Virus genome (UHGV): UHGV-1430915
DNA length: 64,000 nucleotides
Strand: one strand, 5' to 3'
Source of the DNA: a virus
Shown here: in pieces, positions 1 to 64,000 of the stretch
How positions within the stretch are numbered: position 1 is the stretch's first letter
How the letters are laid out: every line of letters starts with the position of its first letter
Position numbers and translations under genes: made by a program
Notes under the pieces: model-generated
Database searches by the model: none
The model's input: only the letters and a program-made list of their open reading frames with translations
What the model was told of the DNA's origin: nothing

Positions 1-195
1 AATCCAAAAAACGCAGTATTGAGTGTTCCCGCTGGCGGCGGCATAATACCGGATCTCAGCTACTTCGTGCAAATTATTGTCATCGTCCAGGCCCACCAGA
101 TTATAAGCCTTGTAAAATCCACGATCACGGCGGCAGTTCTTGACATCAGAAAAAGAAAAGTCCGCATTATCAAAATTAAAGGTAGTAGTTTTCAT
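1..195 (-). CDS. hypothetical protein (N-terminal part; gene runs past window start)
   Basis: Minus-strand frame open from ATG at 195-193 (MKTTTFNFDNADFSFSDVKNCRRDRGFYKAYNL...) to position 1 with no stop; SD-like GAGGATAAAATC directly upstream. Missing from the ORF track because it has no stop in the window. Confidence 0.35.
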   Translation of the reverse strand, partial: MKTTTFNFDNADFSFSDVKNCRRDRGFYKAYNLVGLDDDNNLHEVAEIRYYAAASGNTQYCVFWI

Positions 196-259
196 GATTT
201 TATCCTCTTAGTGTCTTTTGTGCTTTTAGTGTATTTGGTGTCGGACTATATGTCAATAC

Positions 260-457
260 TTATTTTTTATTAAACCAGTGGTTGATCTGGCCTTTTGTCA
301 GGGCGCAACGATTAAGCTGTTGCCGGGTATAGCTCTGACCGCGACGGAATTTATAAAGGCCTTGCCCGTTGTTGATGGTTACGTCCACCTGGCAAACCAT
401 TTGATCGGTGACGGCCTGGTGAGTGTTGCGACGTACTTTAATTCCGTAGGCGTTCAT
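260..457 (-). CDS. hypothetical small protein (65 aa)
   Basis: ORF track; ATG at 457 preceded by the same GAGGATAAAAATC SD context as the gene at 195. Confidence 0.4.
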   Translation of the reverse strand: MNAYGIKVRRNTHQAVTDQMVCQVDVTINNGQGLYKFRRGQSYTRQQLNRCALTKGQINHWFNKK

Positions 458-717
458 GATTTTTATCCTCTCTGTTAATTAGTGTGGTGTTGTTCACCTT
501 GCGAGGGTAAGAATAACAGAACTATCCGAGCTGTCAACCATTAGTTAGAATTATTTTTTGGGCAGAATTCTCCAGCAGCCGCCACTGCCAGGTTAACCAT
601 CATTTTTGTACCTCCTCTTCAGTTGTTGCCTACCCTATAGCATAGCCCTGCCAGGCTGGCCCCGCCAGGTTGCAACGGTTAGCGCATCAGGTTAGAATTT
701 TTTTTTTTTGAAAAGTG

Positions 718-746
718 TTGACAGCGGCCCCGCCAGGTGGCACAAT
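718..746 (+). promoter_or_regulatory. sigma70-like promoter, rightward (TTGACA-17-CACAAT) with upstream T12 UP-element-like tract
   Basis: TTGACA at 718-723, 17-nt GC-rich spacer, CACAAT at 741-746; T-run 698-709 lies where an UP element would sit. Confidence 0.45.
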
Positions 747-781
747 ATACCTATCGAAAGGACGGCAGGCACCGGTGACGG

Positions 782-840
782 GGGAGACAATCACCGGGGA
801 TGGGCGCTGCATAAAATGAGAACGGTTATCATTATCATTT
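782..840 (+). repeat. conserved leader unit copy 1 (GGGAGACAATCACCGGGG ... GAGAACGGTTATCATT)
   Basis: 18-mer GGGAGACAATCACCGGGG at 782-799 is identical to 916-933; a TTATCATT-containing tail follows in both copies. Confidence 0.6.
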
Positions 841-861
841 AAAAATTTATGCAAAAAATCC

Positions 862-892
862 TTGCTTTCTTTGTCCTGTGTGATACTATAAT
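862..892 (+). promoter_or_regulatory. sigma70-like promoter, rightward (TTGCTT-16-TACTATAAT)
   Basis: TTGCTT at 862-867; TACTAT at 884-889 overlapping a perfect TATAAT at 887-892; A-rich upstream. Confidence 0.45.
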
Positions 893-915
893 AACAAGCC
901 GGGGCAACAGGGGCC

Positions 916-972
916 GGGAGACAATCACCGGGGGTGCCCGTTATTCTGCAAACGAGAATGATTATCATTCAA
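916..972 (+). repeat. conserved leader unit copy 2
   Basis: Second copy of GGGAGACAATCACCGGGG (916-933) followed by GAGAATGATTATCATT; sits just downstream of the 862-892 promoter, as copy 1 sits downstream of the 718-746 promoter. Confidence 0.6.
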
Positions 973-1010
973 AATTCTAAATGAGAACTTTTCGCATTTC
1001 ATAAATTTAG

Positions 1011-1022
1011 TTAGCATGCTAA
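1011..1022. promoter_or_regulatory. perfect 12-bp palindrome TTAGCATGCTAA (candidate operator)
   Basis: Exact dyad symmetry read directly in the AT-rich non-coding region. Confidence 0.3.
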
Positions 1023-1090
1023 TTACCTACCGTGACAATTCTATATAAAATAATACCTCCTTAAATATTTCCATATACGAATTTTAAAAA

Positions 1091-1267
1091 TCCATTTCCG
1101 AAAACGAAAAATCGATTTCGTCCCCAAAAATTTCAGGTCGAGCTCCGGAACGATTTCCAGAAAATCTGATTCAGAAAACGAAAAACAGATCGAGTACTAA
1201 GAAATTTATCGAGAAAAATTTTCAGAAAATTCAATCTTTGAAACGAAAAACAGATCGAGTACTGAGA
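1091..1267. repeat. three tandem ~65-bp direct repeats (iteron-like)
   Basis: Core GAAAACGAAAAACAGATCGAGTACT at 1174-1198 and GAAACGAAAAACAGATCGAGTACT at 1240-1263 are near-identical, with similar upstream CAGAAAAT segments; a degenerate copy GAAAACGAAAAATCGATTTCGTCC lies at 1100-1123. Confidence 0.6.
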
Positions 1268-1421
1268 GAGATGTATCAAAACCTACTGAGAATAATGGGC
1301 TTATTGTTATAAAAGGTCAAAGGTAAGCTGGGAAAGTTCTGGTAGAAGGGTGAGGGTATGTGCGGAAAATCTGGAATAGTAACTTAAAGTACGGTGCGAA
1401 CGATAGAATGAGCAGCACATC

Positions 1422-1529
1422 TTATCGCGCCTGTCTTGAAAAATCCATTTTAGTTTTCGATCCATTTTCTGATTTTCTAAGAATTTTAAAATATCCGACT
1501 AGGTAAAATATCAAAAGGAGGAAATCCAT
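1422..1529 (-). CDS. candidate micro-ORF, 35-aa hydrophobic peptide (MDFLLLIFYLVGYFKILRKSENGSKTKMDFSRQAR)
   Basis: ATG at 1529-1527, 8 nt after a perfect SD AAGGAGGA (complement of 1538-1545); hydrophobic N-terminal stretch; below the ORF-track size cutoff. The SD can pair with codons 3-5 (TTCCTCCTT) in a hairpin. Confidence 0.3.
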   Translation of the reverse strand: MDFLLLIFYLVGYFKILRKSENGSKTKMDFSRQAR

Positions 1530-1549
1530 TTTAGAAATCCTCCTTATAC
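1513..1549 (-). terminator. hairpin (8-bp stem AAGGAGGA/UCCUCCUU) downstream of the leftward operon ending at 1575; doubles as an SD-sequestering structure
   Basis: Inverted repeat read on the minus strand with a U-rich 3' flank. Confidence 0.3.
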
Positions 1550-1574
1550 TTGATGTGCCAGGGATTTTCAAGTA

Positions 1575-1904
1575 TCAATTGTCTTTGTTTTTAGGCTTGT
1601 GCATACGTAGAGGTATGGTCTTTATAACATTCCATCTACCCAACCCTTCCCAGTTCCAATTGTGAGCGTGATACCCGGTTATGCATGCACTGCTGGCGTG
1701 ATCATAAGCATAAGAGAACGCTATGCGAACCAGGTGGGGCCAGTCCCTCCACGGCTGTGGACCGTAAGCCTTTCTCCAACACCGACATAAACTAATTGTC
1801 TCAAGAATAGGTAGAATAACAAATCCATATACCGCCACCAAAATGGTCAGAGCAATGATTGTCAGGAATACATACCCTGCAGTTGAAATAATGATCTCTG
1901 TCAT
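1575..1904 (-). CDS. hypothetical membrane protein (109 aa)
   Basis: ORF track; N-terminal hydrophobic stretch IIISTAGYVFLTIIALTILVAVYGFVILPI; ATGA start/stop overlap with the upstream gene. Confidence 0.5.
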   Translation of the reverse strand: MTEIIISTAGYVFLTIIALTILVAVYGFVILPILETISLCRCWRKAYGPQPWRDWPHLVRIAFSYAYDHASSACITGYHAHNWNWEGLGRWNVIKTIPLRMHKPKNKDN

Positions 1905-2104
1905 TTGTCATCCCCTTTCTTACGGATATAGATGTGAGAGCCTGCTTGTACATAAATTTCCCGACCATCTTCTGCAAAGATGTGGAATATACGGTCGCCT
2001 TCGTATTCAATACGGGATATCTTCATAACGGTCTTCCCACCCGGAATGCGGATCTCATCACCAACAGCAATGTTCCATGCAGATTTAAGCTTAAACATCT
2101 GCAC
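1901..2104 (-). CDS. hypothetical protein (67 aa)
   Basis: ORF track; SD AGGAGGG upstream of ATG at 2104. Confidence 0.5.
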   Translation of the reverse strand: MQMFKLKSAWNIAVGDEIRIPGGKTVMKISRIEYEGDRIFHIFAEDGREIYVQAGSHIYIRKKGDDK

Positions 2105-2336
2105 CCTCCTTTGGGAGCTCTAACTCTGGCATAGCCATATACGCCACAACAGGGTTGTAATCAAAGTAGAAATGACCGTTAATTATCCCAGTTTTGTGGG
2201 CATAGTCACCAGATCCCGCAAGAACAATTTCGCAAACTCCGAAATCCACCTTGCCACTCTCATCTGCCATGGCTACAATATACTTTCCTAGAGGCATGTT
2301 TTTAACGCCGTCTACAAATGTCCACCCTTTGTTCAT
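2091..2336 (-). CDS. hypothetical protein (81 aa)
   Basis: ORF track; tightly packed in the leftward operon. Confidence 0.45.
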   Translation of the reverse strand: MNKGWTFVDGVKNMPLGKYIVAMADESGKVDFGVCEIVLAGSGDYAHKTGIINGHFYFDYNPVVAYMAMPELELPKEGADV

Positions 2337-2356
2337 ACTTTATCTCCTGCACTTTC

Positions 2357-2689
2357 TTAAGGTAACCAGTAAACAATTTCGCCTTTCAGTTCCATGTCGT
2401 TACCGACATAGATTTTCCAGCCATCTATTTTAGCCACTGCAGGAGTGAAGTCCGTAGAACCACTAACCTCTTTCCAAGTCCCGTAGTCAGGTTGCCAGAT
2501 ATAGAATCCACCTTCCTTGTCCCATGCTCCATATACCACATCGAGCAGGTTGCCCATTGCAACAATAGTAGGCCGTGGGAATAATACATCTACAGATGCG
2601 CCACAATTTCGGGTAGATTTTAAATTACAATCCCAAAAGATGTCTGCCAGTGTGGCGGCGATAGCTTTACGTCTTTCTAATGTTACCAT
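2357..2689 (-). CDS. hypothetical protein (110 aa)
   Basis: ORF track. Confidence 0.5.
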   Translation of the reverse strand: MVTLERRKAIAATLADIFWDCNLKSTRNCGASVDVLFPRPTIVAMGNLLDVVYGAWDKEGGFYIWQPDYGTWKEVSGSTDFTPAVAKIDGWKIYVGNDMELKGEIVYWLP

Positions 2690-2699
2690 GGTACGATAC

Positions 2700-2891
2700 T
2701 CACTTGTTGTTAAGAAGTTCTAAAACTTTCTGTTTTACTTTATCAATGTCTGTTGATTCAAAAACTGTGCGATATCCCCAACTTTGCCCATAGGAATGAC
2801 TGCAATCCCCGTAACACCATTGCTCAACTTGATAGTATTCAAGGAATGGGTGCTGTCTGACTATGATACCGTCTCGATTAAAAATTACCAT
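2700..2891 (-). CDS. hypothetical protein (63 aa)
   Basis: ORF track; consensus-like promoter immediately upstream (2923-2950). Confidence 0.45.
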   Translation of the reverse strand: MVIFNRDGIIVRQHPFLEYYQVEQWCYGDCSHSYGQSWGYRTVFESTDIDKVKQKVLELLNNK

Positions 2892-2922
2892 AATTTATCC
2901 CTCTCTGCTAGTCTATGTTTGT

Positions 2923-2950
2923 ATTATATACTGCAGTTTTCAGATGTCAA
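2923..2950 (-). promoter_or_regulatory. sigma70-like promoter, leftward (TTGACA-16-TATAAT)
   Basis: Complement of 2945-2950 is TTGACA and complement of 2923-2928 is TATAAT. Confidence 0.5.
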
Positions 2951-2954
2951 CCTT

Positions 2955-3149
2955 TTACAGGTTACTCCAGTATAATCGGCATTTGCATTTTGGGCAATGA
3001 GGTTCTTTTATGTAATAACCATCAGTCTTTGGAACACTTTTTGGTGCAGTTTTAAGATTGTACCGAGTAAAGCACCGGAAGCAGGTTACCTCTCCTACCT
3101 GTTGATCGTTTATCCACTCACCAGAGTAAAGCTCTTTCTTGTTTCTCAT
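2955..3149 (-). CDS. hypothetical zinc-ribbon protein (64 aa from MRNKKELYSGEW...)
   Basis: CxxC ... CPKCKC cysteine pairs; start moved to ATG at 3149 (SD GGGAGA upstream) so it does not overlap the gene ending at 3152. Confidence 0.45.
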   Translation of the reverse strand: MRNKKELYSGEWINDQQVGEVTCFRCFTRYNLKTAPKSVPKTDGYYIKEPHCPKCKCRLYWSNL

Positions 3150-3151
3150 AA

Positions 3152-3346
3152 TTATCTCCCTAGTCCTCTGCAATCTTCTACCAGAATCTCCAGCCAGAAA
3201 GCACACGGGAACACTTTGAGGATTGAATCTTTACTCGGCTCGGAAGTTCTTTTTCCATAGGGCAGGTAGAAATACCCTCCTGCAGATTCAAACATGGCTC
3301 CTTCTGTTGTATCTATCACAGCTAGAATTAGGATTTTAGTCTCCAT
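3152..3346 (-). CDS. hypothetical protein (64 aa)
   Basis: ORF track. Confidence 0.4.
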   Translation of the reverse strand: METKILILAVIDTTEGAMFESAGGYFYLPYGKRTSEPSKDSILKVFPCAFWLEILVEDCRGLGR

Positions 3347-3400
3347 AGTGCTCCCCTGTATTAATCGTTGTGGTGACTATACCACCTTAAAATATAGCTG

Positions 3401-3871
3401 TCAACACCCTTTGTACTCCACCACGATAATATCTATATCAAAAGTGGCAAGGTTAATAATGTCCTCTACATGTTCCCACTTCAAACCGCCTATGCCGCAC
3501 CCGATCTTAGGGATGTAGAATGGTAAAATCGACCCCTCAAATACTTCATTGACTCGCTCAAATCCTTTCAGTATTGAGAAATATTCAGCATTAGGTCCTG
3601 GATAGAACTGAGTATACAGATTTATTCCGTAGACAATACCTCTCGGAGATAAGTGCTCCCAACGGGAGAACGCGCCCAGTTTACTTAGGCAACCGTGCAT
3701 AGTCATTTTATCAGCTTCCAATGCTTGAGGGAATTCACGAGCAATCTGCTTTGCTACACCCTTCCCCATTGTGTGGAAGCAGTTACAACCGTGGATCAGG
3801 TGACCAGCACCGCTCTTAAAAAGGGAGATTAAATCTCCCTCTACAGTATCAATAATCACGATATTCCAGCT
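3401..3871 (-). CDS. macro-domain protein, Poa1p-like (ADP-ribose-processing)
   Basis: Motif LIHGCNCFHTMGKGVAKQIAREFP matches the Poa1p-type macro signature (IHxCNCxxxxGxGIAxQ...P) and is preceded by an IIDTVEGDLIS strand. Start likely the in-frame GTG near 3871 rather than the track ATG at 3940, which would overlap the upstream gene. Confidence 0.5.
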   Translation of the reverse strand, partial: SWNIVIIDTVEGDLISLFKSGAGHLIHGCNCFHTMGKGVAKQIAREFPQALEADKMTMHGCLSKLGAFSRWEHLSPRGIVYGINLYTQFYPGPNAEYFSILKGFERVNEVFEGSILPFYIPKIGCGIGGLKWEHVEDIINLATFDIDIIVVEYKGC

Positions 3872-4274
3872 CCTCTTCCACAATTTCAAAAAACTCAGTC
3901 CAGCACTGTGGCATATTGGAGTTACCGAAGTGGCTTTCATAGTAAAGGTTTTTACCGCTCGGAAGATAGAAATCTGTTACCTCATAAAATCCACAATCGT
4001 CGCACTCTCCCTCTTCAAACTTGGCCTTAATCTTAATACCAAGGAAGGTGAAAAGTTTATGGATATCTTCGGTCTCGAACTCCCAACTAATGTTGTTTTC
4101 CGCATCGGTGTAAAACTGGATCAGTAGGCCATCATCCATTTTTCCAAAATATTCTGTGAAGTAGCTCCCTTCCCAGAAGTCTTTGTGACAAATAATATCC
4201 ATGCGCTTGCCCATAATAAAGGTGTGGGCGTTTCGTGCATCGTCACGAATCAGTTTTGGCATTTCATAAATCAT
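3849..4274 (-). CDS. hypothetical protein (141 aa)
   Basis: ORF track. Confidence 0.5.
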   Translation of the reverse strand: MIYEMPKLIRDDARNAHTFIMGKRMDIICHKDFWEGSYFTEYFGKMDDGLLIQFYTDAENNISWEFETEDIHKLFTFLGIKIKAKFEEGECDDCGFYEVTDFYLPSGKNLYYESHFGNSNMPQCWTEFFEIVEEELEYRDY

Positions 4275-4339
4275 CGTAGTTCTCCAGGATCAATAGGTGG
4301 TGCTACAGGAAGATCATAAAACATGGCGATCACATTCTC

Positions 4340-4537
4340 TTACGCAGGAATTGCTTCAAACAGGCCGTTATCGATACCATCTTTCAAGTAAAGATTATAC
4401 TCTATGTCGGTATCTGTGTAAAGGGCAGCATCCAGCATTCTATCTGTGAGTCCATCCATTGGGTGGAGAAACCACCACCCACGCCAGTCAAAGTAACAAC
4501 CTGGTGCATCTTCTCTCACACGGATTCGATAAATCAT
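4340..4537 (-). CDS. hypothetical protein (65 aa)
   Basis: ORF track. Confidence 0.4.
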   Translation of the reverse strand: MIYRIRVREDAPGCYFDWRGWWFLHPMDGLTDRMLDAALYTDTDIEYNLYLKDGIDNGLFEAIPA

Positions 4538-4633
4538 GGGCAGTGGCCTCCTGTTAGTTACACATCCCAGTTTTCTTCGTTCATCACATCCTCCAGCTCT
4601 ACAAGGTTATAATTGCACACCTTACAACCTGTG

Positions 4634-5050
4634 TCAACAGAAAACTTCAACAAATTCTTCCACAGTTTTAATGTCGTGGGAAAAAGGTTTACGGCTATAA
4701 CGAGCAATAGCACTGTCAACCACCGCCCGGTACTCCAAATCTTCAGAATATTTCATGAAGCATTGCAATGTCTCTGGACAGATAGCCAGATAGCTCCACC
4801 ACCCCTCTTCAGATTGGTAGTCAAATCCCATACTCTCTAGCCACGAAGCGTATACACCTGCACCTTCCAGCCAGTGAGTATTTTCATCAAGGAACTTGTT
4901 CACAGTCATGTGAGCTTCTAAGCATTTATCCAACTCTTTTCCGTTAACCAGCCACGCACTGACAGTGGCGCATCCAAGGTCCACAGATTGGGTTGATAGA
5001 TTGTATTGGTCATAGTTCTCAGGTTTAACAATGATATCTTCTAATGTCAT
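4634..5050 (-). CDS. hypothetical protein (138 aa)
   Basis: ORF track. Confidence 0.5.
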   Translation of the reverse strand: MTLEDIIVKPENYDQYNLSTQSVDLGCATVSAWLVNGKELDKCLEAHMTVNKFLDENTHWLEGAGVYASWLESMGFDYQSEEGWWSYLAICPETLQCFMKYSEDLEYRAVVDSAIARYSRKPFSHDIKTVEEFVEVFC

Positions 5051-5068
5051 TTTTCAGTCCTCTCTATA

Positions 5069-5097
5069 CAAAAATGCCCCACCCTTTCGGGTAGGGC
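5069..5097 (-). terminator. rho-independent terminator (minus strand), GAAA-loop family
   Basis: On the minus strand GCCCUACCC-GAAA-GGGUGGGGC then a U-tract; the stem has a G.U wobble only on the minus transcript (C.A mismatch on plus). Confidence 0.6.
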
Positions 5098-5112
5098 TAT
5101 GTTAACTAGATG

Positions 5113-6339
5113 TTAAAAAGGTATGTCATCATCAAAGGCGTACTGTGCCGGATTCTGATCCATCGGGTCGTCTTCCGCATCATCTACAGGAGGAGCGTCT
5201 ACAGTGTTTTGCTGTGGGGCGGCTTCCTGTTTGGCAGCTTGAGGCTCTTGATGGTCAGTGGCTCCAGCACCGTTCTTGATCCAATCATACAACGGTTCAG
5301 CAAGATTAGTCAAGACATCTTTTGCCTCTGCAGTAATTGCTACTGCAAAATCATCAACTTTCGTTTTCTTGTCAATACGGCGACAAGCGTTCAATACCGC
5401 ATTACCAACACTGGCACCTACTTCATCTTCAGTTCGGTTAGTGGCTTGAGCGTACTCTTTCTTAAGCTCGATGGTGACCACGTGCAGTGTTTTAGCCACA
5501 TCTAAAGGGCTGTCAATCTTAAACCCGCGATCCAGGATGATCTGCAATGCATTGATACTGTGCCCTGTCTCTACACCGATGGGGTCGTAAGAGGATTTAC
5601 GCTTACCACCAGAACCTTGTGTACCGTTCTCTGCTTTAGGCGGGTAGGCCTTGAAGCCGCTGATAATATTCCCGGTATCTTTGTCAACAATAGCCGCAAC
5701 ACGACCGCCAACCACCAGGTCTTTAAGCTGCTCATCGGAGACAACCATAGCACCTTCGCCAATCTTGTGGTCATTGACAGTAACCACGTTACCAACAATC
5801 TGAGTCACATCACCATAGATGCGTAAAACGTCCTGATTGGCATTCTGCTGAGGTTTCTGCTTCTGGCCTTGTGATTGTGTGCCTTGTTGCTGTTTTTGTT
5901 GCTGTGGAGCTGCTGGAGCCTCTCCTGCCCCCAGCTTAACCATTTTAGCCAATGAGCCTTTGTAATAGGTCTTACCGTTATGCTCATTTGCCTTTAAAGG
6001 GATATTTACGATCCATCCTGGCGTTACTGTTTCCCACTTGTCATCAATTTTAACAGAGACGGAATCTTGATGACCTGGTTTGAGCAATTTATCACCCATG
6101 CTGATCCAAACTTCTTCACCACCTTGGAGTAGGTTATCAGAAGAATCCAGCTCAGAAATCAGTAAAGAGATGGTGTGGCTGGACTCAATTTTCTTACCTT
6201 GCCACACAGTGGTTTTAATACCTGTTGTGGGATCAGCACCTTTGATTGGCTTGATGCTGACACGTTTAATCATACCGTGAGCCAGTAAAACAGTTTCACG
6301 AGGATTCATCGGGTTGGCAAATTGTTGAATAACGCTCAT
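5113..6339 (-). CDS. replication/recombination-associated protein with an E. coli SSB-like C-terminal tip (DDDIPF); candidate ssDNA-binding protein
   Basis: C-terminus ...PAQYAFDDDIPF; Q/P-rich low-complexity linker in the middle; start set to ATG at 6339 (SD AAGGAGA, TAATG overlap with the upstream stop) rather than the track start at 6486. Confidence 0.5.
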   Translation of the reverse strand: MSVIQQFANPMNPRETVLLAHGMIKRVSIKPIKGADPTTGIKTTVWQGKKIESSHTISLLISELDSSDNLLQGGEEVWISMGDKLLKPGHQDSVSVKIDDKWETVTPGWIVNIPLKANEHNGKTYYKGSLAKMVKLGAGEAPAAPQQQKQQQGTQSQGQKQKPQQNANQDVLRIYGDVTQIVGNVVTVNDHKIGEGAMVVSDEQLKDLVVGGRVAAIVDKDTGNIISGFKAYPPKAENGTQGSGGKRKSSYDPIGVETGHSINALQIILDRGFKIDSPLDVAKTLHVVTIELKKEYAQATNRTEDEVGASVGNAVLNACRRIDKKTKVDDFAVAITAEAKDVLTNLAEPLYDWIKNGAGATDHQEPQAAKQEAAPQQNTVDAPPVDDAEDDPMDQNPAQYAFDDDIPF

Positions 6340-6749
6340 TATTTGTCTCCTTGTTCTTCGTTGGTGTTTGCTGTGTGTGCAAACCCTGCTTGAATTAATT
6401 TGTCCTGCACTTGAGCCAACAGGCCCATTGCAAAACTTGTCGTCCCAGAAAGGGCCATTAGCATATCTCGTTGCTGAGCTACCCAACCTAAGGCATAATC
6501 CAAACGACGATATTTTTCTTCTTCGCGCAGAGCCTGGAATAACTGTTCAGCCTCTGGTTGTTGTGTGAGCTCCTGAAGTCTCCCCATGAAAGAAGAAAGT
6601 ACCAGCAGAAGAGACACTTGATCTTTGCTTAACCCTAAGAAAAATTCTTGAGGTTGTTCTTGCTCGTTCATCGCAACCGACGTTTGATCGTTCATTTGTT
6701 CCATTGTGGAATCTCCGATTTTATTTGAACAACATAAAGGAGACACCAT
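6339..6749 (-). CDS. hypothetical protein (136 aa)
   Basis: ORF track; translationally coupled to the downstream gene. Confidence 0.5.
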   Translation of the reverse strand: MVSPLCCSNKIGDSTMEQMNDQTSVAMNEQEQPQEFFLGLSKDQVSLLLVLSSFMGRLQELTQQPEAEQLFQALREEEKYRRLDYALGWVAQQRDMLMALSGTTSFAMGLLAQVQDKLIQAGFAHTANTNEEQGDK

Positions 6750-6786
6750 TTTAGCATCTCCTTCTGTAAATTACAACAGGTATTTG

Positions 6787-7032
6787 TTAGCCAATTACTT
6801 CGAAAGTACCCCAACTCCCGTTCAGCAGGCAGGTGATCGGATCACCATCATCGTCAATTATTTCAAAGTTTTCAACATCCAGAATATGGTCATCGAACAC
6901 AATACTTTCGTCACCACCACCAGAAACAACAGTGTATTCCTTACCTTGAGTCAAGTTTTGACACCCTTTGCCACCAAAACCTACTTCAACACAACGTACT
7001 TTCTGTCCTGCGCGAGCAACTACTTCAGCCAT
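6787..7032 (-). CDS. hypothetical protein (81 aa)
   Basis: ORF track. Confidence 0.45.
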   Translation of the reverse strand: MAEVVARAGQKVRCVEVGFGGKGCQNLTQGKEYTVVSGGGDESIVFDDHILDVENFEIIDDDGDPITCLLNGSWGTFEVIG

Positions 7033-7049
7033 CTTAAGGTCTCCTGATA

Positions 7050-7370
7050 TTAATCGTCAAGTTCAAAATAGATTTTAACAGCTTCATCAAAGATTGGAAT
7101 CCCGATGTTGTTGATAAGCTGCCAAACTACCATATCTTTTCCTGGATCTGGGAGAATGTCAACCTTTCTCCATGCGCTGTATATCCAGTTCGGACCGCCT
7201 TCTGCACTAACTGGTAGATTTTCACCAGCTTCCTGTAGATACTTATACAGCAAAAGATATTCTGGGTACTCTAGAACACTATCTTCTGTAGTATACAGCA
7301 GTTCACGGTATACTTTCAAGAATCCTGTTGGGTTGATGTTTTCAGTCTTCATTTGCTGCTTCTCCTGCAT
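7050..7370 (-). CDS. hypothetical protein (106 aa)
   Basis: ORF track. Confidence 0.5.
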   Translation of the reverse strand: MQEKQQMKTENINPTGFLKVYRELLYTTEDSVLEYPEYLLLYKYLQEAGENLPVSAEGGPNWIYSAWRKVDILPDPGKDMVVWQLINNIGIPIFDEAVKIYFELDD

Positions 7371-7746
7371 TCATCAGATCTGCCATAGCGTCACCAACGA
7401 AGAGGACAACCACGTCGTTGACAGCGTCAGCATCATCTTTATTGATGTTGCTGAATTTGGGGCACACTGCAATGACCATATAGACCCCGTTGCCCAACTG
7501 AACAGTGCGTGTAGTGCACATCAGTGTGGTGCTTGTGCCTTCTTTAAAGGCAAATCCTTGCAGACGTTCTTCCAGAGAGTCACCTGTTGATTTCAACAAG
7601 GCAAGATCTCCCAGTGCGTAGGTAGTGTCCTCATAGGTCAGTCCAGAGGTCAATGTTGTCTTTCCATCAGAGACTATAATAACTCCATCGGCACCGTCAA
7701 GCTCAGAGGCTTCAAAGATATTAATATCCCAAATGTTTTTCATCAC
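7342..7746 (-). CDS. hypothetical protein (134 aa)
   Basis: ORF track. Confidence 0.5.
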   Translation of the reverse strand: MMKNIWDINIFEASELDGADGVIIVSDGKTTLTSGLTYEDTTYALGDLALLKSTGDSLEERLQGFAFKEGTSTTLMCTTRTVQLGNGVYMVIAVCPKFSNINKDDADAVNDVVVLFVGDAMADLMNAGEAANED

Positions 7747-8015
7747 GCTTCCTCGTCATCTAAGTAATCATCAAGAGAGGTGAAGATTTCACCGAAGTAT
7801 TCTAATACCTCCAGCTCTCTGGTGGTGCAACAAACATAATCTTCCTGGTCATCCTTGATAGTAGCCTCCTTACCTAGCACATCCACTTCAAATTCATCGT
7901 TTAGCAGGACGGCCCCTGTGTAAATTTTGTCTGCTGTGCAGTCCCGAAAAGCAGAGTCCTTCTCCAGATAGTCTGGCTTAACCTTGGCTTTAATTCGTTG
8001 ATATTGTTTGGTCAT
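7743..8015 (-). CDS. small acidic protein, paralog A of a tandem pair (90 aa from MTKQYQ...)
   Basis: Shares ...KPxx...AF(R/K)DCT...IY... and KDD(Q/E)xDxV(C/W)CT blocks with 8079..8333; start moved to ATG at 8015 (SD AAGGAGA) so it falls downstream of the promoter at 8047-8075. Confidence 0.5.
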   Translation of the reverse strand: MTKQYQRIKAKVKPDYLEKDSAFRDCTADKIYTGAVLLNDEFEVDVLGKEATIKDDQEDYVCCTTRELEVLEYFGEIFTSLDDYLDDEEA

Positions 8016-8046
8016 TGCTGTGGTCTCCTTTCGTTTTGATAGGGCC

Positions 8047-8075
8047 ATTATATTAGACCCCATCTCTATTGTCAA
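8047..8075 (-). promoter_or_regulatory. perfect-consensus sigma70 promoter, leftward (TTGACA-17-TATAAT)
   Basis: Complement of 8070-8075 is TTGACA, 17-nt spacer, complement of 8047-8052 is TATAAT. Confidence 0.65.
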
Positions 8076-8078
8076 GTA

Positions 8079-8333
8079 TTAATGCTCAGGTTTTACAAAA
8101 ACTACTTCGTTAACAGTGCACCAGACAGAATCCCCTTCATCATCTTTAAAGGTAAGACACTGGGCCGAGTTTTCCAACTCATCAAGTTCTTCTTGTGATA
8201 AATAGGTCCCTTCTTCCAGAAGGGCTTTTACCAGAGGGTTCTCACAAAACTCTGCTTCATAAATTGCACCGAGTGTGCAATCTTTAAAAGCTCGGTCATT
8301 TGCAACGCATTCTGGCTTCAAAGTGATTTGCAT
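8079..8333 (-). CDS. small acidic protein, paralog B of a tandem pair (84 aa)
   Basis: ORF track; motif sharing with 7743..8015. Confidence 0.5.
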   Translation of the reverse strand: MQITLKPECVANDRAFKDCTLGAIYEAEFCENPLVKALLEEGTYLSQEELDELENSAQCLTFKDDEGDSVWCTVNEVVFVKPEH

Positions 8334-8384
8334 CTTAGCAGTCTCCTCAATTATTTAAAAATCAAATCTCTGTTTGTGTGAAGT

Positions 8385-8413
8385 ATCTTATATCCAATCT
8401 TACTTCTTGTCAA
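8385..8413 (-). promoter_or_regulatory. sigma70-like promoter, leftward (TTGACA-17-TAAGAT)
   Basis: Complement of 8408-8413 is TTGACA and complement of 8385-8390 is TAAGAT; same -10 variant as the plus-strand promoter at 27527-27555. Confidence 0.5.
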
Positions 8414-8781
8414 TGGCTATTTTCAATCATCCACACAGGGTCGAGGTAAATTTGTTGGCGTTTTGCCCAATGACAAACTTCATTGTACATCTGAATCTCT
8501 TTGTCTGTCAATTCACGAATAGGCTCATCTATACCCTCATTTTTGTGGTAATCCCAGTCGGCATCGATTTCCCACAACCATGACTTACGATCTTCACGCT
8601 TACGCACACAGAAGTCCCCAGGACGGCCTGCCAGTGCATTTAAGAACTCGTTCTCCGCTCGCTCCTGAAGAATACTAAGGAGCAAAACGTTGGAGCATGA
8701 CCGTAAAATATGCTTCAGCTCACAATCATCGATCTCAACTTCAATACGTTGCTTGACTGTGTGGGTACCTTTTACTAACAT
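8410..8781 (-). CDS. hypothetical protein (123 aa from MLVKGTHTV...)
   Basis: ORF track frame; start moved to ATG at 8781 with strong SD GAGGAGG, removing overlap with the gene ending at 8792. Confidence 0.5.
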   Translation of the reverse strand: MLVKGTHTVKQRIEVEIDDCELKHILRSCSNVLLLSILQERAENEFLNALAGRPGDFCVRKREDRKSWLWEIDADWDYHKNEGIDEPIRELTDKEIQMYNEVCHWAKRQQIYLDPVWMIENSH

Positions 8782-8791
8782 TCTACCTCCT

Positions 8792-8986
8792 CTATACAAA
8801 CTCTGCAAGGGTTGTGTTGTTCACCGCACCGCAGTAGATGGAATATCCCAACCCATTAGGGTGCAGAAACCACGGCACACCTTGGTCATCCTTCACGTAT
8901 ACATCTCCATTTTCCGTGAAGGGCCAATACTCTTCCCCAAGGGTAAAATACCTACTCATACCTTCAGCCAGATACTTTACTTTCAT
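8792..8986 (-). CDS. small protein, member 1 of a tandem three-gene paralog family
   Basis: Shares the F..G..Y.V ... KDD(Q/R)G..W(F/Y)L ... G ... pattern with the two genes upstream. Confidence 0.45.
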   Translation of the reverse strand: MKVKYLAEGMSRYFTLGEEYWPFTENGDVYVKDDQGVPWFLHPNGLGYSIYCGAVNNTTLAEFV

Positions 8987-9210
8987 AGATCCTCTTCAAC
9001 AACTACAAACTTGGCAAGTAGGGTGGTCCCATAGATATGATACTCACCATTTGACAGATGGGAGATATACCAGGAGATACCGTCCTCGTCTTCGATCATA
9101 TTGTTCCTGCGATCCTTATCGTAATAAACCTTGTAGACCTTACCTTCTTCAAAGAATGACAGGTCTGTCATCTTTTCTTCTACAAACGTAGCTTTAACCA
9201 AAGTTGTCAT
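8983..9210 (-). CDS. small protein, member 2 of the tandem paralog family
   Basis: EEGKVYKVYYDKDRRNN...DGISWYISHL matches the family pattern; stop/start overlaps with neighbours. Confidence 0.45.
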   Translation of the reverse strand: MTTLVKATFVEEKMTDLSFFEEGKVYKVYYDKDRRNNMIEDEDGISWYISHLSNGEYHIYGTTLLAKFVVVEEDL

Positions 9211-9491
9211 TGATCTGTCTCCTTCTTGTTGAGCCGGAACACTGCAATAATAGCATTTCCAAGATGCAGTGTCAAATCATTCCCCAGATACCATAACATT
9301 CCACGGTCATCTTTAATGAAAGGGTAACAATCCGGTGCCTTCCAGACATTATACACTTTGCCGACCTGAAAGAAATCAGGCCCTGTTGGAATTTTAGTAC
9401 CGGGCCACACTTGGGACACCTGAACGCACTCTACCTGCATAATGACAGGGATAGTCATGGAGGTAAATGTTTTTGTTGGTTCTACTACCAT
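9207..9491 (-). CDS. small protein, member 3 of the tandem paralog family
   Basis: QVGKVYNVW...FIKDDRGMLWYLGNDL matches the family pattern. Confidence 0.45.
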   Translation of the reverse strand: MVVEPTKTFTSMTIPVIMQVECVQVSQVWPGTKIPTGPDFFQVGKVYNVWKAPDCYPFIKDDRGMLWYLGNDLTLHLGNAIIAVFRLNKKETDQ

Positions 9492-9542
9492 AAAAGTCTC
9501 CTCTCTTTGTCTAACAACACTTCCGTGTGTTGATAGTTTACA

Positions 9543-12320
9543 TTAGTGACAATCGCCCCAGTTACGACCGCACAAGTATTCACCTGTGATCTGGAACGGA
9601 ACGCCCATCATTTTAGAAGCCTGCCAGAAGCAATGCACCACCATTTCGCCCACAGGGCTCCAGATAAGTTCAAGCTTTCCGTCATCGTTCAAGATAGGAT
9701 CGTATACCGTATTTCCGTCCTTGTCAACCACTTCGTTTCCGTCCTCATCTTTGTGTGCCTTTTTGTACTTATGACCGTCGAACACATGAAGTTTAGCCTC
9801 TTGTTGGGCTTTAAATGTTTCCAGCTCTTCAATTGTGTCGAAGGTGTATACAGTTTTATACTTAGGGGTGTCAGGCACTTGAAGCTGATATTCGTCATGG
9901 TAATAAATAATACGACGAACACCTTCATCATACCATCCACGCTTCACCATTTGGTGGTGCATGAGGATTCCGACCAAGTCGCACAACGATGCACCGCCAT
10001 TTTGCTGATATGCATTAAGCAAAGAGTGTTTAGAGCGGGTCCAAATGGCATGCCCGTCAAAAGAGTAGATAAATTTCTTACCTGTTGCTTCCCAGAATTT
10101 CTCCAGATCCTCTTTGCGCCCCTTAAGACCTGGGTTGGCATCCCAGAGAGCATCAATTACTCTCTGCCCCAGTTCTGGAGAGATATCCAGCATATCTGCA
10201 ACTTTATCTTTTTGTGCCCCATACATAACCCCATACGTGATAGGTTTACCATCGTTACGAGACACCTCTCTACCTGCTACTTTTGTATATGCCTCAGCAT
10301 TGTTTTGGTGCGCGTCCCCGTTACTTACAACATCATAATACAGGCCGTTGTCAAACTCAAATGCACCCCAGGCCCCGATGAGCTGCTCTAAGTTGGACCC
10401 GTCAATACCGATCTCAAAGTATCCAGGAGGAACACCCCACAGACTACGCATCTCTTTACCCATAACCACTTTAGGAGATGGTTTAGGCATGTTTGCACAA
10501 ATACTATGTTTCTGTCTGGAAGTGTTTGTTAATCCAGAACTTTTAGCAGGAAGCTTGTGGTCAATCTTCAAACGTGGATGATTAAGAAGACCAGTATCAA
10601 CCTTATCTTCCTTGATTGGATCAAGGACCGATCTGCGGTTTCGCAATGATAACCACAAAACGATATCTTTAGCCATCTCTCCGTTCAATTTTTCAAGATT
10701 CGGGCACAGGTGTCCAAACGTATCTTTCAGTTGCGGAGAAGTAATAAGCGCTCTGGCTTTTCTACGTATCTTCCCAAACACTTCCTTTTTAATCCTTTCT
10801 GAGTTAGGGAAGCTTCGGAACTTATGCACAGTTGTCTGGAACTTGGCATCAGTTTTGTTCCAGAAGTTGATAATTAGATCACAATACTCTGACTCCAAAA
10901 GCTCGTCCATATATGCATATACTCGTGCATCAACATCTGCATCAGGTAAAGCTTTCTTCTTGCTGTCTTTAGTTACATCTTTAGTTCTCCACATTGTTGG
11001 GAGCCAACCAGCACTGATCAGGTATCGCTTGATGTCGTCCTGATTGCTGATTTTCATAGGTATCTTGCAGTCAGGCATTCGCTTCTGCTGTAGGTCACTT
11101 ATCGCCTGATCCATCAGCTCTTTAGGTAAAGGGTGTGGTGTAGAAGTTCCTTTGATATACCCCCTCAAGAAATCAGCCATCTTATCGGGGTCTTTACAGC
11201 CCATCTCTTCACACCATTTTATCCCCATCTTACTTACATCCCCTGTGGAGGTAAATGCTCGCTTAGGAGGAGCTTTGAACTCTAAAGCACTCATGTCCAC
11301 AGGGTAGCCAAGCTTGTCTTTTAACCATTTCCAACCATTATTGGAGATTGTCCCATCCTGGTTAAACGGCTTTTCAGGGAACTTAGGCCGCTGAGACATT
11401 GATAACTCTTTTAAAGGAAGTTGTGGTTCAACACGATCAGCGATCTCTTTCATCCACGCATCGCAACGGTCACGTAAAGCAATAGCCCCATCTATGTCGA
11501 AATACACCCCCTGTCGAGCCTGCAGCTCCATCAGGAAGTGCTGTAACATGCCTCGGCGTAATGCGTTCTTCCAGGTGATCTTCTTGAAGCCTTTCGGCTT
11601 CTCTTTGGCAGGATCGTACATAAAGTTCTGCATGTCAGATTTGCCGTAGAATACACCTTTTGATTCCGCTACCAACTCCTTCCAGAGCAACTCCTGAATG
11701 ATAACGTCCTCGAACACACGATCCACATACTTCCACAGCGGAAGCTCACGCCAGTCATCGATTTGAACTTTCTGGTTACCAAGGGCATAGCCCCATGCCA
11801 TAAGACCATGAGGTCCAACAGGCTGCATTTTCTTAGTAACTGGATTGAATACTGCGTCCGGACAACCTTTTGGCAAAGGGCGGTCAGGCCACAAGATTCG
11901 ACTCATCGCTAACGTATCAAACAGATTAACCTGGTGGTCGTTGATAGTTCCCATGCATTTAGGATCACGGAACATATCAAAATGAATACCGGATAATCTC
12001 TCCATCAGCATAAAGTCGTAGCTGTAGCAGTTATGACAGTTCAAAGCTGTAGGTGACCAGTCTGAGTTACCTGTAAGCCAACCCTCCAACTCTGAAAAAT
12101 CTGCTATGCGAACATCAAAATCTGTATAAAGGGTCTTCTTTGCCAGAATGAAGTTCTTAGCTTTCTCCACATCCTCTTCAGAGTAGTGTGTGTGGTCATT
12201 TAGAGGAAGGAACAGCATAAAACGGTTCTTATTCAACTCTTTAAACAAACCGCAGTGATAATAAAGATCTGGATCTTCCAGCAGGCCAGAGGCCTCAAAA
12301 TCGAAAGACCACATACTCAT
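9543..12320 (-). CDS. DNA polymerase, family A (T7 gp5-like, with 3'-5' exonuclease)
   Basis: Exo I motif FDFEASGL at residues 6-13 (the position it has in T7 gp5); motif A-like DGSNLEQL, motif B K..YG..YG, motif C YYHDE. Confidence 0.85.
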   Translation of the reverse strand: MSMWSFDFEASGLLEDPDLYYHCGLFKELNKNRFMLFLPLNDHTHYSEEDVEKAKNFILAKKTLYTDFDVRIADFSELEGWLTGNSDWSPTALNCHNCYSYDFMLMERLSGIHFDMFRDPKCMGTINDHQVNLFDTLAMSRILWPDRPLPKGCPDAVFNPVTKKMQPVGPHGLMAWGYALGNQKVQIDDWRELPLWKYVDRVFEDVIIQELLWKELVAESKGVFYGKSDMQNFMYDPAKEKPKGFKKITWKNALRRGMLQHFLMELQARQGVYFDIDGAIALRDRCDAWMKEIADRVEPQLPLKELSMSQRPKFPEKPFNQDGTISNNGWKWLKDKLGYPVDMSALEFKAPPKRAFTSTGDVSKMGIKWCEEMGCKDPDKMADFLRGYIKGTSTPHPLPKELMDQAISDLQQKRMPDCKIPMKISNQDDIKRYLISAGWLPTMWRTKDVTKDSKKKALPDADVDARVYAYMDELLESEYCDLIINFWNKTDAKFQTTVHKFRSFPNSERIKKEVFGKIRRKARALITSPQLKDTFGHLCPNLEKLNGEMAKDIVLWLSLRNRRSVLDPIKEDKVDTGLLNHPRLKIDHKLPAKSSGLTNTSRQKHSICANMPKPSPKVVMGKEMRSLWGVPPGYFEIGIDGSNLEQLIGAWGAFEFDNGLYYDVVSNGDAHQNNAEAYTKVAGREVSRNDGKPITYGVMYGAQKDKVADMLDISPELGQRVIDALWDANPGLKGRKEDLEKFWEATGKKFIYSFDGHAIWTRSKHSLLNAYQQNGGASLCDLVGILMHHQMVKRGWYDEGVRRIIYYHDEYQLQVPDTPKYKTVYTFDTIEELETFKAQQEAKLHVFDGHKYKKAHKDEDGNEVVDKDGNTVYDPILNDDGKLELIWSPVGEMVVHCFWQASKMMGVPFQITGEYLCGRNWGDCH

Positions 12321-12378
12321 ATACAGTTCTCCTTAAAGGGGAGGCGGTTGTACTACCCCTCCCACTCTTGGTTAAACA

Positions 12379-14457
12379 TTAAAAAGGTGTTTCGTCGTCT
12401 TCAAAACCCGGAACGTGGTTAGAGGACGGATCATCATACTGAAGATCTTCCTGTGTGTCAACAGGGTTAACAGCAGGAGTTATAACTTTATCAGCCACAA
12501 CCTTGCCCACAGGTGTTTCTACAACTGCATGCTCCTGATCCTCAAACATAGCTTGAGGTCTCCAAACAACCTCCCCACCTTCCCCGTCTGTAAACATCTG
12601 CATTTCTTTATCCCAATACCAATTGCTGGCATCGTGGAACTTGCCTGTGTGGGGATCCATAACTAGAGTGTCCGCAATACCTAAGGTTTTTGCTGGGCGG
12701 TTTTTAAGACCTACCAGCCGGACACGTCCACGGGAACGATCCACCATCTCCTCTGCCTCTACCCCGACAACCACCCAGCTAAGTTGCTCCAATCCGGCAC
12801 TACCGCGAAGGTTCTCTTTTCGTACAGGGTACCAGAAAGGTAACGGATTTCCATCCTTATCCTTCGGAGGTACAATCTCTGTGCGCTTCAGGTGAGCAAT
12901 CACCAAGATAAACACATTAAACTGCTTACAGAACGCGGCTAGTTGAGTCATAGCCATGTCAAGCTCTTTACGCTCATCCTTAACATTAAGCCCTGAAATC
13001 ACCATAGACAGGTGATCCAGCACAATGTAACGGCAGTGATACAGGCACACCATTTGTTTAAGCTTAGTGATCAGCTCATCTACAGGAATGGAGCCGAAAT
13101 GCTTGAACACTTTGATTTTTCCGGCCTTGGCCCAAGATTGATGAATCTCAGCGTGCTCCTGATCGGTCAGGAACTGACTGGGGTCTTCAACAAACTCTTT
13201 AACATCAAACCCCAGCTGGTTAGCGTACAGAGAGTTGATTGCTTCCTCAGGATCCTCTTCAAGGTGAATCAGGCACAGGCGATCATCCTCTTCATAATCA
13301 TCAGCTTTAGGGCATGTTGGATCCATCAAGTATCTTGCAATGCAATGTTCCAGCTTCTTGGCTACAGTTGTTTTACCACCGCCAGACGGGCCTGTCAGCA
13401 TCATCAAGGTGCCTTTGTGGAGTCCTTTCAGCATCTTCTGCAGTTTAGGGAACTCTGCACTGATATCTACGCCATTGGAAGTCTTCTTACGAAGAGATTC
13501 AATGGAGAAGTCTTCTAAATCAGATACAGCATCAGGCACATATTTGACTGGGTGACGGAACATGTTGACAATATCTTCCAGCTTTTTAGCCTTCAGCATG
13601 TCACGGATATCTTTTACACCATCAGGATCGTTTACCTCGCCAGGATATTCCACGTGGTAAACGTTGTCAGCCATCAAAAATGCTGCGATATTATGCGTAG
13701 CTTCAACACCTTTGATAACGTGTTTTTGCTTCTCTACCTCGTTAGCTGCATCGTTGTCCATTGCAAGGACTACTGTTCCGTAGCTACGGATAAATTTCTC
13801 ATTGTTCGCAAAAGTGTCTACTGCGTTTGCACACCCGCAGTTAATTCCAACAAAAGGCAGGCATGGTTTTCCTGCAAGATCGCCGCCGTTGATAACTGCA
13901 TCGATCCCATCCTGGACTTCTTTAGCCCACTGCTTCACCTTCGCTGGGGCTTTAGCATTGGTGAGAATTCCTTTTACTTGTACCTGATATGCAGCCTGCC
14001 ACGCTGCAATAACATCCCCTTCCCCCTCACAAACGTTAATCTGCTTGCGGTTGTTGGAGGATGCACACAGCTTTTGACCAAACATCTGGGAGTTGGCCTT
14101 TACTATGCCGACAACCGAGAAATGGCCCCTTTGCTCTTTAGGGATTGTCCAGTCACGCTTTTTAAAGCCAGATAGATTACCGTAGCGGTCGTAATACGGA
14201 AAGTAGGTGGCAGTAACAGTTACACCATCCTCTTGGGATAGCGATGATCGTACACCAAAATATTGTGCAGCCATCAGTCCAATATTTTGTTGTGGAACAG
14301 GGACAATTTTAGTATTTTCTAAAACAGTTTCTACAGTTTCAACTTCTTTTTCATCACGATAGTCTCGTTTCACACTTCCCCCACTTTTATACTTAGTTGC
14401 TTTCGGGTTTGGCTCACCGAAACGGTTGTATGCAGATGCCATGAATTTACTGCCCAT
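12379..14457 (-). CDS. bifunctional DNA primase/helicase (TOPRIM + DnaB-like; T7 gp4-like)
   Basis: TOPRIM acidic motifs CEGEGD and MDNDAANE; Walker A GPSGGGKTT; C-terminal acidic tail ending FEDDETPF. Confidence 0.8.
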   Translation of the reverse strand: MGSKFMASAYNRFGEPNPKATKYKSGGSVKRDYRDEKEVETVETVLENTKIVPVPQQNIGLMAAQYFGVRSSLSQEDGVTVTATYFPYYDRYGNLSGFKKRDWTIPKEQRGHFSVVGIVKANSQMFGQKLCASSNNRKQINVCEGEGDVIAAWQAAYQVQVKGILTNAKAPAKVKQWAKEVQDGIDAVINGGDLAGKPCLPFVGINCGCANAVDTFANNEKFIRSYGTVVLAMDNDAANEVEKQKHVIKGVEATHNIAAFLMADNVYHVEYPGEVNDPDGVKDIRDMLKAKKLEDIVNMFRHPVKYVPDAVSDLEDFSIESLRKKTSNGVDISAEFPKLQKMLKGLHKGTLMMLTGPSGGGKTTVAKKLEHCIARYLMDPTCPKADDYEEDDRLCLIHLEEDPEEAINSLYANQLGFDVKEFVEDPSQFLTDQEHAEIHQSWAKAGKIKVFKHFGSIPVDELITKLKQMVCLYHCRYIVLDHLSMVISGLNVKDERKELDMAMTQLAAFCKQFNVFILVIAHLKRTEIVPPKDKDGNPLPFWYPVRKENLRGSAGLEQLSWVVVGVEAEEMVDRSRGRVRLVGLKNRPAKTLGIADTLVMDPHTGKFHDASNWYWDKEMQMFTDGEGGEVVWRPQAMFEDQEHAVVETPVGKVVADKVITPAVNPVDTQEDLQYDDPSSNHVPGFEDDETPF

Positions 14458-15211
14458 TAATTCTTCTCCTTACTGCAGGCTCGTTTGCTAAGAATACAGC
14501 TCTTGCCCAGCCACGTGGTGTAAGGCTTCGAATCATCTTCGTCCTTGCACTCTTTCCACCTAGCTTAGCGTGTTGCATGGAATAACCACTAACCACATCA
14601 ACTATTTGCGGGACAGGTTTTGTGGCGGGGATTATAAATCCATTGCCTATCCAACCGCAAGTTATTTTTGGGTAGGCATCCCGTGGAGCTATAAATTCAG
14701 GAAACCAGGGGTTTACATCATCCTCCGGTAAATACCCGCCATAATCTGAAGGATGAAAACGGTAATCAGGTTTTCGCCACAGTGTGGACATAACTCCCAC
14801 AGGATTCTCTACATGCCACGGGCAATCGTAAATCTCTCCCAACTCTTCTGCAACCCGAGCATCTTTTACAGCATTAATTTGAATCAGAGGGTCCTTAGCC
14901 AGCTTTTTCTTAAAATGTGCAGCGCCTGATACTGCTAAATGCGTGCACGGAGGAAATGCAAGAATAAAGTCTGGAGCTGGGTACATGCAAAAAGTTTCTT
15001 GAGGGAACCACGGGTCAATCCAATAATCCACGTAGTGAATGTTGGGATGATCGGTTATCACCTCTGCATAACTGCCATGGTCAGCACCTTCTGCGTTAAA
15101 GCACAGGCACAGATATCCAGCTTTTGCCCAGTCAATAACTGCACCACCAGACCCGTCAAATAGACTCCACACAACACCTTTGTGGTAGTGTTCTTTGTAG
15201 ATAAATTTCAA
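14447..15211 (-). CDS. DNA (cytosine-5)-methyltransferase-like protein
   Basis: Motif I LFDGSGG, motif IV FPPCTHLAVSGA (PC catalytic dipeptide), motif VI VENPVG. Start is uncertain: the track GTG at 15241 lies inside the terminator hairpin, so TTG at 15211 with SD AGGAGA is preferred. Confidence 0.55.
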   Translation of the reverse strand: MKFIYKEHYHKGVVWSLFDGSGGAVIDWAKAGYLCLCFNAEGADHGSYAEVITDHPNIHYVDYWIDPWFPQETFCMYPAPDFILAFPPCTHLAVSGAAHFKKKLAKDPLIQINAVKDARVAEELGEIYDCPWHVENPVGVMSTLWRKPDYRFHPSDYGGYLPEDDVNPWFPEFIAPRDAYPKITCGWIGNGFIIPATKPVPQIVDVVSGYSMQHAKLGGKSARTKMIRSLTPRGWARAVFLANEPAVRRRINGQ

Positions 15212-15227
15212 TTTGCTGTCTCCTAAT

Positions 15228-15256
15228 GCAAAAAGCCCCACCCTTTCGGGCAGGGC
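15228..15256 (-). terminator. rho-independent terminator (minus strand), GAAA-loop family
   Basis: Minus RNA GCCCUGCCC-GAAA-GGGUGGGGC then U-tract; two G.U wobbles exist only on the minus transcript; near-duplicate of the 5069-5097 terminator. Confidence 0.55.
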
Positions 15257-15262
15257 CTAGTG

Positions 15263-15745
15263 TTAAACCCGGATACCTATTGTATACTCGGTGGATACCA
15301 ATGTCAAATCTAAATTTAAAATTTCTTGCATCTCATAGTATGCATCCAGAGTGAGATACATTTCCCCATCCTCTTCTACATACTTGTCGAGATGTTTGAG
15401 GCACTTTGGATAACTATCAAGGGCAGCTTTTAAGCACTCAAACTCCGTGCTGTTGATGAATCCTTCCATCTTGGCTACCCGTTCTGGAGTAACAATAGCA
15501 CTGTAGTGAGATTTAGCTTCCTGAATGCAATGGGTCCAAGCATCAACTTTCTCTTCAAAAAGCCCGAAGAATTTCTTTTTGGTGAGTTTCAGATTTTTTA
15601 AGTGCTTAAGCACTCGGTTGCCGATTACAGCCACATCACGAAACTTAAAGATAACTTTGTCGATATCCTCGCGGCCTATTTTCACAAAGCAGGCCTTGCA
15701 CATCTCGGGAGCAGCGTAGCCTACCTTCCACATAAAATCTGACAT
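15263..15745 (-). CDS. hypothetical protein (160 aa)
   Basis: ORF track. Confidence 0.5.
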   Translation of the reverse strand: MSDFMWKVGYAAPEMCKACFVKIGREDIDKVIFKFRDVAVIGNRVLKHLKNLKLTKKKFFGLFEEKVDAWTHCIQEAKSHYSAIVTPERVAKMEGFINSTEFECLKAALDSYPKCLKHLDKYVEEDGEMYLTLDAYYEMQEILNLDLTLVSTEYTIGIRV

Positions 15746-15757
15746 AACACTCTCTCC

Positions 15758-16153
15758 TTATTCCTGAAAAGCAACAATATCATATGCACTTGCAGATGAT
15801 CCTGGTGAAGAGTGACTCCAGTCTAGGTCATCAGAGTAGTCAGCATACTGTGCACCGCTACGTAGTTTGTATTTTACCCACTTACCTGGTGCAGGGTTTT
15901 CACCACCTTCCCATGTTTCCCAGCCTTCTGGTAGGCCATCCTGAGAGTAGTCGTCCACCTCACTAATAATCTTAGGGTTTGGCACCAAGATTCCTGCTGG
16001 TTCTTCCTTCTTAGCAAGTGTCCACACAATGTATGTGTCTGAACAGGAGCATGTCAGTAAAGTATACCCACTGTTCAGAACTTCTGAAAGCTCTTTTTCA
16101 GCATCTTCTAATTTGGTTAGGTGGTATTGGATAATCTTCACATCTGTAATCAT
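15758..16153 (-). CDS. hypothetical protein (131 aa)
   Basis: ORF track. Confidence 0.5.
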   Translation of the reverse strand: MITDVKIIQYHLTKLEDAEKELSEVLNSGYTLLTCSCSDTYIVWTLAKKEEPAGILVPNPKIISEVDDYSQDGLPEGWETWEGGENPAPGKWVKYKLRSGAQYADYSDDLDWSHSSPGSSASAYDIVAFQE

Positions 16154-16458
16154 CAGAAACCTCCTGTCTCTTCAGCAAATGCAGCCGCTGTTGTTGCTGC
16201 ATCCAGATAGGACTCTAGTTCACGTGCTGCCCGTTTGTAAATCGAGTGGCGCATATCGTTCGGCAGTTGGTGAAAATCCACCTCTTCTCCGTTGTGGTAA
16301 ACATGCACATCAGTAATCTGTCTAAATCCATAATAATCAACATCAGAATCACGGCACTCTGGATCTGGCAACTGGACAACTGCCTGAGCCTCTACAGTGA
16401 GCATATTGTCAAGTTCGAAATCGATTTCAAAAGTATATGGTTTATAACGCTTCATCAT
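16153..16458 (-). CDS. hypothetical protein (101 aa)
   Basis: ORF track; ATGA overlap with the downstream gene. Confidence 0.5.
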   Translation of the reverse strand: MMKRYKPYTFEIDFELDNMLTVEAQAVVQLPDPECRDSDVDYYGFRQITDVHVYHNGEEVDFHQLPNDMRHSIYKRAARELESYLDAATTAAAFAEETGGF

Positions 16459-16514
16459 TCGGTGTTCTCCTTATCTTGTGTTAAGAGTAGACCTCTCCTT
16501 CGATATTTTAAATA

Positions 16515-17858
16515 TTACTCTAAATCTTCTTCTGAGTCAAGCTTATCTTTCACAACTAAGTTCTGGGCAAGTTTGTAATAACGAAAGCCCCCACCACCTT
16601 GCCAGTTTACAGATTTAGAAATACCACTTTGATCTTCACCATCGATCACTTTTTGCAAGCGTGGAATAATATGGGTATGACAATGATCTCCTAGCTCAAC
16701 CGAGATCCAACGTCTTTTCATCTTGTGAGCTACAGCAGCAGTAGTCCCCGAACCGCCGAATGAATCCAATACTAAATCTCCTTCTCGCGTACACATTTCT
16801 AAAATCCGCTTCAAAAGCGCTTCAGGTTTTTTTCCATTTTTGAAACTAACGCCCCCTTCATTTGCTATTCCATTCCAACTAATGTCAGTCCAAACATCAG
16901 TTATTAGTTCAGCAGGCTGCATCTCACCGTCAATTTCCAAAAGCCTATTAGAATAAAAGACCATTTGCCTACCATTTGCGATATAAAAGCCTTCGACATC
17001 CTCATTTGGATGTACATAAACCTTATCCCTATCTTTCTTTGACTTCTCGATAGTTTCTTTTCTCTTTATTTTGGCACCACCGCCAATTGCAACGGATTGA
17101 AATACACGTTCTGCATTATCAATTGCAAATTGTGCTAATTCATCATCAAATGTATCAGGCAGTTTTTTCTTGGCTTCTTTTGTATCTTTATAGCCATTGG
17201 CCTTTGCAAACGCATCGGCAATACCGCACCACGTCCAACTTTTATAATGGTCATCTGGGTTTAATAGATATTTGTTATATCCCGTATCATACTCTTTAGG
17301 TATATAGATTTTGTTAAGTGGTTTCTTGGTACGATCTTTTGCATATACAAGCAAAAAGTTTGCTGTGGAGAAAACTGTAGTTCCTGTTGCCTTAAAGCCT
17401 GAAGGGCAATTTGTAGTCATCGATATGGTATTTAACTGATTTGCACGACCAAAAATCTCGTCCATCAAGACTTTTAAATAAGCCATTTCGCAGTCATCTA
17501 AGTGAACGAATATCACTCCATCATCGCTTAGCAGATTACGAATTATTTCTAATCTGTCCCGCATTAAGCCCAGCCAAATGGAGTGCTCCAGGCTATCATC
17601 GTAGTGCTCAAAATCCCTTCCGGTATTAAATGGCGGGTCTATGTAAACACACTTCACTTTGCCTGCATACTCTTGCTCTAGTGCCTTCAATGCCAGTAAG
17701 TTATCTCCAAAAATCAGTTTATTATCAAAAATATCGTTTTCGGTCACCTTTTTACTGGCGTGATAAGACTTGCTCGAATCTTCTAACAAAATGTGAGGCT
17801 CTAGCTTTTTGCGCTCGTTCTTACCTATCCAGGTAAGTTCTAATTTGGTTTTACTCAT
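16515..17858 (-). CDS. DNA amino-methyltransferase (N6-adenine or N4-cytosine; DPPF motif)
   Basis: Catalytic motif IV YIDPPFNTG; length and layout fit beta-class amino-MTases; target base cannot be told from sequence. Confidence 0.7.
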   Translation of the reverse strand: MSKTKLELTWIGKNERKKLEPHILLEDSSKSYHASKKVTENDIFDNKLIFGDNLLALKALEQEYAGKVKCVYIDPPFNTGRDFEHYDDSLEHSIWLGLMRDRLEIIRNLLSDDGVIFVHLDDCEMAYLKVLMDEIFGRANQLNTISMTTNCPSGFKATGTTVFSTANFLLVYAKDRTKKPLNKIYIPKEYDTGYNKYLLNPDDHYKSWTWCGIADAFAKANGYKDTKEAKKKLPDTFDDELAQFAIDNAERVFQSVAIGGGAKIKRKETIEKSKKDRDKVYVHPNEDVEGFYIANGRQMVFYSNRLLEIDGEMQPAELITDVWTDISWNGIANEGGVSFKNGKKPEALLKRILEMCTREGDLVLDSFGGSGTTAAVAHKMKRRWISVELGDHCHTHIIPRLQKVIDGEDQSGISKSVNWQGGGGFRYYKLAQNLVVKDKLDSEEDLE

Positions 17859-17919
17859 CGTTTGGTGCTCTCCTTAGTTTTTGTGGGGAGGAGTGCCTCC
17901 CCTTTATACTCACATCTTA

Positions 17920-18261
17920 CTACTCAAGGTCTTCAGAGTCAAGCTCAAAAAGAATCAAACTGTGCATGCCTGCAGAGAGATCAACACACCCTGCAACAAT
18001 AAGGGTTTGATAGTAAGGTTCAGCACCCTCAATATCTTCGTTAAAATCCACAACAAGGTAGTCACCTTTGTTAAAGGTGTATTTGTCCGATGTAAACGCA
18101 AAACCTGCCCAGTCCCCTACTGCAGGATCTTTATCAGTCACCTTTGTTAGCAGTAGATCTTTTTCACGAGATCTTTTAGTAAAATCGTGAATCACAACAT
18201 CCTTCTCTTCAGGAGTCGGATTGCCACACACGTAGTTAACGATATTTCTCCACAAACTCAT
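17920..18261 (-). CDS. hypothetical protein (113 aa)
   Basis: ORF track; 4-nt overlap with the helicase gene. Confidence 0.5.
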   Translation of the reverse strand: MSLWRNIVNYVCGNPTPEEKDVVIHDFTKRSREKDLLLTKVTDKDPAVGDWAGFAFTSDKYTFNKGDYLVVDFNEDIEGAEPYYQTLIVAGCVDLSAGMHSLILFELDSEDLE

Positions 18262-19628
18262 ACGTCCCCCTTTTCTGCTCTAGTTTCAAAATCTTTCCTG
18301 ACTTTCTCGTCTAAGCCAGGGAAAGTTGTATTATAAAACTCTACGACTCTCGGGTCAACAATAATATCCACCTCTCTTAATGGACGCAACAAGTTTATTC
18401 CTTGTATCGTCTTAACCCGACTCAAGGCAACATACGTCATTCCGGGAGAGAAAGCTCCGTTCTTTCCGAGGTCTAGGTTGTAACAATCTAACGTAAGTCC
18501 TTGACTTTTATGCGATGTTACTGCGTACCCAGATTTCAAAGGAAGTTGCTCATAAGACCCGATCACAACCCTCTCTATGAACTTCTCCATCTTCCTTTCG
18601 GCAATATTGTACCTCTGGGAAGGTTTGTACTCGTTATTCTCCCACAATCTTGGCTCAATTTCAACCTGTGTTCCGTCTTCTAGCTCAACTACTACGGATT
18701 TGGTCTTGAATTTTACCACTGTGGCACGTGTCCCGTTAACATAATACGGAACTTTGTGAGTAGGGTCAACATCGTTTGAGGTTATCATAACCTTCATCCC
18801 TATCTTCAGCCTCATTTCCTGCTCCACAGGTAGTGTGGAAGGGAACTTACCTTTCATTTTACCAATGTAGGTCTTCTCTGGGGCCTTGATGGCATCATAG
18901 AAACGTCTGTTCACCTCCTCTGCTTGCTTATTGGTGGCACAGATGGTCAAGGCATCTGTTGGGACACCACCATGATAGCAACGAGTGTTAAGCTCTGCTA
19001 CAACCTCTTTTATGCGACGACCTTCACGAACACAGTTCAACATTGTGGCGAAGCGAACAGATTCCTGACGGAACTGGTCTACTAAGGCTATGTTGTGAAG
19101 ATTAAGATCCTCCCAAGATTCTGTATAGCAACACAGGTCTGTGTGGTAGAAGTTGAAGTAGGCTTCTTTCTCCATAGAAGAGACAACTGGAGGTGCTTGG
19201 TAGAAATCTCCAAACAATAACACCTGAATGCCTCCGAAAGGTTTGTCATTTTTCCGAAGAAAGCGGAGTTTTCTATCCATCTCTATGAACTTGTCAGCAC
19301 GGATCATAGAGATTTCATCGATAATCAGGATGGTAAATGCCTTGCTTTTCAGAGGCTTTGCTGTTTTTGCCCTTATTGCTGTCCAGTCTGACTCCATGCT
19401 CACACCTGCGGCAAGATCGAAAGTTCGGTGCGCTGTTGCTCCATTAACGTTTAAAGCGGCTACCCCTGTCGGGGCAACCGTTATGCAAGAGTCTCCATAC
19501 ATGGACTGGATCATGTTGATAAGATATGTCTTCCCGGTTCCACCAGGTCCACTTACGAAGACATTCTCACCGCTCATGATTGCAACAAGGGCAGCATCTG
19601 TGCCTACATCGTACTGCCCTTTTTCCAT
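18258..19628 (-). CDS. SF1 DNA helicase, Dda/RecD/PIF1-like
   Basis: Walker A GPGGTGKT, Walker B IIDEISMI, C-terminal VTSHKSQG motif. Confidence 0.75.
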   Translation of the reverse strand: MEKGQYDVGTDAALVAIMSGENVFVSGPGGTGKTYLINMIQSMYGDSCITVAPTGVAALNVNGATAHRTFDLAAGVSMESDWTAIRAKTAKPLKSKAFTILIIDEISMIRADKFIEMDRKLRFLRKNDKPFGGIQVLLFGDFYQAPPVVSSMEKEAYFNFYHTDLCCYTESWEDLNLHNIALVDQFRQESVRFATMLNCVREGRRIKEVVAELNTRCYHGGVPTDALTICATNKQAEEVNRRFYDAIKAPEKTYIGKMKGKFPSTLPVEQEMRLKIGMKVMITSNDVDPTHKVPYYVNGTRATVVKFKTKSVVVELEDGTQVEIEPRLWENNEYKPSQRYNIAERKMEKFIERVVIGSYEQLPLKSGYAVTSHKSQGLTLDCYNLDLGKNGAFSPGMTYVALSRVKTIQGINLLRPLREVDIIVDPRVVEFYNTTFPGLDEKVRKDFETRAEKGDV

Positions 19629-20833
19629 TACGCCTCCTCGTAGATAATGTCGATAGTATTACCGTCGCGGTCAACCACGTACTCAATTGGGTCGCCATCT
19701 TTGCGCGATTCTGGAGCTACTACGATTTCGTAGCGGCATGCACGGCACTTGGCGCTGTTGTGTTGGTAAGGTACACTAACTACATCGGCAGGGTCAACCA
19801 TAACCGTCATCACAGTTCCGTAGCTCTTTGCATACTCTTTGCTGGCACAGTGCAGGCCATAAGAGCATGCAGCTTCCGGATCATCCTCTACAAAGTTACG
19901 AGGCATGGATACAAAAGCCCCCTGGTATTGTGGGACTTTACCACTGTGCCAATCCACCCACTTGTCGCCGTTAAACTGAACCCCTTTGTAGCAAATGATT
20001 CGACCATCTTCTGCAATCTGAATGTCGTTTGCCTGCATAAAATCGTAGAGCATGTTTACAGATTTTGCAGAAGGATTGCGTAGCAGGCGAACGAGGAATT
20101 TCACATAGCGGTCATCCAGTGTTCCGTCTGCATAATCTTTCTCAATTTTCTTTGCAATGGTGGATCGCATCTCTACACCGTAGTAGTAGAGCTTACCATC
20201 TTTCATGATCAGGTTGTCTGCAAGTGTGGTGAACTCATTCTTGCGTTCCAGCCAGACAAGGATTTCACCAATTGCCTCGTCATATTCCTGAACAGAGATA
20301 TGGTCGAAGACTTTCTGGTAAACTTCCTCACTTTCACTGCGGCGAATTTCAAAAATACCTTCGTTGCAGGTGATCTGGAGGAGTTCCCCGCAAATAACCA
20401 CCAAAGGCTCGATGCTTCGGGTCTGTTGCTGAGACACACTGCTCACCACCTCCAGCACCGGGTCTTTTACTTCTACTAAAGGTTCTTCTGACTTGATTGC
20501 TACCCCAGTGAACCCTACACCGTGAACAACACACAGTGGATATACCACACCCCAACGTTTAACGGAACCTTCTCCTAAATCTAAGATCATGGCGTACTTA
20601 CCGTTATCTTCCAGCCCATATCGAAATAAACGGGCCTCTTCACGGGTTTCAAAATCCTCACGGGTGTAGCAGACGCTGTCACGGTCAGGATCGAACAACT
20701 CTGGGGCACCTACTGCCAGTGTCCAGGTTGTGTTACCTTTCTCAATAGCGCATGTGAAACCCTTCTTCTCAAGCTCTGCACGGCGGTCACGTGCTTCTTT
20801 ACGAGTTTTGAAATGTTCGTAGATGAAAATCAT
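19628..20833 (-). CDS. hypothetical protein; possible rIIB-like partner of the upstream GHKL ATPase
   Basis: Sits immediately downstream of the rIIA-like gene; start moved to ATG at 20833 (SD AAGGAGA); no diagnostic motif seen. Confidence 0.4.
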   Translation of the reverse strand: MIFIYEHFKTRKEARDRRAELEKKGFTCAIEKGNTTWTLAVGAPELFDPDRDSVCYTREDFETREEARLFRYGLEDNGKYAMILDLGEGSVKRWGVVYPLCVVHGVGFTGVAIKSEEPLVEVKDPVLEVVSSVSQQQTRSIEPLVVICGELLQITCNEGIFEIRRSESEEVYQKVFDHISVQEYDEAIGEILVWLERKNEFTTLADNLIMKDGKLYYYGVEMRSTIAKKIEKDYADGTLDDRYVKFLVRLLRNPSAKSVNMLYDFMQANDIQIAEDGRIICYKGVQFNGDKWVDWHSGKVPQYQGAFVSMPRNFVEDDPEAACSYGLHCASKEYAKSYGTVMTVMVDPADVVSVPYQHNSAKCRACRYEIVVAPESRKDGDPIEYVVDRDGNTIDIIYEEA

Positions 20834-20843
20834 CTTGGTCTCC

Positions 20844-22826
20844 TTATTTGATGTTATTCTTTGTATCAATCAGTTCACGGTATTCAATCATAGCAGGAGT
20901 GTCCCAATATTTCAAGCCTACATGCTTCAAAAGTGGATATTTCTTTTCCAATCTTGCAATATAGGCCTTCCCGCACTTAACCCGGTTGGCGATTAAGATT
21001 TTGGCACGATGATTTAGCTCACCGTACTTCCACGTGGTGCTACCTTCCCACTTGTGGAAATGTGGCCGATAACTTCCAAAATCCTGCATGGGGATAATTT
21101 TACCTAACTGTCTGTACAGGCTGTCATATGAAGTTTCATTTGCTGCGCGAGTTAGTAAGAATTTCCAAGCATCCTCTTTCAACAAATGTTCCACATTCTT
21201 CTCTGTAACATATTGGCAATCAGGATCAGTCCAAAGCAGACGAGATTCCGACACCAGGTACAGATCTTCCCCTTCAGGAATCTGGAGTGCCGCACGCACA
21301 CGGTCATAATCTTGCTGGTAGATGTTGCTCATCTGCCCTAGCCAACAACTTCCGCGTTGGATATCCCCCTCATACGGTATGCAGTGCTTAATCTTCCTGA
21401 ACTCTGCCTTAGTAATACGCTCACGCCGGAAGTAACCATCCTTCTCAAGTTTTTTAACCCAATAGCCTGGTTCGTAACGGGTTTTGGTTTCACCTTTCTT
21501 CGTAGGTCGGCGTGGAAGCTCCGATAACAATTTGACCGTATCTGCAAAAAACGGATGGTGTGCCGCCTCTTTAAACTCTTTCACCAGATCCGTGTTACGG
21601 CAATAGAAAACGTTGCGTCCGGTAATCTCGCTTAAGTAGTTACACTTATTCCGGTTATATTTGCCGTCTCCGTCGTTAAATACTAAATAAACTCCCCGTA
21701 AGAATTCTACCTTTCCGTAGCAGGCGTAACCTATGCGGCCTTTATTTAAGCCGCCAGCGAAGATCTCGCAGTCCCCCAAATTTCCTAGCCCTGTTTCTTC
21801 CCAGCGGTCATACATAAAATTCTTACCGAAGATGTGCCCGAACACTCCACTGTTCTTCATCATCTCGCGTGCTTCTGAGGATGTTTTTGCTGTCTCCAGT
21901 TCTGCAACAACTTCTGCTCCACGAAGGCGAATGCCTTCTTTGACAAAAGCTTCCAAACGCTCTTGGAATCCACCATCGTCGTGACCTTCTATGGTCCATT
22001 CACGCCCTGGGTTAATATTGCAATCTCCGATAGGGATCTCTACACAAATTGCAGGATAATCTATTAGTGTCTCCAGGAACTTAGAACGGTAAGGTTGGTG
22101 ACCCATTACCACACGACTCTCGTCAGAGCTGGTATAACCCTTCAGGATGGTCATCTTCCAACCATCTTTTTCATAATAATACTGCGCCTCTACTTTGTCT
22201 CCCTCCAGCATCTTGCTCGTCATCGGGTCGGTGACAGTGAACGGAAATTTTGCATAGCGCAGGCATGATGCAATAGCGGTGCGATATTTCAGAACATGCT
22301 CTTTCTTAACATGAAACTGAACTTTTACCCCGTTGTGCTCTTCAGTCTTCCGCTCACGGATCTTGGTGACATTTGGGATACCCTGGTCCAAGAACAATAG
22401 GTATGTGCTTTCCACACCGTTGTGCACACTGATTACATCGAAAGTGTCCACCATGCTGAACGGGGCCTTTGAACCAACACCTTTATTGCCTACCAGAGCG
22501 TTGCTGTTGCGCTTGGTCGACTCACCGAGGTTCATGAAAGTGTTACGGACCATCTCTTCTGACATGCCTAATCCAACGTCCTGCACAAAGAAGTATGGTT
22601 CAAGGTCTGTAGGAGAGTGAATGATGATCGGTACATCACCTCGTCCAGACTCAACATGTGAGTCCACAGCATTGAAGATCGGTTCACGGCAGCTTGCCAG
22701 TACCTTATCTTCATAAATCCCTTTGATGATTAGCCCAAAAGTCTCTTTGTTCAGAGAAATTGATCCCCTGGTTACCTCCATATTCCCAGTTAGCACCGCT
22801 TTAGTTTCATTGCTGTTTACAATCAT
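20844..22826 (-). CDS. rIIA-like protein with N-terminal GHKL (histidine-kinase-like) ATPase domain
   Basis: N-box REPIFNAVDS, G1 box VQDVGLGM, G2 box GNKGVGSKAPF in the first ~130 aa; size and a downstream partner gene fit the rIIA/rIIB arrangement. Confidence 0.5.
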   Translation of the reverse strand: MIVNSNETKAVLTGNMEVTRGSISLNKETFGLIIKGIYEDKVLASCREPIFNAVDSHVESGRGDVPIIIHSPTDLEPYFFVQDVGLGMSEEMVRNTFMNLGESTKRNSNALVGNKGVGSKAPFSMVDTFDVISVHNGVESTYLLFLDQGIPNVTKIRERKTEEHNGVKVQFHVKKEHVLKYRTAIASCLRYAKFPFTVTDPMTSKMLEGDKVEAQYYYEKDGWKMTILKGYTSSDESRVVMGHQPYRSKFLETLIDYPAICVEIPIGDCNINPGREWTIEGHDDGGFQERLEAFVKEGIRLRGAEVVAELETAKTSSEAREMMKNSGVFGHIFGKNFMYDRWEETGLGNLGDCEIFAGGLNKGRIGYACYGKVEFLRGVYLVFNDGDGKYNRNKCNYLSEITGRNVFYCRNTDLVKEFKEAAHHPFFADTVKLLSELPRRPTKKGETKTRYEPGYWVKKLEKDGYFRRERITKAEFRKIKHCIPYEGDIQRGSCWLGQMSNIYQQDYDRVRAALQIPEGEDLYLVSESRLLWTDPDCQYVTEKNVEHLLKEDAWKFLLTRAANETSYDSLYRQLGKIIPMQDFGSYRPHFHKWEGSTTWKYGELNHRAKILIANRVKCGKAYIARLEKKYPLLKHVGLKYWDTPAMIEYRELIDTKNNIK

Positions 22827-23323
22827 TTATTGCGCTCCTTGTAGTAGATATGGCTCCCGAATTGAGCTGTCCTCTGCATCTTTTTTGCCCATTTCGGTCG
22901 TACTTTTGTTGTATGGTAGTGTGTTGCTCCGCCTGTTATATCCATAGCCATGTATGCAACATGGTTGTTATTATAGACCTTTAGAAGCATCTTTGCAAGA
23001 CTTTTAGCGTGATCCCATGAATCTTTTTCTGTCACCTTAAAAGTTTTGCCGTGGTTTGTCCACGAAAACTGGTTAGGTTGGTAGACAATCTTTCTTATAG
23101 TATCTGGGTATTTGGGGTGGGATTTCCTGTTTAGTGTGGCAAATCCGGATGCCAGCATACCCATCGTGCCATCCCCTCTAGCCTCCCTGTAGATATTGCA
23201 TGCTAGAATGTTTTCCTTAGTATCCGACGGCTTGCAAGTGTGATATACTTTTTGTTTTGGTGCTGCAACAACAGGCAGCGATAAAAATGCGCTCAAAATA
23301 ATAGCAAAGATTTTAATTTTCAC
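22823..23323 (-). CDS. secreted cell-wall hydrolase, SleB/CwlJ (Hydrolase_2) family; endolysin candidate
   Basis: Signal peptide MKIKIFAIILSAFLSLPVVAAP; catalytic-region motif NIYREARGDG...ATLNRK (EARG[DE] ... LNR). Confidence 0.65.
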   Translation of the reverse strand: MKIKIFAIILSAFLSLPVVAAPKQKVYHTCKPSDTKENILACNIYREARGDGTMGMLASGFATLNRKSHPKYPDTIRKIVYQPNQFSWTNHGKTFKVTEKDSWDHAKSLAKMLLKVYNNNHVAYMAMDITGGATHYHTTKVRPKWAKKMQRTAQFGSHIYYKERNK

Positions 23324-23334
23324 AATAGCTCCAA

Positions 23335-23360
23335 ATAGAAAATCCCCGCCGAAGCGGGGT
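23335..23360 (-). terminator. rho-independent terminator (minus strand), UUCG-loop family
   Basis: CCCCGC-UUCG-GCGGGG hairpin on the minus transcript followed by AUUUUCUAUUU. Confidence 0.55.
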
Positions 23361-23372
23361 GTGTCTTAGAAA

Positions 23373-23753
23373 TTAATCGTAGTGTGCCAAAATCTCTCCA
23401 TCGTTGCAAGTCCCCTCTACGAAGTTGTGAAGATTCATGCATTCATCTTGATAGAAGAATTTACCGCTTTTCAGCCGTAGACCAAACAACTCCGCATCTC
23501 CACGATGGCAAGCCTCTACAAGTTCATAGATTTCATACGGTAATTCCCCATCGTCATGGAAGAACCCCGCTTTATCGTTGACATAGATGAAGAAATAGTC
23601 ACTGCTGTCGCAAGCGTCCAGTATTTTAAACCAGATTTCATCCACATCTTTTTCTCGGATATCGATCACACAAGCGGAGCTGCATTCGTACTCCTTCTCC
23701 GGCTCCTCGGTCAATACCACCAAGTAGTTTCCCCGCTTACCTACTTTAGCCAT
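23373..23753 (-). CDS. hypothetical protein (126 aa)
   Basis: ORF track. Confidence 0.5.
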   Translation of the reverse strand: MAKVGKRGNYLVVLTEEPEKEYECSSACVIDIREKDVDEIWFKILDACDSSDYFFIYVNDKAGFFHDDGELPYEIYELVEACHRGDAELFGLRLKSGKFFYQDECMNLHNFVEGTCNDGEILAHYD

Positions 23754-23762
23754 ACAACCTCC

Positions 23763-24947
23763 TCAAGCTTTAGCTAAAATGGCGCTAAACTCTTCACCAA
23801 ACTCTTTTACAATCTTCATCAGGTTTGGGTATGCTTTGATCAGCTGAGCAACGATCTTGTCCCTGCCTTTACCAATAAGTAAGGCATTTCCTAAGGCGTT
23901 AGGTTTCATCATCGCCATAAAGACTGAGAATACAAAGTCTCGGTTCTCATCCTTGAAATTTTCCCAAAGGAAATCAAGGAAGTTTGCCACACAGCTGACG
24001 AGATCTTCGTCGGAGATACTTGCATTTTCCATCATATTACGAATAGCGATACAACCTTCAGACCCCAGAATCCACAAGATGTCTGGCTGCTTAGGACCTA
24101 CATATTCTTTGCAGCCTCCTGCCATAATCCGACCGATTTCTGGCAAGTTTCGTTTCTTGGTGTGGTAGGTCCAAATTTCTACCGCTGCAGTGTGACCAAT
24201 TGCACCTTGTAGAAGGACACGGGCCATAGCGTCAGAAATAATACCGCTGTCAAAATCGTGCAGGATGTCAGATGCAGCAACCCAAGATCGCGGTGTAGCA
24301 AAAGATGGACAATTAATCTCAGCCATGGCCTCATAATTATCGATGGCTGATGGGACTCTTTTCAGATATCCAATTACCGAGGAGTGCACCCCATTAAGGA
24401 ATGCATAGTCCTCAATAAACACCTCTGCACTGCTTGTAACTTCTACAATGATAAAGCGGTTAGCTAGAGGAGCTTCGAGCGCCGAAAGAACAGCACCGTC
24501 TGTAGCACGGTTACCTGCAGCTACAAAAACAGAGCCCTTAGGAAATGCATAGGTGCCGCACTTGTGGTCGAGCATAATTTGCATTGCAACCTTCTGCAGG
24601 TAGTTATCTGCATGAGTAAGCTCATCTAGAAAGATAATTCCGCTCCAGTCCGGATCTGCAGGCCAAAATTCTGGAATTGCAAACACTGTGCGTGTAGTCC
24701 CATCCGACTCTACAGGGATAGGTAGCCCAGATAAGTCAGCAGGATCTTTATCTGACAACCGCACGTCAACCAGGTTGTCATCTCGCTCACCGAACATATT
24801 ATCAGCAATCTGCTTCATCACCTGGCTCTTCCCCACGCCCATCGGTCCTAAAATCAGGACAGATCGGTTATGACGCTGGGCAAATTGAATAATAGCTGGC
24901 AACTCGCGGACAGTGATTTGACCACTTTCGAATACGTTTCTTGACAT
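23763..24947 (-). CDS. MoxR/CobS-type AAA+ ATPase (AAA_5)
   Basis: Walker A ILGPMGVGKS, Walker B IIFLDELTHAD, sensor region AAGNRATDG; 394 aa. Confidence 0.7.
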   Translation of the reverse strand: MSRNVFESGQITVRELPAIIQFAQRHNRSVLILGPMGVGKSQVMKQIADNMFGERDDNLVDVRLSDKDPADLSGLPIPVESDGTTRTVFAIPEFWPADPDWSGIIFLDELTHADNYLQKVAMQIMLDHKCGTYAFPKGSVFVAAGNRATDGAVLSALEAPLANRFIIVEVTSSAEVFIEDYAFLNGVHSSVIGYLKRVPSAIDNYEAMAEINCPSFATPRSWVAASDILHDFDSGIISDAMARVLLQGAIGHTAAVEIWTYHTKKRNLPEIGRIMAGGCKEYVGPKQPDILWILGSEGCIAIRNMMENASISDEDLVSCVANFLDFLWENFKDENRDFVFSVFMAMMKPNALGNALLIGKGRDKIVAQLIKAYPNLMKIVKEFGEEFSAILAKA

Positions 24948-25216
24948 TAGTAAAAGTCCTCTACTTGTGTGTAAGTGTTTTCAAAGTTTTCCAAAACAGA
25001 CATCACATCGGATCTGTCAATATCATACGCAACTCTCCAGCCATATGCAACCCTTTCTGCTGTTGCCTCTTCTGGCGCTAGTCGTCTGCTGGCATAAAAG
25101 AGTGTTGGAGTACACTTTCTTGCTTGCCCTCTAACTTTCCCATAATAATATCTGTGAATATCTTTGTCAAAATTTAATTCTTTTTCTGCACGAAGTTCGT
25201 ACTGCTGGTATAACAT
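24947..25216 (-). CDS. hypothetical protein (89 aa)
   Basis: ORF track. Confidence 0.45.
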   Translation of the reverse strand: MLYQQYELRAEKELNFDKDIHRYYYGKVRGQARKCTPTLFYASRRLAPEEATAERVAYGWRVAYDIDRSDVMSVLENFENTYTQVEDFY

Positions 25217-25260
25217 CTCTACTGCTCCTTAAGCAGCATCCTTGCCGCCATCCCTACCCA

Positions 25261-25641
25261 CTAAAATGCAGTCCGAATCCAGACAAGGTTCTTATCTGCC
25301 CAATCATAGAGGCAAGTCATTGCACTATTGAATTGCTCACACGGAGGGTAATCTTCTTCCATCTTGCGCATAGCAGAGCCTTGTGGGTAAAGCTCCCGTG
25401 CTGCAAACCACGCGTCGTAGTCATCAACGGTATCGAAGTAGTATACAACATCCTCCAACTCAGGATCGAACTTTGAACTATCAGGATCCAGCTGTTCAGG
25501 GAACTTGGAGCGTAACTTGCCAGCCACAATACTTGCCAACTCGCTAACATGTTTGTTGTCCCACTCTACCAGTTTCCCGTCTTCAGTTATGCGTCCTAAC
25601 CACTGATCATGAAGGTCAACTGTTGTCTTCCACTGGGCCAT
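25261..25641 (-). CDS. hypothetical protein (126 aa)
   Basis: ORF track. Confidence 0.5.
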   Translation of the reverse strand: MAQWKTTVDLHDQWLGRITEDGKLVEWDNKHVSELASIVAGKLRSKFPEQLDPDSSKFDPELEDVVYYFDTVDDYDAWFAARELYPQGSAMRKMEEDYPPCEQFNSAMTCLYDWADKNLVWIRTAF

Positions 25642-25643
25642 TA

Positions 25644-25901
25644 TCAGTCTACCTCTTCTTCTCGTTGCAGTTCAAGATACCCATAGGTCTGGATATCTTC
25701 AAAGGTGTGGAACTCTCCATCTGCCGCTAAGGCACGGACAACCTGGCATAGAGTTTTATAAGGTACTTTCTCCAAACCCATATTCAGCGCAGGAAAAACC
25801 TTATCTAAGTCAACAAAATATACAAACTGTAGCTCACCAGTTTCAAAAGGCGTATCTTCGATAAACATCTTCTCGGCATTAGTTAAGATTTGCACTTTCA
25901 T
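25644..25901 (-). CDS. hypothetical protein (85 aa)
   Basis: ORF track. Confidence 0.45.
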   Translation of the reverse strand: MKVQILTNAEKMFIEDTPFETGELQFVYFVDLDKVFPALNMGLEKVPYKTLCQVVRALAADGEFHTFEDIQTYGYLELQREEEVD

Positions 25902-26257
25902 TATTCTGCCTCCTCTTCTTTTTCTTCAGCATTAGTTTCAGTACCACCCCACTCTGGAGTTTCCACCTCGACAGTAAACTCACGCACTACACGGTAATTG
26001 CCCATGAAGCGCTCCACTTCTTCAAGGCTTATGGAGAGGCCATTGGCAACCAAGTCTGCAGCACCCTTCTCTACCAGGTAGTCCAGATTAGCTTCCAAGG
26101 CTTCAGGCTCAAACCCTGTCAATGCAATCATATAACCTTCCCCTTCATCAGGGAGGGCAATACAGCCCAACTGATTTTCTTTAAAAAAGCAGTGACCATC
26201 ACTATTGATTGGTTGCTCATTGCAGTAAATAGCTGCACGATAAGTAACTTTAGACAT
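25901..26257 (-). CDS. hypothetical acidic protein (118 aa)
   Basis: ORF track. Confidence 0.5.
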   Translation of the reverse strand: MSKVTYRAAIYCNEQPINSDGHCFFKENQLGCIALPDEGEGYMIALTGFEPEALEANLDYLVEKGAADLVANGLSISLEEVERFMGNYRVVREFTVEVETPEWGGTETNAEEKEEEAE

Positions 26258-26269
26258 TGATAGGCCTCC

Positions 26270-26548
26270 TTAGGCAACTGTCATTTTACATTCTTGAAAT
26301 TTTAGCACAAGACGGTGATTGTGTCTAGTGTCTAAAAAGATTTTTTCAACCATCAGGCACACGGTATAACCGTCTGTCTTGTTGACAACAAAATCCCCAG
26401 GGTGAGGGAGAATGTCCCCAGGATTGGGGAAACATAACCCGCTCAAGAAGGCATCATCGGTGGTGGACTTAATGGATTTCCACACACTATCTGCCTGAAC
26501 ATTCTCACCAACATAATATACACTACCACATGACTTCATCATAGTCAA
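26270..26548 (-). CDS. hypothetical protein (92 aa)
   Basis: ORF track. Confidence 0.45.
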   Translation of the reverse strand: MTMMKSCGSVYYVGENVQADSVWKSIKSTTDDAFLSGLCFPNPGDILPHPGDFVVNKTDGYTVCLMVEKIFLDTRHNHRLVLKFQECKMTVA

Positions 26549-27444
26549 ATCTCCGCGTAAATTAAACTGGAATCAGTATACTTCTTTAGTGGGTAAATAT
26601 CCTGTCCATAGATGCCGTCATTAAACACCTCATCTACCCAAAGGCTACACTTATATCCCATCATCTCTAAAACACCCATCTCTTCTTCGGTAAACTTATC
26701 ACCGCTCTTGCAAGATGTCAACACCTCATTCTGTACTCTTGCTACCTCGAAGCGATTATTGGCAATATCGCTATTGGCGATCAAATACTCACCTAAAGGG
26801 TGTGCGGCATTAAAGATGCACAGTGGGCGGTTGACGTAATAGTCTCCCGGTGTATAAAAATTGTTGAGATCCTTCACCAGAACATTCTTATCAGTCACTT
26901 CATTTATAACATCATGCATATCACACATCTTTATATGTTTGAGGATTCCATCCCCCATCACAAAATAAAAACTTGCTGAGACACTCTCGGCATAGATCTT
27001 ACTAGATCCGTTGTAGTTGTATTTTACGCGAATGCTTACAGGGGTTTTGCCTGTCGCGTTAGCCATCATCCAAAGGAACGGAAGTTCAAACTTCTCCTCT
27101 GAGGAAACAAAAGGTGAAGTTGCCAGAGATCGGAAACCACCAGAGAAGTTGAAAGTTACAGAGCCGCTCCGGCGATATGATACCGCATATTCTACTTTTA
27201 TATCGACATAGCCGTTGGAGTAAGTGTGGCCTCCATTATCCAGATATGTCCATTTATCAGATCCGGATACCAGCCTACGCTCAATAACCTTCATTACTAT
27301 AGGAATTAGCGGGTTGGTACAAACCGATTTTGAAGTAGCTTTATCATCCAAAGCCTCGTAAATTGCAGAAAGGATATCGCCTGCTGAGAGATTGGTTGTG
27401 ATATCTTGTTTCCACCTGGTGCTAAAACTGTTAAGATTTGCCAT
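26545..27444 (-). CDS. hypothetical protein (299 aa from MANLNSF...)
   Basis: ORF track frame; start moved to ATG at 27444 with SD AGGAG; first gene of the leftward block at the strand-switch point. Confidence 0.5.
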   Translation of the reverse strand: MANLNSFSTRWKQDITTNLSAGDILSAIYEALDDKATSKSVCTNPLIPIVMKVIERRLVSGSDKWTYLDNGGHTYSNGYVDIKVEYAVSYRRSGSVTFNFSGGFRSLATSPFVSSEEKFELPFLWMMANATGKTPVSIRVKYNYNGSSKIYAESVSASFYFVMGDGILKHIKMCDMHDVINEVTDKNVLVKDLNNFYTPGDYYVNRPLCIFNAAHPLGEYLIANSDIANNRFEVARVQNEVLTSCKSGDKFTEEEMGVLEMMGYKCSLWVDEVFNDGIYGQDIYPLKKYTDSSLIYAEI

Positions 27445-27526
27445 GATTAGGTGCTCCTGTGTTCGTTTTCTTTCGAATGGGTGCACTATATCGTGGATTT
27501 AGAGTAAAGTCAACACGTTTTTGAGG

Positions 27527-27555
27527 TTGACATCTTCCCAAGCACTTGATAAGAT
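27527..27555 (+). promoter_or_regulatory. sigma70-like promoter, rightward (TTGACA-17-TAAGAT) at the divergent strand switch
   Basis: TTGACA at 27527-27532, 17-nt spacer, TAAGAT at 27550-27555. Confidence 0.55.
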
Positions 27556-27586
27556 TTCTCCACCTACAGAGCACAAGAGACAACTC

Positions 27587-28576
27587 ATGAATCTTGAAAA
27601 ATATTATACACCAGAAGAGTTAGAGCGCCTGCTCAAAAAATATAGACGCAAACAGAATAATGCACGGAAACGAGATATAGAGTTCAACCTGTCATGGGAA
27701 GAATACCTCCTATTTGGTAAAAAACTTTTAGGAGATGGGGTATGCGACTATACCCTTATACCTTTCGACATGCACACAGATGAAAACGGACTGGGAAATC
27801 CTTTCTACCCATCTCTAGAGCGGATAGATGATGAAGGTCCTTATGCGGTTGATAACTGCTGTGTGGTGGGATTGAGATGCAACTCTCTAAAGGACTGTCT
27901 GGTAGATAAAAAGACCGCAGTCTTGATTAAAGACAAAACTGATCGAAAAATTGTCCAGCAGATGATGCTCCACCTGAGCGAAGAGCGCATGGAGAAATTG
28001 AAAGGTGATTACACTTTTGAAGATTTCATCTTGCAATATGGGACGGAAGAGGATAAACTGGCACTCTTTGACGAAGAATGGGAGGAAGATATGTCACCAA
28101 TGCAGGATTTTAAAAACTTCATGGCTAATCGTGGAGCCAACAAGCACATTTCTGACATCGTAAATGAGCCTATAACAGAAGAGATTGAAGAAATGATGCA
28201 ACAGGATCACGAAGAGGAAAAAGAGCCTCAAGGGGGCGAAGAAGAGCTTACAGAAGAGGTTCCTGCACTGCCTGACGATGTTGAGATTGCCAAAGCTTAC
28301 ACTTTCTATTGCCAGACGTTCTACGATGCGGGTATGAAAGTTGATTTGTCATTCAGCCAGTTTAAGAGCACATACATCCGAAAATGTTGTGCTTTAACTG
28401 GTGAGCGTCTCGGGGTCGGACTTAAACCACTATTAGTGACCGACTGGAATAAAGGTTTCACCAAGGGTAACTTTATGGTAGTATCTCCAATTATGGAGAA
28501 GGCTATGACAGACCTTATGAAGACAACTCGCATGACAATGACCGAGTTGGCTGGTATTTTCAAGCACGTTAAATAA
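27587..28576 (+). CDS. hypothetical protein with a degenerate His-Me/HNH-like cysteine-rich segment
   Basis: Start set at ATG 27587 (MNLEKYY...); segment GDGVCDYT...SLERIDDEGPYAVDNCCVVGLRCNSLKDC resembles an HNH/EndoVII zinc-finger spacing but lacks the catalytic His. Confidence 0.4.
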   Translation: MNLEKYYTPEELERLLKKYRRKQNNARKRDIEFNLSWEEYLLFGKKLLGDGVCDYTLIPFDMHTDENGLGNPFYPSLERIDDEGPYAVDNCCVVGLRCNSLKDCLVDKKTAVLIKDKTDRKIVQQMMLHLSEERMEKLKGDYTFEDFILQYGTEEDKLALFDEEWEEDMSPMQDFKNFMANRGANKHISDIVNEPITEEIEEMMQQDHEEEKEPQGGEEELTEEVPALPDDVEIAKAYTFYCQTFYDAGMKVDLSFSQFKSTYIRKCCALTGERLGVGLKPLLVTDWNKGFTKGNFMVVSPIMEKAMTDLMKTTRMTMTELAGIFKHVK

Positions 28577-28588
28577 TGACAGGGGCCA

Positions 28589-30070
28589 ATGGCCCCTTCT
28601 GGAGTTTTAATGGATAGCAGAAGTTCAGAAATCATTGCCGCACAAAAAGATGACGCCTTGCGAATGCTGCAGGCAGCACGCATGTATCTTCTTGAAAAGC
28701 TGCCGTTTTATGGCACACTGTTGTCAGGGTTGCAGTTCGTAGAAAACCACACATGGTGCTCCACTATGGCAACAGACCATAAACGCATCTACTACAGCCC
28801 TGAGTTCATTATGGGGTTGGCAGATGAGCGTAAAACCATTCTTAAAGCATCTCTGACTGACAAGCAGTTTGAGATGGCTGAGGTTTTCTATTCCCCAAAA
28901 TCTGTGAAAGAGGTGGCCTTTCTTCTGTCACATGAGGTGGGGCATATTATCTGTGATCATCTGGTCCGTGGTAAAAGCTTTGAGCCGGAACTGTTCAATA
29001 TTGCTTGTGATCACGTTATCAACACAGGTCTTGTGGTTGACTTTAGCAAGCCTCCTTGTGTTTTCTTCCCGAAGGGGAAAAGTACTGAGTTCGTAAAAGG
29101 TAAGCCTTTTGGCTTCTTAGCTAGTTGCTACTGTGACATGAGGTTCCATGGATGGATTGCTGAGAACGTTTATGCAGTTCTTGATAAGCAAAGAGATCAG
29201 AATAGCGGTAAAAGTAAGAACGGTAAAGGAGAGAACTCTCAAGGAGATAAACGACAAACCGATGATCACATGAGTGGGAACGGTGGAACTAGTGATGATC
29301 TTGGAAAGGCTATGGGGTATGATCAGCCACAGCCAGTGATCAGTCAATCTGATAAAGATCAAGCCATGCAGGACTCTGGTGACATGTTGGAAGCAGCAAT
29401 GCAAGCTTCCGGAGGTCGTTGCCCAGAGGCGGTGCGTGAGTTTGTCAAGAACAGAGGTAAGCCTGTAATCAATTATATAGACATCATTAAGCAACGTATG
29501 TTGTCCAAACGAAAGGCTGAACTAACCTACAGAAAACCTGGTCGCCGATCTGGGTCTTTGACCAGCACAATGCGAAAAGTTGGGGCTATAAAAAAGAATC
29601 AGCACGTTGTTGTTCCTGGTCGTAATCCGGAAAACACTATAGATATTGTGGTGGCTTTAGACGTTTCTGGGTCGATCTCACAAAGAACTTTAAAGAAAAT
29701 GTTCAATGAGATCACTGGGTTGTGCAATCTATATAAAGAGTTCAAGGTTACGATGTTCTGCTGGTCAACCGAGGTTGGAGAGGTTAAAGTATACACTCGT
29801 GGGAACATCGACGAGATGATCAACTATGAGGTCCACTCAACATGGGGCACAACAGCCGCTTGCGTGTTCAAGTATCTGGACGCTAACATACCAAATGCAA
29901 AAGATGTCATCGTCCTGACCGACCTATACTTTGAGCATAACTTTGAACAAAAGGCTGTTGACAACAAGTGGAAAAAGTACGATACTTTATGGGTTCTCAC
30001 CGAAGGGTATAATAAAAATTATATCCCAAGCTTTGGGAAAACTGTAGAATTGATCGAGTACGCTAAATAA
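28589..30070 (+). CDS. VWA-domain protein with N-terminal putative metallopeptidase (HExxH) domain; DUF2201/CobT-like, typical MoxR partner
   Basis: HEVGH zinc-binding motif; MIDAS motif VVALDVSGSIS. Confidence 0.65.
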   Translation: MAPSGVLMDSRSSEIIAAQKDDALRMLQAARMYLLEKLPFYGTLLSGLQFVENHTWCSTMATDHKRIYYSPEFIMGLADERKTILKASLTDKQFEMAEVFYSPKSVKEVAFLLSHEVGHIICDHLVRGKSFEPELFNIACDHVINTGLVVDFSKPPCVFFPKGKSTEFVKGKPFGFLASCYCDMRFHGWIAENVYAVLDKQRDQNSGKSKNGKGENSQGDKRQTDDHMSGNGGTSDDLGKAMGYDQPQPVISQSDKDQAMQDSGDMLEAAMQASGGRCPEAVREFVKNRGKPVINYIDIIKQRMLSKRKAELTYRKPGRRSGSLTSTMRKVGAIKKNQHVVVPGRNPENTIDIVVALDVSGSISQRTLKKMFNEITGLCNLYKEFKVTMFCWSTEVGEVKVYTRGNIDEMINYEVHSTWGTTAACVFKYLDANIPNAKDVIVLTDLYFEHNFEQKAVDNKWKKYDTLWVLTEGYNKNYIPSFGKTVELIEYAK

Positions 30071-30085
30071 GAGAGGATGTTATTT

Positions 30086-30346
30086 ATGGCAACAGAAGTA
30101 GTAATTAAAGCTGAACGCCCAGTTAAAAAAGCTATCAACACGTTTCCTGTAGGGACCATTGTGAGCATGATTACAGAGTCAGGTCGTGTATCTACACTGC
30201 TGATCGTGAAATCTGCATGCTCATCTTGTGTGTGGGCATATGATCTTGACGAGAAAGAACTGAAAGATTTTGTTGGAGAGCTGAAAGCAACAGAGCTTGA
30301 CGCTCGTATCGAAGTGTTTGGTGAAACTATGGAGGAAGAACAATGA
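30086..30346 (+). CDS. small protein, member 1 of a plus-strand tandem paralog trio
   Basis: Start at second ATG (30086, 9 nt after SD GAGAGGA); shares AE(R)P...F.(V/C)G(T/E)(I/V)V ... pattern with the next two genes. Confidence 0.45.
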   Translation: MATEVVIKAERPVKKAINTFPVGTIVSMITESGRVSTLLIVKSACSSCVWAYDLDEKELKDFVGELKATELDARIEVFGETMEEEQ

Positions 30347-30606
30347 CCACAAAAATAACCATTGCAGAACCGAAAGCTAACACGCAGCCTATCGAAAAGT
30401 TTAAATGCGGTGAGGTGGTAACATTCACACCTGACAATGAAGATGCTAAGATTTTCGCCATGGTCACAGCCGAGTGGATGTGTGACAACACCACACAGGT
30501 TCTGCGTTTTGACACCTATCTTACAGATGAAATCAGGAACGATAAGATCGTGACTGGTGTGGATACTGAGATTATTTTCTACAAGAGCTTTTTAGAAGGT
30601 TTCTGA
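30343..30606 (+). CDS. small protein, member 2 of the plus-strand paralog trio
   Basis: ORF track; ATGA overlap with the upstream gene. Confidence 0.45.
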   Translation: MTTKITIAEPKANTQPIEKFKCGEVVTFTPDNEDAKIFAMVTAEWMCDNTTQVLRFDTYLTDEIRNDKIVTGVDTEIIFYKSFLEGF

Positions 30607-30607
30607 T

Positions 30608-30841
30608 ATGGCGAAAATTCGTAAATTATCCAGCAATCAGGTTGTGAAAGACTTTGAATCTGGAGAGATTCTGTATGTTCGTGATGCAGATGACGAAGGT
30701 GAAGATCTTGTTATGCTAGTAGGACACGCTGAAGACGGATGCATCCAAGCCGTTTTTCTTGAAACAGCCATGGTGCACTGGATAGAGCTGGACCTGAAAG
30801 CACGAAAACCTAAAGCAGAAATCCTGATTTACGAAGATTAA
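30608..30841 (+). CDS. small protein, member 3 of the plus-strand paralog trio
   Basis: ORF track; FESGEILYVRDADDEGEDLVMLVG matches the family pattern. Confidence 0.45.
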   Translation: MAKIRKLSSNQVVKDFESGEILYVRDADDEGEDLVMLVGHAEDGCIQAVFLETAMVHWIELDLKARKPKAEILIYED

Positions 30842-30857
30842 CAAAAAGGAGAGAGCC

Positions 30858-31307
30858 GTGTTGAGCAAACGTGAATGCGACAGCATTAGCCTGAATTCTT
30901 ATAAGAAACAATGGTTTGGGGTGGAAGTTTGCCGACTGCGGCTAGGCTCCTACCTGAACTTCGTTTATTATGAGAGTGATAGTCGTATTGTTTCTTATGA
31001 AGTGTTCTACACCAAGAACACCTTCGAACTGCGCCGTAAAGTGGATGGTGGGAGAACTACCCCCCAGAATAATTGGGAAACTATCCTACCTACGGATGTT
31101 ATAGGAAGTCCCCTGAATGTATCTGAAGATGAAAATCTTATGGTTCATGCTATGATGGGACTTGACAGCTTAGAGCTGGCGATCTATGATATGTCCATCG
31201 AAGCAGTTAAGCTGGACTACATCGAAAACACTTTAGAGGAAGGTATCAAGAAGTTCCTCAGTGAGAAATTAAAAGACCACTTTCATAAGGAGCTATACCT
31301 GTTATGA
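30858..31307 (+). CDS. hypothetical protein (149 aa)
   Basis: ORF track. Confidence 0.5.
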   Translation: MLSKRECDSISLNSYKKQWFGVEVCRLRLGSYLNFVYYESDSRIVSYEVFYTKNTFELRRKVDGGRTTPQNNWETILPTDVIGSPLNVSEDENLMVHAMMGLDSLELAIYDMSIEAVKLDYIENTLEEGIKKFLSEKLKDHFHKELYLL

Positions 31308-31549
31308 AGACCCGTAAAGAACGTAACAAAATTTTACCTGGAGCTCTCGAACACCTGATGAAGTGCAGATCTATTTGGCACTCTGCCAAGGAAGGGCAGA
31401 AGGTGGTTGTGGTTAGTGACAATACCAACCCGTTTGGAGATTATACCACTATGATGGCTCCATATGTCCGTGATGGCGTTGTGGAAGTTGTCCCTTACAA
31501 TGGTCTGCATGAACGGCACTTTGAAAGCACTTTACTGGTGGAGCTATAG
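31304..31549 (+). CDS. hypothetical protein (81 aa)
   Basis: ORF track; ATGA overlap. Confidence 0.45.
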   Translation: MKTRKERNKILPGALEHLMKCRSIWHSAKEGQKVVVVSDNTNPFGDYTTMMAPYVRDGVVEVVPYNGLHERHFESTLLVEL

Positions 31550-31551
31550 TC

Positions 31552-32118
31552 ATGGCGGTCAATGTGGCTTACAACACAGGAAAGCTTGACAGAGACATTG
31601 GGTGTCTTGTCCTTTCAGATACAGAAGAGTATTGGGGTTATGGGTTGCTGTCAGACCCACACCCGAGCAACCTTGTATCAACAGTGCTATACCGCTACGA
31701 CCCTGTGCCAACGGTACACGACAAAGACATTCACGACCTTCGGATCAAGTGCCTAGAAGATCTGCTGGACAATGGTTGCAACGATCTGCGGGTAGCCAGG
31801 GAGAAGCTTACAAATATTCACAAAGAGGAAGTGATGAGCACTCTCAATAAGAGATCAGTGCACAAAAAGATGATGCTGAATTTTGCAATGGGTATCTACA
31901 TGGATGGGTATAAGGGAGGTGATCCGATTCTCAAGCTTCGCTGCCCAACACTGTGGGAAAGGGTGGTTGACAGCAAGGACGGTGCTGCCCTGCTTGAGCT
32001 ACACACTGCAGGTTGGATATGGCGGTATGTTGATGGATACCCTTTATGGGCATGTGGGCCTGGGGAATTTGTTGACAGGCCTAGTGCGGTGGTGGACTTG
32101 CTATTGCAGTTTGAATAA
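31552..32118 (+). CDS. hypothetical protein (188 aa)
   Basis: ORF track. Confidence 0.5.
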   Translation: MAVNVAYNTGKLDRDIGCLVLSDTEEYWGYGLLSDPHPSNLVSTVLYRYDPVPTVHDKDIHDLRIKCLEDLLDNGCNDLRVAREKLTNIHKEEVMSTLNKRSVHKKMMLNFAMGIYMDGYKGGDPILKLRCPTLWERVVDSKDGAALLELHTAGWIWRYVDGYPLWACGPGEFVDRPSAVVDLLLQFE

Positions 32119-32173
32119 AAGTGGGATATAAGGTGTTCATGCACCTACCAACAATACAACAAGAGAGACTGAA

Positions 32174-32449
32174 ATGACGAAAGAAGAAGCTGACGTATTA
32201 GATTTTGCACTGGAGGCTACGCAAGAGGCTCTGGTGTTAGCTTGGAAAATGAACCAGCGTGCTGCAGAATGCAACCGCCGAATCAATGAGATTCTAGGCA
32301 TGTCTATGTATGATTTCACTATGCATGCTGGAGAGATTCCTGAATTAACTGCAGAGATGAATGATCTTGACAATAAGATTAATATCATTCTGAAGACAGC
32401 AGAAACAACTCACCAAACCGCCCGTAAATTTATCAACGAGAAGGTGTGA
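32174..32449 (+). CDS. hypothetical protein (91 aa)
   Basis: ORF track. Confidence 0.45.
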   Translation: MTKEEADVLDFALEATQEALVLAWKMNQRAAECNRRINEILGMSMYDFTMHAGEIPELTAEMNDLDNKINIILKTAETTHQTARKFINEKV

Positions 32450-32916
32450 ATATGGACTACAGCTACTGCGGGGAAGAAGTTCCTTTTAATTACGGCAATC
32501 TTACCACGAGCAATCCATATGAGACTCGCCACGGCACGCACATCATTGCCATCGACTTTGATGGAACGTTTAATGCGAGCCCTTTCATCTTCTCCCGCCT
32601 GATCAGGGATCTGAAGAAGGAGGGGTGGACAGTCTACCTTGTGACTTTCCGATTCATTACTCAAGACAATGTAGACATTGAGTATTGGCGCAAGGAGCTC
32701 GATGTTGGTGTGTTCTACACAGGCGGTGTGCAGAAGGCAGCCTACTTGGCGCAGTTTGATATCTACCCAGATATCTGGATTGATGATTCTCCGGCATGTA
32801 TTCCGGCTAAGAATCAGTTAGAGTTTGCAATGAAGGAGATCGAGTATAAGTCTGCGGCTAAGCGGAACGGATGGCCCTTTATTATTGAAGATTACCCAGA
32901 TCCTGAACCGGAGTAA
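32446..32916 (+). CDS. HAD-superfamily phosphatase-like protein (possible 5'-nucleotidase/polynucleotide phosphatase)
   Basis: Motif I IAIDFDGTF (DxDGT), motif II LVTFR, Lys in GGVQKAAY, motif IV IWIDDSP. Confidence 0.45.
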   Translation: MNMDYSYCGEEVPFNYGNLTTSNPYETRHGTHIIAIDFDGTFNASPFIFSRLIRDLKKEGWTVYLVTFRFITQDNVDIEYWRKELDVGVFYTGGVQKAAYLAQFDIYPDIWIDDSPACIPAKNQLEFAMKEIEYKSAAKRNGWPFIIEDYPDPEPE

Positions 32917-32920
32917 GAGC

Positions 32921-33091
32921 CATGAGGCGAAGATATCATTACCTGATGTGGAAGTTATATCAAAATGCTGCCAAAGCCTATCATATCATGTTTGGCAATG
33001 ACGATCACTACATCATGTTACATCTCACCGCTATTGAGCATCACAATGAGTGGATTCATGCAATCGTGGCAGGTGATAAAGACTTTAAGTA
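32921..33091 (+). CDS. candidate small ORF (56 aa, MRRRYHYLMWKLYQNAAKAYHIMF...)
   Basis: Fills the gap between neighbouring plus-strand genes, GGAG upstream; below the ORF-track cutoff. Confidence 0.25.
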
Positions 33092-33142
33092 AAATATACC
33101 TCAAAAACGTATAGTGCGGCTTTCTAGATGGAGACTGATTAA

Positions 33143-33523
33143 ATGTGCAAGTGTAAATCCTACAATTGGAAAGTGAAAGGTGCCAAGCACCAAAATGTTA
33201 TCGTTGATGTGCCTAAAAAGCTCCGTGACGGCAAAAAACGTGTGTGCCTTGATAAGTGCATGGCTAAGCCTGTCATGAGTCTATGGGCGGCGGGATTGAA
33301 AACTCTAAACTGCTGCTGTGGTCATAACAAAGATGTTCCAAGTATCATTATCCCAGAAGATGCAGACCCTAAAGCTTATGCCAAAATACTGACCCGCTAC
33401 CCCAGCACCTTCCTGATCGGAAAATGGTGTCACGATGAACTTCAATGGTGGGTAGCATACGGTAGTATAGGTACTGCTTTTGGCTTCCCAGCTTTGTCAG
33501 AGCGCTATGTCAAAGTGTCATAA
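33143..33523 (+). CDS. hypothetical cysteine-rich protein (126 aa)
   Basis: ORF track; clusters CKCK, CLDKC, CCCGH suggest metal binding. Confidence 0.45.
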   Translation: MCKCKSYNWKVKGAKHQNVIVDVPKKLRDGKKRVCLDKCMAKPVMSLWAAGLKTLNCCCGHNKDVPSIIIPEDADPKAYAKILTRYPSTFLIGKWCHDELQWWVAYGSIGTAFGFPALSERYVKVS

Positions 33524-33627
33524 TAGAATTTAAGGCCTCAAACGAGGCCTGTGCCTTCATAAATTTCCCCACCCTGTGCGATTGCCTTCCTGAATAAAAT
33601 ACCCTCTCAGATCTCTTAAAATTAAGC

Positions 33628-33656
33628 TTGACACCAACACCAGATCTATATATAAT
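33628..33656 (+). promoter_or_regulatory. perfect-consensus sigma70 promoter, rightward (TTGACA-17-TATAAT)
   Basis: TTGACA at 33628-33633, 17-nt spacer, TATAAT at 33651-33656, after a hairpin AGGCCTCAAACGAGGCCT at 33533-33550. Confidence 0.65.
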
Positions 33657-33684
33657 TCTCACCAACCAAACAGAGGAGATCGTC

Positions 33685-34092
33685 ATGGATAATCTTGCAG
33701 ATGTAAATGTCGAAATTGTTAAACTAAAGTTCTTGGGCTTTCGAGACCCTTATTCTTTAACAGCCATACTAATGGATACTCACTTCACACCAGGTAAAGA
33801 GTACACTGCCTTCCGTTATATTTGCGGAGATCACGAATCGGCTTATAGTGTGAATACAAACCTCGGCGAGGGATATTTCATCAGAGATATCACAGATCAC
33901 TTGTGGGGTATGTGGGAGTTGGTGGGGGAAGAGAATAAATCCCTTCCTAAAGAGATTTGGGTGCACACCTTCCACACAGGCAAGTTTGGAGGTACGGAAC
34001 ATAAGTCTATCCACTATGATGAAGAAAGTGCCATCAAGCAACAAGCTGTGCTTGGTGGATCTGTAGAAAAATTTGTTAAATGCGAGGACTGA
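33685..34092 (+). CDS. hypothetical protein (135 aa from MDNLADVNVE...)
   Basis: Start moved to ATG at 33685 (SD GAGGAG) downstream of the 33628-33656 promoter; the track ORF start at 33628 would overlap the promoter. Confidence 0.5.
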   Translation: MDNLADVNVEIVKLKFLGFRDPYSLTAILMDTHFTPGKEYTAFRYICGDHESAYSVNTNLGEGYFIRDITDHLWGMWELVGEENKSLPKEIWVHTFHTGKFGGTEHKSIHYDEESAIKQQAVLGGSVEKFVKCED

Positions 34093-34095
34093 GAA

Positions 34096-34296
34096 ATGGC
34101 TGATTTTTGTAAAGATTGCTCTGAAGAGTTGTTTGGCTTTGACTGCAAAGATTTGGAAGGTCTGATCACTGAGGATCAGTGGAAGGAAGGCTATGCAGCA
34201 CCTGTTATTTGTGAAAGTTGTGGCTATACCTATGTTGACCATAAAGGTAAGCGCGTCAAGCCGTCTGAAGATGGGGCATGTTGGGAGTATTACTAA
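34096..34296 (+). CDS. hypothetical zinc-ribbon protein (66 aa)
   Basis: CKDC ... CESCGY cysteine pairs. Confidence 0.45.
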   Translation: MADFCKDCSEELFGFDCKDLEGLITEDQWKEGYAAPVICESCGYTYVDHKGKRVKPSEDGACWEYY

Positions 34297-34300
34297 CTAT

Positions 34301-34334
34301 AAAAAGAAAGGGGCCAAACGGCCCCCTTTTTTTA
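34301..34334. terminator. bidirectional rho-independent terminator between convergent gene blocks
   Basis: GGGGCC-AAAC-GGCCCC hairpin with an A-tract on one side and T7 on the other; closes the plus island and the leftward structural operon. Confidence 0.65.
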
Positions 34335-34346
34335 TTTACCCCCTTG

Positions 34347-37300
34347 TTAACGAGAAAAGGTTGCGTAGGCTTCTAGACGATACTGCTGGTCACCAGGGAA
34401 CATAACACCTATAGAGGCTGTCCCTAGAATCCTGCCTTCCTTTCCAGACTCCATTCTAAACCCTACCCATCCTGAACTCCTTGCAGCCTCGATGTTGTCG
34501 CTATACCCGAAAGTGGCAAGATCGTCAACACCAGCCCCAAACAGCAACTGAAGCTGACTTCTCGGAAGCCCTATAATTTCAGGAATATACGCACCAAAGT
34601 ACACCATCTGCCCTACCTTAGGACCGCTGCCGTACTCCATCGGTTTGCTTGTAGAGAAAGTCTTCATACCAGAAGTACCTGCCGGATTAGGGTATGCCCC
34701 GTTTGTTGCTGTACCTATCCACATTCTCCACTGAGGTGCCATCTGTCTGACAGTAAACGATGTTGAAGACGTTTTGCGGCCTGCATCATCTGTAACTACA
34801 AACTTTATGGTGACATTCCCAGTAGCTTTAAATGTTACCAGTCCTGTGGTGGCATCTACTGTTGCAATGTTGGTATTACTACTTTCCCAAGTCTTTCTAA
34901 TCCCGGCTACGTTGGAAGGGGTAATAGAAGGTTCCTGCATCTGCAGTTTACCACCAACAATCCCTATGCCGTTGCCCGGATTATACAGCGCACCAACCTC
35001 GTCTATAATGTTCCCTGCTTTGAGACTATACTTCCTTGAGAAGTTGTAGGTTCCGTTATAAGCGTGTGTCCCTGAGAAGGTGACATCTGCCTTCCCGTAA
35101 GAGATGCAAACCAAAGCATACTTCCTGTCAGGCAACGTTTCTCCAGTTTCTGGGTGAGTTTTACCTACCTGGAACACACTCGGGTCAGTGGAGTCGTGGC
35201 TATCACTGACGGAGCTTGGACCACCCATCAGCTGTGACAAGCAATTCCTTACCCATGTCCAGTTATTATCACTGGAGAAGTCCACAGTCAAATCAAACAC
35301 AACCCACTCATTCGGCTTCCACACAGGTGTTGCAATGGACTTGCCTACACCACCTCCTTGGAGGGTTGCCGACTGTTCGGTGATCAGGGCCGCATAGGCC
35401 AGAGTTCCTAAACTCAGAGTCTGGCTTGCTGTCCTCACTACCTTAGAATCAGCATCTGTGAAGTTGTTGATGATCTGGAATGTGCCATAAGTGTTTTTAC
35501 AGGTAATTCTGGCGTTCAGTGTGTCAATCTTCCTCACATCTGCCATAGCAGTGTTAGACACAGAGAAGTCAGAAGCTTTAGCTGAGTTTGCCGCAACAGC
35601 AGGATCAACGTTAAGAGTTGCGTTGAACTGGCAGGCAGGGGTAACCAGCAGCTTGTTATCACCTATTTGCTTCCATGAAACACTTTGAACAGGGAGATTC
35701 CATTTAATACCTGAGAAAACCTTAGCAACCCTTGGACCCAAAGCTCCAGTCCTGTTGTCTTTACAGCACATAGACATGGTGATCGTTGACGGAGTGGCCT
35801 GACCAAATAATTGCTGTGCTTTTGCAGAGGACATAGTGTAGAAATTGTCCTTGACAAACTCATCAGCGGCTAAAGATCCATCAGCCCTCCACCACTGAAC
35901 CTGATACCCTGTTTTGTCCCAACCACCGACCTGCTTCAAGTCCTCCCAGGAGATTTCTAGATCCCCAGTGGTAGGGTTGATTGCAGCAGTTCCCGGTGTT
36001 CCGGGTGACCACAATGGAATATCAAACCACGCTGGTTTAGCCGACTGCACTGCGTTAGGTCCTATTGCAGCAGCAAGTTGTCGACCCATCAATACGCGGG
36101 TATCTTTCACAAAACCCCACTCGATCATAGACCCAGAGTAACCTTCTTTCTTGTAGGCAGGAGATCCGTTCAAATGGATAAGTCGGCTTGTGCCAAAGTT
36201 ATATGCCCCGCCACCGTTATCATCTGCAAAATTGTATATGATTCTATCCCTAATATCTTTCCATGCCCTACCGCCAATCTCGTAGTCATGGTCATAGCAT
36301 CTTTGCAGCGTTGTCCAGCAAATGATTGCCATCCTTCTACCATTGCTGAAGCCGAAAGCCTGATCGTTAAGCTCTCTCCACAAATAGCAGTTTGTGGTCC
36401 ACATAGCTCTGTGGATGTTGAACCAGTTTATAGACCTGGCCGCGTTGTTATAGTCAGTGCCTTCTAGAGTAGGCCACACTGCATTAACCAGCATGTCCTC
36501 TGTCCCTGCATCTATCAAGAATCCTCTAACTTTCTTACCCATTCCTACTCTGTCCTTGGCAATCCATGTGCCAAATAGTTTCAGTTTAGGACCGATTACT
36601 GCATCCTCTGGATGCTCAAGAGAGACATACTTCAAGTATATTGTAGGATCACCGTAGGTGCCATCACAAACAGCTTTGTGCATGTTCTCACCAAGGTCCA
36701 GACGGATACCTGTAAGAGTTTTGGTAGTATCCGTGAGCTTATCTGTCAAATCAAACTCGTACCACCACCATCCGGCCCCAAGTAAAACTTTCTTGCAGCG
36801 CTTAGAGTCTGTGTCAGAGATTCTTTTATCTCCAGCATAGGGTGAGTCTGCAAACTTGTAGTGCAGAGCAACTTCAAAAGGATGTGTAGATGTTCCGTCT
36901 TCTGCAAGGACTGGCTTCCCGATCAGATCGCACTTAATAATCATCACGACACGTCTGTACCCATTAGCAACTGGAACGTCGAACGGATATCTCTCACCAT
37001 TCATATTCGCATGCACGGCTGCGAAATTTATATATGGGTCAACAGCGTTACCTAGAGTCTCAGGTCCCGGGATTATCTTGTACTTCTTGACCTGCCCCAT
37101 AATATAGTCGCTACCGTAGGTTGCAGCCTCGAAGCAAGAACCTGTATCAGGTAGTTCAGCAGGCCCCCAGAAATATGCGCCATAACAGTTATAAAACCAC
37201 TTGTTAGGGTCGTAGTTGTTCTTAAAGGTCTGAACCTCATTAGCCTGTTTCAACAAGAAAACCTGCGTATCTGTAAAGATTGCAGGATTCACCCTTGCCT

Positions 37301-39983
37301 GTCGATCAGCATATCCAGGTTGGTTAAACCACTGATTGCAAGAATAGTCCCTCATATAGTCATAATCAGAGTATTTGTTGTTTGCATCCTCGTTCCAACA
37401 CAAGTTCAGGTTGGTGCCGCCCATGCACACAATATATTCTTCAACATATTTATCACTTCTGGTAGGAACACCTATGAACCATCTGTTAACAGGCTCATCC
37501 CAAGCGGTGCGCTCATCTTTAACGCAGATCGCAATCCAGTCATGTGTCCCTGTTTTCTTGCACACATCTCGCTTCATACCGTAGTAGAATTCTTTAGTAT
37601 TTGGCTCAGGTGCGCTTATTAGGTAGCTCCACGCCTGGTCCGCATAGGTTCCATTGGTACGAGGGTCATGATCAAAAGCATACATGATGATCCTTTCCCC
37701 GCCAAGATGTTCACCAAGAGTAACTTTGATGTTCACATCCCCGTAACCGTTGCGAACAACATCCATATTATCAATAGAAATACCTCTAGGAGTGTAGGCA
37801 ATTTTCAGTGAGTTATCCTCACTGGTGCCACCAAGGGTAATCCCTATATTGTTTGTTGTCCCGTCGGCATATCTTACCGTTGCTTCCCAGCGTATTCCGA
37901 AATATCCTACGTCATGGCTGACAATTTTTAGTGTACGAGCACCTGGGTGAGGTTTTCCAGGATCAGGCCACGGGTCTGAGTGTTCGTGAACAGTCAACGA
38001 TGTCCCATTTTGTTCGTTGATCTGCAGCATTTTACCACCTCTGCCGTTGGGGTTGAACTCCCATAAGGCCTGCGTCTGCACCAAGTTATTGTAGGTATTT
38101 CGTCGCTGATCATAAATCTCTTGGGTAACATCATAAGTTACTGATCCAGCATCCATTCTATGGAGTCTGACCATATACGATGTATCCCCTTCTACTGCAG
38201 GTTGAGCCCCATTCAGACCAAAGTACACAGTGTCATTAACATGGAACTGTTTGTTTCTACCGACAGTATGCCACTTACCGTCAGAAGGATACGCAGGAAC
38301 TATGGTGTTCCAGTTCAAAGTCCTTGTCGTGTGAGTTCTGCCTGTGCCATGCTTGTCATGATAGGTTATTTTTACAGAGTACAGGCCACGTCTGTTAACA
38401 TTCCTGTTATACTGAGTAACAACAACTTCGTTGGCCCCGCCGTGGTTCCAGTTGGTGGAGAATTGGTAATTTGCATCTGTAACAACCGTACCTGCAGCAT
38501 TTACCAGTTCAATCTTGTCAATAATGAACGTAGCTCCCTCTGGCTGAGGCTTCAATTTCATCTTGACTGTGTCACCAATGTAAATATTGCTAACGCTGCT
38601 AACACCGTTAACGTCAAAAATATCATCAACACCCCAACTATCTACTGGGACATTTTTATACCAATTCTCAGGTACCTCCGTGAACCCTTGGCTATTAAGC
38701 CTGCCGCCAAACAGGTTATTAGAGCCTGCAAAACTTCCCCTTGGGATACCTGACCACCAAAGTTTACCATTAACAACAGTAAAGGTTCCTAAAAAACCTT
38801 CTCTGTGAATGCCTTGGAAATAAACACTCTCTGTCCAGCTAACTGGCAAACGTTGCTCAACATATTTAGCCGTAGCAACGGCCTGGTAATGAATAAAATC
38901 GGCACGGGGGTTATTGTTTGCAGATTGTGCGCCAATATCGTTGCACAGGTTTCGAGAGAAGCCACGATACTGCTTGGTGCCGTTGTTGAAGAAAATACCA
39001 CTGGTGCCATAGCCACGAGCCATTATTACTTCATGGGTGTAGGTGATATTTAATGGACGCCAGGTATCATCTCCCCAAACGTTTTGCCCGTAGAATACGT
39101 TAACAAGTTGTTGGTCATCAGGTCTGTGCATTCTTTGTGTTGCAACCACTGCCCCGTTCGGACCGCACATGAACCCTTTCCACTCCTCATCTGCAGGAAT
39201 TCCTCTCAAATCGTCACGGGTAATCTGAGCAGGAGGCCAAACAAGGTCGTTTCTGCTGTTGTTCCTCAGAAAGTCGTATCCCGCAATCCAGAAACCTCTA
39301 GGACCACCGAAAATAACAGAGTTATCATGCACCTCACAGTTGATGCTTGGGTTTTTCCAAGGACCTGTTTCAGGATTTTCCGATGTTTCACCAATCTTTA
39401 CAGGGGTTGCATGCTGGTTTTTATCCACATGCAAAGATCCGTAGGTGTTGTTACCAGATCCGTACAGGTTCAGTATGCCAGTGCCTTCTGCCTCTGCAAT
39501 AACCCAGACAGTGTTGTTAATACCACCCATCACCTCAACAAGGCGCTCTGGGTGTGTGTCGAGGTGCAACCCTTTAACAATCTGCTCAGGAAGAGGTGTC
39601 CACTCGTTTACGCAAACATCATTACCACCTGCCGCAGTGGATCCGATAAGACCTGCAGTGCAGCCGATGTAGAAAAACTGGTTATCAAAAGTCCGGATCA
39701 CAAACGCACGGTCTGCTCTCCACACATGATCAACATTCCAAGCTGTCTCGCTCGGGTAGTTTATAGGGCTACGATCCCCAGTGCGACACTCCCCGAACTT
39801 GTTATAACCCGTAATATTAAGCTGACCATTGTCAAAAAGTATAGCTAAGCTATTTACATAAGCTACTGTAGTGCTTGTACCGTCACTGTTGTCTATTGGG
39901 TATGACAGAACAGCAAGTTCCTTAACTCCACCCCTCTTATCGAGGAAATGACGACCAAGTTTTAGCAAAGGGATTGGAAGCAT
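34347..39983 (-). CDS. very large tail fibre/structural protein (1878 aa) with C-terminal Ig-like (Big_2-type) region
   Basis: Size and position at the end of the fibre cluster; segment NIATVDATTGLVTFKATGNVTIKFVVTDDAGRKTSSTSFTV resembles bacterial Ig-like domains. Confidence 0.55.
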   Translation of the reverse strand: MLPIPLLKLGRHFLDKRGGVKELAVLSYPIDNSDGTSTTVAYVNSLAILFDNGQLNITGYNKFGECRTGDRSPINYPSETAWNVDHVWRADRAFVIRTFDNQFFYIGCTAGLIGSTAAGGNDVCVNEWTPLPEQIVKGLHLDTHPERLVEVMGGINNTVWVIAEAEGTGILNLYGSGNNTYGSLHVDKNQHATPVKIGETSENPETGPWKNPSINCEVHDNSVIFGGPRGFWIAGYDFLRNNSRNDLVWPPAQITRDDLRGIPADEEWKGFMCGPNGAVVATQRMHRPDDQQLVNVFYGQNVWGDDTWRPLNITYTHEVIMARGYGTSGIFFNNGTKQYRGFSRNLCNDIGAQSANNNPRADFIHYQAVATAKYVEQRLPVSWTESVYFQGIHREGFLGTFTVVNGKLWWSGIPRGSFAGSNNLFGGRLNSQGFTEVPENWYKNVPVDSWGVDDIFDVNGVSSVSNIYIGDTVKMKLKPQPEGATFIIDKIELVNAAGTVVTDANYQFSTNWNHGGANEVVVTQYNRNVNRRGLYSVKITYHDKHGTGRTHTTRTLNWNTIVPAYPSDGKWHTVGRNKQFHVNDTVYFGLNGAQPAVEGDTSYMVRLHRMDAGSVTYDVTQEIYDQRRNTYNNLVQTQALWEFNPNGRGGKMLQINEQNGTSLTVHEHSDPWPDPGKPHPGARTLKIVSHDVGYFGIRWEATVRYADGTTNNIGITLGGTSEDNSLKIAYTPRGISIDNMDVVRNGYGDVNIKVTLGEHLGGERIIMYAFDHDPRTNGTYADQAWSYLISAPEPNTKEFYYGMKRDVCKKTGTHDWIAICVKDERTAWDEPVNRWFIGVPTRSDKYVEEYIVCMGGTNLNLCWNEDANNKYSDYDYMRDYSCNQWFNQPGYADRQARVNPAIFTDTQVFLLKQANEVQTFKNNYDPNKWFYNCYGAYFWGPAELPDTGSCFEAATYGSDYIMGQVKKYKIIPGPETLGNAVDPYINFAAVHANMNGERYPFDVPVANGYRRVVMIIKCDLIGKPVLAEDGTSTHPFEVALHYKFADSPYAGDKRISDTDSKRCKKVLLGAGWWWYEFDLTDKLTDTTKTLTGIRLDLGENMHKAVCDGTYGDPTIYLKYVSLEHPEDAVIGPKLKLFGTWIAKDRVGMGKKVRGFLIDAGTEDMLVNAVWPTLEGTDYNNAARSINWFNIHRAMWTTNCYLWRELNDQAFGFSNGRRMAIICWTTLQRCYDHDYEIGGRAWKDIRDRIIYNFADDNGGGAYNFGTSRLIHLNGSPAYKKEGYSGSMIEWGFVKDTRVLMGRQLAAAIGPNAVQSAKPAWFDIPLWSPGTPGTAAINPTTGDLEISWEDLKQVGGWDKTGYQVQWWRADGSLAADEFVKDNFYTMSSAKAQQLFGQATPSTITMSMCCKDNRTGALGPRVAKVFSGIKWNLPVQSVSWKQIGDNKLLVTPACQFNATLNVDPAVAANSAKASDFSVSNTAMADVRKIDTLNARITCKNTYGTFQIINNFTDADSKVVRTASQTLSLGTLAYAALITEQSATLQGGGVGKSIATPVWKPNEWVVFDLTVDFSSDNNWTWVRNCLSQLMGGPSSVSDSHDSTDPSVFQVGKTHPETGETLPDRKYALVCISYGKADVTFSGTHAYNGTYNFSRKYSLKAGNIIDEVGALYNPGNGIGIVGGKLQMQEPSITPSNVAGIRKTWESSNTNIATVDATTGLVTFKATGNVTIKFVVTDDAGRKTSSTSFTVRQMAPQWRMWIGTATNGAYPNPAGTSGMKTFSTSKPMEYGSGPKVGQMVYFGAYIPEIIGLPRSQLQLLFGAGVDDLATFGYSDNIEAARSSGWVGFRMESGKEGRILGTASIGVMFPGDQQYRLEAYATFSR

Positions 39984-40031
39984 TGTGTTCTCCAGATAAG
40001 AAAACCGCCCCGTCAGGAGCGGTCAGATATA

Positions 40032-41777
40032 TTAACGTTGTGCAATAACCACATCCACAATATCACCAACACCACAATATGTCAATTGTAGCAAGGTGAC
40101 ACTGTTGGCTTTGTTGTTAATAACAGGAGTAGCCGACAGTATGGCATATTTATCGTGTAAAGTCACGTTGTGGCCTACAGCATCCTGAATGACATAGATG
40201 ATTGCAGTGAACGGGTAAGGTTTATCTTCAGCCGATGTTCCAGGCCATTGCCCTATTGTAAAATCCCCTTTCGCGTGGACAACATACATATTGGCCTGCC
40301 CGTTAGGTGTCCATGTCCCACTAGCTGCGTCAGCCTCCTCTAAGTCAAACTCCACCTTCCCTGCATGGAAAGCAGGGGCAGTAATAGTTTTACCAGCTTC
40401 AATTTCTTGAGAGGTGGTTATCTTGCCACTGGAGTTAATGCCATTACAGACAAAGTTGACATTAGAGAAGTCTGGCAGCCACCCAGTCACTGTACCTGAT
40501 ATTTCAAGGTTGTGAAGGTAGGTGGTGCCAGTCCCTGCTGCGTTTAAACTAACATCTCCATTTACCTGCAAGTTTCTGGTAACGTTGCAGTTTTCAGAGT
40601 TTGCAGTTGTTGCAGTTAAAGTGGTGGTTGTCAGCTCGGTAATTACACCTTTGTTGGCTGTAAGTCCTTCTCCTTCAAAAGTGGCACGCTCATTCACCCT
40701 CAGAGTATTTAAAGATATGTTCTGGACAGATGCTGTGCCACGAATGACTATAGATCCGCCAACCTCTAAATCTCCATTGATCAGTGCATCTCCCGTGCTT
40801 TCAATATAGCTAGGGTAGATCATGGTGCCATCTACAGAGTAGGTTATCCCTGTAACGGTGCCTGTCACCTCAAGGTTCTTAACCCTGGTGGTCCCATCAA
40901 CCTGCAATGTCGGTTCGGTGGCTGCCTTCATGGCATTACCGCGAATGTACACGTAGTCAAAAAAGTTATTACCTAGACCATCAAAATGCACATCGTTGTT
41001 ATTAGCCACTGGTTTCCCAGAAGTTATAGTGTCAGCTATAACTCTGTGAGTTGATACTTCATGAGGTTGCAGCTCTGTGCTTCTCCAGTCTGCATGCTTA
41101 GGATCGCTCCACGCAAAAGTCAGTGTAGAAGTATTTGCCGTAAGGATTAGGTTCCTGAAGCGTGCAGTAGAATCTGCTCCATTAACAGGTCCGTGTAAGG
41201 TAAGGGTACCCCCAACTATAGTGTTAGCAAGTTCTGTAAGACCTTTTACCACCAAAGATCCTACAGTAACTTTCATCCCCTCCATGGCTTTAAATATGCT
41301 ATCCACATAGTCAACAACAAACTCTGTGTTTGCTATAGACTCGGACTTATCATCCATTGGAGGTGTAGGTACTCTCGGGTCACCTTCGAACCTTGGGCTG
41401 TTAAGTTTTGCGTAGTATTTTGCCATTACTGCAGAATCGGTGTATAATCTCCAGTTCGGAGATTGTGAAGGATCTGCTGGCATTCTAACTGGGTTAGATT
41501 TTGATGCTGCGGGAGCGTACCACCACTGAGGGCCTGTGTCTCCTTTAAACTCATAAAGTTGGTTAAAGACTGTTGTGGATGCACCATACGCCCAAGGGAT
41601 CGGTGGCGTTTTAAAATAAAGGTTGTCAAGCATGGCTTTTCGTACCGTAGGGATAGTGGTCCCATCCTCTACGACAACTTCATCCACAGCGTTACCGTTG
41701 ACAACCAAGTGCAAACGTTCAGAATCAACAATTACTTGATCTACCGCCTGCTCAAAGCTTGTCATGTCTTGCGCCAT
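40032..41777 (-). CDS. tail fibre/tail spike protein (581 aa)
   Basis: Fibre-like N-terminal anchor region, Thr/Gly/Asn-rich beta-type sequence, position in fibre cluster. Confidence 0.5.
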   Translation of the reverse strand: MAQDMTSFEQAVDQVIVDSERLHLVVNGNAVDEVVVEDGTTIPTVRKAMLDNLYFKTPPIPWAYGASTTVFNQLYEFKGDTGPQWWYAPAASKSNPVRMPADPSQSPNWRLYTDSAVMAKYYAKLNSPRFEGDPRVPTPPMDDKSESIANTEFVVDYVDSIFKAMEGMKVTVGSLVVKGLTELANTIVGGTLTLHGPVNGADSTARFRNLILTANTSTLTFAWSDPKHADWRSTELQPHEVSTHRVIADTITSGKPVANNNDVHFDGLGNNFFDYVYIRGNAMKAATEPTLQVDGTTRVKNLEVTGTVTGITYSVDGTMIYPSYIESTGDALINGDLEVGGSIVIRGTASVQNISLNTLRVNERATFEGEGLTANKGVITELTTTTLTATTANSENCNVTRNLQVNGDVSLNAAGTGTTYLHNLEISGTVTGWLPDFSNVNFVCNGINSSGKITTSQEIEAGKTITAPAFHAGKVEFDLEEADAASGTWTPNGQANMYVVHAKGDFTIGQWPGTSAEDKPYPFTAIIYVIQDAVGHNVTLHDKYAILSATPVINNKANSVTLLQLTYCGVGDIVDVVIAQR

Positions 41778-41786
41778 GATTTCTCC

Positions 41787-42053
41787 TTAAGCTTTTTGCT
41801 CTTCGTTTTTAACGTGGTCAGGGTGCTGGCAACCCCACCGGAGCGAGATGAATTTGCTAATAAGCTGGGGGCAAGCTACCGAAGGTGCGTATATCCACGC
41901 ATACCATTCAGGAAGCGTATCATTATACCCCATATGAATAAACACCCCAGTCATCACTGCCATGCCTATGTTTGACCATAGCTTAGATTGGGACACTTTC
42001 GTAGGGTCATCAGATGCCGCAACCAACCCCCATAAAAACTGAGTTAATTTCAT
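41787..42053 (-). CDS. small hydrophobic protein (88 aa)
   Basis: Hydrophobic segments (FLWGLVAA, IGMAVMTGVFI); sits between fibre genes. Confidence 0.4.
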   Translation of the reverse strand: MKLTQFLWGLVAASDDPTKVSQSKLWSNIGMAVMTGVFIHMGYNDTLPEWYAWIYAPSVACPQLISKFISLRWGCQHPDHVKNEEQKA

Positions 42054-42062
42054 TTACCCTCT

Positions 42063-43109
42063 TTAAGCATAAGATATCGTGATCCATTGACCGTTTACAA
42101 ATTTTTGAATAGCACCAGTCCAATAGTCACCTTGATACGGGTGTTTATAGGCGTAATTGCCGGAGCACATTACATGCCCAGGGTATACTCTTGATTCTCT
42201 GTAGGTGGTTCTGAAACGGTTTGCTATCCTTACATCTTCAACACCCATACTAGGCATAGGGATAGTAAGGTTACCACTGCTATCTGCGCTACTACCATTT
42301 ACCCTGCGGACCACGTTTCTCCCACCAACTGTTGCATATTGACCTCTGGCGGTTTTATCGTTACAATCTACTCTTCCACCTATTTGAGCGCTGCCGCAGG
42401 ATTGTTGTCCATTAACAGTGGCTCTTGGTATCGTTACCGCATTGGCATTTGCAGAGGAGCTTTTTGCATCATTGCATTCAAGATTTCCTTGGATAGCCAG
42501 TCTTGCACGGTTGGCAGTTATAGCATTGAGCTTCATAGCCGAAAACACAGGCTGCCCACCAGAAGGTTGAAATCTCCAACGGAAACCGTCTATTTGGTGA
42601 GAAGGATCATCAAGGTCTGTGCCGTCAGCGCCACCGATGTTGTCCATAATCCAGAAATCCATCATCGTCTTGTCTGGAGTTATGGTGGTATATATCGCCG
42701 CATTGTCTGTTGACGCAGATGCAAACTCAATTCTTTGAAGACCTAAAGTTTGAGTCTGGATCATTGTGTCTCCAGTCTTGTCAACATAAAGGTCATCCAT
42801 TTCTTCAGGCGAGTATACATTGAGAACTTTACGTGCAGCAGCTTTGTCTGGAACGTCTGCCAGATTATTAGTGACCCTTAAGAATCTATTATCCCATCCA
42901 GGGACAACATCTTCTGTTAAATGCTTTAGCCACGCAGAGAGCATATGGAGTTCAAAGTTAACAACTTCACATGCTATCCTTTGTGTCATATCCCAACCTT
43001 TCAATCTCTCTTCTTTGTTCGGTTGAGATTTGTTCAACTCTCCTGTATTTTCAAGCACAACATCCTGATTGGCCCAAATATCAAGAGGGATAACTGGTTT
43101 AGTCATCAC
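42063..43109 (-). CDS. tail fibre protein, paralog 1 (GDTM motif)
   Basis: KTGDTMIQTQTLGLQRIEF fibre motif; N-terminus PLDIWA and C-terminus VNGQWITISYA shared with 44122..45162. Confidence 0.55.
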   Translation of the reverse strand: MMTKPVIPLDIWANQDVVLENTGELNKSQPNKEERLKGWDMTQRIACEVVNFELHMLSAWLKHLTEDVVPGWDNRFLRVTNNLADVPDKAAARKVLNVYSPEEMDDLYVDKTGDTMIQTQTLGLQRIEFASASTDNAAIYTTITPDKTMMDFWIMDNIGGADGTDLDDPSHQIDGFRWRFQPSGGQPVFSAMKLNAITANRARLAIQGNLECNDAKSSSANANAVTIPRATVNGQQSCGSAQIGGRVDCNDKTARGQYATVGGRNVVRRVNGSSADSSGNLTIPMPSMGVEDVRIANRFRTTYRESRVYPGHVMCSGNYAYKHPYQGDYWTGAIQKFVNGQWITISYA

Positions 43110-43196
43110 GTTCTCCTGAGAAAATTCCTTAAGGACTATTTTAACACTTTAGAGAACAAAATGCAAGAACGGCATCCTTGCCGTTCTGACCTTTGT

Positions 43197-43511
43197 TTAC
43201 CTTTTACTATGCTCTACAAGCATGTGTAAAATCTTTTGCACATCAGCTCTGATACCGGAGACATCTGTCCTGACATCTTGCTTAAGGTCGTTAATATCGG
43301 CCTCTAGCTTACTTAACCGGGTCTCGATAATGGAATCAAGTCTATCTTTTGTAACCATGCTATTTTTCACTAAAATGAGGTCTTTCTCCAGCTCATCTAA
43401 CCTCTTGGAAATGCCTTTCCATTTGGTGTGCCACTGGTTGAAAGCCCATACACAGATCGGGACAACGGTACCCATGCAGATACCGTACAATGCCGCCAAA
43501 TCCAACTCCAC
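43197..43511 (-). CDS. small membrane-anchored coiled-coil protein (104 aa)
   Basis: N-terminal TM-like segment LYGICMGTVVPICVWAF followed by heptad-like LDELEKDL...LSKLEADINDLKQDV. Confidence 0.4.
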   Translation of the reverse strand: MELDLAALYGICMGTVVPICVWAFNQWHTKWKGISKRLDELEKDLILVKNSMVTKDRLDSIIETRLSKLEADINDLKQDVRTDVSGIRADVQKILHMLVEHSKR

Positions 43512-43522
43512 AACACCTCCTC

Positions 43523-44107
43523 TTAGAGGGTAGGTCGTTCCGGGAAGAAAATGTCAGGGGCTTTAGATGTATCTATTTCAAGAAGTTTTACCCTGTACAT
43601 TTTCAAATCTCTGATGTTGCGTTTCTGGTCATCAGTAAGATCATATTCAAGGTCAATCATGTCTTGATAGGCACCAATTCTAGCAGTAGCCCAAGCAAGT
43701 TCTGTCTCTATGACACCCTCTGCCTGTTGAACAAAGAACTCATTGTCTGCGACAAATTCATCACCAACTAAACGCAAAGCGTCGTGGTGGAGCATAATGT
43801 TTTCTGGTACCTCTTCTTTTTTGGCGATAACCACACGAAGACCTGGAGCAGGCCACAAGGCATCAGGCTCTTCTGTAGATGTCTTAAGAATACCCTTCTC
43901 GTCAACAAGTAGGAAGATACAGCCAGGATTTTCTTGTCGCAATGTTCGTGATTGGACATACCAATCGCCATCATCGTTACGTAAAAAATATCCAGTGTAT
44001 GCCGTGTAATCCTCCACCTCTTGAGGGGTAAGCTCCTTGGTCTCGTTGTTAGTGAAGTATTCGCCAGATCCCGGCTGGTAAAGTTTAAACTCTTGAAGTA
44101 TTTTCAT
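43523..44107 (-). CDS. hypothetical protein (194 aa)
   Basis: ORF track. Confidence 0.5.
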   Translation of the reverse strand: MKILQEFKLYQPGSGEYFTNNETKELTPQEVEDYTAYTGYFLRNDDGDWYVQSRTLRQENPGCIFLLVDEKGILKTSTEEPDALWPAPGLRVVIAKKEEVPENIMLHHDALRLVGDEFVADNEFFVQQAEGVIETELAWATARIGAYQDMIDLEYDLTDDQKRNIRDLKMYRVKLLEIDTSKAPDIFFPERPTL

Positions 44108-44121
44108 GCTAGTCCTCCGAT

Positions 44122-45162
44122 CTACGCATAATTAACAGTGATCCATTGACCATTTACAAGTTTTTGTAAAGGTCCTGCCCAGTAGGTTGAACCACGCATC
44201 TCTTTTTTATCACCAAAATGCCAACCTGTGACAACGTAGCCGTTGCGAACTGGAGATTCAGAAACACCATCAACAAGTCTTGCACCGATTCTGATATCCT
44301 GTACCCCTGTCTGCGGGATGGTGATCGTTACATCGCCGTTACCGTTAGCTGTCACTCCATTCACAGAGCGCACCACATTTCTGTTACCGACAACACAATG
44401 CTGGCTTCTTACAACCATACTGTCACAACTTGCGCCGCCATTAACATAAACGGACCCAGCTGTCAACTGACTAGCCACATTACAGTTGGTGAATGTTGCT
44501 GTGCTGCTAATGGTAAGGTTGTTACACCGCATGTTATCGACAACTTCAACATTACCTACCACTTTCAACAGCGCACGGTTAGCCGTGATCGCGTTCAGGT
44601 ACATCAAAGTGAACTCTGGATTAATGTCTGGCTGAGTTGGCTGGAATCTCCAACGAAACGCATCTACTGTAGATGTGCCACCATCATCAAACGCCCCAGT
44701 GTTATCACTTAACCCAAAGTCGAGAGTTGTCTTATCTGGACCAATAGTTGTCTCTATCCAAGCCTTATCTGTCTCGGCAGCTTTAAAGTTGATACGCTGC
44801 AAACCTAAGGGGCCTGTCATTGTATCGCCTGTAACTTTTACATACCTGGCGTCTGCCTCTTCCTTAGTAATAATCCCAAGGTTTCTACGGGCAACAGGAA
44901 TGTTCAAAAGATCACTTAGGTTATTATCACGTACCAGATAACGGCCTTCTTGGGCTGGGATCTGCTCGTCAGCAATATATTTTGCCCAAGTCCCGAGCAT
45001 ATTGAAAATATAGTTAAGTTCTTCACATGACGGCTTTTGACCAAGATCCCAACCTTTTCTCCACAAATCATCAATCGGGCGTAGCCTGTTCTGTCTGTGG
45101 GTGTTAGGCAGAACCTGATCCTCCTCTGCCCAAATCTCTAATGGAAAACTAGGTTTTGACAT
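44122..45162 (-). CDS. tail fibre protein, paralog 2 (GDTMTGPL motif)
   Basis: VKVTGDTMTGPLGLQRINF; conserved N- and C-termini with 42063..43109, divergent middle. Confidence 0.55.
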   Translation of the reverse strand: MSKPSFPLEIWAEEDQVLPNTHRQNRLRPIDDLWRKGWDLGQKPSCEELNYIFNMLGTWAKYIADEQIPAQEGRYLVRDNNLSDLLNIPVARRNLGIITKEEADARYVKVTGDTMTGPLGLQRINFKAAETDKAWIETTIGPDKTTLDFGLSDNTGAFDDGGTSTVDAFRWRFQPTQPDINPEFTLMYLNAITANRALLKVVGNVEVVDNMRCNNLTISSTATFTNCNVASQLTAGSVYVNGGASCDSMVVRSQHCVVGNRNVVRSVNGVTANGNGDVTITIPQTGVQDIRIGARLVDGVSESPVRNGYVVTGWHFGDKKEMRGSTYWAGPLQKLVNGQWITVNYA

Positions 45163-45174
45163 TTTATCTCCTGA

Positions 45175-47247
45175 TTATGAGAAGTCTGGCGGAACAACAT
45201 CTTCTACATACCCTTTTAGAGCAACCTGCCCCATGTGCAGAACGGTAGAATCTCTGGCGGTAACAGTGATGCTGTCAGACATTACTTGCGGGTATGCCCA
45301 CACATACTGTTTTACCTCAGGGTATCTGTACTCTATAGTTGCCATGTTTCCGCAAATACATCTCCATAAAAATTCTTGGTAATTCCTGGTTGGGTCGTAG
45401 CCATATACCGGAGCAAGCTCTTTGCTAGGAACGAACCCTGCAAGGTATTGTATTTCAGACGGCTTCCAACCTAACTTAACGATAGGTATGTTTACAGACT
45501 CTTTTGCCTTTTCAATACCTCCCTGCATCACCCAATCGTAGCACTCAGTGCAGAAGAAATCAAGAGCACCTGCTTCCTTTTTATATTGGTCAGCAAGGTT
45601 CAGTTTTTGCGTAAGCTCGGTTTCCATAATGGTGGGGAAAAACAGTAAAGCTGTCATCTGAGCCGATGCAGCGTGTGCTTTTATTGCCTTTGAAATAGCT
45701 GCAATACGAGCGCCAAGCTTACCACGACAAAATGCTACATACTTGTCATAAACACCGCCAGTTTTAGGATCGTCAATAGTCCCAATGTCTAGTGCATATT
45801 CACCAGTCTCATCATAAAACGCCTGCTTTGTAGGGTAGTCATAAATACAAGGCTTACGAGTATCGGTATTGAACCACCACCACGGTTCACCAATCTGCAT
45901 AATCACTGGCAGGTTGTTTCTCATAGCGGCTGATGCAAAATTCTTAAATACTGCAGTAAGGAAATTCATACCCTCTTCAATGGTTGGAGACAGGAGGTAA
46001 CTACAAGGTGTATAGCCTGTTTTAGCATAGTTATCGTTCCAGTCTCTCTGGGTCCATTCCAACGGACAGGCATCGCTATAAAGCTCAAAGCTTACAGACT
46101 GCATAACGTCGAAGTCATGTCGTTTGGCATTGTACATAAAATCATCATGCCATTTATAAGCTGCAGCGTTTAGAGCCCCTGTTTTGTTTATAGACCATTG
46201 GGTTCCTGACCATGTGTAGTCATAATAATGGCTCATACCAACATAATGATTTATGGTTCCGGTATAGCCCAGACGCTTGATATTGCTCAACACCCTTAAA
46301 GGGGATACGTTCCACATATCGTCATATGCTGTGCAGATCCCGACGTCGTGCTCTTTCACCTGGATATTGTTAAGTTGCATCATTTTCCAGCCTGTGTCCG
46401 GCTGAAGCAGATCTAGACGCAGCTCACACTCTACATTTTCCGTTCTTGGGTCTGTGCTATTACTTACCCAATCTTTAGGCATAAGCGGTATTAAAATCCT
46501 TCTCACCTGCCGAGGATCAACACCCATCATGTTGTTGTTCTGGTCCATCCCGACGCAGTCCTCGAAATCAATATGAATTTCTGCAACATTCTTATCCTCT
46601 GAGATGCTGACAGCATATTGAGCTAAAGGAACATAGATGATTGTACCATCAACAAGGTCTACAGTCATAATCATCTTTTCAGGGGTGGAGAAGTTGCTGG
46701 CATTGGTTATTGACATTCTGAACCAAAGCTTGGTGTTTCTCATCTCGTAGTGATCATCAAATCCAATGCCGAAATGGTCATACTTGTCAACTGTTTCCCA
46801 AATGCACCCAGCCATGCCTCCATATGTTCTTGACACTAAACGGTTAATACAGCAGTTATTATCCGCAACAATACAGGTGCTTTCAGTCTGCTGTGTGGTT
46901 GTAACCCAGTATCTTGGGTGAAACATTCTCTCCTCAACTGTATCCCAAGATATTCTGTCAAGATTCTCATCTGAAACTATTGTACATTTCGCTCTTTGTG
47001 TTCCAATCATAACCCCTTGGGAGTTTGATGAAAACTCCATAAAGAAGCTCCTTGGCAACCTGTTTGGCAATTTGTCAACAATTTCTACAGGGATCTCGAT
47101 ACTGGTTGCCCCAACCGGGATAGTTACATCGCCCTCAACATGATCATAATCCCTACCCGGAACTGCAGTATCCTGAACTGTGCGGTAATGAAACCGTGCA
47201 GCCATTGTAGAGTAATCACGGTAAGGTTTAAAAACAGCTGTTGCCAT
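45175..47247 (-). CDS. tail fibre/baseplate-associated structural protein (690 aa)
   Basis: Position downstream of the Baseplate_J-like and gpI-like genes; ATGA overlap with the upstream gene. Confidence 0.45.
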   Translation of the reverse strand: MATAVFKPYRDYSTMAARFHYRTVQDTAVPGRDYDHVEGDVTIPVGATSIEIPVEIVDKLPNRLPRSFFMEFSSNSQGVMIGTQRAKCTIVSDENLDRISWDTVEERMFHPRYWVTTTQQTESTCIVADNNCCINRLVSRTYGGMAGCIWETVDKYDHFGIGFDDHYEMRNTKLWFRMSITNASNFSTPEKMIMTVDLVDGTIIYVPLAQYAVSISEDKNVAEIHIDFEDCVGMDQNNNMMGVDPRQVRRILIPLMPKDWVSNSTDPRTENVECELRLDLLQPDTGWKMMQLNNIQVKEHDVGICTAYDDMWNVSPLRVLSNIKRLGYTGTINHYVGMSHYYDYTWSGTQWSINKTGALNAAAYKWHDDFMYNAKRHDFDVMQSVSFELYSDACPLEWTQRDWNDNYAKTGYTPCSYLLSPTIEEGMNFLTAVFKNFASAAMRNNLPVIMQIGEPWWWFNTDTRKPCIYDYPTKQAFYDETGEYALDIGTIDDPKTGGVYDKYVAFCRGKLGARIAAISKAIKAHAASAQMTALLFFPTIMETELTQKLNLADQYKKEAGALDFFCTECYDWVMQGGIEKAKESVNIPIVKLGWKPSEIQYLAGFVPSKELAPVYGYDPTRNYQEFLWRCICGNMATIEYRYPEVKQYVWAYPQVMSDSITVTARDSTVLHMGQVALKGYVEDVVPPDFS

Positions 47248-47933
47248 TAACCCTCCTGTCTAGTTGCGTTTACTGTAATACTTTCACAATAAATGGTTGT
47301 AGTGTCCCAATCAGGTCTTACGTCAGGAACATATAACAAAGTAGCCAGCCCACCAACCCCGAACTGATTTTCTTCCCACACTGATCCAAAGCCGAGAGCT
47401 GTAGAGTCCCCTTCAAAACCAAAAGCTTGCCCTTGCGACTCCGTAAGACGCAAATGACAAGGCAATGGCAGCATATCTAAGATTTGGTCGATAGACTGCA
47501 ATATGTCAAAGCAAGTTTTTCTAATGTTTATGTCAAACCTGAAATTGTCACCTTTCCACGTATCGAAATTATCTCTTCCGAACAACTGTCGTAAGGTGGA
47601 GATGACATCTTCGCGAGTACCACCTCTTGATGATGCTGCCTGCTGAATAATCAGCGTAGCACGAAAATCCGCGTCTGAAAGACCATTCCTAAGAATACCA
47701 AGTTGATTACCAACTTCGTCAAGGTATCTCCCGCTGGCATTGTTAAGCAATCTTCCTTCAGCCAAGCCTACCAGCATTTTATCAACATTCTCCAACCTTT
47801 TAAGGTATACGGTTAAGAATGTGACTAAATTAACCTTCTCAGCCAGAAAATCCCCAGGGAGGTAATCAAGACCTCCCTGAACAAAATCTGGCAGAGTGTG
47901 GATGTGGTTGACATCCGACTTAATCTCTGCCAT
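47247..47933 (-). CDS. baseplate-associated protein (228 aa; possible gpI-like)
   Basis: Position immediately downstream of the Baseplate_J-like gene; translational coupling. Confidence 0.35.
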   Translation of the reverse strand: MAEIKSDVNHIHTLPDFVQGGLDYLPGDFLAEKVNLVTFLTVYLKRLENVDKMLVGLAEGRLLNNASGRYLDEVGNQLGILRNGLSDADFRATLIIQQAASSRGGTREDVISTLRQLFGRDNFDTWKGDNFRFDINIRKTCFDILQSIDQILDMLPLPCHLRLTESQGQAFGFEGDSTALGFGSVWEENQFGVGGLATLLYVPDVRPDWDTTTIYCESITVNATRQEG

Positions 47934-47944
47934 ATCTCACCGCC

Positions 47945-49435
47945 TTAAATAGTTTGTTGGAAAGTTATATTACTTTCGTCTAGATCAAACACCTCAGTCA
48001 TGTTTGCAACAATATCGTTTGTGGTGTAAGCTTCATCAGAGGCCCCCACAGGTTTGACTTGAATTACAAGTCTGTTAAATCTGCCTATTGACACAGCAGC
48101 CGATGCAGCACCAACCAATTGGATATTGTACAACGTATCTGCAACATCCAGTCCGTTAACAACCTGCAAAAGAGCCTCTACAATGGCATCTTTTTCGGTT
48201 GTGGAAAGCGCAGCACCTGAGTAGGTAATTCTTACATCTAGGCGGTAGGTATTTGCCTTGGAGTAATAAATCCTTTCAGTCTGACCGTCTGATGTGGTAA
48301 TATCGTAGAAGATATTCCCATAAGTTCTGTTTGTGCAAGCTATGGTTTGATACAGCGCCTGACAGATATCCTCTGTTGCACCGCCAAACACCACCACTTG
48401 AAACTTATAAGGTGGTATACCTTTCGCATCCGTTTTATCGGTGTTGTTAGAGAACACTCTTACTTTCTCAACACCTTTCACCTCGCTTACAGCGCTAAGG
48501 ATTGCAGGACGAGTAGCTTTAGATGTCAGCTGTTTAGTGCTGGAAGCTCTTAAGCGATACTCCGAGTCCTTCTCAACATCCCTGCCCTCATTGAATCTTT
48601 CTCGGTTGGTAAGCTTGATAAATCCGCTGGGAGTAGGCGACATTGTTGTCACGGTTTCTGCCTCTCTCGACAGCTCACCAGCCTCGTTAGCGATAACATC
48701 CAGGGTGATAGTTCTTTCACCTACAATCGGAGATACTCTGAAATCTACTCTGCTATTAAGCCCAACTTGATCAAGATTCGAATTGTACCCTATCCACAAC
48801 GTTCCTGTCAACATATCGATCTGAATTAAGTCATCGTTCAACAGGGTTGTATTATCGACAATGAATTGCTTAATCTCACCGTAAAAGCTTGGCAAATCAG
48901 AAGAGTCCAGAGCCTTATCGGTTAAAACCAGACTTTTTGTTTTGATACTTCCGTCTGTCTGGTTGGTAATTTGAAAGTTGTATTTCCCAATTCTTAGGTC
49001 TGGAGCGTTTATTCTGTGAGCAATAAGATTTCCCGCCACCTGCACATCGTTGCTAAGAACAAAGTTGCCACTGTCCAGCGTATAAGTTTTGGAATCATAA
49101 ATCATATTGTACGGCACAGTTGTGTTAATTGTCAACTGGCAGGTACCTGACGATTTAGAACGACCTCTTCGGTAAATACCTTGCCTTCCAAGAAGTTCAT
49201 CAAGGTAAATACCTTCTGCCCCATACAGCGTCTGCGATGCGTACACAGATGCTGCCATAAGAATAAGTTGATACTCTCGCTCGTTGAAGATAGTGGTCAG
49301 CTTATCTGCAACGGAGTTACTCTGTACGTTGAAGTTTTCGCCAAAAGCACGGATCAGGCTTTGCTTAGTTTCAACGATTAGGTCATTTAGGGTTGGTATA
49401 ACGAAACCAGCCTCTGTCAATCCATACTTAGCCAC
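47945..49435 (-). CDS. baseplate J-like protein (gp6/gpJ family)
   Basis: N-terminal pattern YGLTEAGFVIPTLNDLIVETKQSLIRAFGENFN...AEGIYLDELLGRQGIYRRG is typical of the Baseplate_J family. Confidence 0.5.
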   Translation of the reverse strand: MAKYGLTEAGFVIPTLNDLIVETKQSLIRAFGENFNVQSNSVADKLTTIFNEREYQLILMAASVYASQTLYGAEGIYLDELLGRQGIYRRGRSKSSGTCQLTINTTVPYNMIYDSKTYTLDSGNFVLSNDVQVAGNLIAHRINAPDLRIGKYNFQITNQTDGSIKTKSLVLTDKALDSSDLPSFYGEIKQFIVDNTTLLNDDLIQIDMLTGTLWIGYNSNLDQVGLNSRVDFRVSPIVGERTITLDVIANEAGELSREAETVTTMSPTPSGFIKLTNRERFNEGRDVEKDSEYRLRASSTKQLTSKATRPAILSAVSEVKGVEKVRVFSNNTDKTDAKGIPPYKFQVVVFGGATEDICQALYQTIACTNRTYGNIFYDITTSDGQTERIYYSKANTYRLDVRITYSGAALSTTEKDAIVEALLQVVNGLDVADTLYNIQLVGAASAAVSIGRFNRLVIQVKPVGASDEAYTTNDIVANMTEVFDLDESNITFQQTI

Positions 49436-49506
49436 GTCACTCCTCCGGTATGAAAATCTCTACAAGGTATTTTACCAAATTTTGTAACAATAGTCAATCT
49501 GAGCAT

Positions 49507-49531
49507 AAAAATAAACCCCGCCGAAGCGGGG
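49507..49531 (-). terminator. rho-independent terminator (minus strand), UUCG-loop family
   Basis: CCCCGC-UUCG-GCGGGG followed by a U-rich tract on the minus transcript, just downstream of the gene ending at 49541. Confidence 0.6.
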
Positions 49532-49540
49532 CTTTAAAGG

Positions 49541-52500
49541 TTAGTCGTGAGACTCGTTCCAAGGTCCTTGGAAACTAGAGTTTGAACGACTTACTACAAC
49601 GGTAGGACAGGATATTGTGATGCCTGTCACGTTCCCTGTTGACCATGGCGTGTAAATTTCAACGATAATGTCTATGGTTTGTTCTCCAAGGCCTGTTATT
49701 CCGATAGCGCACATACCATCATTGTCGTTTCCGTACTTCTTACCAGCAAGGAGCTGATGACCAGCTATCCACGCATTCAGTTGAGAGTTGGCACGCGTAC
49801 CGTTCAGTTTAAAGAAGAATGTTACGTTCTTACCTTGGCCTTGCACGTTGTCCACATATCTCCACCTCCAACGGCAAACCCTTTGCTGGGAGTTATATAC
49901 TGGAGCACAATCTCCGTAAGTCCTGTGTGCAACAATCGCACCTTCGAACTGGTTAGCACGGATAACGGAAGCTTCTACACGTCCACGGAATGTACCTCCT
50001 GTTGCATCTATGGTGCCTCTAAAGCTACCATTATTGGCATAAACATCCCCACGGAAAGTGCCACTGGTAGCGTTAACTGCCCCTGTGAAGTTACCTGCAC
50101 TAGCGTTGATGTTACCTTTCACCCACACATCCATAAACTGGGCGTGTCCGTTCTTGTTAATATACCAACCGTATTTATGGTACCCGTTGCCATCGTAGTT
50201 GTTAGACGAAATTTCTTGTGCAATCTTGGCAGAAGAGATCGTCCCGTTCTCTATAAAAGCATCTTTCAAGAACGCTTGGTTGTTCTTGATTGCGAAAGCA
50301 AGGGTTGCTGTTCCATTTCCGGGGTTGTATACCGCAAAGTTGTTTGCACTAACCATGAAGTATGATTGAACTTGGCCTCCAGAGCCTTCCATGCCCAATT
50401 GGATACCTGCCACATACTTATTCCCTGCAGAGTCTACCTGTATTTTTGTGCCCCATTGAGCATTTACTTTGCCCTCTAAGTCTGTCACAGCCTTAGATGT
50501 TGTAGCTACTGCAGCTCTAAGCTCTGACACATCACCGACATCATCAATGATCTCCTGCTTAGCAACAGCAAGTTCTTGACGAATAGCTGACGCTGTGCCG
50601 TTAATAAGATCCACGGTTGCTTTGTTGGTATCGGAGATTGTAGCGTCCAGTGCTGTTTTTGTGGAGGTCAGCTTACCATCCAAATCCTTAATCGCCTGTT
50701 TGTTGGTAGAAATTTCTCCACGTGCAGAAGTTATCTGCTCCGACAGTGCAGAGGTTTTCTGATTCAACAAATCTGTGGTGGCCTTGTTGGTATTGGCAAT
50801 CAAGGTATTGAGATCAGTTTTTGCGGTAGTTATCTTACCATCAAGGGTGGTATAGTTCTTAGATACCGTAGCGTTTGTCTGACTGATCTTTTGATCCAGA
50901 GTTTCAGATGTCCTGTTGAGAAGATCCACTGTCGCCTGGTTGGTGCTTAAGATGCTTGCATCAAGTTCCGTTCTCTGGGTATTGATCTTGCCATCTAGAG
51001 TTTTATCTCCGGCAAGGTATCCGCTCTCCACACCACTTATTTGTTCTACCAACTCCCCTTTGGCTGCAACCAATTTCTCGTCTAAAGCCTCTGTCTTTTT
51101 GTTCAGAAGATCAGTGGTTGCTTTATTGGTTGTCTCGATCAGGGATGCCAGTCTTCCACTTTCAGTGTTCAGATCGTTGGTGAACTTGTTCTGTGCAGCA
51201 ACAAGTTTCCTATCCAGAGCTGTGATATTACCATTGACATCCTCAAACTTCTGAGTTGTCTCTGTAACTACCGCACCTATCCTATCTCCAAGTTGTTGGA
51301 ATGCCTCATCTACCCTTCCGTCCATGTACTTGTTAAGCTCTGTGACACGATTTTCAACCTCCTCGATAGAGGAATCTAAAGTGCTCATCAACTCTTTATA
51401 AGTTTCTGTCTTTTTAAATTCAGCATCTATCTGAGGCATCAAATCTTCAATAGAGGTGTAGCAGCGTGCAGCGCATTCTACAAACTGAGAACTACCAAAA
51501 GCGTTTGTGGTTCGAATATACCAATAATAAATCTTATCGTTCTGCAGACCTTCAGATGTCCAAGTTGAACCAACACCCATACGGGTAGCTTTTGAAGTAA
51601 CGGTTGCATCACTTGTGTCCGGCAACCTTGTCATACCAGATGTCCAAAAATCATACTGGGTGCTTACACTTGCTAAGTCCCTGCTGTGCGGAATCAAGGT
51701 GATAGCAAAGTATCCCTGCTTAACTTCTACAGAAACAGGAGCTTCAGGTGCTTGAATGTTGAACTCGCAGTAGGCTTCTGGAGATACACCACCCTTATAA
51801 GATGTTGCAGCCACGGTTGCTGTGTATGACCCTTTGGTCAATCCTTCTACGCGGACAAACTGCTCGACTGTTTGTGCTGTCCAAATAATCTCTCCGTTCT
51901 TTCTTACCTGCACAATATTTTGAGCATAAGTTCCAACGTTGTCCCAAGCCAAAACACCATGAGTTACTTCCCCAGCTTGAAGAACAGAGTATCTGAAGTT
52001 TTGCGGTTGAGCTACACCGGACGGGGATATCGGAATATCCACATCTCCAGAATCCGGAAGTTGCCCTGTGGCATCATTCCACTCTTTAGCATCTTGACGG
52101 AGTTTTACCTTGACACCGCCCTTTTTGGTGAACTCCCATTCAAGAACCCTCATTTCTTGGCCCACTATACCAATACTTGGAAGGTCCATCGTAACGTAAC
52201 GCCCAGGCTTAAATTTAAAACCCCGCATATTGCAGGTTACTTCAATAATCCTGCCAGCTCTGGCACGTCTTAAGAATATTGCGGAAACACGCTGAGCCTG
52301 ATAAGGACTGGTAACAAAACGATAATCTATATCAATTATCTTTCTTTCTCCGTCCTTCTCTACCCATTCAGGTACGAACACCGACGGGAAGTCTGTTTCA
52401 GAATACCCTTTGGTTGGACTGGTGAATCTTCCGGTTATTGTGTTTGATCTTTTGTCGAAGGAGGCTTCAGGATAGATCTTAACCTCACCGCAAACACAGT

Positions 52501-53392
52501 CCTCACTCAGTGTCATTGTTGCCGGGCCATAGTATGCACCTACCAGCAGACCATATTTGCCAGCCACATAGCTAAGGTCTGCACCACAAGCCTTCAGCAT
52601 CTCTGCCATAATACTTGCTGGTGCTTCGTCCATGTCGAACTCGCCATTAATGGTGTAACGGCGCTCACTGGTTCCGTCCGCGTTTTTTACAGCCTCGTCG
52701 CATATGTTGGCAGCTTCCTTGAAGGACTCCCAGTTGATGGTTTCGTCAGGACATTTAAGGTACGTTCTTAGATAGTCCAGAATCACCAAGGCAGCGTTAT
52801 TGGTATACACCTCTTTACTGATACGAGGATCATAACATTTTTTACCAACCTTGACGAGTGTAACGTTTGGCAACCCAAAAGGAAACTTGTTAGGGTCAAA
52901 CTTAAAGCTGGCACGTAGCCAACTGATCCCTCTACCTATCATGTCTGGTGACCACGAAGGGCAGTGTGTGCCCATGAAAGGATCAGAGGTTTTTCTGTCG
53001 TTATGTAGCTCCCAAGATACCAAATCCCCATATGAGGAAATAGGATTACCGTCGATAAGTATATCTTCTACACCTTCCAGAGGATGATTGGCAAGAACAA
53101 TAGCACAATGAAGGGTTCTGTCCCTGTCCTGCTCCAAAAACGCAAGCAATCCAGATGTGCGTGTCTTCCCATACACTACAGAGCAAGGTGCAGCAGAAGA
53201 TCTGAGAAGCTTTTGTCTATCTTGCTGACTTCTGTAAGATTTGTTACCTTCGAAAATCTTATCCAGGGTTCTGGTGGTAACAGTGTTCAGGCTGTCAGCC
53301 AGAGCTGCCTTGGATGCGTTCCAGTCATAGCTCGAAGATCTTGCAGAAGCAACGATGTTATCAATCATTGCAATTGGCATTAATACCTCCAA
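49541..53392 (-). CDS. central tail fibre/host-specificity protein (lambda gpJ-like), 1283 aa
   Basis: Long central coiled-coil heptad repeat region (ATTDLLN.KT.ALD.KL...) and a C-terminal segment (SYFMVSANNFAVYNP...AFLKDAFIENGTISSAKI) resembling the conserved J-protein tail. Confidence 0.55.
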   Translation of the reverse strand: MEVLMPIAMIDNIVASARSSSYDWNASKAALADSLNTVTTRTLDKIFEGNKSYRSQQDRQKLLRSSAAPCSVVYGKTRTSGLLAFLEQDRDRTLHCAIVLANHPLEGVEDILIDGNPISSYGDLVSWELHNDRKTSDPFMGTHCPSWSPDMIGRGISWLRASFKFDPNKFPFGLPNVTLVKVGKKCYDPRISKEVYTNNAALVILDYLRTYLKCPDETINWESFKEAANICDEAVKNADGTSERRYTINGEFDMDEAPASIMAEMLKACGADLSYVAGKYGLLVGAYYGPATMTLSEDCVCGEVKIYPEASFDKRSNTITGRFTSPTKGYSETDFPSVFVPEWVEKDGERKIIDIDYRFVTSPYQAQRVSAIFLRRARAGRIIEVTCNMRGFKFKPGRYVTMDLPSIGIVGQEMRVLEWEFTKKGGVKVKLRQDAKEWNDATGQLPDSGDVDIPISPSGVAQPQNFRYSVLQAGEVTHGVLAWDNVGTYAQNIVQVRKNGEIIWTAQTVEQFVRVEGLTKGSYTATVAATSYKGGVSPEAYCEFNIQAPEAPVSVEVKQGYFAITLIPHSRDLASVSTQYDFWTSGMTRLPDTSDATVTSKATRMGVGSTWTSEGLQNDKIYYWYIRTTNAFGSSQFVECAARCYTSIEDLMPQIDAEFKKTETYKELMSTLDSSIEEVENRVTELNKYMDGRVDEAFQQLGDRIGAVVTETTQKFEDVNGNITALDRKLVAAQNKFTNDLNTESGRLASLIETTNKATTDLLNKKTEALDEKLVAAKGELVEQISGVESGYLAGDKTLDGKINTQRTELDASILSTNQATVDLLNRTSETLDQKISQTNATVSKNYTTLDGKITTAKTDLNTLIANTNKATTDLLNQKTSALSEQITSARGEISTNKQAIKDLDGKLTSTKTALDATISDTNKATVDLINGTASAIRQELAVAKQEIIDDVGDVSELRAAVATTSKAVTDLEGKVNAQWGTKIQVDSAGNKYVAGIQLGMEGSGGQVQSYFMVSANNFAVYNPGNGTATLAFAIKNNQAFLKDAFIENGTISSAKIAQEISSNNYDGNGYHKYGWYINKNGHAQFMDVWVKGNINASAGNFTGAVNATSGTFRGDVYANNGSFRGTIDATGGTFRGRVEASVIRANQFEGAIVAHRTYGDCAPVYNSQQRVCRWRWRYVDNVQGQGKNVTFFFKLNGTRANSQLNAWIAGHQLLAGKKYGNDNDGMCAIGITGLGEQTIDIIVEIYTPWSTGNVTGITISCPTVVVSRSNSSFQGPWNESHD

Positions 53393-53817
53393 ACATCAAC
53401 AACGATAGAGTCTTTCATGTCGAACATAAAGATCCCCTTATCACCTTTCGCCCAAATCTGGTTGTTCCAGAACACACCCGCGGTGAGCCCGTTCAGACCT
53501 TCGAAAATAACAATATCGCCACGCTGAACCTGTTTAGGAGTATCCAGTCGAGTCAAAAAGAGATCAAAAATAGTAGGCAGGTGGGTGGTTTTGAAACGGA
53601 GCATGCACCATCTCTTGCTTTCCAACTCTGTTTTATACGTTCCTTCAAAGTTAGAAAGAAAATCTGTTCCATATTGGGCATCAACACATTTAGCCGCAAA
53701 AGTGCAACAATCGTGGAATCCCCATTCAAACTGGACGGTAGCTTCTTCGTCAAACACTTTCCACAATCTTTCTTGCCAGTCTACTAAACGAGGGTGTGTG
53801 CTCATTAAACCTCCCAA
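53380..53817 (-). CDS. tail-tip protein, possible NlpC/P60-like (gpK-like) fold
   Basis: FEWGFHDCCTFAAKCV and RGDIVIFEG segments resemble the NlpC/P60 Cys region; position upstream of the J-like gene. Confidence 0.3.
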   Translation of the reverse strand: MGGLMSTHPRLVDWQERLWKVFDEEATVQFEWGFHDCCTFAAKCVDAQYGTDFLSNFEGTYKTELESKRWCMLRFKTTHLPTIFDLFLTRLDTPKQVQRGDIVIFEGLNGLTAGVFWNNQIWAKGDKGIFMFDMKDSIVVDVWRY

Positions 53818-54371
53818 ATGATCGGGCGGCTTGCCACCTGATCCACATATTTAAAAAATCTGTCATTATCGTTTCTTGAGCTATGGCTCTCCTCTGTGTA
53901 TCGATAAGGAAAACCTCTTAACCAGCTGTTGAAGATGGAAGATATGGATATGGACAAAGCACTATTCTCCCCTGTCTGAATAGCCATGTCTGTTATAAGG
54001 CCGTCAAACAAGCCATTGGTTGTAACAGGTAAACCATTCTCCATAGCTGTGATATACAACGTGGCACGACAACCCGAATACTCTGTCTTCAGCAGATCAC
54101 CTACATACTTGGGATCAAATCCGTTCAATGTTGCTACCACAGATCCGAAGTTGGTGGCATCTTTCTCAGAAACAGCAGTCAATGTTGCTGATCCACCTAT
54201 CCCTATAAAATGTTGCCCCTCAATCACCACAACACCAGTTCCTGAGCACACCCTGACAGTCCCTGTTGGTAGCTCTAGCTTTGCAGCAATTAAGATCTCA
54301 ACACTATCAAGCTCCAGCTTTTCAAGAAATAAATTATCTAATGGCGCTCTAATCATCTTAGAAATCCTCAA
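53805..54371 (-). CDS. minor tail protein (188 aa)
   Basis: Position in the tail-tip operon; overlapping stop/start with neighbours. Confidence 0.4.
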   Translation of the reverse strand: MRISKMIRAPLDNLFLEKLELDSVEILIAAKLELPTGTVRVCSGTGVVVIEGQHFIGIGGSATLTAVSEKDATNFGSVVATLNGFDPKYVGDLLKTEYSGCRATLYITAMENGLPVTTNGLFDGLITDMAIQTGENSALSISISSIFNSWLRGFPYRYTEESHSSRNDNDRFFKYVDQVASRPIIWEV

Positions 54372-54948
54372 AGAAGTTGATAACTATATTATCACCTTTT
54401 TGCATAGCATCGACTTTTTGCTTAATTTTATAAATATCTCTGATATGAAACCTACCCTTTGGGGATTGAGTTATTATCTTCATAGTGTCCCCTGCGGCAA
54501 TAGGTTTTCTAAGTCTTGGAGATATGCTTATAACAGCAGACCCAACACCATCGCTGCGCACTGGAGCTGTTACCACTTTCAATTCATCGTTAACAGATAT
54601 TTTATCCCCAGCTCTGGCTATGTCTCTGTTTGGCTCCCATCCGACCGTCTTCAAAAAATCGTCGTTACCAGTAGGCCCAAGGGCGATTGGCTCATTATCT
54701 GTTACTGAGTGACCGTACGTTTTAATAAGAAAAATGTTCCCGTCTTTATACACCTGATCAACAAAGCTCTTAAGCTCTAGCAACTGTGACTCGCTGATAT
54801 TGGAAACCGTCAAAGTGCCTTTCCAGTTAGGTGTGGCATAGGTCACTTTTTGCGTTTTACCTGTAAACGGACTTTTAAACGTAACAATATCTGCCAGCAG
54901 CTCCAATCTAATATCTGGAAGGTATCTAGGCCTTTCCCATAAAAACAT
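54358..54948 (-). CDS. minor tail/distal tail protein (196 aa)
   Basis: Position in the tail-tip operon, first gene after the terminator at 55012-55040. Confidence 0.4.
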   Translation of the reverse strand: MFLWERPRYLPDIRLELLADIVTFKSPFTGKTQKVTYATPNWKGTLTVSNISESQLLELKSFVDQVYKDGNIFLIKTYGHSVTDNEPIALGPTGNDDFLKTVGWEPNRDIARAGDKISVNDELKVVTAPVRSDGVGSAVISISPRLRKPIAAGDTMKIITQSPKGRFHIRDIYKIKQKVDAMQKGDNIVINFFEDF

Positions 54949-55011
54949 TGTGCCTCCAGGTTAAACAATCATGATAGTTATTTTACCAGATTTTGAGTTA
55001 ATACGCAATAC

Positions 55012-55040
55012 AAACAAAAAGCCCCCGCCGAAGCGAGGGC
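55012..55040 (-). terminator. rho-independent terminator (minus strand), UUCG-loop family
   Basis: GCCCUCGC-UUCG-GCGGGGGC then CUUUUUGUUUG on the minus transcript; the stem is fully paired only on the minus strand. Confidence 0.6.
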
Positions 55041-55047
55041 AAAACAG

Positions 55048-58000
55048 TTACTTCAGTTTCTCTTGCAACCCAGTAACAACATCTGTCAATTTTTTAACCT
55101 GCTCCTCAAGGGCGGTTATTTTATCGTCTTGTTCCCTGCAAACCTGGACAAGCAAGCCTGTTACAGCTGCGTAGTCAACGTTATAGAACCTTTCTTCTGT
55201 TATCAAAGGAGTTCCATCTTGATCAGGGTTTGGGATTTCCTTCCTTTTCACGAAAGACCCTACTGCCTCTGGCAATGCTTCCATGACCTCTTGAGCAATT
55301 ACCCCCGCGTGAGGCATACCATTCTCTTTTAAAGTGTAGGTATAGCCCTTCATCTTACGGATAGCTTCCAGCGCGTTAGGAATAACCTCTATATTGTCCT
55401 TCAGGTCTCTATCAGAGCTCTGGCTCACAGTGGTGCACTCTACTACACCGTTGACAGCAAAATATCTTGACTTAGCCTCGTCTGACCTAGTGCCACAGTG
55501 GAATACCCAGCTAGAAGATGCAGCGTTGTCGTTTACCTGAAACTCAAGCACGTTCTTCCTGTCTGCGTTACCCCAATAGAACATTCTGCCTGTATTGGTA
55601 GGTAAGTTATCGGCGTTGCTAGAAAGACTATTAGCACCGACATGAATTTCCAGTTGATTACTGGTTTCACCAAAAGTGTAATTAGGTCTTAACTGAATGC
55701 CTTTACCAGCATCGTGTCTCCATTCTTCCCAAGTAAAGACATCGCCAACGTAGTTACCAGCACGAGTATATCTGTCACCAAAATAGGTGATATATTCCTG
55801 CACACAACCTTGAGGTCTGTTAGCTGTGTTTTTGTAAACAAGCAGTGTACCAGCGTACGGAGCAGGGTAGTGGCGATCTATTACAAGTGCGTCAGCGTTT
55901 GAACCTTGGTGATAGAAACCTTCACGGCTACCATCGTAGGCATTAAGGTCTTCTGTCCCCAGACCTTGACCACGGTGCTGAATAACTTTGTTCCACGCCC
56001 TGTGGTTACCACCCTCAATAGATCTGGTGTATAACTGATCAAGGCGACCAGCCATTTGGAAGGCATAGTTTCCAGAAAACGCCACAGACAACCCACCAAC
56101 AACCATCGAACCTTCTGGTCCGTTGACGTTGCCAGCCATTATTTTTGACGGGTTATTAGGTCCGAACTGGTTGTTCCAGTCTCTACCAGTATGACATACA
56201 AAACCACCTGGGGCTGAGAAAGTACCATCTTTGTTGAAGTTGTAGAATCTATGAGCTGTTCCCACAACATCTCGAACAATAACTTGACCAGCTTCTGGAG
56301 TAGACCTGAACTCTGCTTGGCCTTTAAGGCCAGCACCATTACCACATTTAGAGGTAAACGTGCCGTTAGTTAGATCCTCTGTTCCGTCAGATGCACACTG
56401 GAATCCCGCGTTAGAGAATAATGCCTTTCTAGGACCGCCGTAGCACAAATAGTCAAGACCGTCTGCCCACAGCTCGACTTTAGGCATGTTCGTTTTGCTC
56501 ATCACTGCATAGCGTTCAGGAGTCCCCAGGTAGTGCCACATAGTTCCACCACCAGTGTAGAAACCTGATGTTCCTTTGAACTCAACCAGAGGTCTGGTGT
56601 TTGTTACATCATCACCTTTGATTGCAAGACTCAAATCTGCAGATTCCAGAGGAGCACAGAACTTGACACCATCTTGGTTACCTGTCACGTTGCCTACTTG
56701 CCAATCAACCTCCCTGGTTGACACTTCTATTACAGTAGCGCCAGCATATACTGTAACAGGGAATGCACGTGCCTCTACATAGAATGCAACATACTCCTGC
56801 TTACCTCTGGTTGGAGACACACATCCGAGGATTGCTCTCTCGTTTTGGTAGAAATTAATAACCCCTTGGAAAGAATCACCTCTGTCTGTCCAGCCACCAG
56901 TTCTGTAGTGACACTGTAGTGTAGCACAGTTCATTGGGTCGCCGCCAGAAGAAGATCTGGTGACAATGGTTAAATCTGTCCCGATAGTTGCTGCAAAGTT
57001 GGGGTCAGTTCTGACGATAATAGGATAATACTTACCGTCCTGCATAGCTGCAGTTCTAGGCAGGTTTACATATGGTCTAGCGCCTGCTGCCAGAGGGATT
57101 CTGAATTGTGCTTGAGCATCCCCTACAGTCCTGGCACTGGTACCACCACAAGCTATCGGTAGTGGTTCCCATTTGGCTTTCCGGTTGTTATAAACACCCC
57201 ACTCAAGCGTCCCTTCACCTTGCTCGTCCATACCGCCATCCCAGATGACCATCTTGGCGGCTTTCTTAGATCCCCAGAAACCTCTTTCTGCTCCTGAACT
57301 GCGGATCCATTCTCCAAGTCCCCAGTTTGCCAGCTGACCGTTCAGATCACCAACCTGCATATATTTAGGACAATCTAAGACCCCATCCTCACGGAAGCCT
57401 AAATATCTATGAGTTTCAGATCCTTTTGCACCTTTGTGCAGGTGGATTGTTAACCACGCCTTATTGTCGTTTCTTACCTCGGAATAGATCCTATACCCAT
57501 GCTCAAGGACACCGTCAGCACTGTATTTGTCCCCGTTAACAATGCCAGATGCCGACTTGACATCAGCAGAGCTTTGAGATAGGTAAAGGTGTCCGAAGGT
57601 AGGAGAATTCCTAGACCCAAGACCGATGTGCGATCTAAAGGTCTCATCGTTACGAGGTCTGACCATCGGCTGCCATGCAGTCCACTGGTTTGTGTTGGCC
57701 TGATAGGTTCTCAAATACCAAACATCTACGTTAGAGAATGGGTAGTATTCCTGACGACAGCCTGTGCCGCCGTTAGCATTGTTCTGCCAAACAATTAGGT
57801 GACCCGCACCAGAACCCGCAGGGTAACCATTTGCCTCAGTTGCATTAGCAGTCATCGGCTGGTAGTATACACCATCCTGATTACCAGTCAGGTTATTGAT
57901 ATTGAAATTTGCCTCAAGGGCTGCACGTTGCTTATAGAAAGCTCCTAAGTTAATGCGTGCACCTGCGGCATCTTTGGCCCCTGTACCACCCTGCTCTATA

Positions 58001-58854
58001 GCAAGAGGCTGCCACGAGGCTGTTTGTTGGTTCCACATACCCCAACGGCCTGTTGCATCAAGCTGCAAGTACCCTGCTGTGTTTACATCATCCCCAGCAC
58101 GGATAACTGTTCTTGTTGGATTATTTGCCTCCAGGCGTTTAAATTCGTCACGAAGTGCTATTCTTTTTGTTGTTACCACACCGTTGGTTACTGCAATGGT
58201 ATACATGGCTCCGGAAGTAGCGCCACGGAAAATACCATCAACAGTTGTAGTATCACGACGAGATACCACACCGTTCAGAAATTTTTCACCAGCTGCTACG
58301 GAAGGATAGTTAGTGGTTCTTCCCTCTTCAATAACTGCAGGGCCAACAAAGTTGACAAGGTGAACAACATCACCTACAGTATGCACTGTGCCAAAATCTA
58401 CCCGCTGCGCAAGTGCTTTAGCATCATTGGCTGTCTTAACCGTAACATCCATTACATCCTGGACAGACTGCCCTTCGGCTGTCATAATCATAGACGCACC
58501 AATGGTAGACTCCAGCTCCTCCCTTAAGGACGGGTCTGTATACACCATCCAGGCAGCGTCAGTAATCCCACCGTCAGAGTATGGTGAAGACAGTGCAGGA
58601 ACAGTGTGTGGAAATTCGCCTTTCCAACGCAGGTAGAGGTCTTCCTCTTCGAAGTAGGCAAAATCCATTGGGCCGTTTAACTTACCACCTTCCTTAAAGG
58701 AGATTACATGAGAAACAGTCCCATCCACATGGACAACATCGCCAATTTTCACACGACGGGTCAGGTCTGGTTGTTGAACAACCAGGTAATCATCCTCTGT
58801 CACTGCGGTAGTGGCAGGAAGAGATTCAATTCTGACAACTTTAATATCAGCCAT
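55048..58854 (-). CDS. L-shaped-type tail fibre with C-terminal intramolecular chaperone (peptidase S74-like) domain
   Basis: C-terminal ~120 aa begins SDRDLKDNIEVIPNALEAIRKMKGYTY...AGVIAQEV and ends in a coiled-coil, matching the self-cleaving chaperone domain of T5 pb1/endosialidase-type fibres; N-terminus homologous to 61489..62157. Confidence 0.7.
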   Translation of the reverse strand: MADIKVVRIESLPATTAVTEDDYLVVQQPDLTRRVKIGDVVHVDGTVSHVISFKEGGKLNGPMDFAYFEEEDLYLRWKGEFPHTVPALSSPYSDGGITDAAWMVYTDPSLREELESTIGASMIMTAEGQSVQDVMDVTVKTANDAKALAQRVDFGTVHTVGDVVHLVNFVGPAVIEEGRTTNYPSVAAGEKFLNGVVSRRDTTTVDGIFRGATSGAMYTIAVTNGVVTTKRIALRDEFKRLEANNPTRTVIRAGDDVNTAGYLQLDATGRWGMWNQQTASWQPLAIEQGGTGAKDAAGARINLGAFYKQRAALEANFNINNLTGNQDGVYYQPMTANATEANGYPAGSGAGHLIVWQNNANGGTGCRQEYYPFSNVDVWYLRTYQANTNQWTAWQPMVRPRNDETFRSHIGLGSRNSPTFGHLYLSQSSADVKSASGIVNGDKYSADGVLEHGYRIYSEVRNDNKAWLTIHLHKGAKGSETHRYLGFREDGVLDCPKYMQVGDLNGQLANWGLGEWIRSSGAERGFWGSKKAAKMVIWDGGMDEQGEGTLEWGVYNNRKAKWEPLPIACGGTSARTVGDAQAQFRIPLAAGARPYVNLPRTAAMQDGKYYPIIVRTDPNFAATIGTDLTIVTRSSSGGDPMNCATLQCHYRTGGWTDRGDSFQGVINFYQNERAILGCVSPTRGKQEYVAFYVEARAFPVTVYAGATVIEVSTREVDWQVGNVTGNQDGVKFCAPLESADLSLAIKGDDVTNTRPLVEFKGTSGFYTGGGTMWHYLGTPERYAVMSKTNMPKVELWADGLDYLCYGGPRKALFSNAGFQCASDGTEDLTNGTFTSKCGNGAGLKGQAEFRSTPEAGQVIVRDVVGTAHRFYNFNKDGTFSAPGGFVCHTGRDWNNQFGPNNPSKIMAGNVNGPEGSMVVGGLSVAFSGNYAFQMAGRLDQLYTRSIEGGNHRAWNKVIQHRGQGLGTEDLNAYDGSREGFYHQGSNADALVIDRHYPAPYAGTLLVYKNTANRPQGCVQEYITYFGDRYTRAGNYVGDVFTWEEWRHDAGKGIQLRPNYTFGETSNQLEIHVGANSLSSNADNLPTNTGRMFYWGNADRKNVLEFQVNDNAASSSWVFHCGTRSDEAKSRYFAVNGVVECTTVSQSSDRDLKDNIEVIPNALEAIRKMKGYTYTLKENGMPHAGVIAQEVMEALPEAVGSFVKRKEIPNPDQDGTPLITEERFYNVDYAAVTGLLVQVCREQDDKITALEEQVKKLTDVVTGLQEKLK

Positions 58855-58889
58855 TCTTTCTCCTGAAAGGGGGCAAACAGCCCCCTATG

Positions 58890-61487
58890 TTAAAGGTACA
58901 ATCCACGGTATTGAGCATAAAGGCCCAGACCGCGAAGGATTTCGCCAGAGTGATAGCCTACCGGATCAGAAACTGCCCAGCAGCCATTTAAAACATTATC
59001 CCCATTAATAAAGTGGTGCTTTTGCAGTAGCTTCATACAGGCTTCTACAACAATATCTATTTGGGGTATTGTTTCTGAATACCCGCACAGACCTAGCCAG
59101 CAGCAACCTGCAAGCCATTCACCTACCACCCACATCCTATCTCCTCTATCTTGATAAGAGTATCCACCAGAGGTGTTAAAGTCTGTAGGCAAATTTCCTG
59201 AATGGGATGACTGGAATCTGTTGAGGAACCATGCCCATTTCTGGCAGAACAGGAATAGTCTTTCATCAACAGGCTCTTTATGTTTCTTGAGCTCATATAT
59301 TGTGCGGCACGCAGCAACAAAAGATCTTGACTGGAGTTTAGAGTTATCTACCATCTCCCACCAACCAGTCAACCCTTCATTACCTCTCTGCCATACATAA
59401 CGTGAGGCAACTGGACCCTCTGTCTTAAATGTATTGTTATACCAGACTTGAGAGTCATACAGAAAGCCTATTGTATTTGACAATCTATGGCGGTCTATGT
59501 TTTCTGCACCCATGCAGTAGACTGCTGGGTATTGCATACCAGGATAGGGCCAACTTGGCCTTTCCTCTAAGAGATAATTTTCCTTATCTATCACCTTTCC
59601 GGCAGGGAACACACCGGGAGTGTGCCTGTATGCACCTTGCTTGTAGTTTCTGACATAACAATCGCCAACCTTAGCGGTTGATTCTGTCTTGCTTGCCATC
59701 CATACACTAAACCAGATCAGGTAAGCATCCCTATCAGCAATATAAAATTGCGGCAGTGTGTTGACGCAATACAGATCAAACAAGCCATTTCCTATCTGCC
59801 TGTCGCTCAGACTGAAATCTACAGAGGTGATCCCTTTGGTGTTAGCAAAGAAAGGTTTAATCTCCTCTTCGGTGTGATGAGGTTGTGTAGGGTCTAGTTT
59901 AAAATCTCCCAGAGTAAGAGTTTCTGTTATCCATTGTCCATTAGTGGCATATAGATCAGCATACCATAACCAACGGTCTTTGTCAAGAAATTTGACCCTT
60001 ACCATCTCATCATCTGATCGATAAGTCACTGAGTTTAAAGAAATCTCTCTTCCAAAATTGAAAGTTACTTTGCCTTTTACTATATTGCAACGGGTGAAGT
60101 TGTCAGAGTGGTTGTAAATGTCGGTATCATACTGCATACTAACACTAGCGCCACCGCTTACGGCAATGTTTTCCTCTTTTGGCAAGAGATATGGGTTACC
60201 GTCTTTACCAACCACCTCTACAAAATCAGTAACCTTGGCAACTGTTTCTGTTACCTCTGCTCCTCCAAAAGGGACACCTATTCTGTACTGTTTTTTGTTA
60301 TTGTTGCCATCATTAAGGATGAAATGTGGCTGGAACAGAACCCCTTCTCCTCCTAAATTCATAACAATTTCAGCATCTCTGCCTACTTTGTATGTAGTCC
60401 CTTTTTGGATTATTTCGCAAGGCTGACGAGCGTTCATTCTAAAATTGATATACCCGTCACTGTCCCTGCTCATGACAGGAACTGTTCCTGCGACGAGACA
60501 AGTACCATCCGTGAACGGTGCCTTAATCAACGTAGTCTTTCTGAACAGCTTGTCGTAGGCGTTTATATCGCTGAAATTAAGCAACTTATTGTAAGACTGT
60601 TTAAACGCGGTGTAATACTTTTCCTCGCCTGTTAAGGTATAGAGTTGATAACAAGCGTCACACCACATCTCTTCCCCGTCTAACTCTGGGGCTTGATTGT
60701 CTGCAACCACGTTTATAGGATTTACAATTACAGGGGATCCAGCAGGTATCACCGATCCGCCTTGCTCTTGAGGCAATCTCACACAATAGGTAACCTTGTG
60801 GTTGCCTGTAACGCCCTTATCTTGCAGTTGGATTGTGCCGAACTCTGCAGACGTATGACCACTGTCGGCTATGCTACCGTTGGCCCAATAGCGGTTACCA
60901 TCCCATGCTATATACCACTCAACCCACCAACTTAATCCGGAAGTTGTCCAATTAGGATTAACATCTGTGCCGCCGTAAACATCAGAGTCTACCGTGTTTC
61001 TTCCTAAAACACCGTTATACGCCTGAAAAGCCTTGTCCAAGTATTCTCCCCATGTCGGGGATCCTGCTGGGATTTTTCCTCTACCTTTGTTAAAAGACAC
61101 AACCACATCTTTAAACCCACCATGTGATGGAACACCATCTGTGGATAACGGGTAGTGGGATAATCTTTGCATTTTACTTTCTACTGCATATACGCCCAGA
61201 AGATGACTGTTGTAGGCTTCCCAAGCCTCTTTGGCCCTATCTAAATAAAAATCACTTTTTGATGCCCTGTATGCCTCAATGTATCCCAGAATCAACACAG
61301 CTTGGGACTCATGCATTGCCCAATCATTATTTATCTTACTTCCTGACCAACCTGACGCTATAAGTCCATCCTGGTTTACCAGTTTGTTCTGTGTAGGGAG
61401 GTTGGTAATACCTGTGTTGTTATCGAGGCACTTCCTGTGCCCCTCGATCATCTGAAATACGTTATCAATGTTGTGTTGAATACGCAT
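58890..61487 (-). CDS. large virion structural protein (865 aa), function unknown
   Basis: Position between fibre genes; aromatic-rich. Confidence 0.45.
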   Translation of the reverse strand: MRIQHNIDNVFQMIEGHRKCLDNNTGITNLPTQNKLVNQDGLIASGWSGSKINNDWAMHESQAVLILGYIEAYRASKSDFYLDRAKEAWEAYNSHLLGVYAVESKMQRLSHYPLSTDGVPSHGGFKDVVVSFNKGRGKIPAGSPTWGEYLDKAFQAYNGVLGRNTVDSDVYGGTDVNPNWTTSGLSWWVEWYIAWDGNRYWANGSIADSGHTSAEFGTIQLQDKGVTGNHKVTYCVRLPQEQGGSVIPAGSPVIVNPINVVADNQAPELDGEEMWCDACYQLYTLTGEEKYYTAFKQSYNKLLNFSDINAYDKLFRKTTLIKAPFTDGTCLVAGTVPVMSRDSDGYINFRMNARQPCEIIQKGTTYKVGRDAEIVMNLGGEGVLFQPHFILNDGNNNKKQYRIGVPFGGAEVTETVAKVTDFVEVVGKDGNPYLLPKEENIAVSGGASVSMQYDTDIYNHSDNFTRCNIVKGKVTFNFGREISLNSVTYRSDDEMVRVKFLDKDRWLWYADLYATNGQWITETLTLGDFKLDPTQPHHTEEEIKPFFANTKGITSVDFSLSDRQIGNGLFDLYCVNTLPQFYIADRDAYLIWFSVWMASKTESTAKVGDCYVRNYKQGAYRHTPGVFPAGKVIDKENYLLEERPSWPYPGMQYPAVYCMGAENIDRHRLSNTIGFLYDSQVWYNNTFKTEGPVASRYVWQRGNEGLTGWWEMVDNSKLQSRSFVAACRTIYELKKHKEPVDERLFLFCQKWAWFLNRFQSSHSGNLPTDFNTSGGYSYQDRGDRMWVVGEWLAGCCWLGLCGYSETIPQIDIVVEACMKLLQKHHFINGDNVLNGCWAVSDPVGYHSGEILRGLGLYAQYRGLYL

Positions 61488-61488
61488 C

Positions 61489-62157
61489 TTAGATAGCTCC
61501 TGCGATGATCAGTGCCCCGTACCAAGTTAGTCCATTATCATATGTTTCCAACTTGAAAATGTCTGTTGCACCAGCTGTAAATGTTAGGATAGGATCTCTT
61601 CCGTAGGCCCATTTAACATTGTCAGGCCAATAAACTTTGTTACCACCAGAGGTCTGCGTTATGCATACAGTTATAGTTCTTGCCACTCCGTCGAGCCCTT
61701 CTGTTTGATTTTCAAAAGAGATTGTGGTGTTTGAAGTGAGCCGAACTTTAAACGTGTCTGCAACGTCAAGATCCATGTCAAGTTGACCACCAATAGAGCC
61801 GTAATCAACTATCCTACCTGAAGAAGTTGCAGCAAGCTCTCCAAAAACAGACCATGCTTTTGCAGACACACCTCCGGCACCCTCTACAGTGGAATCTGGG
61901 AGGATTATTTTAGGATAATCTCCATTCCATGTGTAGTAGCGCTTAGTTTCCGGATCATAAGCAAAATCCTTCTTGCTCTTAAGATAGCCGCCCTCTGTGA
62001 AATAAACTATTTTAGTAATGCTAAGATCATTGACAACATCATCAATCTTAGCCTTTCTTGTCCCGTCAGTCTGGTTGACAACCAAGAAGTCATCACTCAA
62101 GACTGTTTCTGCATCTTCAAGATCTGGGATTGGTATTGTAGGATAAGCTACAGCCAT
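61489..62157 (-). CDS. tail fibre-related protein sharing the N-terminal anchor domain of the L-shaped fibre
   Basis: MAVAYPTIPIPDLEDAETVLSDDFLVVNQTDGTRKAKIDDVV aligns with MADIKVVRIESLPATTAVTEDDYLVVQQPDLTRRVKIGDVV of 55048..58854. Confidence 0.5.
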   Translation of the reverse strand: MAVAYPTIPIPDLEDAETVLSDDFLVVNQTDGTRKAKIDDVVNDLSITKIVYFTEGGYLKSKKDFAYDPETKRYYTWNGDYPKIILPDSTVEGAGGVSAKAWSVFGELAATSSGRIVDYGSIGGQLDMDLDVADTFKVRLTSNTTISFENQTEGLDGVARTITVCITQTSGGNKVYWPDNVKWAYGRDPILTFTAGATDIFKLETYDNGLTWYGALIIAGAI

Positions 62158-62166
62158 GATTTCTCC

Positions 62167-62883
62167 TTAGTTAACATCAATAGCACGACCAGACTGGTTG
62201 GCAATAGCCTCATCATTAGAGGTAGCAATAACACCAGAATATTCGCGCTCATCTGGAGCAAGCGTCCAGGTATTGCGGTTAATGGTTTGTTCTGCATCAG
62301 TCATCAGCAGGTCTTTATCCTGAGTCAACAGAGAACCTACAGGGATCGGGTTTTCCATCTCAGGACCAGCATACTGGTTCCACCATGTAGCATCCCCGGT
62401 TCTAGGCAATCTGAAGTTGATCAGGTAGTACAGTTTATTAGCCCACTTAATCCAACCTTCATCATCACACAGAGAGGTTGCCCCGTCATCAGGCTGTGGG
62501 TAGGTAAACTGATCAAGACCTACGAAAGCCAGTCTTACAATCTCGTTCTCCTTGGTAACAACCTCAAAGAACGCTTGGTATGTTCTCGATCTTCGATCCA
62601 TAGTAGACTGGAAGTTTATGATGTTTAGCACATCTGGCTCTTGTCTTGCCACTTCCATAATCTTGTTATCAAGAACAGTCTTCATGACCTTCTTACTGAG
62701 AAAGTCCATATAGGGGAAGCCAAACAACTCATCAAAGTACCAGCTCCCCTTCCAGGTATTAAACCTCATCCACAGGCGCTGGCGCAGACTTACCTGGTTT
62801 GAATCTATCAACTCAAGACCTTTGTCTATCGCCAAATCACCTGTCTGTGGGTCCATCAATATATCACTATAAAGCGTAGCCAT
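62167..62883 (-). CDS. hypothetical structural protein (238 aa)
   Basis: ORF track; position in the structural operon. Confidence 0.45.
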   Translation of the reverse strand: MATLYSDILMDPQTGDLAIDKGLELIDSNQVSLRQRLWMRFNTWKGSWYFDELFGFPYMDFLSKKVMKTVLDNKIMEVARQEPDVLNIINFQSTMDRRSRTYQAFFEVVTKENEIVRLAFVGLDQFTYPQPDDGATSLCDDEGWIKWANKLYYLINFRLPRTGDATWWNQYAGPEMENPIPVGSLLTQDKDLLMTDAEQTINRNTWTLAPDEREYSGVIATSNDEAIANQSGRAIDVN

Positions 62884-62895
62884 GTAAGCCCTCTA

Positions 62896-63573
62896 TTAGT
62901 GCGGTCCACTTGTCTCGCCGTCAGGGCAAGAGTGGGTATGACCTTTATATTCTGCATAGAATGAGTCCAAATCCACACCAGCAGCCGTTATAATTCTACC
63001 TGATGGGTCTATTGTGGCACCATTCATTCTGATATTTCCATCCACAGCAGCTCGTAAATTGGCAGCCCCGTTAGTGAAAGAAAACTCCCCGCTACTGTCG
63101 CACCGTAATGTCCCACCAGGTGTTTGAAGCTCAAAATCACCAGAAGGCGTTAGCTTAAAATAAACCCTATCATTCCATAACTCTACATTATCAGGATCGA
63201 TCTGCAAAGCATTCGAGTCTGAATGAACAGAGGTTATTGCCCACCCTGGAAATAGGCCGTGAGTTTGTTGATCATCGTTATTGTTTTCATTTCTCTCTGA
63301 AAACTGCAACCCTACAACATCCCCAGCCTTAATTGGTAGTGTTAACCTTGCCTTCCCACTGTTTGCAGACATCACCTGGATTGGAACATCATAGATAAGA
63401 GGATATCTCTCAACATCTCCGTCATCAAACGTGGTTTCAGCTATCGGCTGCACGGCTGCAGAAGGGATACTGTAATCTACACTGACAACTCTGGCCCTGA
63501 TACTGGTGTGATAGTCCCTCATTATTTTTTCTATAAAGGATCTTACAGCAGCATCTTTCCTATTTATTGCCAT
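62896..63573 (-). CDS. possible baseplate central spike (gpV-like) with C-terminal HxH motif
   Basis: C-terminal YKGHTHSCPDGETSGPH resembles the metal-binding HxH apex of gpV-type spikes. Confidence 0.3.
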   Translation of the reverse strand: MAINRKDAAVRSFIEKIMRDYHTSIRARVVSVDYSIPSAAVQPIAETTFDDGDVERYPLIYDVPIQVMSANSGKARLTLPIKAGDVVGLQFSERNENNNDDQQTHGLFPGWAITSVHSDSNALQIDPDNVELWNDRVYFKLTPSGDFELQTPGGTLRCDSSGEFSFTNGAANLRAAVDGNIRMNGATIDPSGRIITAAGVDLDSFYAEYKGHTHSCPDGETSGPH

Positions 63574-64000
63574 TATACCTCCTCAGTTTTGTCAACAACT
63601 CCACCTATTGTTTCCCCAAGGCCAAGCTCTGTAGTGTAATCACCACCTTCTATGGTGCCCTTATGATGGACTGTGATCACCTTATAGAAGCCTGTGTATT
63701 GCCTACTTTTAAGATAAATGGTGGACTCTGGGAGGATAGCCCCGTTAAGACATGTGGTTACAGTAAGACCAACATCCTCTCTCGGGTTTTTCTTTTTCTT
63801 ACTTGTGCCACCTTTCGCAGCAGCTTTAGCTTTTCGTTTTTTAGCAGGTTCTGGGTTTTTAGGTGTGGGTGATCCGTGCATCCCAGACTCTGCACTTATT
63901 TCAAACACAGAGTCCTTGAACCTTTTTCCAACCTTGGTCCAATATAAAGCCCCGTCCTGAACGCTAAATGTTGAGTTTGTCAGCCTTGCAAACCTGCGGA
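63573..64000 (-). CDS. hypothetical structural protein, C-terminal part (start beyond window end)
   Basis: Frame stays open from 63908 to the window edge; the track start at 63908 is a GTG; Lys/Ala-rich basic segment KKRKAKAAAKGGTSKKKK. Confidence 0.4.
   Translation of the reverse strand, partial: RRFARLTNSTFSVQDGALYWTKVGKRFKDSVFEISAESGMHGSPTPKNPEPAKKRKAKAAAKGGTSKKKKNPREDVGLTVTTCLNGAILPESTIYLKSRQYTGFYKVITVHHKGTIEGGDYTTELGLGETIGGVVDKTEEV

Follow-up and report, generated by a model that had tools for sequence, protein, structure and literature searches.

Host-like SSB tips in Escherichia coli phages

The C-terminal hexapeptide DDDIPF (SSB-Ct) of Escherichia coli SSB is an interaction hub (PMC5872125; PMC3632105), and there is precedent for a host-like tip on a phage SSB. 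In phage HK620, a distant SSB homologue that elutes as an apparent tetramer ends in NDYPPF, a tip similar to that of the host SSB and required to load the phage Sak4 protein onto SSB-coated ssDNA (PMC5928155). The T7 proteins gp2.5 and gp4 end in ...DEDGDF and ...SNDTDF, respectively; gp2.5 requires its terminal Phe to bind the polymerase and contacts both polymerase and helicase-primase through its tail (quoted in the DARNA preprint). N4 gp45, a non-canonical SSB of 265 aa from another E. coli phage, is encoded near a primase, a polymerase and a Sak4-like gene and ends in ...KSLFGKK, without an acidic Phe tip. Phage SSBs also recur as a target sensed by bacterial defence systems, as seen for Retron-Eco8, DARNA and DRT10.

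The closest described protein is Bas52_0087 of Escherichia phage RudolfGeigy (BASEL Bas52), assigned here to QXV84166.1 through locus tags, which was described as SSB-like and identified genetically as the trigger of DRT10 (DRT10/UG17) (bioRxiv 10.64898/2026.04.29.721553). Its AlphaFold architecture comprises two OB folds and a disordered C-terminal region with the C-tip FDDDIPF, like that of E. coli SSB. The protein is required for DRT10 activation, and the escapers recovered carried missense mutations only, D252V and Y351C, at sites for which an 'oligomerisation interface' was proposed. Expressed alone, it left cells unharmed and did not trigger DRT10. Furthermore, it was tied genetically to ExoI dosage, leading to the proposal that it competes with or displaces SbcB; this reading of the protein is based on structure prediction and genetics (bioRxiv 10.64898/2026.04.29.721553).

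An SSB-like gene in an rV5/FV3-like phage

The gene described here lies in a 64,000-nt stretch (the window) of virus genome UHGV-1430915. The phage is a Vequintavirus (rV5/FV3-like myophage), and all CDS of the record nearest to it, PV763136, are labelled 'hypothetical protein'. The coordinates 5113-6339 given in the first-pass annotation agree with the ORF and its translation, the coding strand being minus (6339→5113), with an ATG at 6339-6337 and a stop codon at 5115-5113 (Table 1); a plus-strand reading of the interval is riddled with stops and contains no ORF. A TAATG stop/start overlap joins the gene to an upstream gene of 136 aa (6339-6749, phrog_7310).

Orthologues include Bas52_0087, FV3 ORF195 and bas56_0085, and nucleotide identity to FV3 and vB_EcoM_YN3 is 96.9-98.9%. 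The window protein and Bas52_0087 are identical at 396 of 408 positions (97%), differ by 12 substitutions in an ungapped alignment and are flanked by the same genes; the context of the tip is ...QYAFDDDIPF in the former versus ...QYSFDDDIPF in the latter. The central observation, an SSB-like protein with a host tip, is therefore not new: the preprint has it for a 97%-identical protein, together with the idea of ExoI competition. Absent from the preprint and found here are a separate four-helix module, the extent of the family and the existence of a short form, a parallel tail on the primase-helicase, and alleles in which the tip is capped.

Table 1. Coordinates of the SSB-like gene, its modules and the neighbouring features in the window
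Feature	Position	Strand	Basis or detail
SSB-like protein, complete gene, 408 aa	5113..6339	minus	ORF, translation; phrog_4477
Translation start context of SSB-like gene	6337..6352	minus	AAGGAG Shine-Dalgarno at 6352-6347
OB1, residues 1-139, all-beta elaborated OB fold, pI 9.1, presumed main ssDNA-binding module	5923..6339	minus	AlphaFold
Linker 1, residues 140-170, Gln-rich, predicted disordered, EAPAAPQQQKQQQGTQSQGQKQKPQQNANQD	5830..5922	minus	pLDDT 26-34
OB2, residues 171-235, small five-strand barrel, IF1/S1-like OB	5635..5829	minus	DSSP, Foldseek
Four-helix domain, residues 251-357, acidic, pI 5.1, putative oligomerisation/partner-binding module	5269..5589	minus	pLDDT about 90
Disordered acidic P/Q/E/D-rich linker, residues 358-399	5143..5268	minus	pLDDT 30-42
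C-terminal tip YAFDDDIPF, residues 400-408	5116..5142	minus	last 7 residues as in E. coli SSB
Intrinsic-terminator-like hairpin, GCCCTACCC-GAAA-GGGTGGGGC, then T-run	5076..5097	minus	16 nt past the SSB-like stop codon
Family-A DNA polymerase, 925 aa, uninterrupted here	9543..12320	minus	Pfam DNA_pol_A, phrog_8888, phrog_17
T7 gp4-type primase-helicase, 692 aa	12379..14457	minus	Pfam AAA_25/DnaB_C and weak Toprim; phrog_239, E=2e-158

Domain architecture

The AlphaFold (AF2) model of the protein contains three confident folded modules, at residues 1-138, 171-232 and 253-355, with disordered segments that are Q-rich at 140-169 and P/Q/E/D-rich at 359-402, a third such segment lying at 237-249. 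The earlier description as two domains joined by a Q/P-rich linker was thus incomplete, since AlphaFold predicts three folded modules. The search for an OB fold by structure prediction, suggested at the same time, returned a basic one at the N terminus. The best non-trivial structural neighbours of this N-terminal module are ssDNA-binding OB proteins, it carries conserved Lys/Arg and aromatic residues, with positions 25, 30, 102 and 126 among the conserved basic or aromatic ones, and the fold matches of the protein are OB folds of the SSB/RPA/gp2.5 type. Linker 1, which follows, varies in length across the family alignment.

In the second barrel, DSSP assigns the order E171-182, E185-190, E194-199, H202-205, E213-219 and E224-232, with the short helix lying between strands 3 and 4; Foldseek matches to IF1 reach a probability of 1.0 over 66-71 columns, the matched query region not being given. 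The four-helix domain consists of helices 253-270, 278-300, 304-321 and 328-355, and structure searches with it returned generic helical-bundle matches only. Within it, G259 and G312 are nearly invariant in the family, while D252 is kept in 103 and H260 in 92 of 128 sequences. Both residues at which Bas52_0087 mutations escape DRT10, D252 (nt 5584-5586) and Y351 (nt 5287-5289), are present in the window protein and fall inside this domain. That the escapers were missense only fits an essential gene.

Residues 358-399 have a pI of 4.05, with 10 acidic residues and 1 basic, and are by analogy a counterpart of the intrinsically disordered linker of SSB. The resulting split in charge, with a pI of 9.1 for OB1 versus 4 for linker and tip, is typical of SSBs. 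As modelled, the protein is laid out like an SSB, its OB core being followed by an acidic, disordered linker and a D-D-D-[ILV]-P-F-type tip.

The phrog_4477 family and known SSBs

The protein matches phrog_4477, a family of 'unknown function' with 247 representatives, over its whole length (E=1.5e-172, residues 1-408 versus profile positions 1-393 of 393), and all 128 aligned relatives match it as well. The second OB barrel is missing from P0056, P0057 and most representatives, which constitute a short form of ~270-300 aa. In nearly all genome records inspected, members of the family are labelled 'hypothetical'; several records of phAPEC8/phi92-like phages give the short-form orthologue the label 'SSB'. 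The label 'ssDNA-binding domain-containing protein' in phage KpS11 was dropped as independent support, as the NCBIfam SSB models match only the tail of the KpS11 protein, and the label probably stems from that sequence match alone.

Searches of Pfam, NCBIfam and PDB sequences and profiles, with the single protein and with a 128-sequence profile, gave no match beyond the tail, and for the folded domains they revealed no sequence or profile relationship to canonical SSB, T7 gp2.5 or N4 gp45. The canonical SSB model PF00436 matched neither the window protein at E<=1 nor any of the 128 relatives; TIGR00621 (12.7 bits versus a cut-off of 53.95) and PRK09010 (9.7 versus 260) scored far below threshold, both at the C-terminal part of the model. 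Alignment of the family profile to HK75 SSB with hhalign covered 19 tail columns and nothing else, the template being a single sequence of limited sensitivity. Using single-sequence templates of the same limited sensitivity, hhalign probabilities were 0.2% for T7 gp2.5 and 0.08% for N4 gp45, and Pfam DUF2815 matched neither the window protein nor the 128 relatives.

The protein nevertheless has features in common with each of these SSBs. It shares a disordered linker and an acidic D-D-D-[IL]-P-F tip with a free C terminus with canonical SSBs (E. coli, HK75), from which it differs in its 408-aa length, extra OB barrel and four-helix domain. Like gp2.5, it combines an OB fold with an acidic Phe tail alongside a gp4-type primase-helicase that has such a tail itself, and structures of the DUF2815 family turn up repeatedly in its fold searches (4klk, 4jg2 and a BFVD entry); in contrast, the T7 tails lack the I/L-P-F motif, whereas phrog_4477 has the true bacterial SSB-Ct consensus and additional domains. 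HK620 SSB belongs to a different fold family and has a known partner, Sak4. N4 gp45 resembles the short form in size and the window gene in its replication neighbourhood, but not in its C terminus. The OB fold, helical domain, disordered acidic linker and C-terminal [DE][DE]x[ILV]PF that define the family are all found in the window protein.

Conservation of the C-terminal tip

The window protein ends in ...NPAQYAFDDDIPF, that is, ...QYAFDDDIPF, with the stop codon directly behind, and E. coli K-12 SSB (from NC_000913.3) ends in ...NEPPMDFDDDIPF. The first-pass annotation had noted identity over the six residues DDDIPF; the common suffix in fact extends to seven, FDDDIPF, and to as many as 13 C-terminal residues in some relatives. 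P407 and F408 are kept in 121 of 128 aligned family members (~95%), which share just 20-40% identity, while the adjoining linker is unalignable across the family, a pattern that indicates strong purifying selection on the tip. Of the 146 relatives listed, 111 have PF at the C terminus and 14 have a different aromatic residue there. Representatives with LPF-type rather than IPF tips are metagenomic, and their sole cultured relatives (34-55% identity) infect enterobacteria. In a survey of all six frames of the window, only 3 of 446 stop-to-stop segments of >=50 codons ended in PF, two of them being real genes with acidic tails, those of the SSB-like protein and the primase-helicase. Given this rarity, the retention of PF by relatives and the 13 residues that some of them share with the host protein, the match to E. 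coli SSB is not due to chance.

The replication module

The second of these genes encodes a primase-helicase whose acidic, Phe-terminated tail, ...GFEDDETPF (nt 12382-12405), was read in the translation as the first-pass annotation had it; the parallel drawn there with the T7 replisome is real at the level of sequence, since gp2.5 and gp4 both have tails of this kind and a fused primase-helicase and a family-A polymerase are likewise present. In related Vequintavirinae, the primase-helicase ends in EFPEDEDCPF or in PDDDTPF plus an extension. The gene order primase-helicase, polymerase, small ORFs and SSB-like gene is conserved, and synteny of the SSB-like, primase-helicase and family-A polymerase genes extends from the window to other Vequintavirinae and to short-form relatives of ~30% identity.

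Neither the rV5 genome paper nor the inspected 122 kb of the curated KpS11 genome has a second annotated SSB, and the replication module of the window has none either. This constitutes weak evidence, because most genes are 'hypothetical' and the host SSB could serve the phage instead. The KpS11 genome also encodes a DprA-like protein, an exonuclease and endonuclease VII.

Proposed function and competing explanations

The gene is probably the replicative SSB of an rV5/FV3-like phage and comes from a widespread, non-canonical family of predicted SSBs, phrog_4477. Of the interpretations in the first-pass annotation, a phage SSB has gained from the OB fold, the SSB layout, synteny, the lack of a second annotated SSB and the reading of Bas52_0087 in the preprint; this support is computational, and the assignment is a prediction. 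The basic N-terminal OB fold would bind ssDNA at the phage fork, as suggested by its fold, its charge and the conservation of basic and aromatic residues, and in Vequintavirinae it would probably be assisted by the small second barrel. The four-helix domain, in which D252V and Y351C fall, may mediate self-association or contact with a partner. The acidic linker would present ...FDDDIPF with its free Phe carboxylate, the peptide by which host SSB docks ExoI, RecQ, PriA, DnaG and the chi subunit, and phage ssDNA coated by the protein could recruit, or compete for, proteins with a pocket for the SSB tip. The parallel ...TPF tail of the primase-helicase, together with the identical extensions in Mydovirus described below, implies that at least one docking partner shared by the two tails is probably a component of the phage replisome. 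After the T7 model, the most plausible candidate would be the family-A polymerase. Activation of DRT10 depends on the orthologue, as the preprint shows genetically, and would come about through altered ssDNA metabolism in the infected cell.

Alternatively, the main role of the protein might be to display the host SSB tip in many copies, titrating or redirecting ExoI/SbcB, RecQ, RecJ, PriA, Ung and chi so as to protect phage DNA ends and intermediates or to shut down host repair, with the folded domains serving only oligomerisation and avidity. The match to the host, seven residues long here and as long as 13 in relatives, is more than a purely phage-internal contact needs, as the T7 tails without I-P-F illustrate; all through the family, the tip conforms to the bacterial SSB-Ct consensus, and the genetic connection of Bas52_0087 with ExoI dosage and the proposed displacement of SbcB are in line with such a role. 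However, a conserved basic OB fold with its Lys/Arg and aromatic residues would be superfluous in a pure decoy, the gene keeps a fixed place beside helicase and polymerase across distant phages, and these genomes have no other known candidate for an SSB. Moreover, the tip is masked by an extension in many natural alleles, and the orthologue alone is not toxic to E. coli, although harm might be expected if the SSB interactome were strongly titrated. Together these observations make a dedicated decoy very unlikely. Still less probable, to the point of being nearly negligible, is that the tail is a passive relic, acquired by recombination from a canonical ssb gene of a host or prophage and kept without function. 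The 14 consecutive nucleotides at the tip (TTTGATGATGACAT) that are identical in the window gene and E. coli ssb would suit this origin, as would the clear swapping of tails, with or without the extension, among unrelated phage proteins, but the purifying selection apparent from retention of PF at 20-40% identity beside an unalignable linker argues against it, and so do the synonymous differences between lineages in the codons of tip and extension.

The protein might instead be an accessory replisome or recombination adaptor, which binds ssDNA or forks as a helicase loader or mediator (compare T4 gp59, UvsY or annealing of the gp2.5 type) and leaves bulk coating to the host SSB, the tip recruiting it to sites of host-SSB partners or to the phage polymerase. 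It does have modules beyond those of canonical SSBs, namely OB2 and a four-helix domain that is conserved, with Gly, His and Asn at near-invariant positions; no characterised SSB family is homologous to its folded domains; escape from DRT10 maps to the helical domain and not to the OB fold; and the recombination functions of these phage genomes, exemplified by KpS11, need mediators. On the other hand, a large virulent phage that has its own polymerase and primase-helicase usually encodes an SSB as well, and no alternative candidate was seen. An OB core followed by a disordered acidic linker and a tip is the defining layout of SSBs, and several annotators have called the short-form orthologues SSB. 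An adaptor is thus an unlikely identity for the protein, although one with some weight, and a replicative SSB is preferred.

Extension of the tip in relatives

Many close relatives carry 15 extra residues behind the tip, with the motif A-P-[IV]-G-L-Q-Y-x-[KR]-x-x-I-[HY]-x-L, for which a literature search found no paper; the rV5-type allele with this extension forms the largest sequence cluster, with 533 members. The position occupied by the terminator hairpin in the window is taken in relatives by the extension, a homing endonuclease gene or both (L003, L006 and L010 compared). The extension would block canonical docking, which needs a free carboxylate, and its presence in rV5-type alleles indicates that an exposed tip is not indispensable to the family.

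Relatives often have a homing endonuclease at the 3' end of the SSB-like gene. Simple read-through into an endonuclease cassette was rejected as the sole explanation of the extension, which occurs without a downstream endonuclease in HK75 SSB, both KpS11 proteins and L015/L018, and whose residues, like those of the tip, are kept while the codons vary synonymously between lineages. In KpS11 (Mydovirus), the SSB-like protein and the primase-helicase bear the same extension, and tails with or without it have been exchanged among canonical SSBs, the phrog_4477 family and primase-helicases. A more far-reaching possibility, which we consider distinctly unlikely, is that the exposed host-identical tip makes the protein a true competitor among the partners of host SSB, displacing, for instance, ExoI/SbcB from ssDNA, and that the cap is a natural on/off switch, which would bury the Phe carboxylate, retarget the tail and move between phages with an endonuclease whose homing target is the 3' end of SSB-type genes.

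Implications

The 2026 preprint already contains the central observation and the proposal of ExoI competition, which limits the discovery value of the present analysis. What it identifies is phrog_4477 as the SSB candidate of Vequintavirinae and phi92/phAPEC8-like phages, coliphages that are widely used in therapy and biocontrol. Were the cap to act as a switch, engagement of host repair proteins by the SSB and activation of SSB-sensing defences such as DRT10 would vary between closely related phages. If the family is confirmed as SSB, a missing replisome component of these phages would be filled and a new structural class of SSB would be recognised, consisting of an OB fold, a helical domain and a bacterial-type tip. 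Confirmation would also provide a clean system in which to ask whether a virus uses the docking peptide of the host SSB to recruit the genome-maintenance enzymes of the host or to starve them.

The C-terminal tip and its gene

The first-pass annotation described a phage protein ending in the C-terminal tip of E. coli SSB. The gene is real, but its coding strand is the minus one; read on the plus strand, the frame is full of stops. The claimed DDDIPF match holds and terminal identity extends over seven residues: the SSB-like protein ends ...NPAQYAFDDDIPF, and E. coli K-12 SSB (from NC_000913.3) ends ...SNEPPMDFDDDIPF. Chance origin of the tip is excluded, because PF ends are rare across the six frames of the window (446 stop-to-stop segments reach 50 codons or more, and only 3 of them end in PF, two of the three being real genes with acidic tails) and because the motif is kept throughout a family otherwise 20-40% identical. 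The acidic, Phe-terminated tail assigned to the T7 gp4-type primase-helicase was also confirmed (...GFEDDETPF). The DNA encoding the tip contains a 14-nt run, TTTGATGATGACAT, that is identical in E. coli K-12 ssb (3' end of the gene at L028:1124-1162), beyond which only synonymous differences occur, a pattern that past recombination with a canonical ssb, or plain codon preference, could explain.

Coordinates of the SSB-like gene, its product and associated features (L-numbers denote comparison loci)
Feature	Position	Strand	Remarks
SSB-like gene	5113-6339	-	ATG at 6339, stop 5115-5113; 408-aa ORF
Start context of SSB-like gene		-	AAGGAG Shine-Dalgarno; TAATG overlap with stop of upstream 136-aa gene
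Tip DNA	5116-5142	-
Terminator-like hairpin	5076-5097		Follows stop 5113-5115
OB1	residues 1-138		All-beta; pLDDT 80-92
Linker 1	residues 140-169		Gln-rich, disordered (AlphaFold2)
OB2	residues 171-232		Five strands, short helix between strands 3 and 4: classical minimal OB order
Linker 2	residues 237-249		Short, basic
Helical domain	residues 251-357 (nt 5269-5589)	-	Four helices, within 253-355 in the AlphaFold2 model; pLDDT ~90
Tail	residues 359-402		Disordered, P/Q/E/D-rich; then FDDDIPF tip
DNA polymerase	9543-12320	-	Single unbroken 925-codon ORF
Primase-helicase	12379-14457	-
HNH endonuclease gene	27587-28576	+	phrog_3118, E 4.5e-111
HNH endonuclease gene	28589-30067	+	phrog_1314, E 4.9e-122
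Cap	L003:2531-2578, L010:11195-11242, L002:2525-2572, L024:4402-4449, L023:2525-2572, L018:10763-10810		Present
Endonuclease/ORF at gene 3' end	L003:2550-3173, L010:11232-11843, L006:~11233-11810, L011:11191-11616, L032:2263-2841
Window equivalent of endonuclease site	5051-5112		Intergenic gap

Conservation of the family and its tail

An exhaustive profile search over 1.84 billion representatives returned 247 proteins at E<=1e-3, 59 of them at E<=1e-30. The majority are a 260-300-aa short form comprising OB1, the helical domain and the tail, without OB2; it occurs in cultured phi92-like and phAPEC8-like phages, and several records name it 'SSB'. Among the 146 matches listed, 111 end exactly in PF and 14 in another aromatic end (DF, PW, AF, VF), the remainder being about eight with one extra residue, a few with a longer extension, and fragments. 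The last two columns are P and F in 121 of 128 aligned members, D fills the three preceding acidic positions in 96-98, and 119 have I, L or V at -3. The pattern corresponds to the bacterial SSB-Ct consensus, and the match to E. coli SSB reaches 11-13 terminal residues, (N)EPPMDFDDDIPF, in some members. DDDIPF is given as the conserved SSB C-terminal hexapeptide in PMC5872125. The definition of this large, Pfam-less SSB family still looks unreported.

A preprint posted on bioRxiv on 30 April 2026 described escape mutants of BASEL phage Bas52 isolated on the reverse-transcriptase defence system DRT10 (UG17), both of which carried substitutions in Bas52_0087, D252V and Y351C (10.64898/2026.04.29.721553). 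Its authors identified FDDDIPF as the E. coli SSB C-tip and proposed that Bas52_0087 could act as a competitor of ExoI/SbcB or displace it; overexpressing SbcB weakened DRT10 defence, and expression of Bas52_0087 alone was neither toxic nor enough to trigger DRT10 (10.64898/2026.04.29.721553). Bas52 is phage RudolfGeigy, whose bas52_0087 (QXV84166.1) matches the window gene in length and neighbours; the two proteins are identical at 396 of 408 residues without gaps, D252 and Y351 both being present. Because the preprint describes this 97%-identical orthologue in the same terms, the tip observation and both readings of it, as an SSB or as a competitor for the SSB interactome, have already been put forward for an essentially identical protein.

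Domain organization and relation to known SSB types

Searches of Pfam, NCBIfam and PDB sequences gave no match to the folded parts of the protein, and the only family match was phrog_4477, annotated 'unknown function'. Two domains joined by a Q/P-rich linker had been claimed. An AlphaFold2 model built from a 35-sequence alignment (mean pLDDT 74) has three folded modules instead, with a Gln-rich disordered linker 1 and a disordered tail rich in P, Q, E and D. OB1 is basic (pI 9.1). At least 85% of the 35 aligned sequences have a basic residue at each of positions 25, 26, 30, 42, 87 and 123 and an aromatic one at each of positions 78, 102, 125 and 126. The helical domain and the tail have pI values of 5.1 and 4. 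Foldseek found no PDB match with E<=0.001; weak matches included RPA, D. radiodurans SSB, DUF2815 (4klk/4jg2), phage p2 SSB and baculovirus LEF-3, and a match to IF1 (probability 1.0) over ~67 columns fits OB2. Every family member found in BFVD is labelled 'Uncharacterized protein'. Structure prediction, which the first-pass annotation had proposed for OB-fold detection, found OB-type modules at the level of fold, and this modelling supports an ssDNA-binding OB protein at that level, short of proof of homology or function.

The helical domain had no informative structural neighbour. Across 128 sequences its conserved positions include G259 (122), G312 (127), H260 (92), N263 (98) and D252 (103). 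Both DRT10 escape positions fall within this domain as defined here, D252 being present in 103 of 128 family members and Y351 in the Vequintavirus branch only.

Membership in known SSB types was assessed by profile-profile comparison of the 128-sequence family alignment. No relationship was found with N4 gp45 (probability 0.08%) or T7 gp2.5 (0.2%), and the alignment with the canonical SSB of phage HK75 (94%) covered only the last 19 columns, the tail. Matches to NCBIfam SSB models were far under cut-offs and limited to the C-terminal end of the models. Because these comparisons were null or tail-only, the protein is, as judged from sequence, outside PF00436/TIGR00621, DUF2815 and the N4 type, although it has the same tail module and layout as canonical SSBs.

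Genomic setting

At 97-99% identity the window DNA matches FV3-like Vequintavirus coliphages (such as vB_EcoM_YN3, ECP2303 and FV3), and the gene is labelled 'hypothetical protein' in the Vequintavirus records listed and inspected, such as RefSeq FV3 ORF195 and curated BASEL AlexBoehm bas56_0085. It lies in the early/replication arm, all genes being on one strand, in the order Dcm-like methylase, primase-helicase (AAA_25/DnaB_C, phrog_239), family-A DNA polymerase, about ten small ORFs and the SSB-like gene. On the side of the methylase that faces away from the SSB-like gene are a second methyltransferase, a Dda-like helicase, rIIA/rIIB and an ATPase; a scan of ten larger ORFs in that stretch gave no match to an SSB family. 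Two metagenomic contigs retain the synteny at ~30% identity (DnaB/Toprim helicase-primase, polymerase, 3-4 small ORFs, SSB-like protein), and IMG/VR loci have the same helicase-primase, polymerase, small ORFs and SSB-like protein order. The rV5 genome paper names no other SSB, and none appears in the careful annotation of Klebsiella phage KpS11 (Mydovirus), of which 122 of 135 kb were covered.

The two adjacent plus-strand genes of the window that match HNH endonuclease PHROGs sit where transcription direction switches, and the first has, in addition, a weak resemblance to Srd/anti-sigma decoy families. About 16-21 GenBank 'Campylobacter phage' records (host C. jejuni) are 90-95% nucleotide-identical to E. 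coli rV5-like or phi92-like phages, and their host labels look doubtful.

Capped tips and homing endonucleases

A conserved peptide of about 15 residues, or cap, such as APVGLQYGKSRIHAL, APIGLQYGRSRIYAL or APIGLPYGRNFIHCI, with the pattern A-P-[IV]-[GT]-L-[QP]-[YF]-x-[KR]-x-x-[IL]-[HY]-x-[ILV], directly follows ...IPF in many relatives, among them the rV5-type allele, the commonest one (cluster P0001 with 533 member sequences). It also occurs on canonical SSBs (HK75, mEpX2, epsilon34, Vibrio phages), on phAPEC8-like short forms and on Mydovirus primase-helicases, KpS11 carrying it on both primase-helicase and SSB-like protein. Cap codons show many synonymous differences with residues kept, so the peptide is under selection. 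Canonical SSB-tip docking needs a free Phe carboxylate, which the cap would abolish or bury. A literature search found no paper with the cap motif.

A free-standing homing endonuclease of the endonuclease VII/HNH type is found repeatedly inserted at the 3' end of the gene; in rV5_ev158 and L010 its start codon lies within the extension. Because the L010 endonuclease is 74% identical to that of rV5, with a nearly identical cap, and its SSB-like protein only ~42% identical to that of the window, horizontal movement of an endonuclease and cap cassette is suggested. In L006 and HeinrichReichert the endonuclease begins ~10 nt past the IPF stop without a cap, and L011 has another CxxC-type ORF at the same position; both cap and endonuclease are missing from the window, FV3, AlexBoehm and RudolfGeigy. 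The polymerase is split by an HNH/homing endonuclease in FV3, AlexBoehm (CDS joined around a 'putative homing endonuclease') and KpS11; with an intact polymerase and no endonuclease at the SSB-like gene, the window phage represents the endonuclease-free allele at both loci. In ECH1, PsgM04F and nieznany, too, genes bearing such tails have endonuclease genes beside them. One possibility is that the endonuclease homes to the conserved tip-coding DNA. Further products of KpS11 (L027, 77.5-127.5 kb; kps11_150 and kps11_153) are a DprA-like recombination mediator and a Clp-protease-like protein; that such homologues might be tail partners or cap processors is pure speculation. The capped-tip and homing-endonuclease polymorphism still looks unreported.

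Proposed role

Of the two roles first suggested, phage SSB or decoy, the SSB-like one is supported by the fold-level OB modules, the SSB layout and synteny, and the protein is most likely the phage's replicative SSB. Display of the tip purely to compete for the host SSB interactome is unlikely: the OB fold is basic and conserved, the gene keeps its place in the replication module, expression of the orthologue was not toxic, and capped alleles occur naturally. A more serious rival is an accessory adaptor or mediator rather than a bulk SSB, for which the extra domains and the lack of homology to any characterised SSB speak. That the tail is a non-functional relic is contradicted by its conservation pattern.

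As a replicative SSB, the protein would bind ssDNA through OB1 together with OB2, and the helical domain would mediate self-association or partner contact, as the escape mutants suggest. The tail carries a bacterial SSB tip whose Phe carboxylate is free. The DARNA preprint states that the T7 gp2.5 tail contacts polymerase and helicase-primase alike and that polymerase binding needs its terminal Phe. The primase-helicase tail is a looser copy of the tip (FEDDETPF, EFPEDEDCPF or PDDDTPF), and the identical extra peptide on both KpS11 proteins suggests that their tails may be interchangeable modules toward a common partner. Whereas T7 tails are merely acidic and Phe-ended, the phrog_4477 family keeps the bacterial SSB tip consensus, which argues that the pockets addressed by the tip would be those shaped by host SSB, whether on host enzymes or on phage proteins that also read host SSB.

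Follow-up and report, generated by a model that had tools for sequence, protein, structure and literature searches.

A compact Dcm-like cytosine methyltransferase and a truncated type III Mod in the replication region of a Vequintavirus

Does a phage that carries two DNA methyltransferases of different chemistry modify its genome broadly against restriction, as an earlier note on this locus proposed, or would each enzyme counter only a few particular systems? The window analysed, the whole 64,000 nt stretch of UHGV virus genome UHGV-1430915, is from a Vequintavirus (rV5/FV3-like) of E. coli with 99.8% identity to Escherichia phage B9-1, and the region is common to 118 vequintavirus records. 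Both methyltransferase ORFs are present on the minus strand, as are all features given below, one encoding a protein with a C5-cytosine methyltransferase fold (14447..15211) and the other a β-class N6-adenine enzyme (16515..17858); the difference in chemistry and the spacing of about 1.3 kb had thus been read correctly. The setting is fairly described as a replication module, the adjoining genes being those of a DNA polymerase, a primase-helicase and a Pif1/Dda-like helicase. The three ORFs between the methyltransferase genes have no recognisable domains, and neither a Cx-SAM synthase nor any other hypermodification gene is found near the pair. Public vequintavirus records already annotate the two as adenine and Dcm-like cytosine methyltransferases, papers on related genera remark on their pairing, and K42 Dcm, closely related to the C5 enzyme, has been characterised; the earlier observation is real but ordinary, and as stated adds little. 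We think it quite probable that these are two independent orphan methyltransferases, each of narrow specificity, that mark replicating phage DNA via S-adenosylmethionine, and that each probably protects against a few specific restriction systems only. The searchable literature yielded no methylome or restriction-digest data for this phage or any vequintavirus, and target motifs, virion DNA methylation and protective role are what we infer from the identities, folds, homology boundaries, selective constraint and genomic context shown here.

The Dcm-like gene and its product

The stop codon of the Dcm-like gene (TAA, 14447-14449) lies in an 11-nt overlap (14447..14457) not with the stop of the primase-helicase gene, as had been claimed, but with its start, an ATG at 14457 preceded at 7 nt by AGGAGA, and translational coupling of the two genes is possible. 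The mechanical ORF extends upstream to a GTG at 15241, but the real start is most likely the TTG at 15211, giving 254 aa, because the GTG falls inside an intrinsic-terminator-like hairpin (15233..15258; 11-pair stem, GAAA loop, T-run) and a Shine-Dalgarno AGGAGA, read directly from the sequence (15219..15224), sits 7 nt before the TTG. Related phage records likewise annotate a TTG start, and in phage Murica both the ribosome binding site and the terminator, which here separates the preceding gene from the Dcm-like gene, are annotated at the same places. Just 5′ of the hairpin is a putative sigma-70-like promoter (15279..15307, TTGACA-17-TACAAT, 11/12), a consensus match only.

C5 motifs I, IV and VI are present as had been noted, namely LFDGSGG (aa 17-23, nt 15143-15163), PPC (nt 14945-14953) and ENP (nt 14801-14809), and are conserved in an alignment of 40 homologues. 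At least 90% of these have F18, G20 and G22 of motif I, while P87-P88-C89 of motif IV and E135-N136-P137 of motif VI, an ENP variant of ENV, are invariant. The Dcm of phage KarlJaspers, to which phage K42 is 95% identical and the K42 enzyme nearly so, aligns with the protein over its full length (BLASTP, 54% identity, E=9e-87), placing the catalytic Cys89 (nt 14945-14947) against C82, the residue mutated in the inactive K42 control; the positions of C82, E128, K175 and K176 in the product of the 711 bp KarlJaspers gene were confirmed by counting.

The Pfam search of the window protein gave no match at E<=0.1, the PF00145 gathering threshold not being reached, and 24 of the 40 relatives match PF00145 weakly, below threshold, at best with E=1.3e-6. 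Searches of PDB sequences were near-empty, with merely a marginal match to HaeIII motif I for the protein and nothing for the family profile, so that a fold comparison was needed. The AF2 model (pLDDT 90.8) has the predicted three-dimensional fold of a C5-methyltransferase, with DNMT3 as its best match. The protein also matches phrog_757, a compact phage Dcm-like family, at E=5.8e-87; its homologues number 4,176, and the family, with about 1,500 phage records, is about 210-260 aa long throughout. In the model about 30 mostly non-regular residues (190-221) separate the motif VIII strand (184-189) from the C-terminal helices, where a target-recognition domain (TRD) of normal size appears to be absent. 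This gap, the family-wide small size and the match to the small-TRD fold of DNMT3 bear out the suggestion that the enzyme is short and lacks a normal TRD. Comparison of six phages gives dN/dS of 0.02-0.05 at dS 0.16-0.45, and the gene is under strong purifying selection.

The most likely product of the 254-aa protein is 5-methylcytosine within a short motif. It keeps the catalytic core, with motif I for AdoMet, Cys89 as the nucleophile in PPC and Glu135 (nt 14807-14809) in ENP, and its recognition region is vestigial, much as in DNMT3. It is unlikely that the protein is something other than a simple 5mC methylase of phage DNA, transferring another group (e.g. carboxymethyl from Cx-SAM), acting on another substrate or serving a role outside restriction. 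Such a view could draw on the missing Pfam membership, on the BASEL study, in which resistance to restriction did not go with methyltransferase content, and on the known cost of carrying the gene, K42-type Dcm being a trigger of retron Ec86 (10.1101/2023.08.16.553469). However, K42 Dcm yields 5mC in msDNA by LC-MS while its catalytic mutant does not (10.1101/2023.08.16.553469), neither the catalytic Cys nor the Glu varies among the aligned homologues, and the genes expected for Cx-SAM or hypermodification chemistry are lacking nearby. Since relatives trigger Ec86, the Dcm-like gene is itself a potential liability, though the K42 retron paper contains nothing on vequintavirus sensitivity to this retron (10.1101/2023.08.16.553469).

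As the target of the 54%-identical enzyme CCWGG has been proposed, assumed from the host Dcm and backed only by msDNA mutants (10.1101/2023.08.16.553469). No pentamer of the window is more depleted than CCWGG (z -5.8), a depletion that KarlJaspers does not show (z +0.4). A reliably protected site would not need depletion, which speaks against CCWGG methylation; taken as a possible sign of such methylation, the depletion would be accounted for just as well by avoidance of an EcoRII-type enzyme.

The adenine methyltransferase and its type III ancestry

The 447-aa product of the second gene is a DPPF amino-methyltransferase, as the earlier note had it, with DPPF at aa 74-77 (17628-17639) and a Pfam N6_N4_Mtase match (PF01555, E=1.4e-43, 149.9 bits against a cut-off of 26.7) in which residues 68-394 cover profile positions 1-216 of 221. 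DPPF (motif IV) lies N-terminal to the FxGxG of motif I (DSFGGSGTT, aa 365-373, 16740-16766; FGGSG 367-371), the order of the β class. The best PDB sequence matches are type III Mods, and the protein covers positions 2-445 of 575 of the PADLOC profile MTase_III PDLC03636 (E=2.2e-204).

A segment at 16529..17871, equivalent to the 5′ 1,330 nt of a type III mod on the E. coli chromosome with a 14 nt leader, has 94.0% nucleotide identity to that gene by blastn. Its product in E. coli, P0271 (567 aa), and the phage protein share 95% identity over aa 1-441; in a defence island, the gene for P0271 is followed immediately by one for a 912-aa REase_III (E=8.8e-191). At the nucleotide level the homology is sharply bounded on both sides and breaks off near codon 443 of 567, leaving the phage copy without a C-terminal domain (CTD) of about 125 aa, about 22% of the ancestral protein. 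GC content is 39% in the homologous segment and about 45% in its flanks, and residues 190-352 carry no amino-acid changes relative to the E. coli Mod despite 8 synonymous changes. The cognate mod is found in about 25-29 of 5,426 complete E. coli genomes (about 0.5%), with neither K-12 nor CFT073 among the matches listed.

By its homology the phage gene is a captured host gene, a mod truncated at its 3′ end and originating in a type III restriction-modification system of E. coli; its product keeps the N-terminal dimerisation region, methyltransferase core and recognition domain and has lost the CTD. In the AF2 model of P0271 the part missing from the phage copy (aa 445-540) is predicted to be a globular α/β domain. 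In EcoP15I the N-terminal and methyltransferase domains dimerise and Mod2 is a standalone methyltransferase, while the CTD (539-644) makes extensive contacts with Res, for which that of ModA alone is used (PMC4490356); the missing phage domain may correspond to this Res-contacting CTD, an equivalence that is positional only. No Res gene lies next to the phage copy, the neighbours being hypothetical proteins of 113 and 101 aa and the Pif1-like helicase.

The 101-aa ORF (16153-16458) was considered as the lost Mod C-terminus, an idea that arose from the sum 447+19+101=567 and weak PHROG 'DNA methyltransferase' matches, and was rejected as bearing no likeness by eye to the C-terminus of P0271. 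CTD-less Mod relatives elsewhere show no clear pattern: for P0300 (452 aa) the gene is split, with a 139-aa ORF and then Res behind it, and P0323 (442 aa) adjoins SNF2 and TnsA-like genes on a contig that does not look like phage.

The truncation is old and stable, as all six phages compared share the cut point, and strong purifying selection acts on the gene (dN/dS 0.05-0.10, dS up to 0.34, six phages). The Mod copy is present in 88 phage records at identity of at least 80%; a few vequintavirus contigs have shorter Mod ORFs of 342-389 aa, and some lineages may be able to do without the gene.

As its family membership suggests, a phage Mod2 dimer would hemi-methylate an adenine in the cognate asymmetric site, with a specificity that is presumably that of the E. 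coli Mod because residues 190-352 are 100% identical. It would not assemble with Res, and all progeny, on whatever host they had grown, would already be immune to that type III system and to isospecific ones. An improbable extension would make the copy, rid of its Res-binding CTD but with an identical recognition domain and the dimer interface kept, a purpose-trimmed anti-type-III weapon, pre-methylating progeny and also forming Res-blind heterodimers with host Mod that disarm the cognate complex during infection; were this true, CTD loss after mod capture could be a general signature of phage counter-defence. Likewise unlikely is a protein acting mainly as a decoy or subunit poison, instead of or besides methylating, by forming heterodimers with host Mod that are unable to hold Res. 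The 95% identity to host Mod across the dimerising regions, the exact loss of what in EcoP15I is the Res-contacting region and the strong purifying selection would all suit such a decoy, but there is no direct evidence for one, and the DPPF, FxGxG and recognition domain, none of which a pure decoy needs, are intact and conserved. Moreover, restriction strikes incoming DNA ahead of phage gene expression, and given the use of just one CTD in EcoP15I, heterodimers might still bind Res.

Restriction sensitivity and sequence composition

Broad genome-wide anti-restriction by the two enzymes together, for instance through non-specific or very-short-motif methylation by the TRD-less C5 protein, is the part of the earlier proposal that finds no support, and we regard it as very unlikely. 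It gains some plausibility from the merely vestigial C5 recognition region and from the consideration that a pair of chemistries might in principle stop a larger set of enzymes than either by itself. Base composition might also seem to favour it, as CpG is depleted genome-wide (O/E 0.65, in every codon position and in non-coding DNA of the window) and TpG/CpA raised (1.19), resembling a footprint of 5mC deamination; however, KarlJaspers, whose 54%-identical Dcm is of the active family, has a CpG O/E of 1.10, and we rejected CpG depletion as a trace of the C5 enzyme. The same gene pair is carried by vequintaviruses of the BASEL collection, MaxBurger among them, yet in published phenotyping type II and III systems restricted these phages exceptionally strongly (they are 'exceptionally susceptible' to EcoRI, EcoRV and two type III systems), which makes narrow, system-specific protection the better reading. 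Palindromes are strongly avoided in the window (GTAC, CTAG, ACGT, CCGG, CATG and GGCC, with several 6-mers absent), implying exposed sites and fitting a phage without broad protection through modification. Vequintaviruses and hanriverviruses with the C5 gene were isolated on MG1655, which is McrBC+, and this speaks against R-5mC being abundant. With its specific recognition domain and its origin in one particular type III system, the Mod copy likewise points to narrow protection.

That the truncated mod is a functionless, decaying pseudogene of a captured restriction-modification fragment is scarcely credible, for all that about a fifth of the ancestral protein is gone and still shorter ORFs occur in some contigs, given the low dN/dS, the nearly full Pfam profile match with all catalytic motifs kept, the common truncation point and the 88 phage records.

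The preferred reading, two independent enzymes of narrow specificity, has a practical side: such a pair should not be taken as broad protection when host range is predicted for phage therapy, and the adenine enzyme points to one specific target, the type III system of about 0.5% of complete E. coli genomes.

Comparison with known systems

The nearest counterpart of the C5 enzyme is the Drexlerviridae Dcm (KarlJaspers Bas06 gp55 / K42), to which it is homologous throughout and similarly compact (254 aa against 236 aa), sharing the catalytic Cys and Glu, the first Lys and, as predicted, a DNMT3A-like fold. It differs in belonging to another phage family and neighbourhood, where it overlaps the primase-helicase gene, and in the KK pair mutated in the K42 study (K175/K176), which is K182-I183 in the window, the second Lys being replaced by Ile. 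With M.HhaI, M.HaeIII and E. coli Dcm (PF00145) and the catalytic domain of DNMT3A/3B it has in common the Rossmann-type fold and motifs I, IV (PC) and VI (ENV-like). However, it is about 70-220 residues shorter than the bacterial enzymes, lacks the normal TRD that canonical C5-methyltransferases have between motif VIII and the C-terminal helices, shares only 12-18% identity with them and stays below the Pfam threshold.

The adenine enzyme has the β-class motif order, N-terminal domain, methyltransferase core and TRD of type III Mods (EcoP15I Mod, PDB 4ZCF; MTase_III; P0271), with a recognition region identical to that of the E. coli mod-res system, but has neither their CTD nor an adjacent Res. 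The lactococcal 936-type phages (PMC4190342) offer a parallel, being virulent phages whose orphan methyltransferase comes from a restriction-modification system of the host and is presumed to give self-protection from that system. In the present case the source is a type III Mod from which the putative Res-binding module has been shed.

Gene order of the methyltransferase region

Escherichia phage B9-1 is 99.8% identical to the 4.3-kb region that holds both methyltransferase genes, and more than 100 rV5/FV3-like genomes (genus Vequintavirus) are 93-98% identical to it. In the MG0656xx series (e.g. MG065644, MG065659, MG065690), dozens of 'Campylobacter phage' entries that give C. jejuni as host are also at least 93% identical to the E. 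coli vequintaviruses here, and further entries match hanriverviruses at 80% identity or more across the pSf-1 Dcm region; these resemble coliphage contigs that were mislabelled or co-isolated. Every gene of the region lies on the minus strand, with the DNA polymerase (9543-12320), primase-helicase (12379-14457), C5-like ORF (14447-15241 in full, as read mechanically), three short ORFs lacking any recognisable domain (15263-15745, 15758-16153 and 16153-16458), amino-methyltransferase (16515-17858), a 113-aa ORF and a Pif1/Dda-like helicase (18258-19628), after which the gene list continues with rIIB- and rIIA-like genes.

The earlier note's observation of two methyltransferase genes is confirmed with two small corrections, its coordinates, motifs and 1.3-kb spacing all being correct. 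The C5-like gene does not overlap the primase-helicase stop, as had been stated; rather, its own TAA (14447-14449) overlaps the start of that gene, ATG 14457, which is preceded by AGGAGA. The GTG opening the full ORF (15241) falls within a hairpin of 11 pairs with a GAAA loop and a T-run after it (15233-15258, minus strand), and the in-frame TTG 15211, with AGGAGA 7 nt upstream, gives 254 aa, the CDS entered in the records of phages S127 BCL3, FV3, naswa, Murica and MaxBurger, of which Murica's also marks the terminator and RBS. Just upstream of the hairpin is a near-consensus sigma-70-type match (TTGACA-17-TACAAT, 15279-15307, minus strand), a pattern match only. Within ~20 nt of this match comes the strong terminator-like hairpin, and the Dcm-like/primase-helicase/polymerase string lies immediately beyond; this is an odd order for promoter and terminator, and the hairpin may instead be a 5' stem-loop on the transcript.

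A compact C5 methyltransferase with a characterised relative

The C5-like protein has no match in Pfam or NCBIfam and, among PDB sequences, nothing beyond a marginal resemblance to M.HaeIII at motif I; it matches phrog_757 'DNA methyltransferase' with E=5.8e-87. Its homologues number 4,176 in a 90%-clustered protein collection (1,009 representatives when clustered at 50%), almost all of them 210-260 aa long, and tblastn finds the gene in 1,506 of 50,697 phage records, including Drexlerviridae, Klebsiella phages and records of ~160-176 kb. When 40 homologues are aligned, the C5 hallmarks are invariant or nearly so, namely F18/G20/S21/G22 of motif I, P87-P88-C89 of motif IV and E135-N136-P137 of motif VI, and conservation extends to an IRSLTPRG block at the C-terminal end. 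The AlphaFold model built on this alignment is confident (pLDDT 90.8, pTM 0.90), and 24 of the 40 family members match PF00145 below threshold. Taken together, the conserved motifs, the model and these sub-threshold matches establish a divergent but genuine C5-methyltransferase fold. Between strand 184-189 and the C-terminal helices the model has only ~30 largely irregular residues, which supports the earlier remark that this short enzyme may lack a normal recognition domain.

The family has already been studied experimentally. A preprint on retron Ec86 used phage K42, 95% identical to the BASEL phage KarlJaspers, and placed escape mutants in a 711-bp 'Dcm-like' gene, the expression of which increased 5mC in msDNA as measured by LC-MS, while a C82A/E128A/K175A/K176A mutant was inactive; the authors' model of the protein is based on DNMT3A, and they took the CCWGG specificity proposed for it from host Dcm, backed only by msDNA mutants (10.1101/2023.08.16.553469). 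The KarlJaspers gene is likewise 711 bp, and by residue count C82, E128, K175 and K176 fall exactly on its PPC, ENP and KK positions. Its product aligns over the full length with the window protein (54% identity, E=9e-87), in which C89, E135 and K182 are the counterparts of C82, E128 and K175, whereas the second lysine, K176, is replaced by Ile183.

Nucleotide composition offers no trace that can be credited to this family. The window is strongly depleted in CpG, with an observed/expected ratio of 0.65 (0.81/0.49/0.66 for codon positions 1-2/2-3/3-1 and 0.66 outside coding sequence), TpG/CpA stands above expectation at 1.19, and no pentamer is more depleted than CCWGG (99 observed vs 153 expected, z -5.8). 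Deamination of 5mC could have left both depletions, but neither can be ascribed to the C5-like family, because KarlJaspers, a Drexlerviridae member of the same GC content that carries a family member, shows neither, having a CpG ratio of 1.10 and no CCWGG depletion.

A type III Mod copy lacking the C-terminal domain

The amino-methyltransferase matches Pfam N6_N4_Mtase (149.9 bits) with the motif order of the beta class (DPPF aa 74-77, FGGSG aa 367-371), and its best matches among solved structures are Mod subunits of type III systems. Most relatives are of 560-600 aa, with 60-77% identity, and come from many bacterial phyla. The informative match is P0271, an E. coli Mod of 567 aa that is 95% identical to the phage protein over residues 1-441 and whose gene lies directly 5' to that for a 912-aa ResIII protein. 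PADLOC recognises the E. coli pair as MTase_III (E=6.1e-284, full-length profile) and REase_III (E=8.8e-191); the phage copy covers only positions 2-445 of the 575 in the MTase_III model. At the DNA level, window 17871-16529 corresponds to nt -14 to 1330 of E. coli mod at 94.0% identity, the homology breaking off abruptly at both ends, and GC is 39% in the segment, ~45% in the flanking phage DNA and 40% in E. coli mod.

Among 5,426 complete E. coli genomes the mod-res pair is present in 29 and a phage-like mod in 25, all chromosomal, and neither K-12 nor CFT073 is among the matches listed. One P0271-type operon lies at 915936-920486 of NZ_CP126944 (APEC E16002). In phages the copy occurs at >80% identity only in Vequintavirus. 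The P0271 mod-res pair (locus L005, 1-13551; E. coli GCA_026236215.1, contig JAMTDA010000002.1) sits within a mobile defence island with genes for an AlpA-like regulator, a 964-aa SNF2/ResIII helicase, Abi_2 and AIPR, flanked by IS66-family genes.

EcoP15I Mod comprises an N-terminal domain, which intertwines to make the dimer, a methyltransferase core, a target-recognition domain and a C-terminal domain (CTD) that contacts Res, and its Mod2 dimer is a methyltransferase on its own (PMC4490356). By comparison the phage copy keeps everything but the region matching the CTD in position. The 101-aa ORF directly downstream (16153-16458, minus strand) has weak PHROG matches to 'DNA methyltransferase' families (phrog_1573, E=2.9e-6; phrog_2060, E=0.004) and none in a Pfam search; as the missing C-terminus of Mod it was rejected, since by eye its sequence does not resemble that part of P0271. 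Elsewhere, a 71%-identical Mod relative (locus L018, 4810-9323; ENA ERZ27250211 k141_937471) is split into ORFs of 452 and 139 aa followed by a 912-aa Res gene, which suggests that the CTD can be separately encoded, or that this copy is frameshifted.

Across residues 190-352, which cover the putative recognition domain, the window protein and E. coli Mod are 100% identical despite 8 synonymous differences, and other vequintaviruses differ at 0-4 positions, so that the two enzymes very likely share the same predicted sequence specificity. Pairwise Nei-Gojobori estimates for six vequintaviruses give dN/dS of 0.02-0.05 for the Dcm-like gene (dS 0.16-0.45) and 0.05-0.10 for mod between phages (dS 0.2-0.34), with 0.08-0.11 between phage and E. 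coli mod. Both genes are therefore under strong purifying selection, which is evidence against their being pseudogenes. All six phages have the same truncation point (…KDK), and shorter Mod ORFs occur in a few contigs.

Breadth of protection

The earlier interpretation holds for the identities of the two enzymes and for the short recognition domain, but not for broad anti-restriction methylation. That proposal conflicts with the published phenotypes of BASEL vequintaviruses carrying this pair, which are exceptionally sensitive to type II and III restriction. In the BASEL phage MaxBurger the two genes are annotated 'putative N6 adenine methyltransferase' and 'Dcm-like C5 cytosine methyltransferase'. 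The phenotyping covered EcoKI, EcoCFT_I, EcoRI, EcoRV, EcoP1_I and EcoCFT_II, a P0271-type system not being among these. The window itself displays classical restriction-site avoidance. Four of its five most under-represented tetramers are palindromes (GTAC, CTAG, ACGT, CCGG), with CATG and GGCC also within the seven most depleted; TGGCCA, CGATCG, GGGCCC, CTCGAG, GGCGCC, GCTAGC and CCTAGG are absent, and RCCGGY occurs twice against 22 expected.

Narrow protection by each predicted enzyme is the best-supported reading. Progeny would be pre-immunised by the Mod copy against a single type III system and those isospecific with it, and the Dcm-like enzyme would block whichever enzymes have sites overlapping its own short motif. 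For Vequintavirinae the pair has been annotated and discussed before; we found no account of the adenine enzyme as a specific E. coli type III Mod copied without its CTD and identical in the recognition region. Acquisition of host methyltransferases by phages for protection from restriction is a known phenomenon (for example PMC4190342), and the CTD-less Mod copy is a neat, testable case of this known strategy rather than a new kind of system.

Follow-up and report, generated by a model that had tools for sequence, protein, structure and literature searches.

The rIIA-rIIB counter-defence gene pair of a Vequintavirus: domain layout, relatives and possible modes of action

We analysed a 64,000-nucleotide stretch of the virus genome UHGV-1430915 (the window), whose source is a Vequintavirus, an rV5-like E. 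coli myophage, with 99.9% identity to phage B9-1. Within a replication-gene block, rIIA and rIIB lie on the minus strand as adjacent, co-oriented and tightly packed genes (Table 1), with rIIA directly upstream of rIIB in the same order and orientation as in T4. The initial annotation had placed a rIIA-like GHKL ATPase and a downstream partner at 19628-22826 with the strand left unstated, and both open reading frames exist at those limits. The tightly packed genes are opened by a SleB/CwlJ-like cell-wall hydrolase with a signal-like N-terminus, whose stop codon overlaps the rIIA start (ATGA); this gene is a neighbour and lies outside rII. On the other side, the rIIB stop codon overlaps the start of a downstream Pif1/Dda-like helicase (TAATG). 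The order MoxR ATPase, hypothetical gene, hydrolase, rIIA, rIIB and helicase is the same in the window, EdH4, ECP26, Bas55 and Bas57. The terminator-like hairpin ahead of the hydrolase probably closes the preceding transcription unit, and the record of phage EdH4 has a terminator annotated at the matching position. Matches to promoter consensus sequences lie within the hydrolase gene (22998..22970) and towards the end of rIIA (20915..20887); the count for the region is 24, against 16.4 +/- 3.9 in shuffled sequence, which is only a modest excess from which no conclusion is drawn. A tRNA scan of the window found none, and the PADLOC defence models matched nothing meaningful. As a separate observation, the adjoining MoxR-like ATPase is probably orthologous to a Bas54 gene with a reported anti-defence function.

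Table 1. Genes, domains and sites of the rII locus in the window
Feature	Coordinates	Strand	Basis or remark
Intrinsic-terminator-like site, GC-rich hairpin CCCCGCTTCGGCGGGG with trailing T-run	23344..23359	-	Close upstream of the packed genes
SleB/CwlJ-like cell-wall hydrolase, 166 aa, GTG start	22823..23323	-	Pfam Hydrolase_2, E 2e-19
rIIA, 660 aa, ATG start	20844..22826	-	PHROG 612; BLASTP and hhalign to T4; identity to EdH4
rIIA residues 1-190, GHKL (Bergerat-fold) ATP-binding domain	22257..22826	-	
rIIA N-box, E48-PIF-N52-AV-D55	22662..22685	-	
rIIA G1, D83-V-G-L-G87	22566..22580	-	
rIIA G2, G113-NK-G-V-G118	22473..22490	-	
rIIA residues about 191-306 (~110 residues), GHL-type transducer-like second domain	21909..22256	-	Homologous to that of T4 rIIA
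rIIA residues 307-660, rIIA-specific alpha/beta C-terminal body	20844..21908	-	Confidently modelled; without recognised domain
rIIB Shine-Dalgarno, AGGAG	20840..20844	-	Read from sequence; 6-nt spacer to ATG; overlaps last base of rIIA stop
rIIB, 401 aa	19628..20833	-	PHROG 609; BLASTP and hhalign to T4; identity to EdH4; BFVD folds
rIIB residues 1-100, two tandem beta-alpha-beta-beta modules (3-42, 56-99)	20534..20833	-	Weakly SPOR-like
rIIB residues 101-142, poorly conserved linker, predicted disordered	20408..20533	-	pLDDT about 25; length and sequence vary in alignment
rIIB residues 143-375, conserved core (~220 aa)	19709..20407	-	Common to T4 rIIB 87-306

The reading frame of rIIB, as listed mechanically, starts at a TTG at 20869 and would encode 413 aa. 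Because AGGAG stands 6 nt ahead of the ATG at 20833, and because this start agrees with the GenBank CDS of ECP26, EdH4, Bas55 and Bas57, the real start predicted from the sequence is almost certainly that ATG, which lies shortly after the rIIA stop codon (20844..20846).

To identify the two proteins, we compared them with phage protein families and with their T4 counterparts. Full-length rIIA matched PHROG 612 'RIIA' (E 2e-123) and rIIB matched PHROG 609 'RIIB' (E 1.5e-61), the families in which T4's own rIIA and rIIB fall, so that the profile search proposed at the outset found both. In pairwise BLASTP, rIIA aligned with T4 rIIA over residues 1-190 (E 4e-21, 28% identity in the N-terminus) and rIIB with T4 rIIB over residues 172-371 (37% identity, E 4e-39). 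With profiles in hhalign, residues 1-306 of rIIA mapped onto T4 1-304 (probability 99.9%, E 5.8e-37), and residues about 145-373 of rIIB onto T4 87-306 (E 1.1e-33). Furthermore, all 31 of the 31 significant matches in a BFVD fold comparison of rIIB were rIIB proteins or unnamed phage proteins, and PF26926, in precomputed Pfam assignments, is carried by all rIIB homologues; NCBIfam gave no match to rIIB. The suspected resemblance to the rIIA/rIIB pair is therefore borne out by PHROG, BLASTP, hhalign and gene order alike, and the partner of about 400 aa, to which no type had been assigned earlier, is rIIB. We read the locus as the counter-defence module rIIA-rIIB of a Vequintavirus, and the identity of the two genes can be regarded as virtually certain.

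The pair is an ordinary, previously annotated rIIA/rIIB with nothing new in it, and dozens of GenBank records already carry the label. The orthologous locus is present at full length, with 91-99.9% nucleotide identity, in the Vequintavirus phages rV5 (DQ832317), EdH4 (MK327930), ECP26 and BASEL Bas55 and Bas57. The RIIA and RIIB proteins of EdH4 share 96.8% and 97.0% identity with those of the window; they differ by 21 and 12 amino-acid substitutions, respectively, none of them in the GHKL motifs, and otherwise show no substantive difference. The codon differences from EdH4 cluster at third positions, with 149 synonymous and 21 non-synonymous in rIIA and 70 and 12 in rIIB. Both are real genes under purifying selection.

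The comparison with T-even phages made in the initial annotation holds for the protein families but not for the phage, which is an rV5-like myovirus. T4 rIIA/rIIB, described as 'protector from prophage-induced early lysis' and countering lambda RexAB, belong to the same two families, with the same order and orientation and identical GHKL motifs. In contrast, the window rIIA is 65 aa shorter than that of T4 and its C-terminal ~350 aa have no detectable pairwise similarity, whereas the window rIIB is 89 aa longer and carries SPOR-like modules and a disordered linker in place of the T4 HTH. The neighbours differ as well, being a SleB-like hydrolase and a Pif1-like helicase here and topoisomerase genes in T4.

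In rIIA, the N-box, G1 and G2 motifs noticed earlier at the N-terminus of the 660-aa protein were found in canonical order and spacing, and they align with T4 rIIA E47..D54, D81..G85 and G117..G122. All nine key GHKL residues are invariant across an alignment of 23 homologues, down to 20% identity. Pfam HATPase_c_3 scored 34.9 bits (cut-off 25), and the NCBIfam matches of GHKL type stayed below threshold. The Bergerat ATP-binding domain is followed by a transducer (ribosomal-S5-domain-2-like) domain, a layout that is a feature of GHL/MORC-type two-domain ATPases; the second domain resembles those of GyrB/ParE, MutL and MORC and the middle domain of Hsp90. The second domain contains an invariant NPG-R275-E276-W motif, in which R275-E276 is a candidate basic-residue site for contacting the ATP gamma-phosphate from the transducer domain. 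The remaining ~500 aa had been described as without a recognised domain; this stands as far as Pfam is concerned, but not for residues about 191-306, which form the transducer domain, nor for residues 310-660, which match the rIIA PHROG profile (E 2.3e-19). That C-terminal part is linked to T4 only via the PHROG profile, its pairwise similarity not being significant, and no solved structural relative or structural or functional analogue was found for it. GHL/MORC-type ATPases (Hsp90/TRAP1, GyrB/ParE, Topo VI-B, MutL, MORC, SMCHD1) share 10-15% sequence identity with rIIA, which differs from them in having no Toprim, endonuclease, CW or client-binding domain and in its unrelated C-terminal 350 aa. 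A sequence search of the PDB with rIIA and rIIB gave no relative, the best matches having E about 0.1 (TRAP1 and influenza matrix protein). We also considered a domain common to rIIA and rIIB and rejected it, as BLASTP between the two proteins gave no match.

The conserved core of rIIB likewise has no solved structural relative and no structural or functional analogue among those searched. The N-terminus is the part that varies: rIIB proteins among BFVD hits 1-30 have target lengths of 265-1049 aa. While the N-terminus of T4 rIIB matches a PHROG 'DNA binding domain', with residues 7-50 resembling several HTH families, no HTH family matched the N-terminus of the window rIIB, which has beta-alpha-beta-beta modules instead. 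Considering that N-termini vary so widely among rIIB proteins, a missing HTH does not exclude membership, and the HTH is apparently a feature of T4 rIIB rather than one that defines the family. Each of the two N-terminal modules bears an F-x-[ST]-R-x-[ED]-A-R ... R-W signature, and these two repeats of ~40 aa resemble the two halves of SPOR, a peptidoglycan-binding domain (Pfam PF05036) of, for example, FtsN, RlpA and CwlC. One rIIB ortholog is named 'SPOR domain-containing protein' by NCBI's pipeline. The SPOR score was 23.5 bits for the N-terminus alone; for the whole protein it was 19.2, below the cut-off of 21, and an outright SPOR assignment was reduced to 'weakly SPOR-like'. In a simple hydropathy test, no convincing transmembrane segment appeared in rIIA, rIIB or the T4 pair and no signal peptide in rIIA or rIIB, and rIIB had neither a membrane anchor nor an N-terminal signal-like sequence; its top 19-residue Kyte-Doolittle mean, 1.69, falls at residues 95-113 in a non-conserved, low-confidence segment. 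Since rIIB has no signal peptide or membrane anchor, its sequence makes a periplasmic peptidoglycan-binding role unlikely.

Lambda RexAB is an abortive-infection system acting by membrane depolarisation. When RIIA or RIIB of the Vequintavirus EdH4 was knocked down, plating fell solely on E. coli that expressed RexAB, according to PMC11879866. The same report covers knockdowns in T4, MM02, EdH4, SUSP1 and N4, with no effect in hosts without Rex and a reduced EOP with RexAB, so the conditional RexAB phenotype of T4 rII is also reported for the EdH4 pair. The initial annotation had proposed an exclusion-phenotype experiment, and it has in effect been published (PMC11879866), on proteins 96.8% and 97.0% identical to those of the window. 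HIDEN-SEQ confirms the T4 rII phenotype, the insertions being non-essential without RexAB. The BASEL work found a very narrow target range of RexAB and doubted whether RexAB is primarily a defence system; Rex may not be the natural or only target of the rII pair. We consider the anti-Rex role of the pair highly probable, and reading the locus as a rIIA-rIIB counter-defence module is likewise the explanation in which we have high confidence.

As to how the pair may work, rIIA would be an active GHL/MORC-type ATPase built of Bergerat and transducer domains, because even homologues at 20% identity retain its catalytic motifs unchanged. By analogy with Hsp90, GyrB/ParE, MutL and MORC, it is probably an ATP-driven dimerising clamp or switch. 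The two proteins probably form a physical complex, as suggested by natural fusions such as the 1049-aa 'RIIA-RIIB membrane-associated' protein of phage RB43 in BFVD, by PHROG 609, whose profile of 1055 positions corresponds to rIIA in its N-terminal part and to rIIB in its C-terminal part, and by the overlap of the rIIA stop codon with the rIIB Shine-Dalgarno. The conserved C-terminal core of rIIB would act as partner or effector; this effector step is guesswork, because neither the last ~350 aa of rIIA nor the core of rIIB has a structural or functional analogue. The lineage-specific N-terminus of rIIB (SPOR-like modules here, HTH in T4) may set localisation or target specificity, and the complex would keep Rex-type systems from firing or from collapsing the membrane potential. 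Since neither protein has a transmembrane segment or signal peptide, the membrane association of rII proteins rests on older T4 biochemistry. Taken alone, this clamp-and-complex mechanism is tentative, and we put it at somewhat short of an even chance.

The pair could instead act at the DNA level, with rIIA as a DNA clamp of the topoisomerase/MutL/MORC kind and rIIB as a transcription factor or an adaptor that binds DNA; together they would hide or remodel a RexA-triggering nucleoprotein structure. Most of the near structural relatives of the rIIA N-terminal module manipulate DNA (ParE, T6 topoisomerase II, Topo VI-B, MORC2/3, SMCHD1, MutL), although its top structural match is the chaperone Hsp90/TRAP1 and not a DNA enzyme. 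The HTH and 'DNA binding domain' matches of T4 rIIB and the listing of rIIB among phage transcription factors by Iyer et al. 2021 point in the same direction, as does the setting of the pair, which translationally abuts the Pif1/Dda-like helicase among replication genes here and neighbours topoisomerase genes in T4. However, Toprim, nuclease and other DNA-processing domains were undetectable in the pair by Pfam, NCBIfam and structure comparison. Moreover, Vequintavirus rIIB has no HTH and yet the EdH4 ortholog counters RexAB (PMC11879866), so the HTH is not needed for anti-Rex function. We judge action at the DNA level to be improbable. A primary role in lysis timing, as 'lysis inhibitor' or in general membrane integrity, with the anti-Rex effect as a side effect, appears far less probable still. 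It would accord with many GenBank and PHROG labels, among them the PHROG category 'lysis' and product names such as 'RIIA lysis inhibitor', with the secreted SleB-like hydrolase gene overlapping rIIA directly upstream, with the weak similarity of the rIIB N-terminus to peptidoglycan-binding SPOR domains, and with the rapid lysis of E. coli B by T4 rIIA mutants. The label, however, goes back historically to the r (rapid lysis) plaque phenotype, and without a signal peptide or transmembrane segment the usual route of rIIB to peptidoglycan is closed. On Rex-free hosts, knockdown caused no defect in the five phages including EdH4 (PMC11879866), and T4 rII insertions were non-essential without RexAB in HIDEN-SEQ.

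A further reading keeps the counter-defence module as a genuine rII homologue but aims it at other defences, with the lambda RexAB result as no more than a laboratory cross-reaction; the targets could be Rex-like systems encoded by other prophages, or systems to which the lineage-specific rIIB N-terminus gives access. The authors of PMC11879866 themselves raise this question, the target range of RexAB is very narrow (BASEL), and the RIIA/RIIB orthologs of Bas37 are highlighted in HIDEN-SEQ for clinical E. coli isolates versus K-12. The N-terminal domain of rIIB and the C-terminus of rIIA are completely different from lineage to lineage, and the neighbouring MoxR-like ATPase is a probable ortholog of the Bas54 gene. 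Other natural targets are compatible with the counter-defence explanation, which they extend rather than replace, and we consider them unlikely, if less so than action on DNA. Tandem SPOR-like beta-alpha-beta-beta repeats occur in rIIB of Vequintavirinae and relatives, and an HTH in T4. In a more specific proposal, the rIIB N-terminus would be a swappable targeting module that, with the variable rIIA C-terminus, sets the defence system or cellular site addressed; the Vequintavirus pair would neutralise non-RexAB defences, and the conserved GHL-ATPase head together with the rIIB core would serve as a general ATP-driven engine, put to use with various adaptors. We regard this as a long shot, about as doubtful as DNA-level action.

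Seventy years after Benzer, our literature search found no paper on the mechanism or structure of rII proteins, and to our knowledge neither rIIA nor rIIB has a solved structure. As a discovery the locus carries little weight: dozens of public genomes already have the pair annotated, and a near-identical phage has served to test its anti-Rex role. Its refinements, namely a complete GHKL-plus-transducer module with invariant catalytic residues and a rIIB core fold without solved relatives, are handles for mutagenesis and domain swaps, and the rIIB N-terminal domain, which differs between lineages that both counter RexAB, is a further handle for such swaps. Because rIIB is reported as a trigger of bacterial CARD/gasdermin systems (PMC10312443), divergent rIIB variants would be useful probes of CARD/gasdermin sensing.

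The region 19628-22826 contains two ORFs, both on the minus strand, and the lengths proposed in the initial annotation (660 aa and about 400 aa) were right, the second protein having 401 aa when counted from the ATG at 20833. In a mechanical listing, the second ORF is 413 aa long and begins with a TTG at 20869. Judging from the sequence, the ATG at 20833 is likely the true start of rIIB, since AGGAG lies 6 nt ahead of it and four related GenBank genomes use the same start; this AGGAG overlaps the rIIA stop codon. Compared with the congeneric phage EdH4, rIIA differs by 149 synonymous and 21 non-synonymous codons and rIIB by 70 and 12, respectively, and both are real genes under purifying selection.

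Family membership was checked without relying on GenBank labels, using PHROG profiles, BLASTP to T4, profiles built here and gene order. In profile searches, the 660-aa protein matched PHROG 612 (RIIA) along its whole length (E 2e-123) and residues 144-385 of the 401-aa protein matched PHROG 609 (RIIB; E 1.5e-61), the same two families in which T4 rIIA and rIIB (from AF158101) were placed. BLASTP aligned residues 1-190 of rIIA with T4 rIIA (28% identity, E 4e-21) and residues 172-371 of rIIB with T4 rIIB 107-304 (37% identity, E 4e-39), while our own profiles related rIIA 1-306 to T4 rIIA 1-304 (E 5.8e-37) and rIIB 145-368 to T4 rIIB 87-306 (E 1.1e-33). As in T4, rIIA lies immediately upstream of rIIB on one strand. 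Together, these matches and the gene order support the reading as an rIIA/rIIB pair. The PHROG 609 profile has 1055 positions, of which the N-terminal part (~310 positions) matches rIIA and the C-terminal part rIIB, and the rIIA portion is likely explained by natural rIIA-rIIB fusions in the family, such as the 1049-aa 'RIIA-RIIB' protein of Escherichia phage RB43 in BFVD, a set of predicted viral structures (entry Q56C47). Because of this portion, rIIA proteins match the 'RIIB' PHROG, as does that of the window (E 1e-23), a potential source of error in automatic annotation. A Pfam family specific to the rIIB domain, PF26926, seems to exist and was precomputed on every rIIB homologue listed (P0001-P0120). 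In one of these (P0005, 498 aa), TPR-repeat domains are joined to the matching stretch, which covers 55% of the query at 100% identity; considering that it is located on a single 3.3-kb contig, the joining may be a chimeric assembly.

The GHKL motifs noticed at the N-terminus of rIIA were confirmed; they follow the canonical order (E48-x3-N52-x2-D55, D83-x-G-x-G87 and G113-x2-G-x-G118) and line up with the T4 rIIA motifs. Their nine key residues are invariant in 23 homologues with identity down to 20%, and Pfam HATPase_c_3 scored 34.9 bits against a gathering threshold of 25. The AlphaFold2 model, built with a 23-sequence alignment, was confident (mean pLDDT 83). Based on this model, rIIA carries a Bergerat ATP-binding domain and an adjoining transducer domain, ~300 residues that correspond to the stretch alignable to T4. 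As such, the statement that the remaining ~500 aa show no recognised domain holds for Pfam only. In the second domain, R275-E276 of the NPGREW motif are invariant and represent a candidate gamma-phosphate sensor of the GHL-type enzyme class. Residues 310-660 were well modelled, and no solved structural relative of them was found. Pairwise comparison of this part with T4 rIIA gave no link, and it was tied to T4 solely via the PHROG profile (E 2.3e-19), with which Iyer et al. is consistent. The rIIA coding sequence also holds two six-base homopolymers, which read T6 and A6 on the plus strand (21450..21455, 21546..21551), and no such run occurs in that of rIIB; an A6 run in T4 rIIA has been described as a reversible frameshift 'contingency locus' (10.1101/2025.10.21.683753).

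The rIIB model (pLDDT 73 overall, about 90 for residues 220-400) has three parts. Both N-terminal modules bear an F-x-[ST]-R-x-[ED]-A-R ... R-W signature, which is invariant in three lineages with an overall identity of only 36-50%. Pfam SPOR was marginal, at 19.2 bits for the whole protein and 23.5 bits for the modules alone, with a cut-off of 21. Since neither a signal peptide nor a transmembrane segment was found in rIIB, classical peptidoglycan binding by these modules seems unlikely. T4 rIIB has an HTH where the window protein has the modules, so the N-terminal domain has been swapped between lineages, each of which counters RexAB, the lambda exclusion system. When the core was compared with BFVD, all 31 significant matches were rIIB or unnamed phage proteins, from T4-like, N4-like, Pseudomonas, Aeromonas, Caulobacter, Vibrio and other phages.

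The surrounding genes are listed in the table. The hydrolase starts with GTG, its N-terminus MKIKIFAIILSAFLSLPVVAAP resembles a signal peptide, and its stop and the start of rIIA overlap (ATGA). The gap of 10 nt between rIIA and rIIB holds a Shine-Dalgarno sequence, and the rIIB stop overlaps the helicase start (TAATG). In the phage ECP26 record (L001, 5261..6629), the helicase is split into two CDS, 'helicase' and 'ATP-dependent RecD-like DNA helicase', which points to a frameshift or a sequencing error there. The MoxR-like ATPase lies two genes upstream of rIIA and has a syntenic counterpart in the 'MoxR ATPase' of the BASEL phages Bas55 and Bas57 (bas55_0062, bas57_0062). From synteny and numbering, we infer that it is an ortholog of bas54_0063, the Bas54 MoxR ATPase reported as an anti-defence gene needed against the predicted defence system DS-28 (HIDEN-SEQ preprint, 10.1101/2025.11.20.689424); given this report, the rII pair may sit in a small anti-defence neighbourhood. 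Both GC skew and AT skew become positive at about 27500..34000, and long ORFs move to the plus strand there; the ECP26 counterparts of this block are annotated 'anti-sigma factor'.

Features of the rII locus and its surroundings, with the parts of rIIB
Feature	Position	Strand	Remarks
Pif1/Dda-like helicase	18258..19628	-	one intact ORF, 456 aa
rIIB	19628..20833	-	ATG at 20833, 401 aa
rIIB, two N-terminal beta-alpha-beta-beta modules	residues 3-42, 56-99		predicted (model)
rIIB, variable linker	residues 100-141		predicted disordered
rIIB, conserved alpha/beta core	residues about 143-375		predicted (model)
rIIA	20844..22826	-	ATG start, 660 aa
SleB/CwlJ-like cell-wall hydrolase	22823..23323	-	Pfam Hydrolase_2, E 2e-19
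Strong hairpin terminator	23359..23344	-	ahead of four tightly packed genes
MoxR-like AAA ATPase	23763..24947	-	394 aa; PHROG 1297, E 2e-110
Long ORFs	27521..28576, 28589..30070, others	+	divergently transcribed block, about 27500..34000

The observation is confirmed, its interpretation is supported, and the locus is already known. Escherichia phage B9-1 shares 99.9% identity with a 4.4-kb region around it, and >100 rV5-like phages (genus Vequintavirus) share 91-99.6%; most of the records of these phages already label rIIA/rIIB ('protector', 'lysis inhibitor', 'membrane integrity protector'); in rV5 and many relatives, genome numbering begins at rIIA, copying the T4 convention. The full rII locus is also found at 92-93% identity in 16 'Campylobacter phage' MG0656xx records (e.g. 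MG065655, MG065662; host Campylobacter jejuni), whose genomes of 135-143 kb have rV5-like sizes; the host stated for them seems doubtful, or else these were coliphages that had been co-isolated.

According to Adler et al. (Nat Microbiol 2025, PMC11879866), knockdown of RIIA or RIIB in T4, MM02, EdH4, SUSP1 and N4 made these phages plate less efficiently on E. coli that expressed lambda RexAB and had no effect on Rex-free E. coli. EdH4 is a Vequintavirus whose locus is collinear with the window (91.7% nucleotide identity). Identity to the window proteins is 96.8% for its RIIA and 97.0% for its RIIB, and the GHKL motifs are free of substitutions. Therefore, the exclusion experiment proposed in the initial annotation has in substance already been performed in an ortholog. 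The T4 rII phenotype was independently re-confirmed by HIDEN-SEQ.

Family membership, the conserved catalytic residues and the Rex-conditional phenotype of the 97%-identical ortholog are established. In the proposed mechanism, rIIA would be a GHL/MORC-type clamp that is driven by ATP, dimerises and works complexed with rIIB, and targeting would come from the variable rIIB N-terminus and the variable rIIA C-terminus. That the two proteins, which have no detectable mutual similarity, form a physical complex is suggested by the natural fusion, by the conserved adjacency of their genes and by the rIIB ribosome-binding site, which overlaps the stop of rIIA. In the historical view, RexAB would be blocked by acting on RexB or the membrane. 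Alternatively, rIIA/rIIB could mask a nucleoprotein trigger sensed by RexA, and those relatives of the ATPase module that are DNA enzymes favour such action at the DNA level. Our literature search found no structural or mechanistic rII paper; recent papers call the rII module 'widespread yet poorly understood'. RIIB is also reported to be the trigger of bacterial CARD/gasdermin systems. Mildly new here, in descriptive terms only, are the complete GHL module in rIIA, the rIIB core without a known fold, and the weakly SPOR-like tandem beta-alpha-beta-beta N-terminus of rIIB that replaces the HTH of T4.
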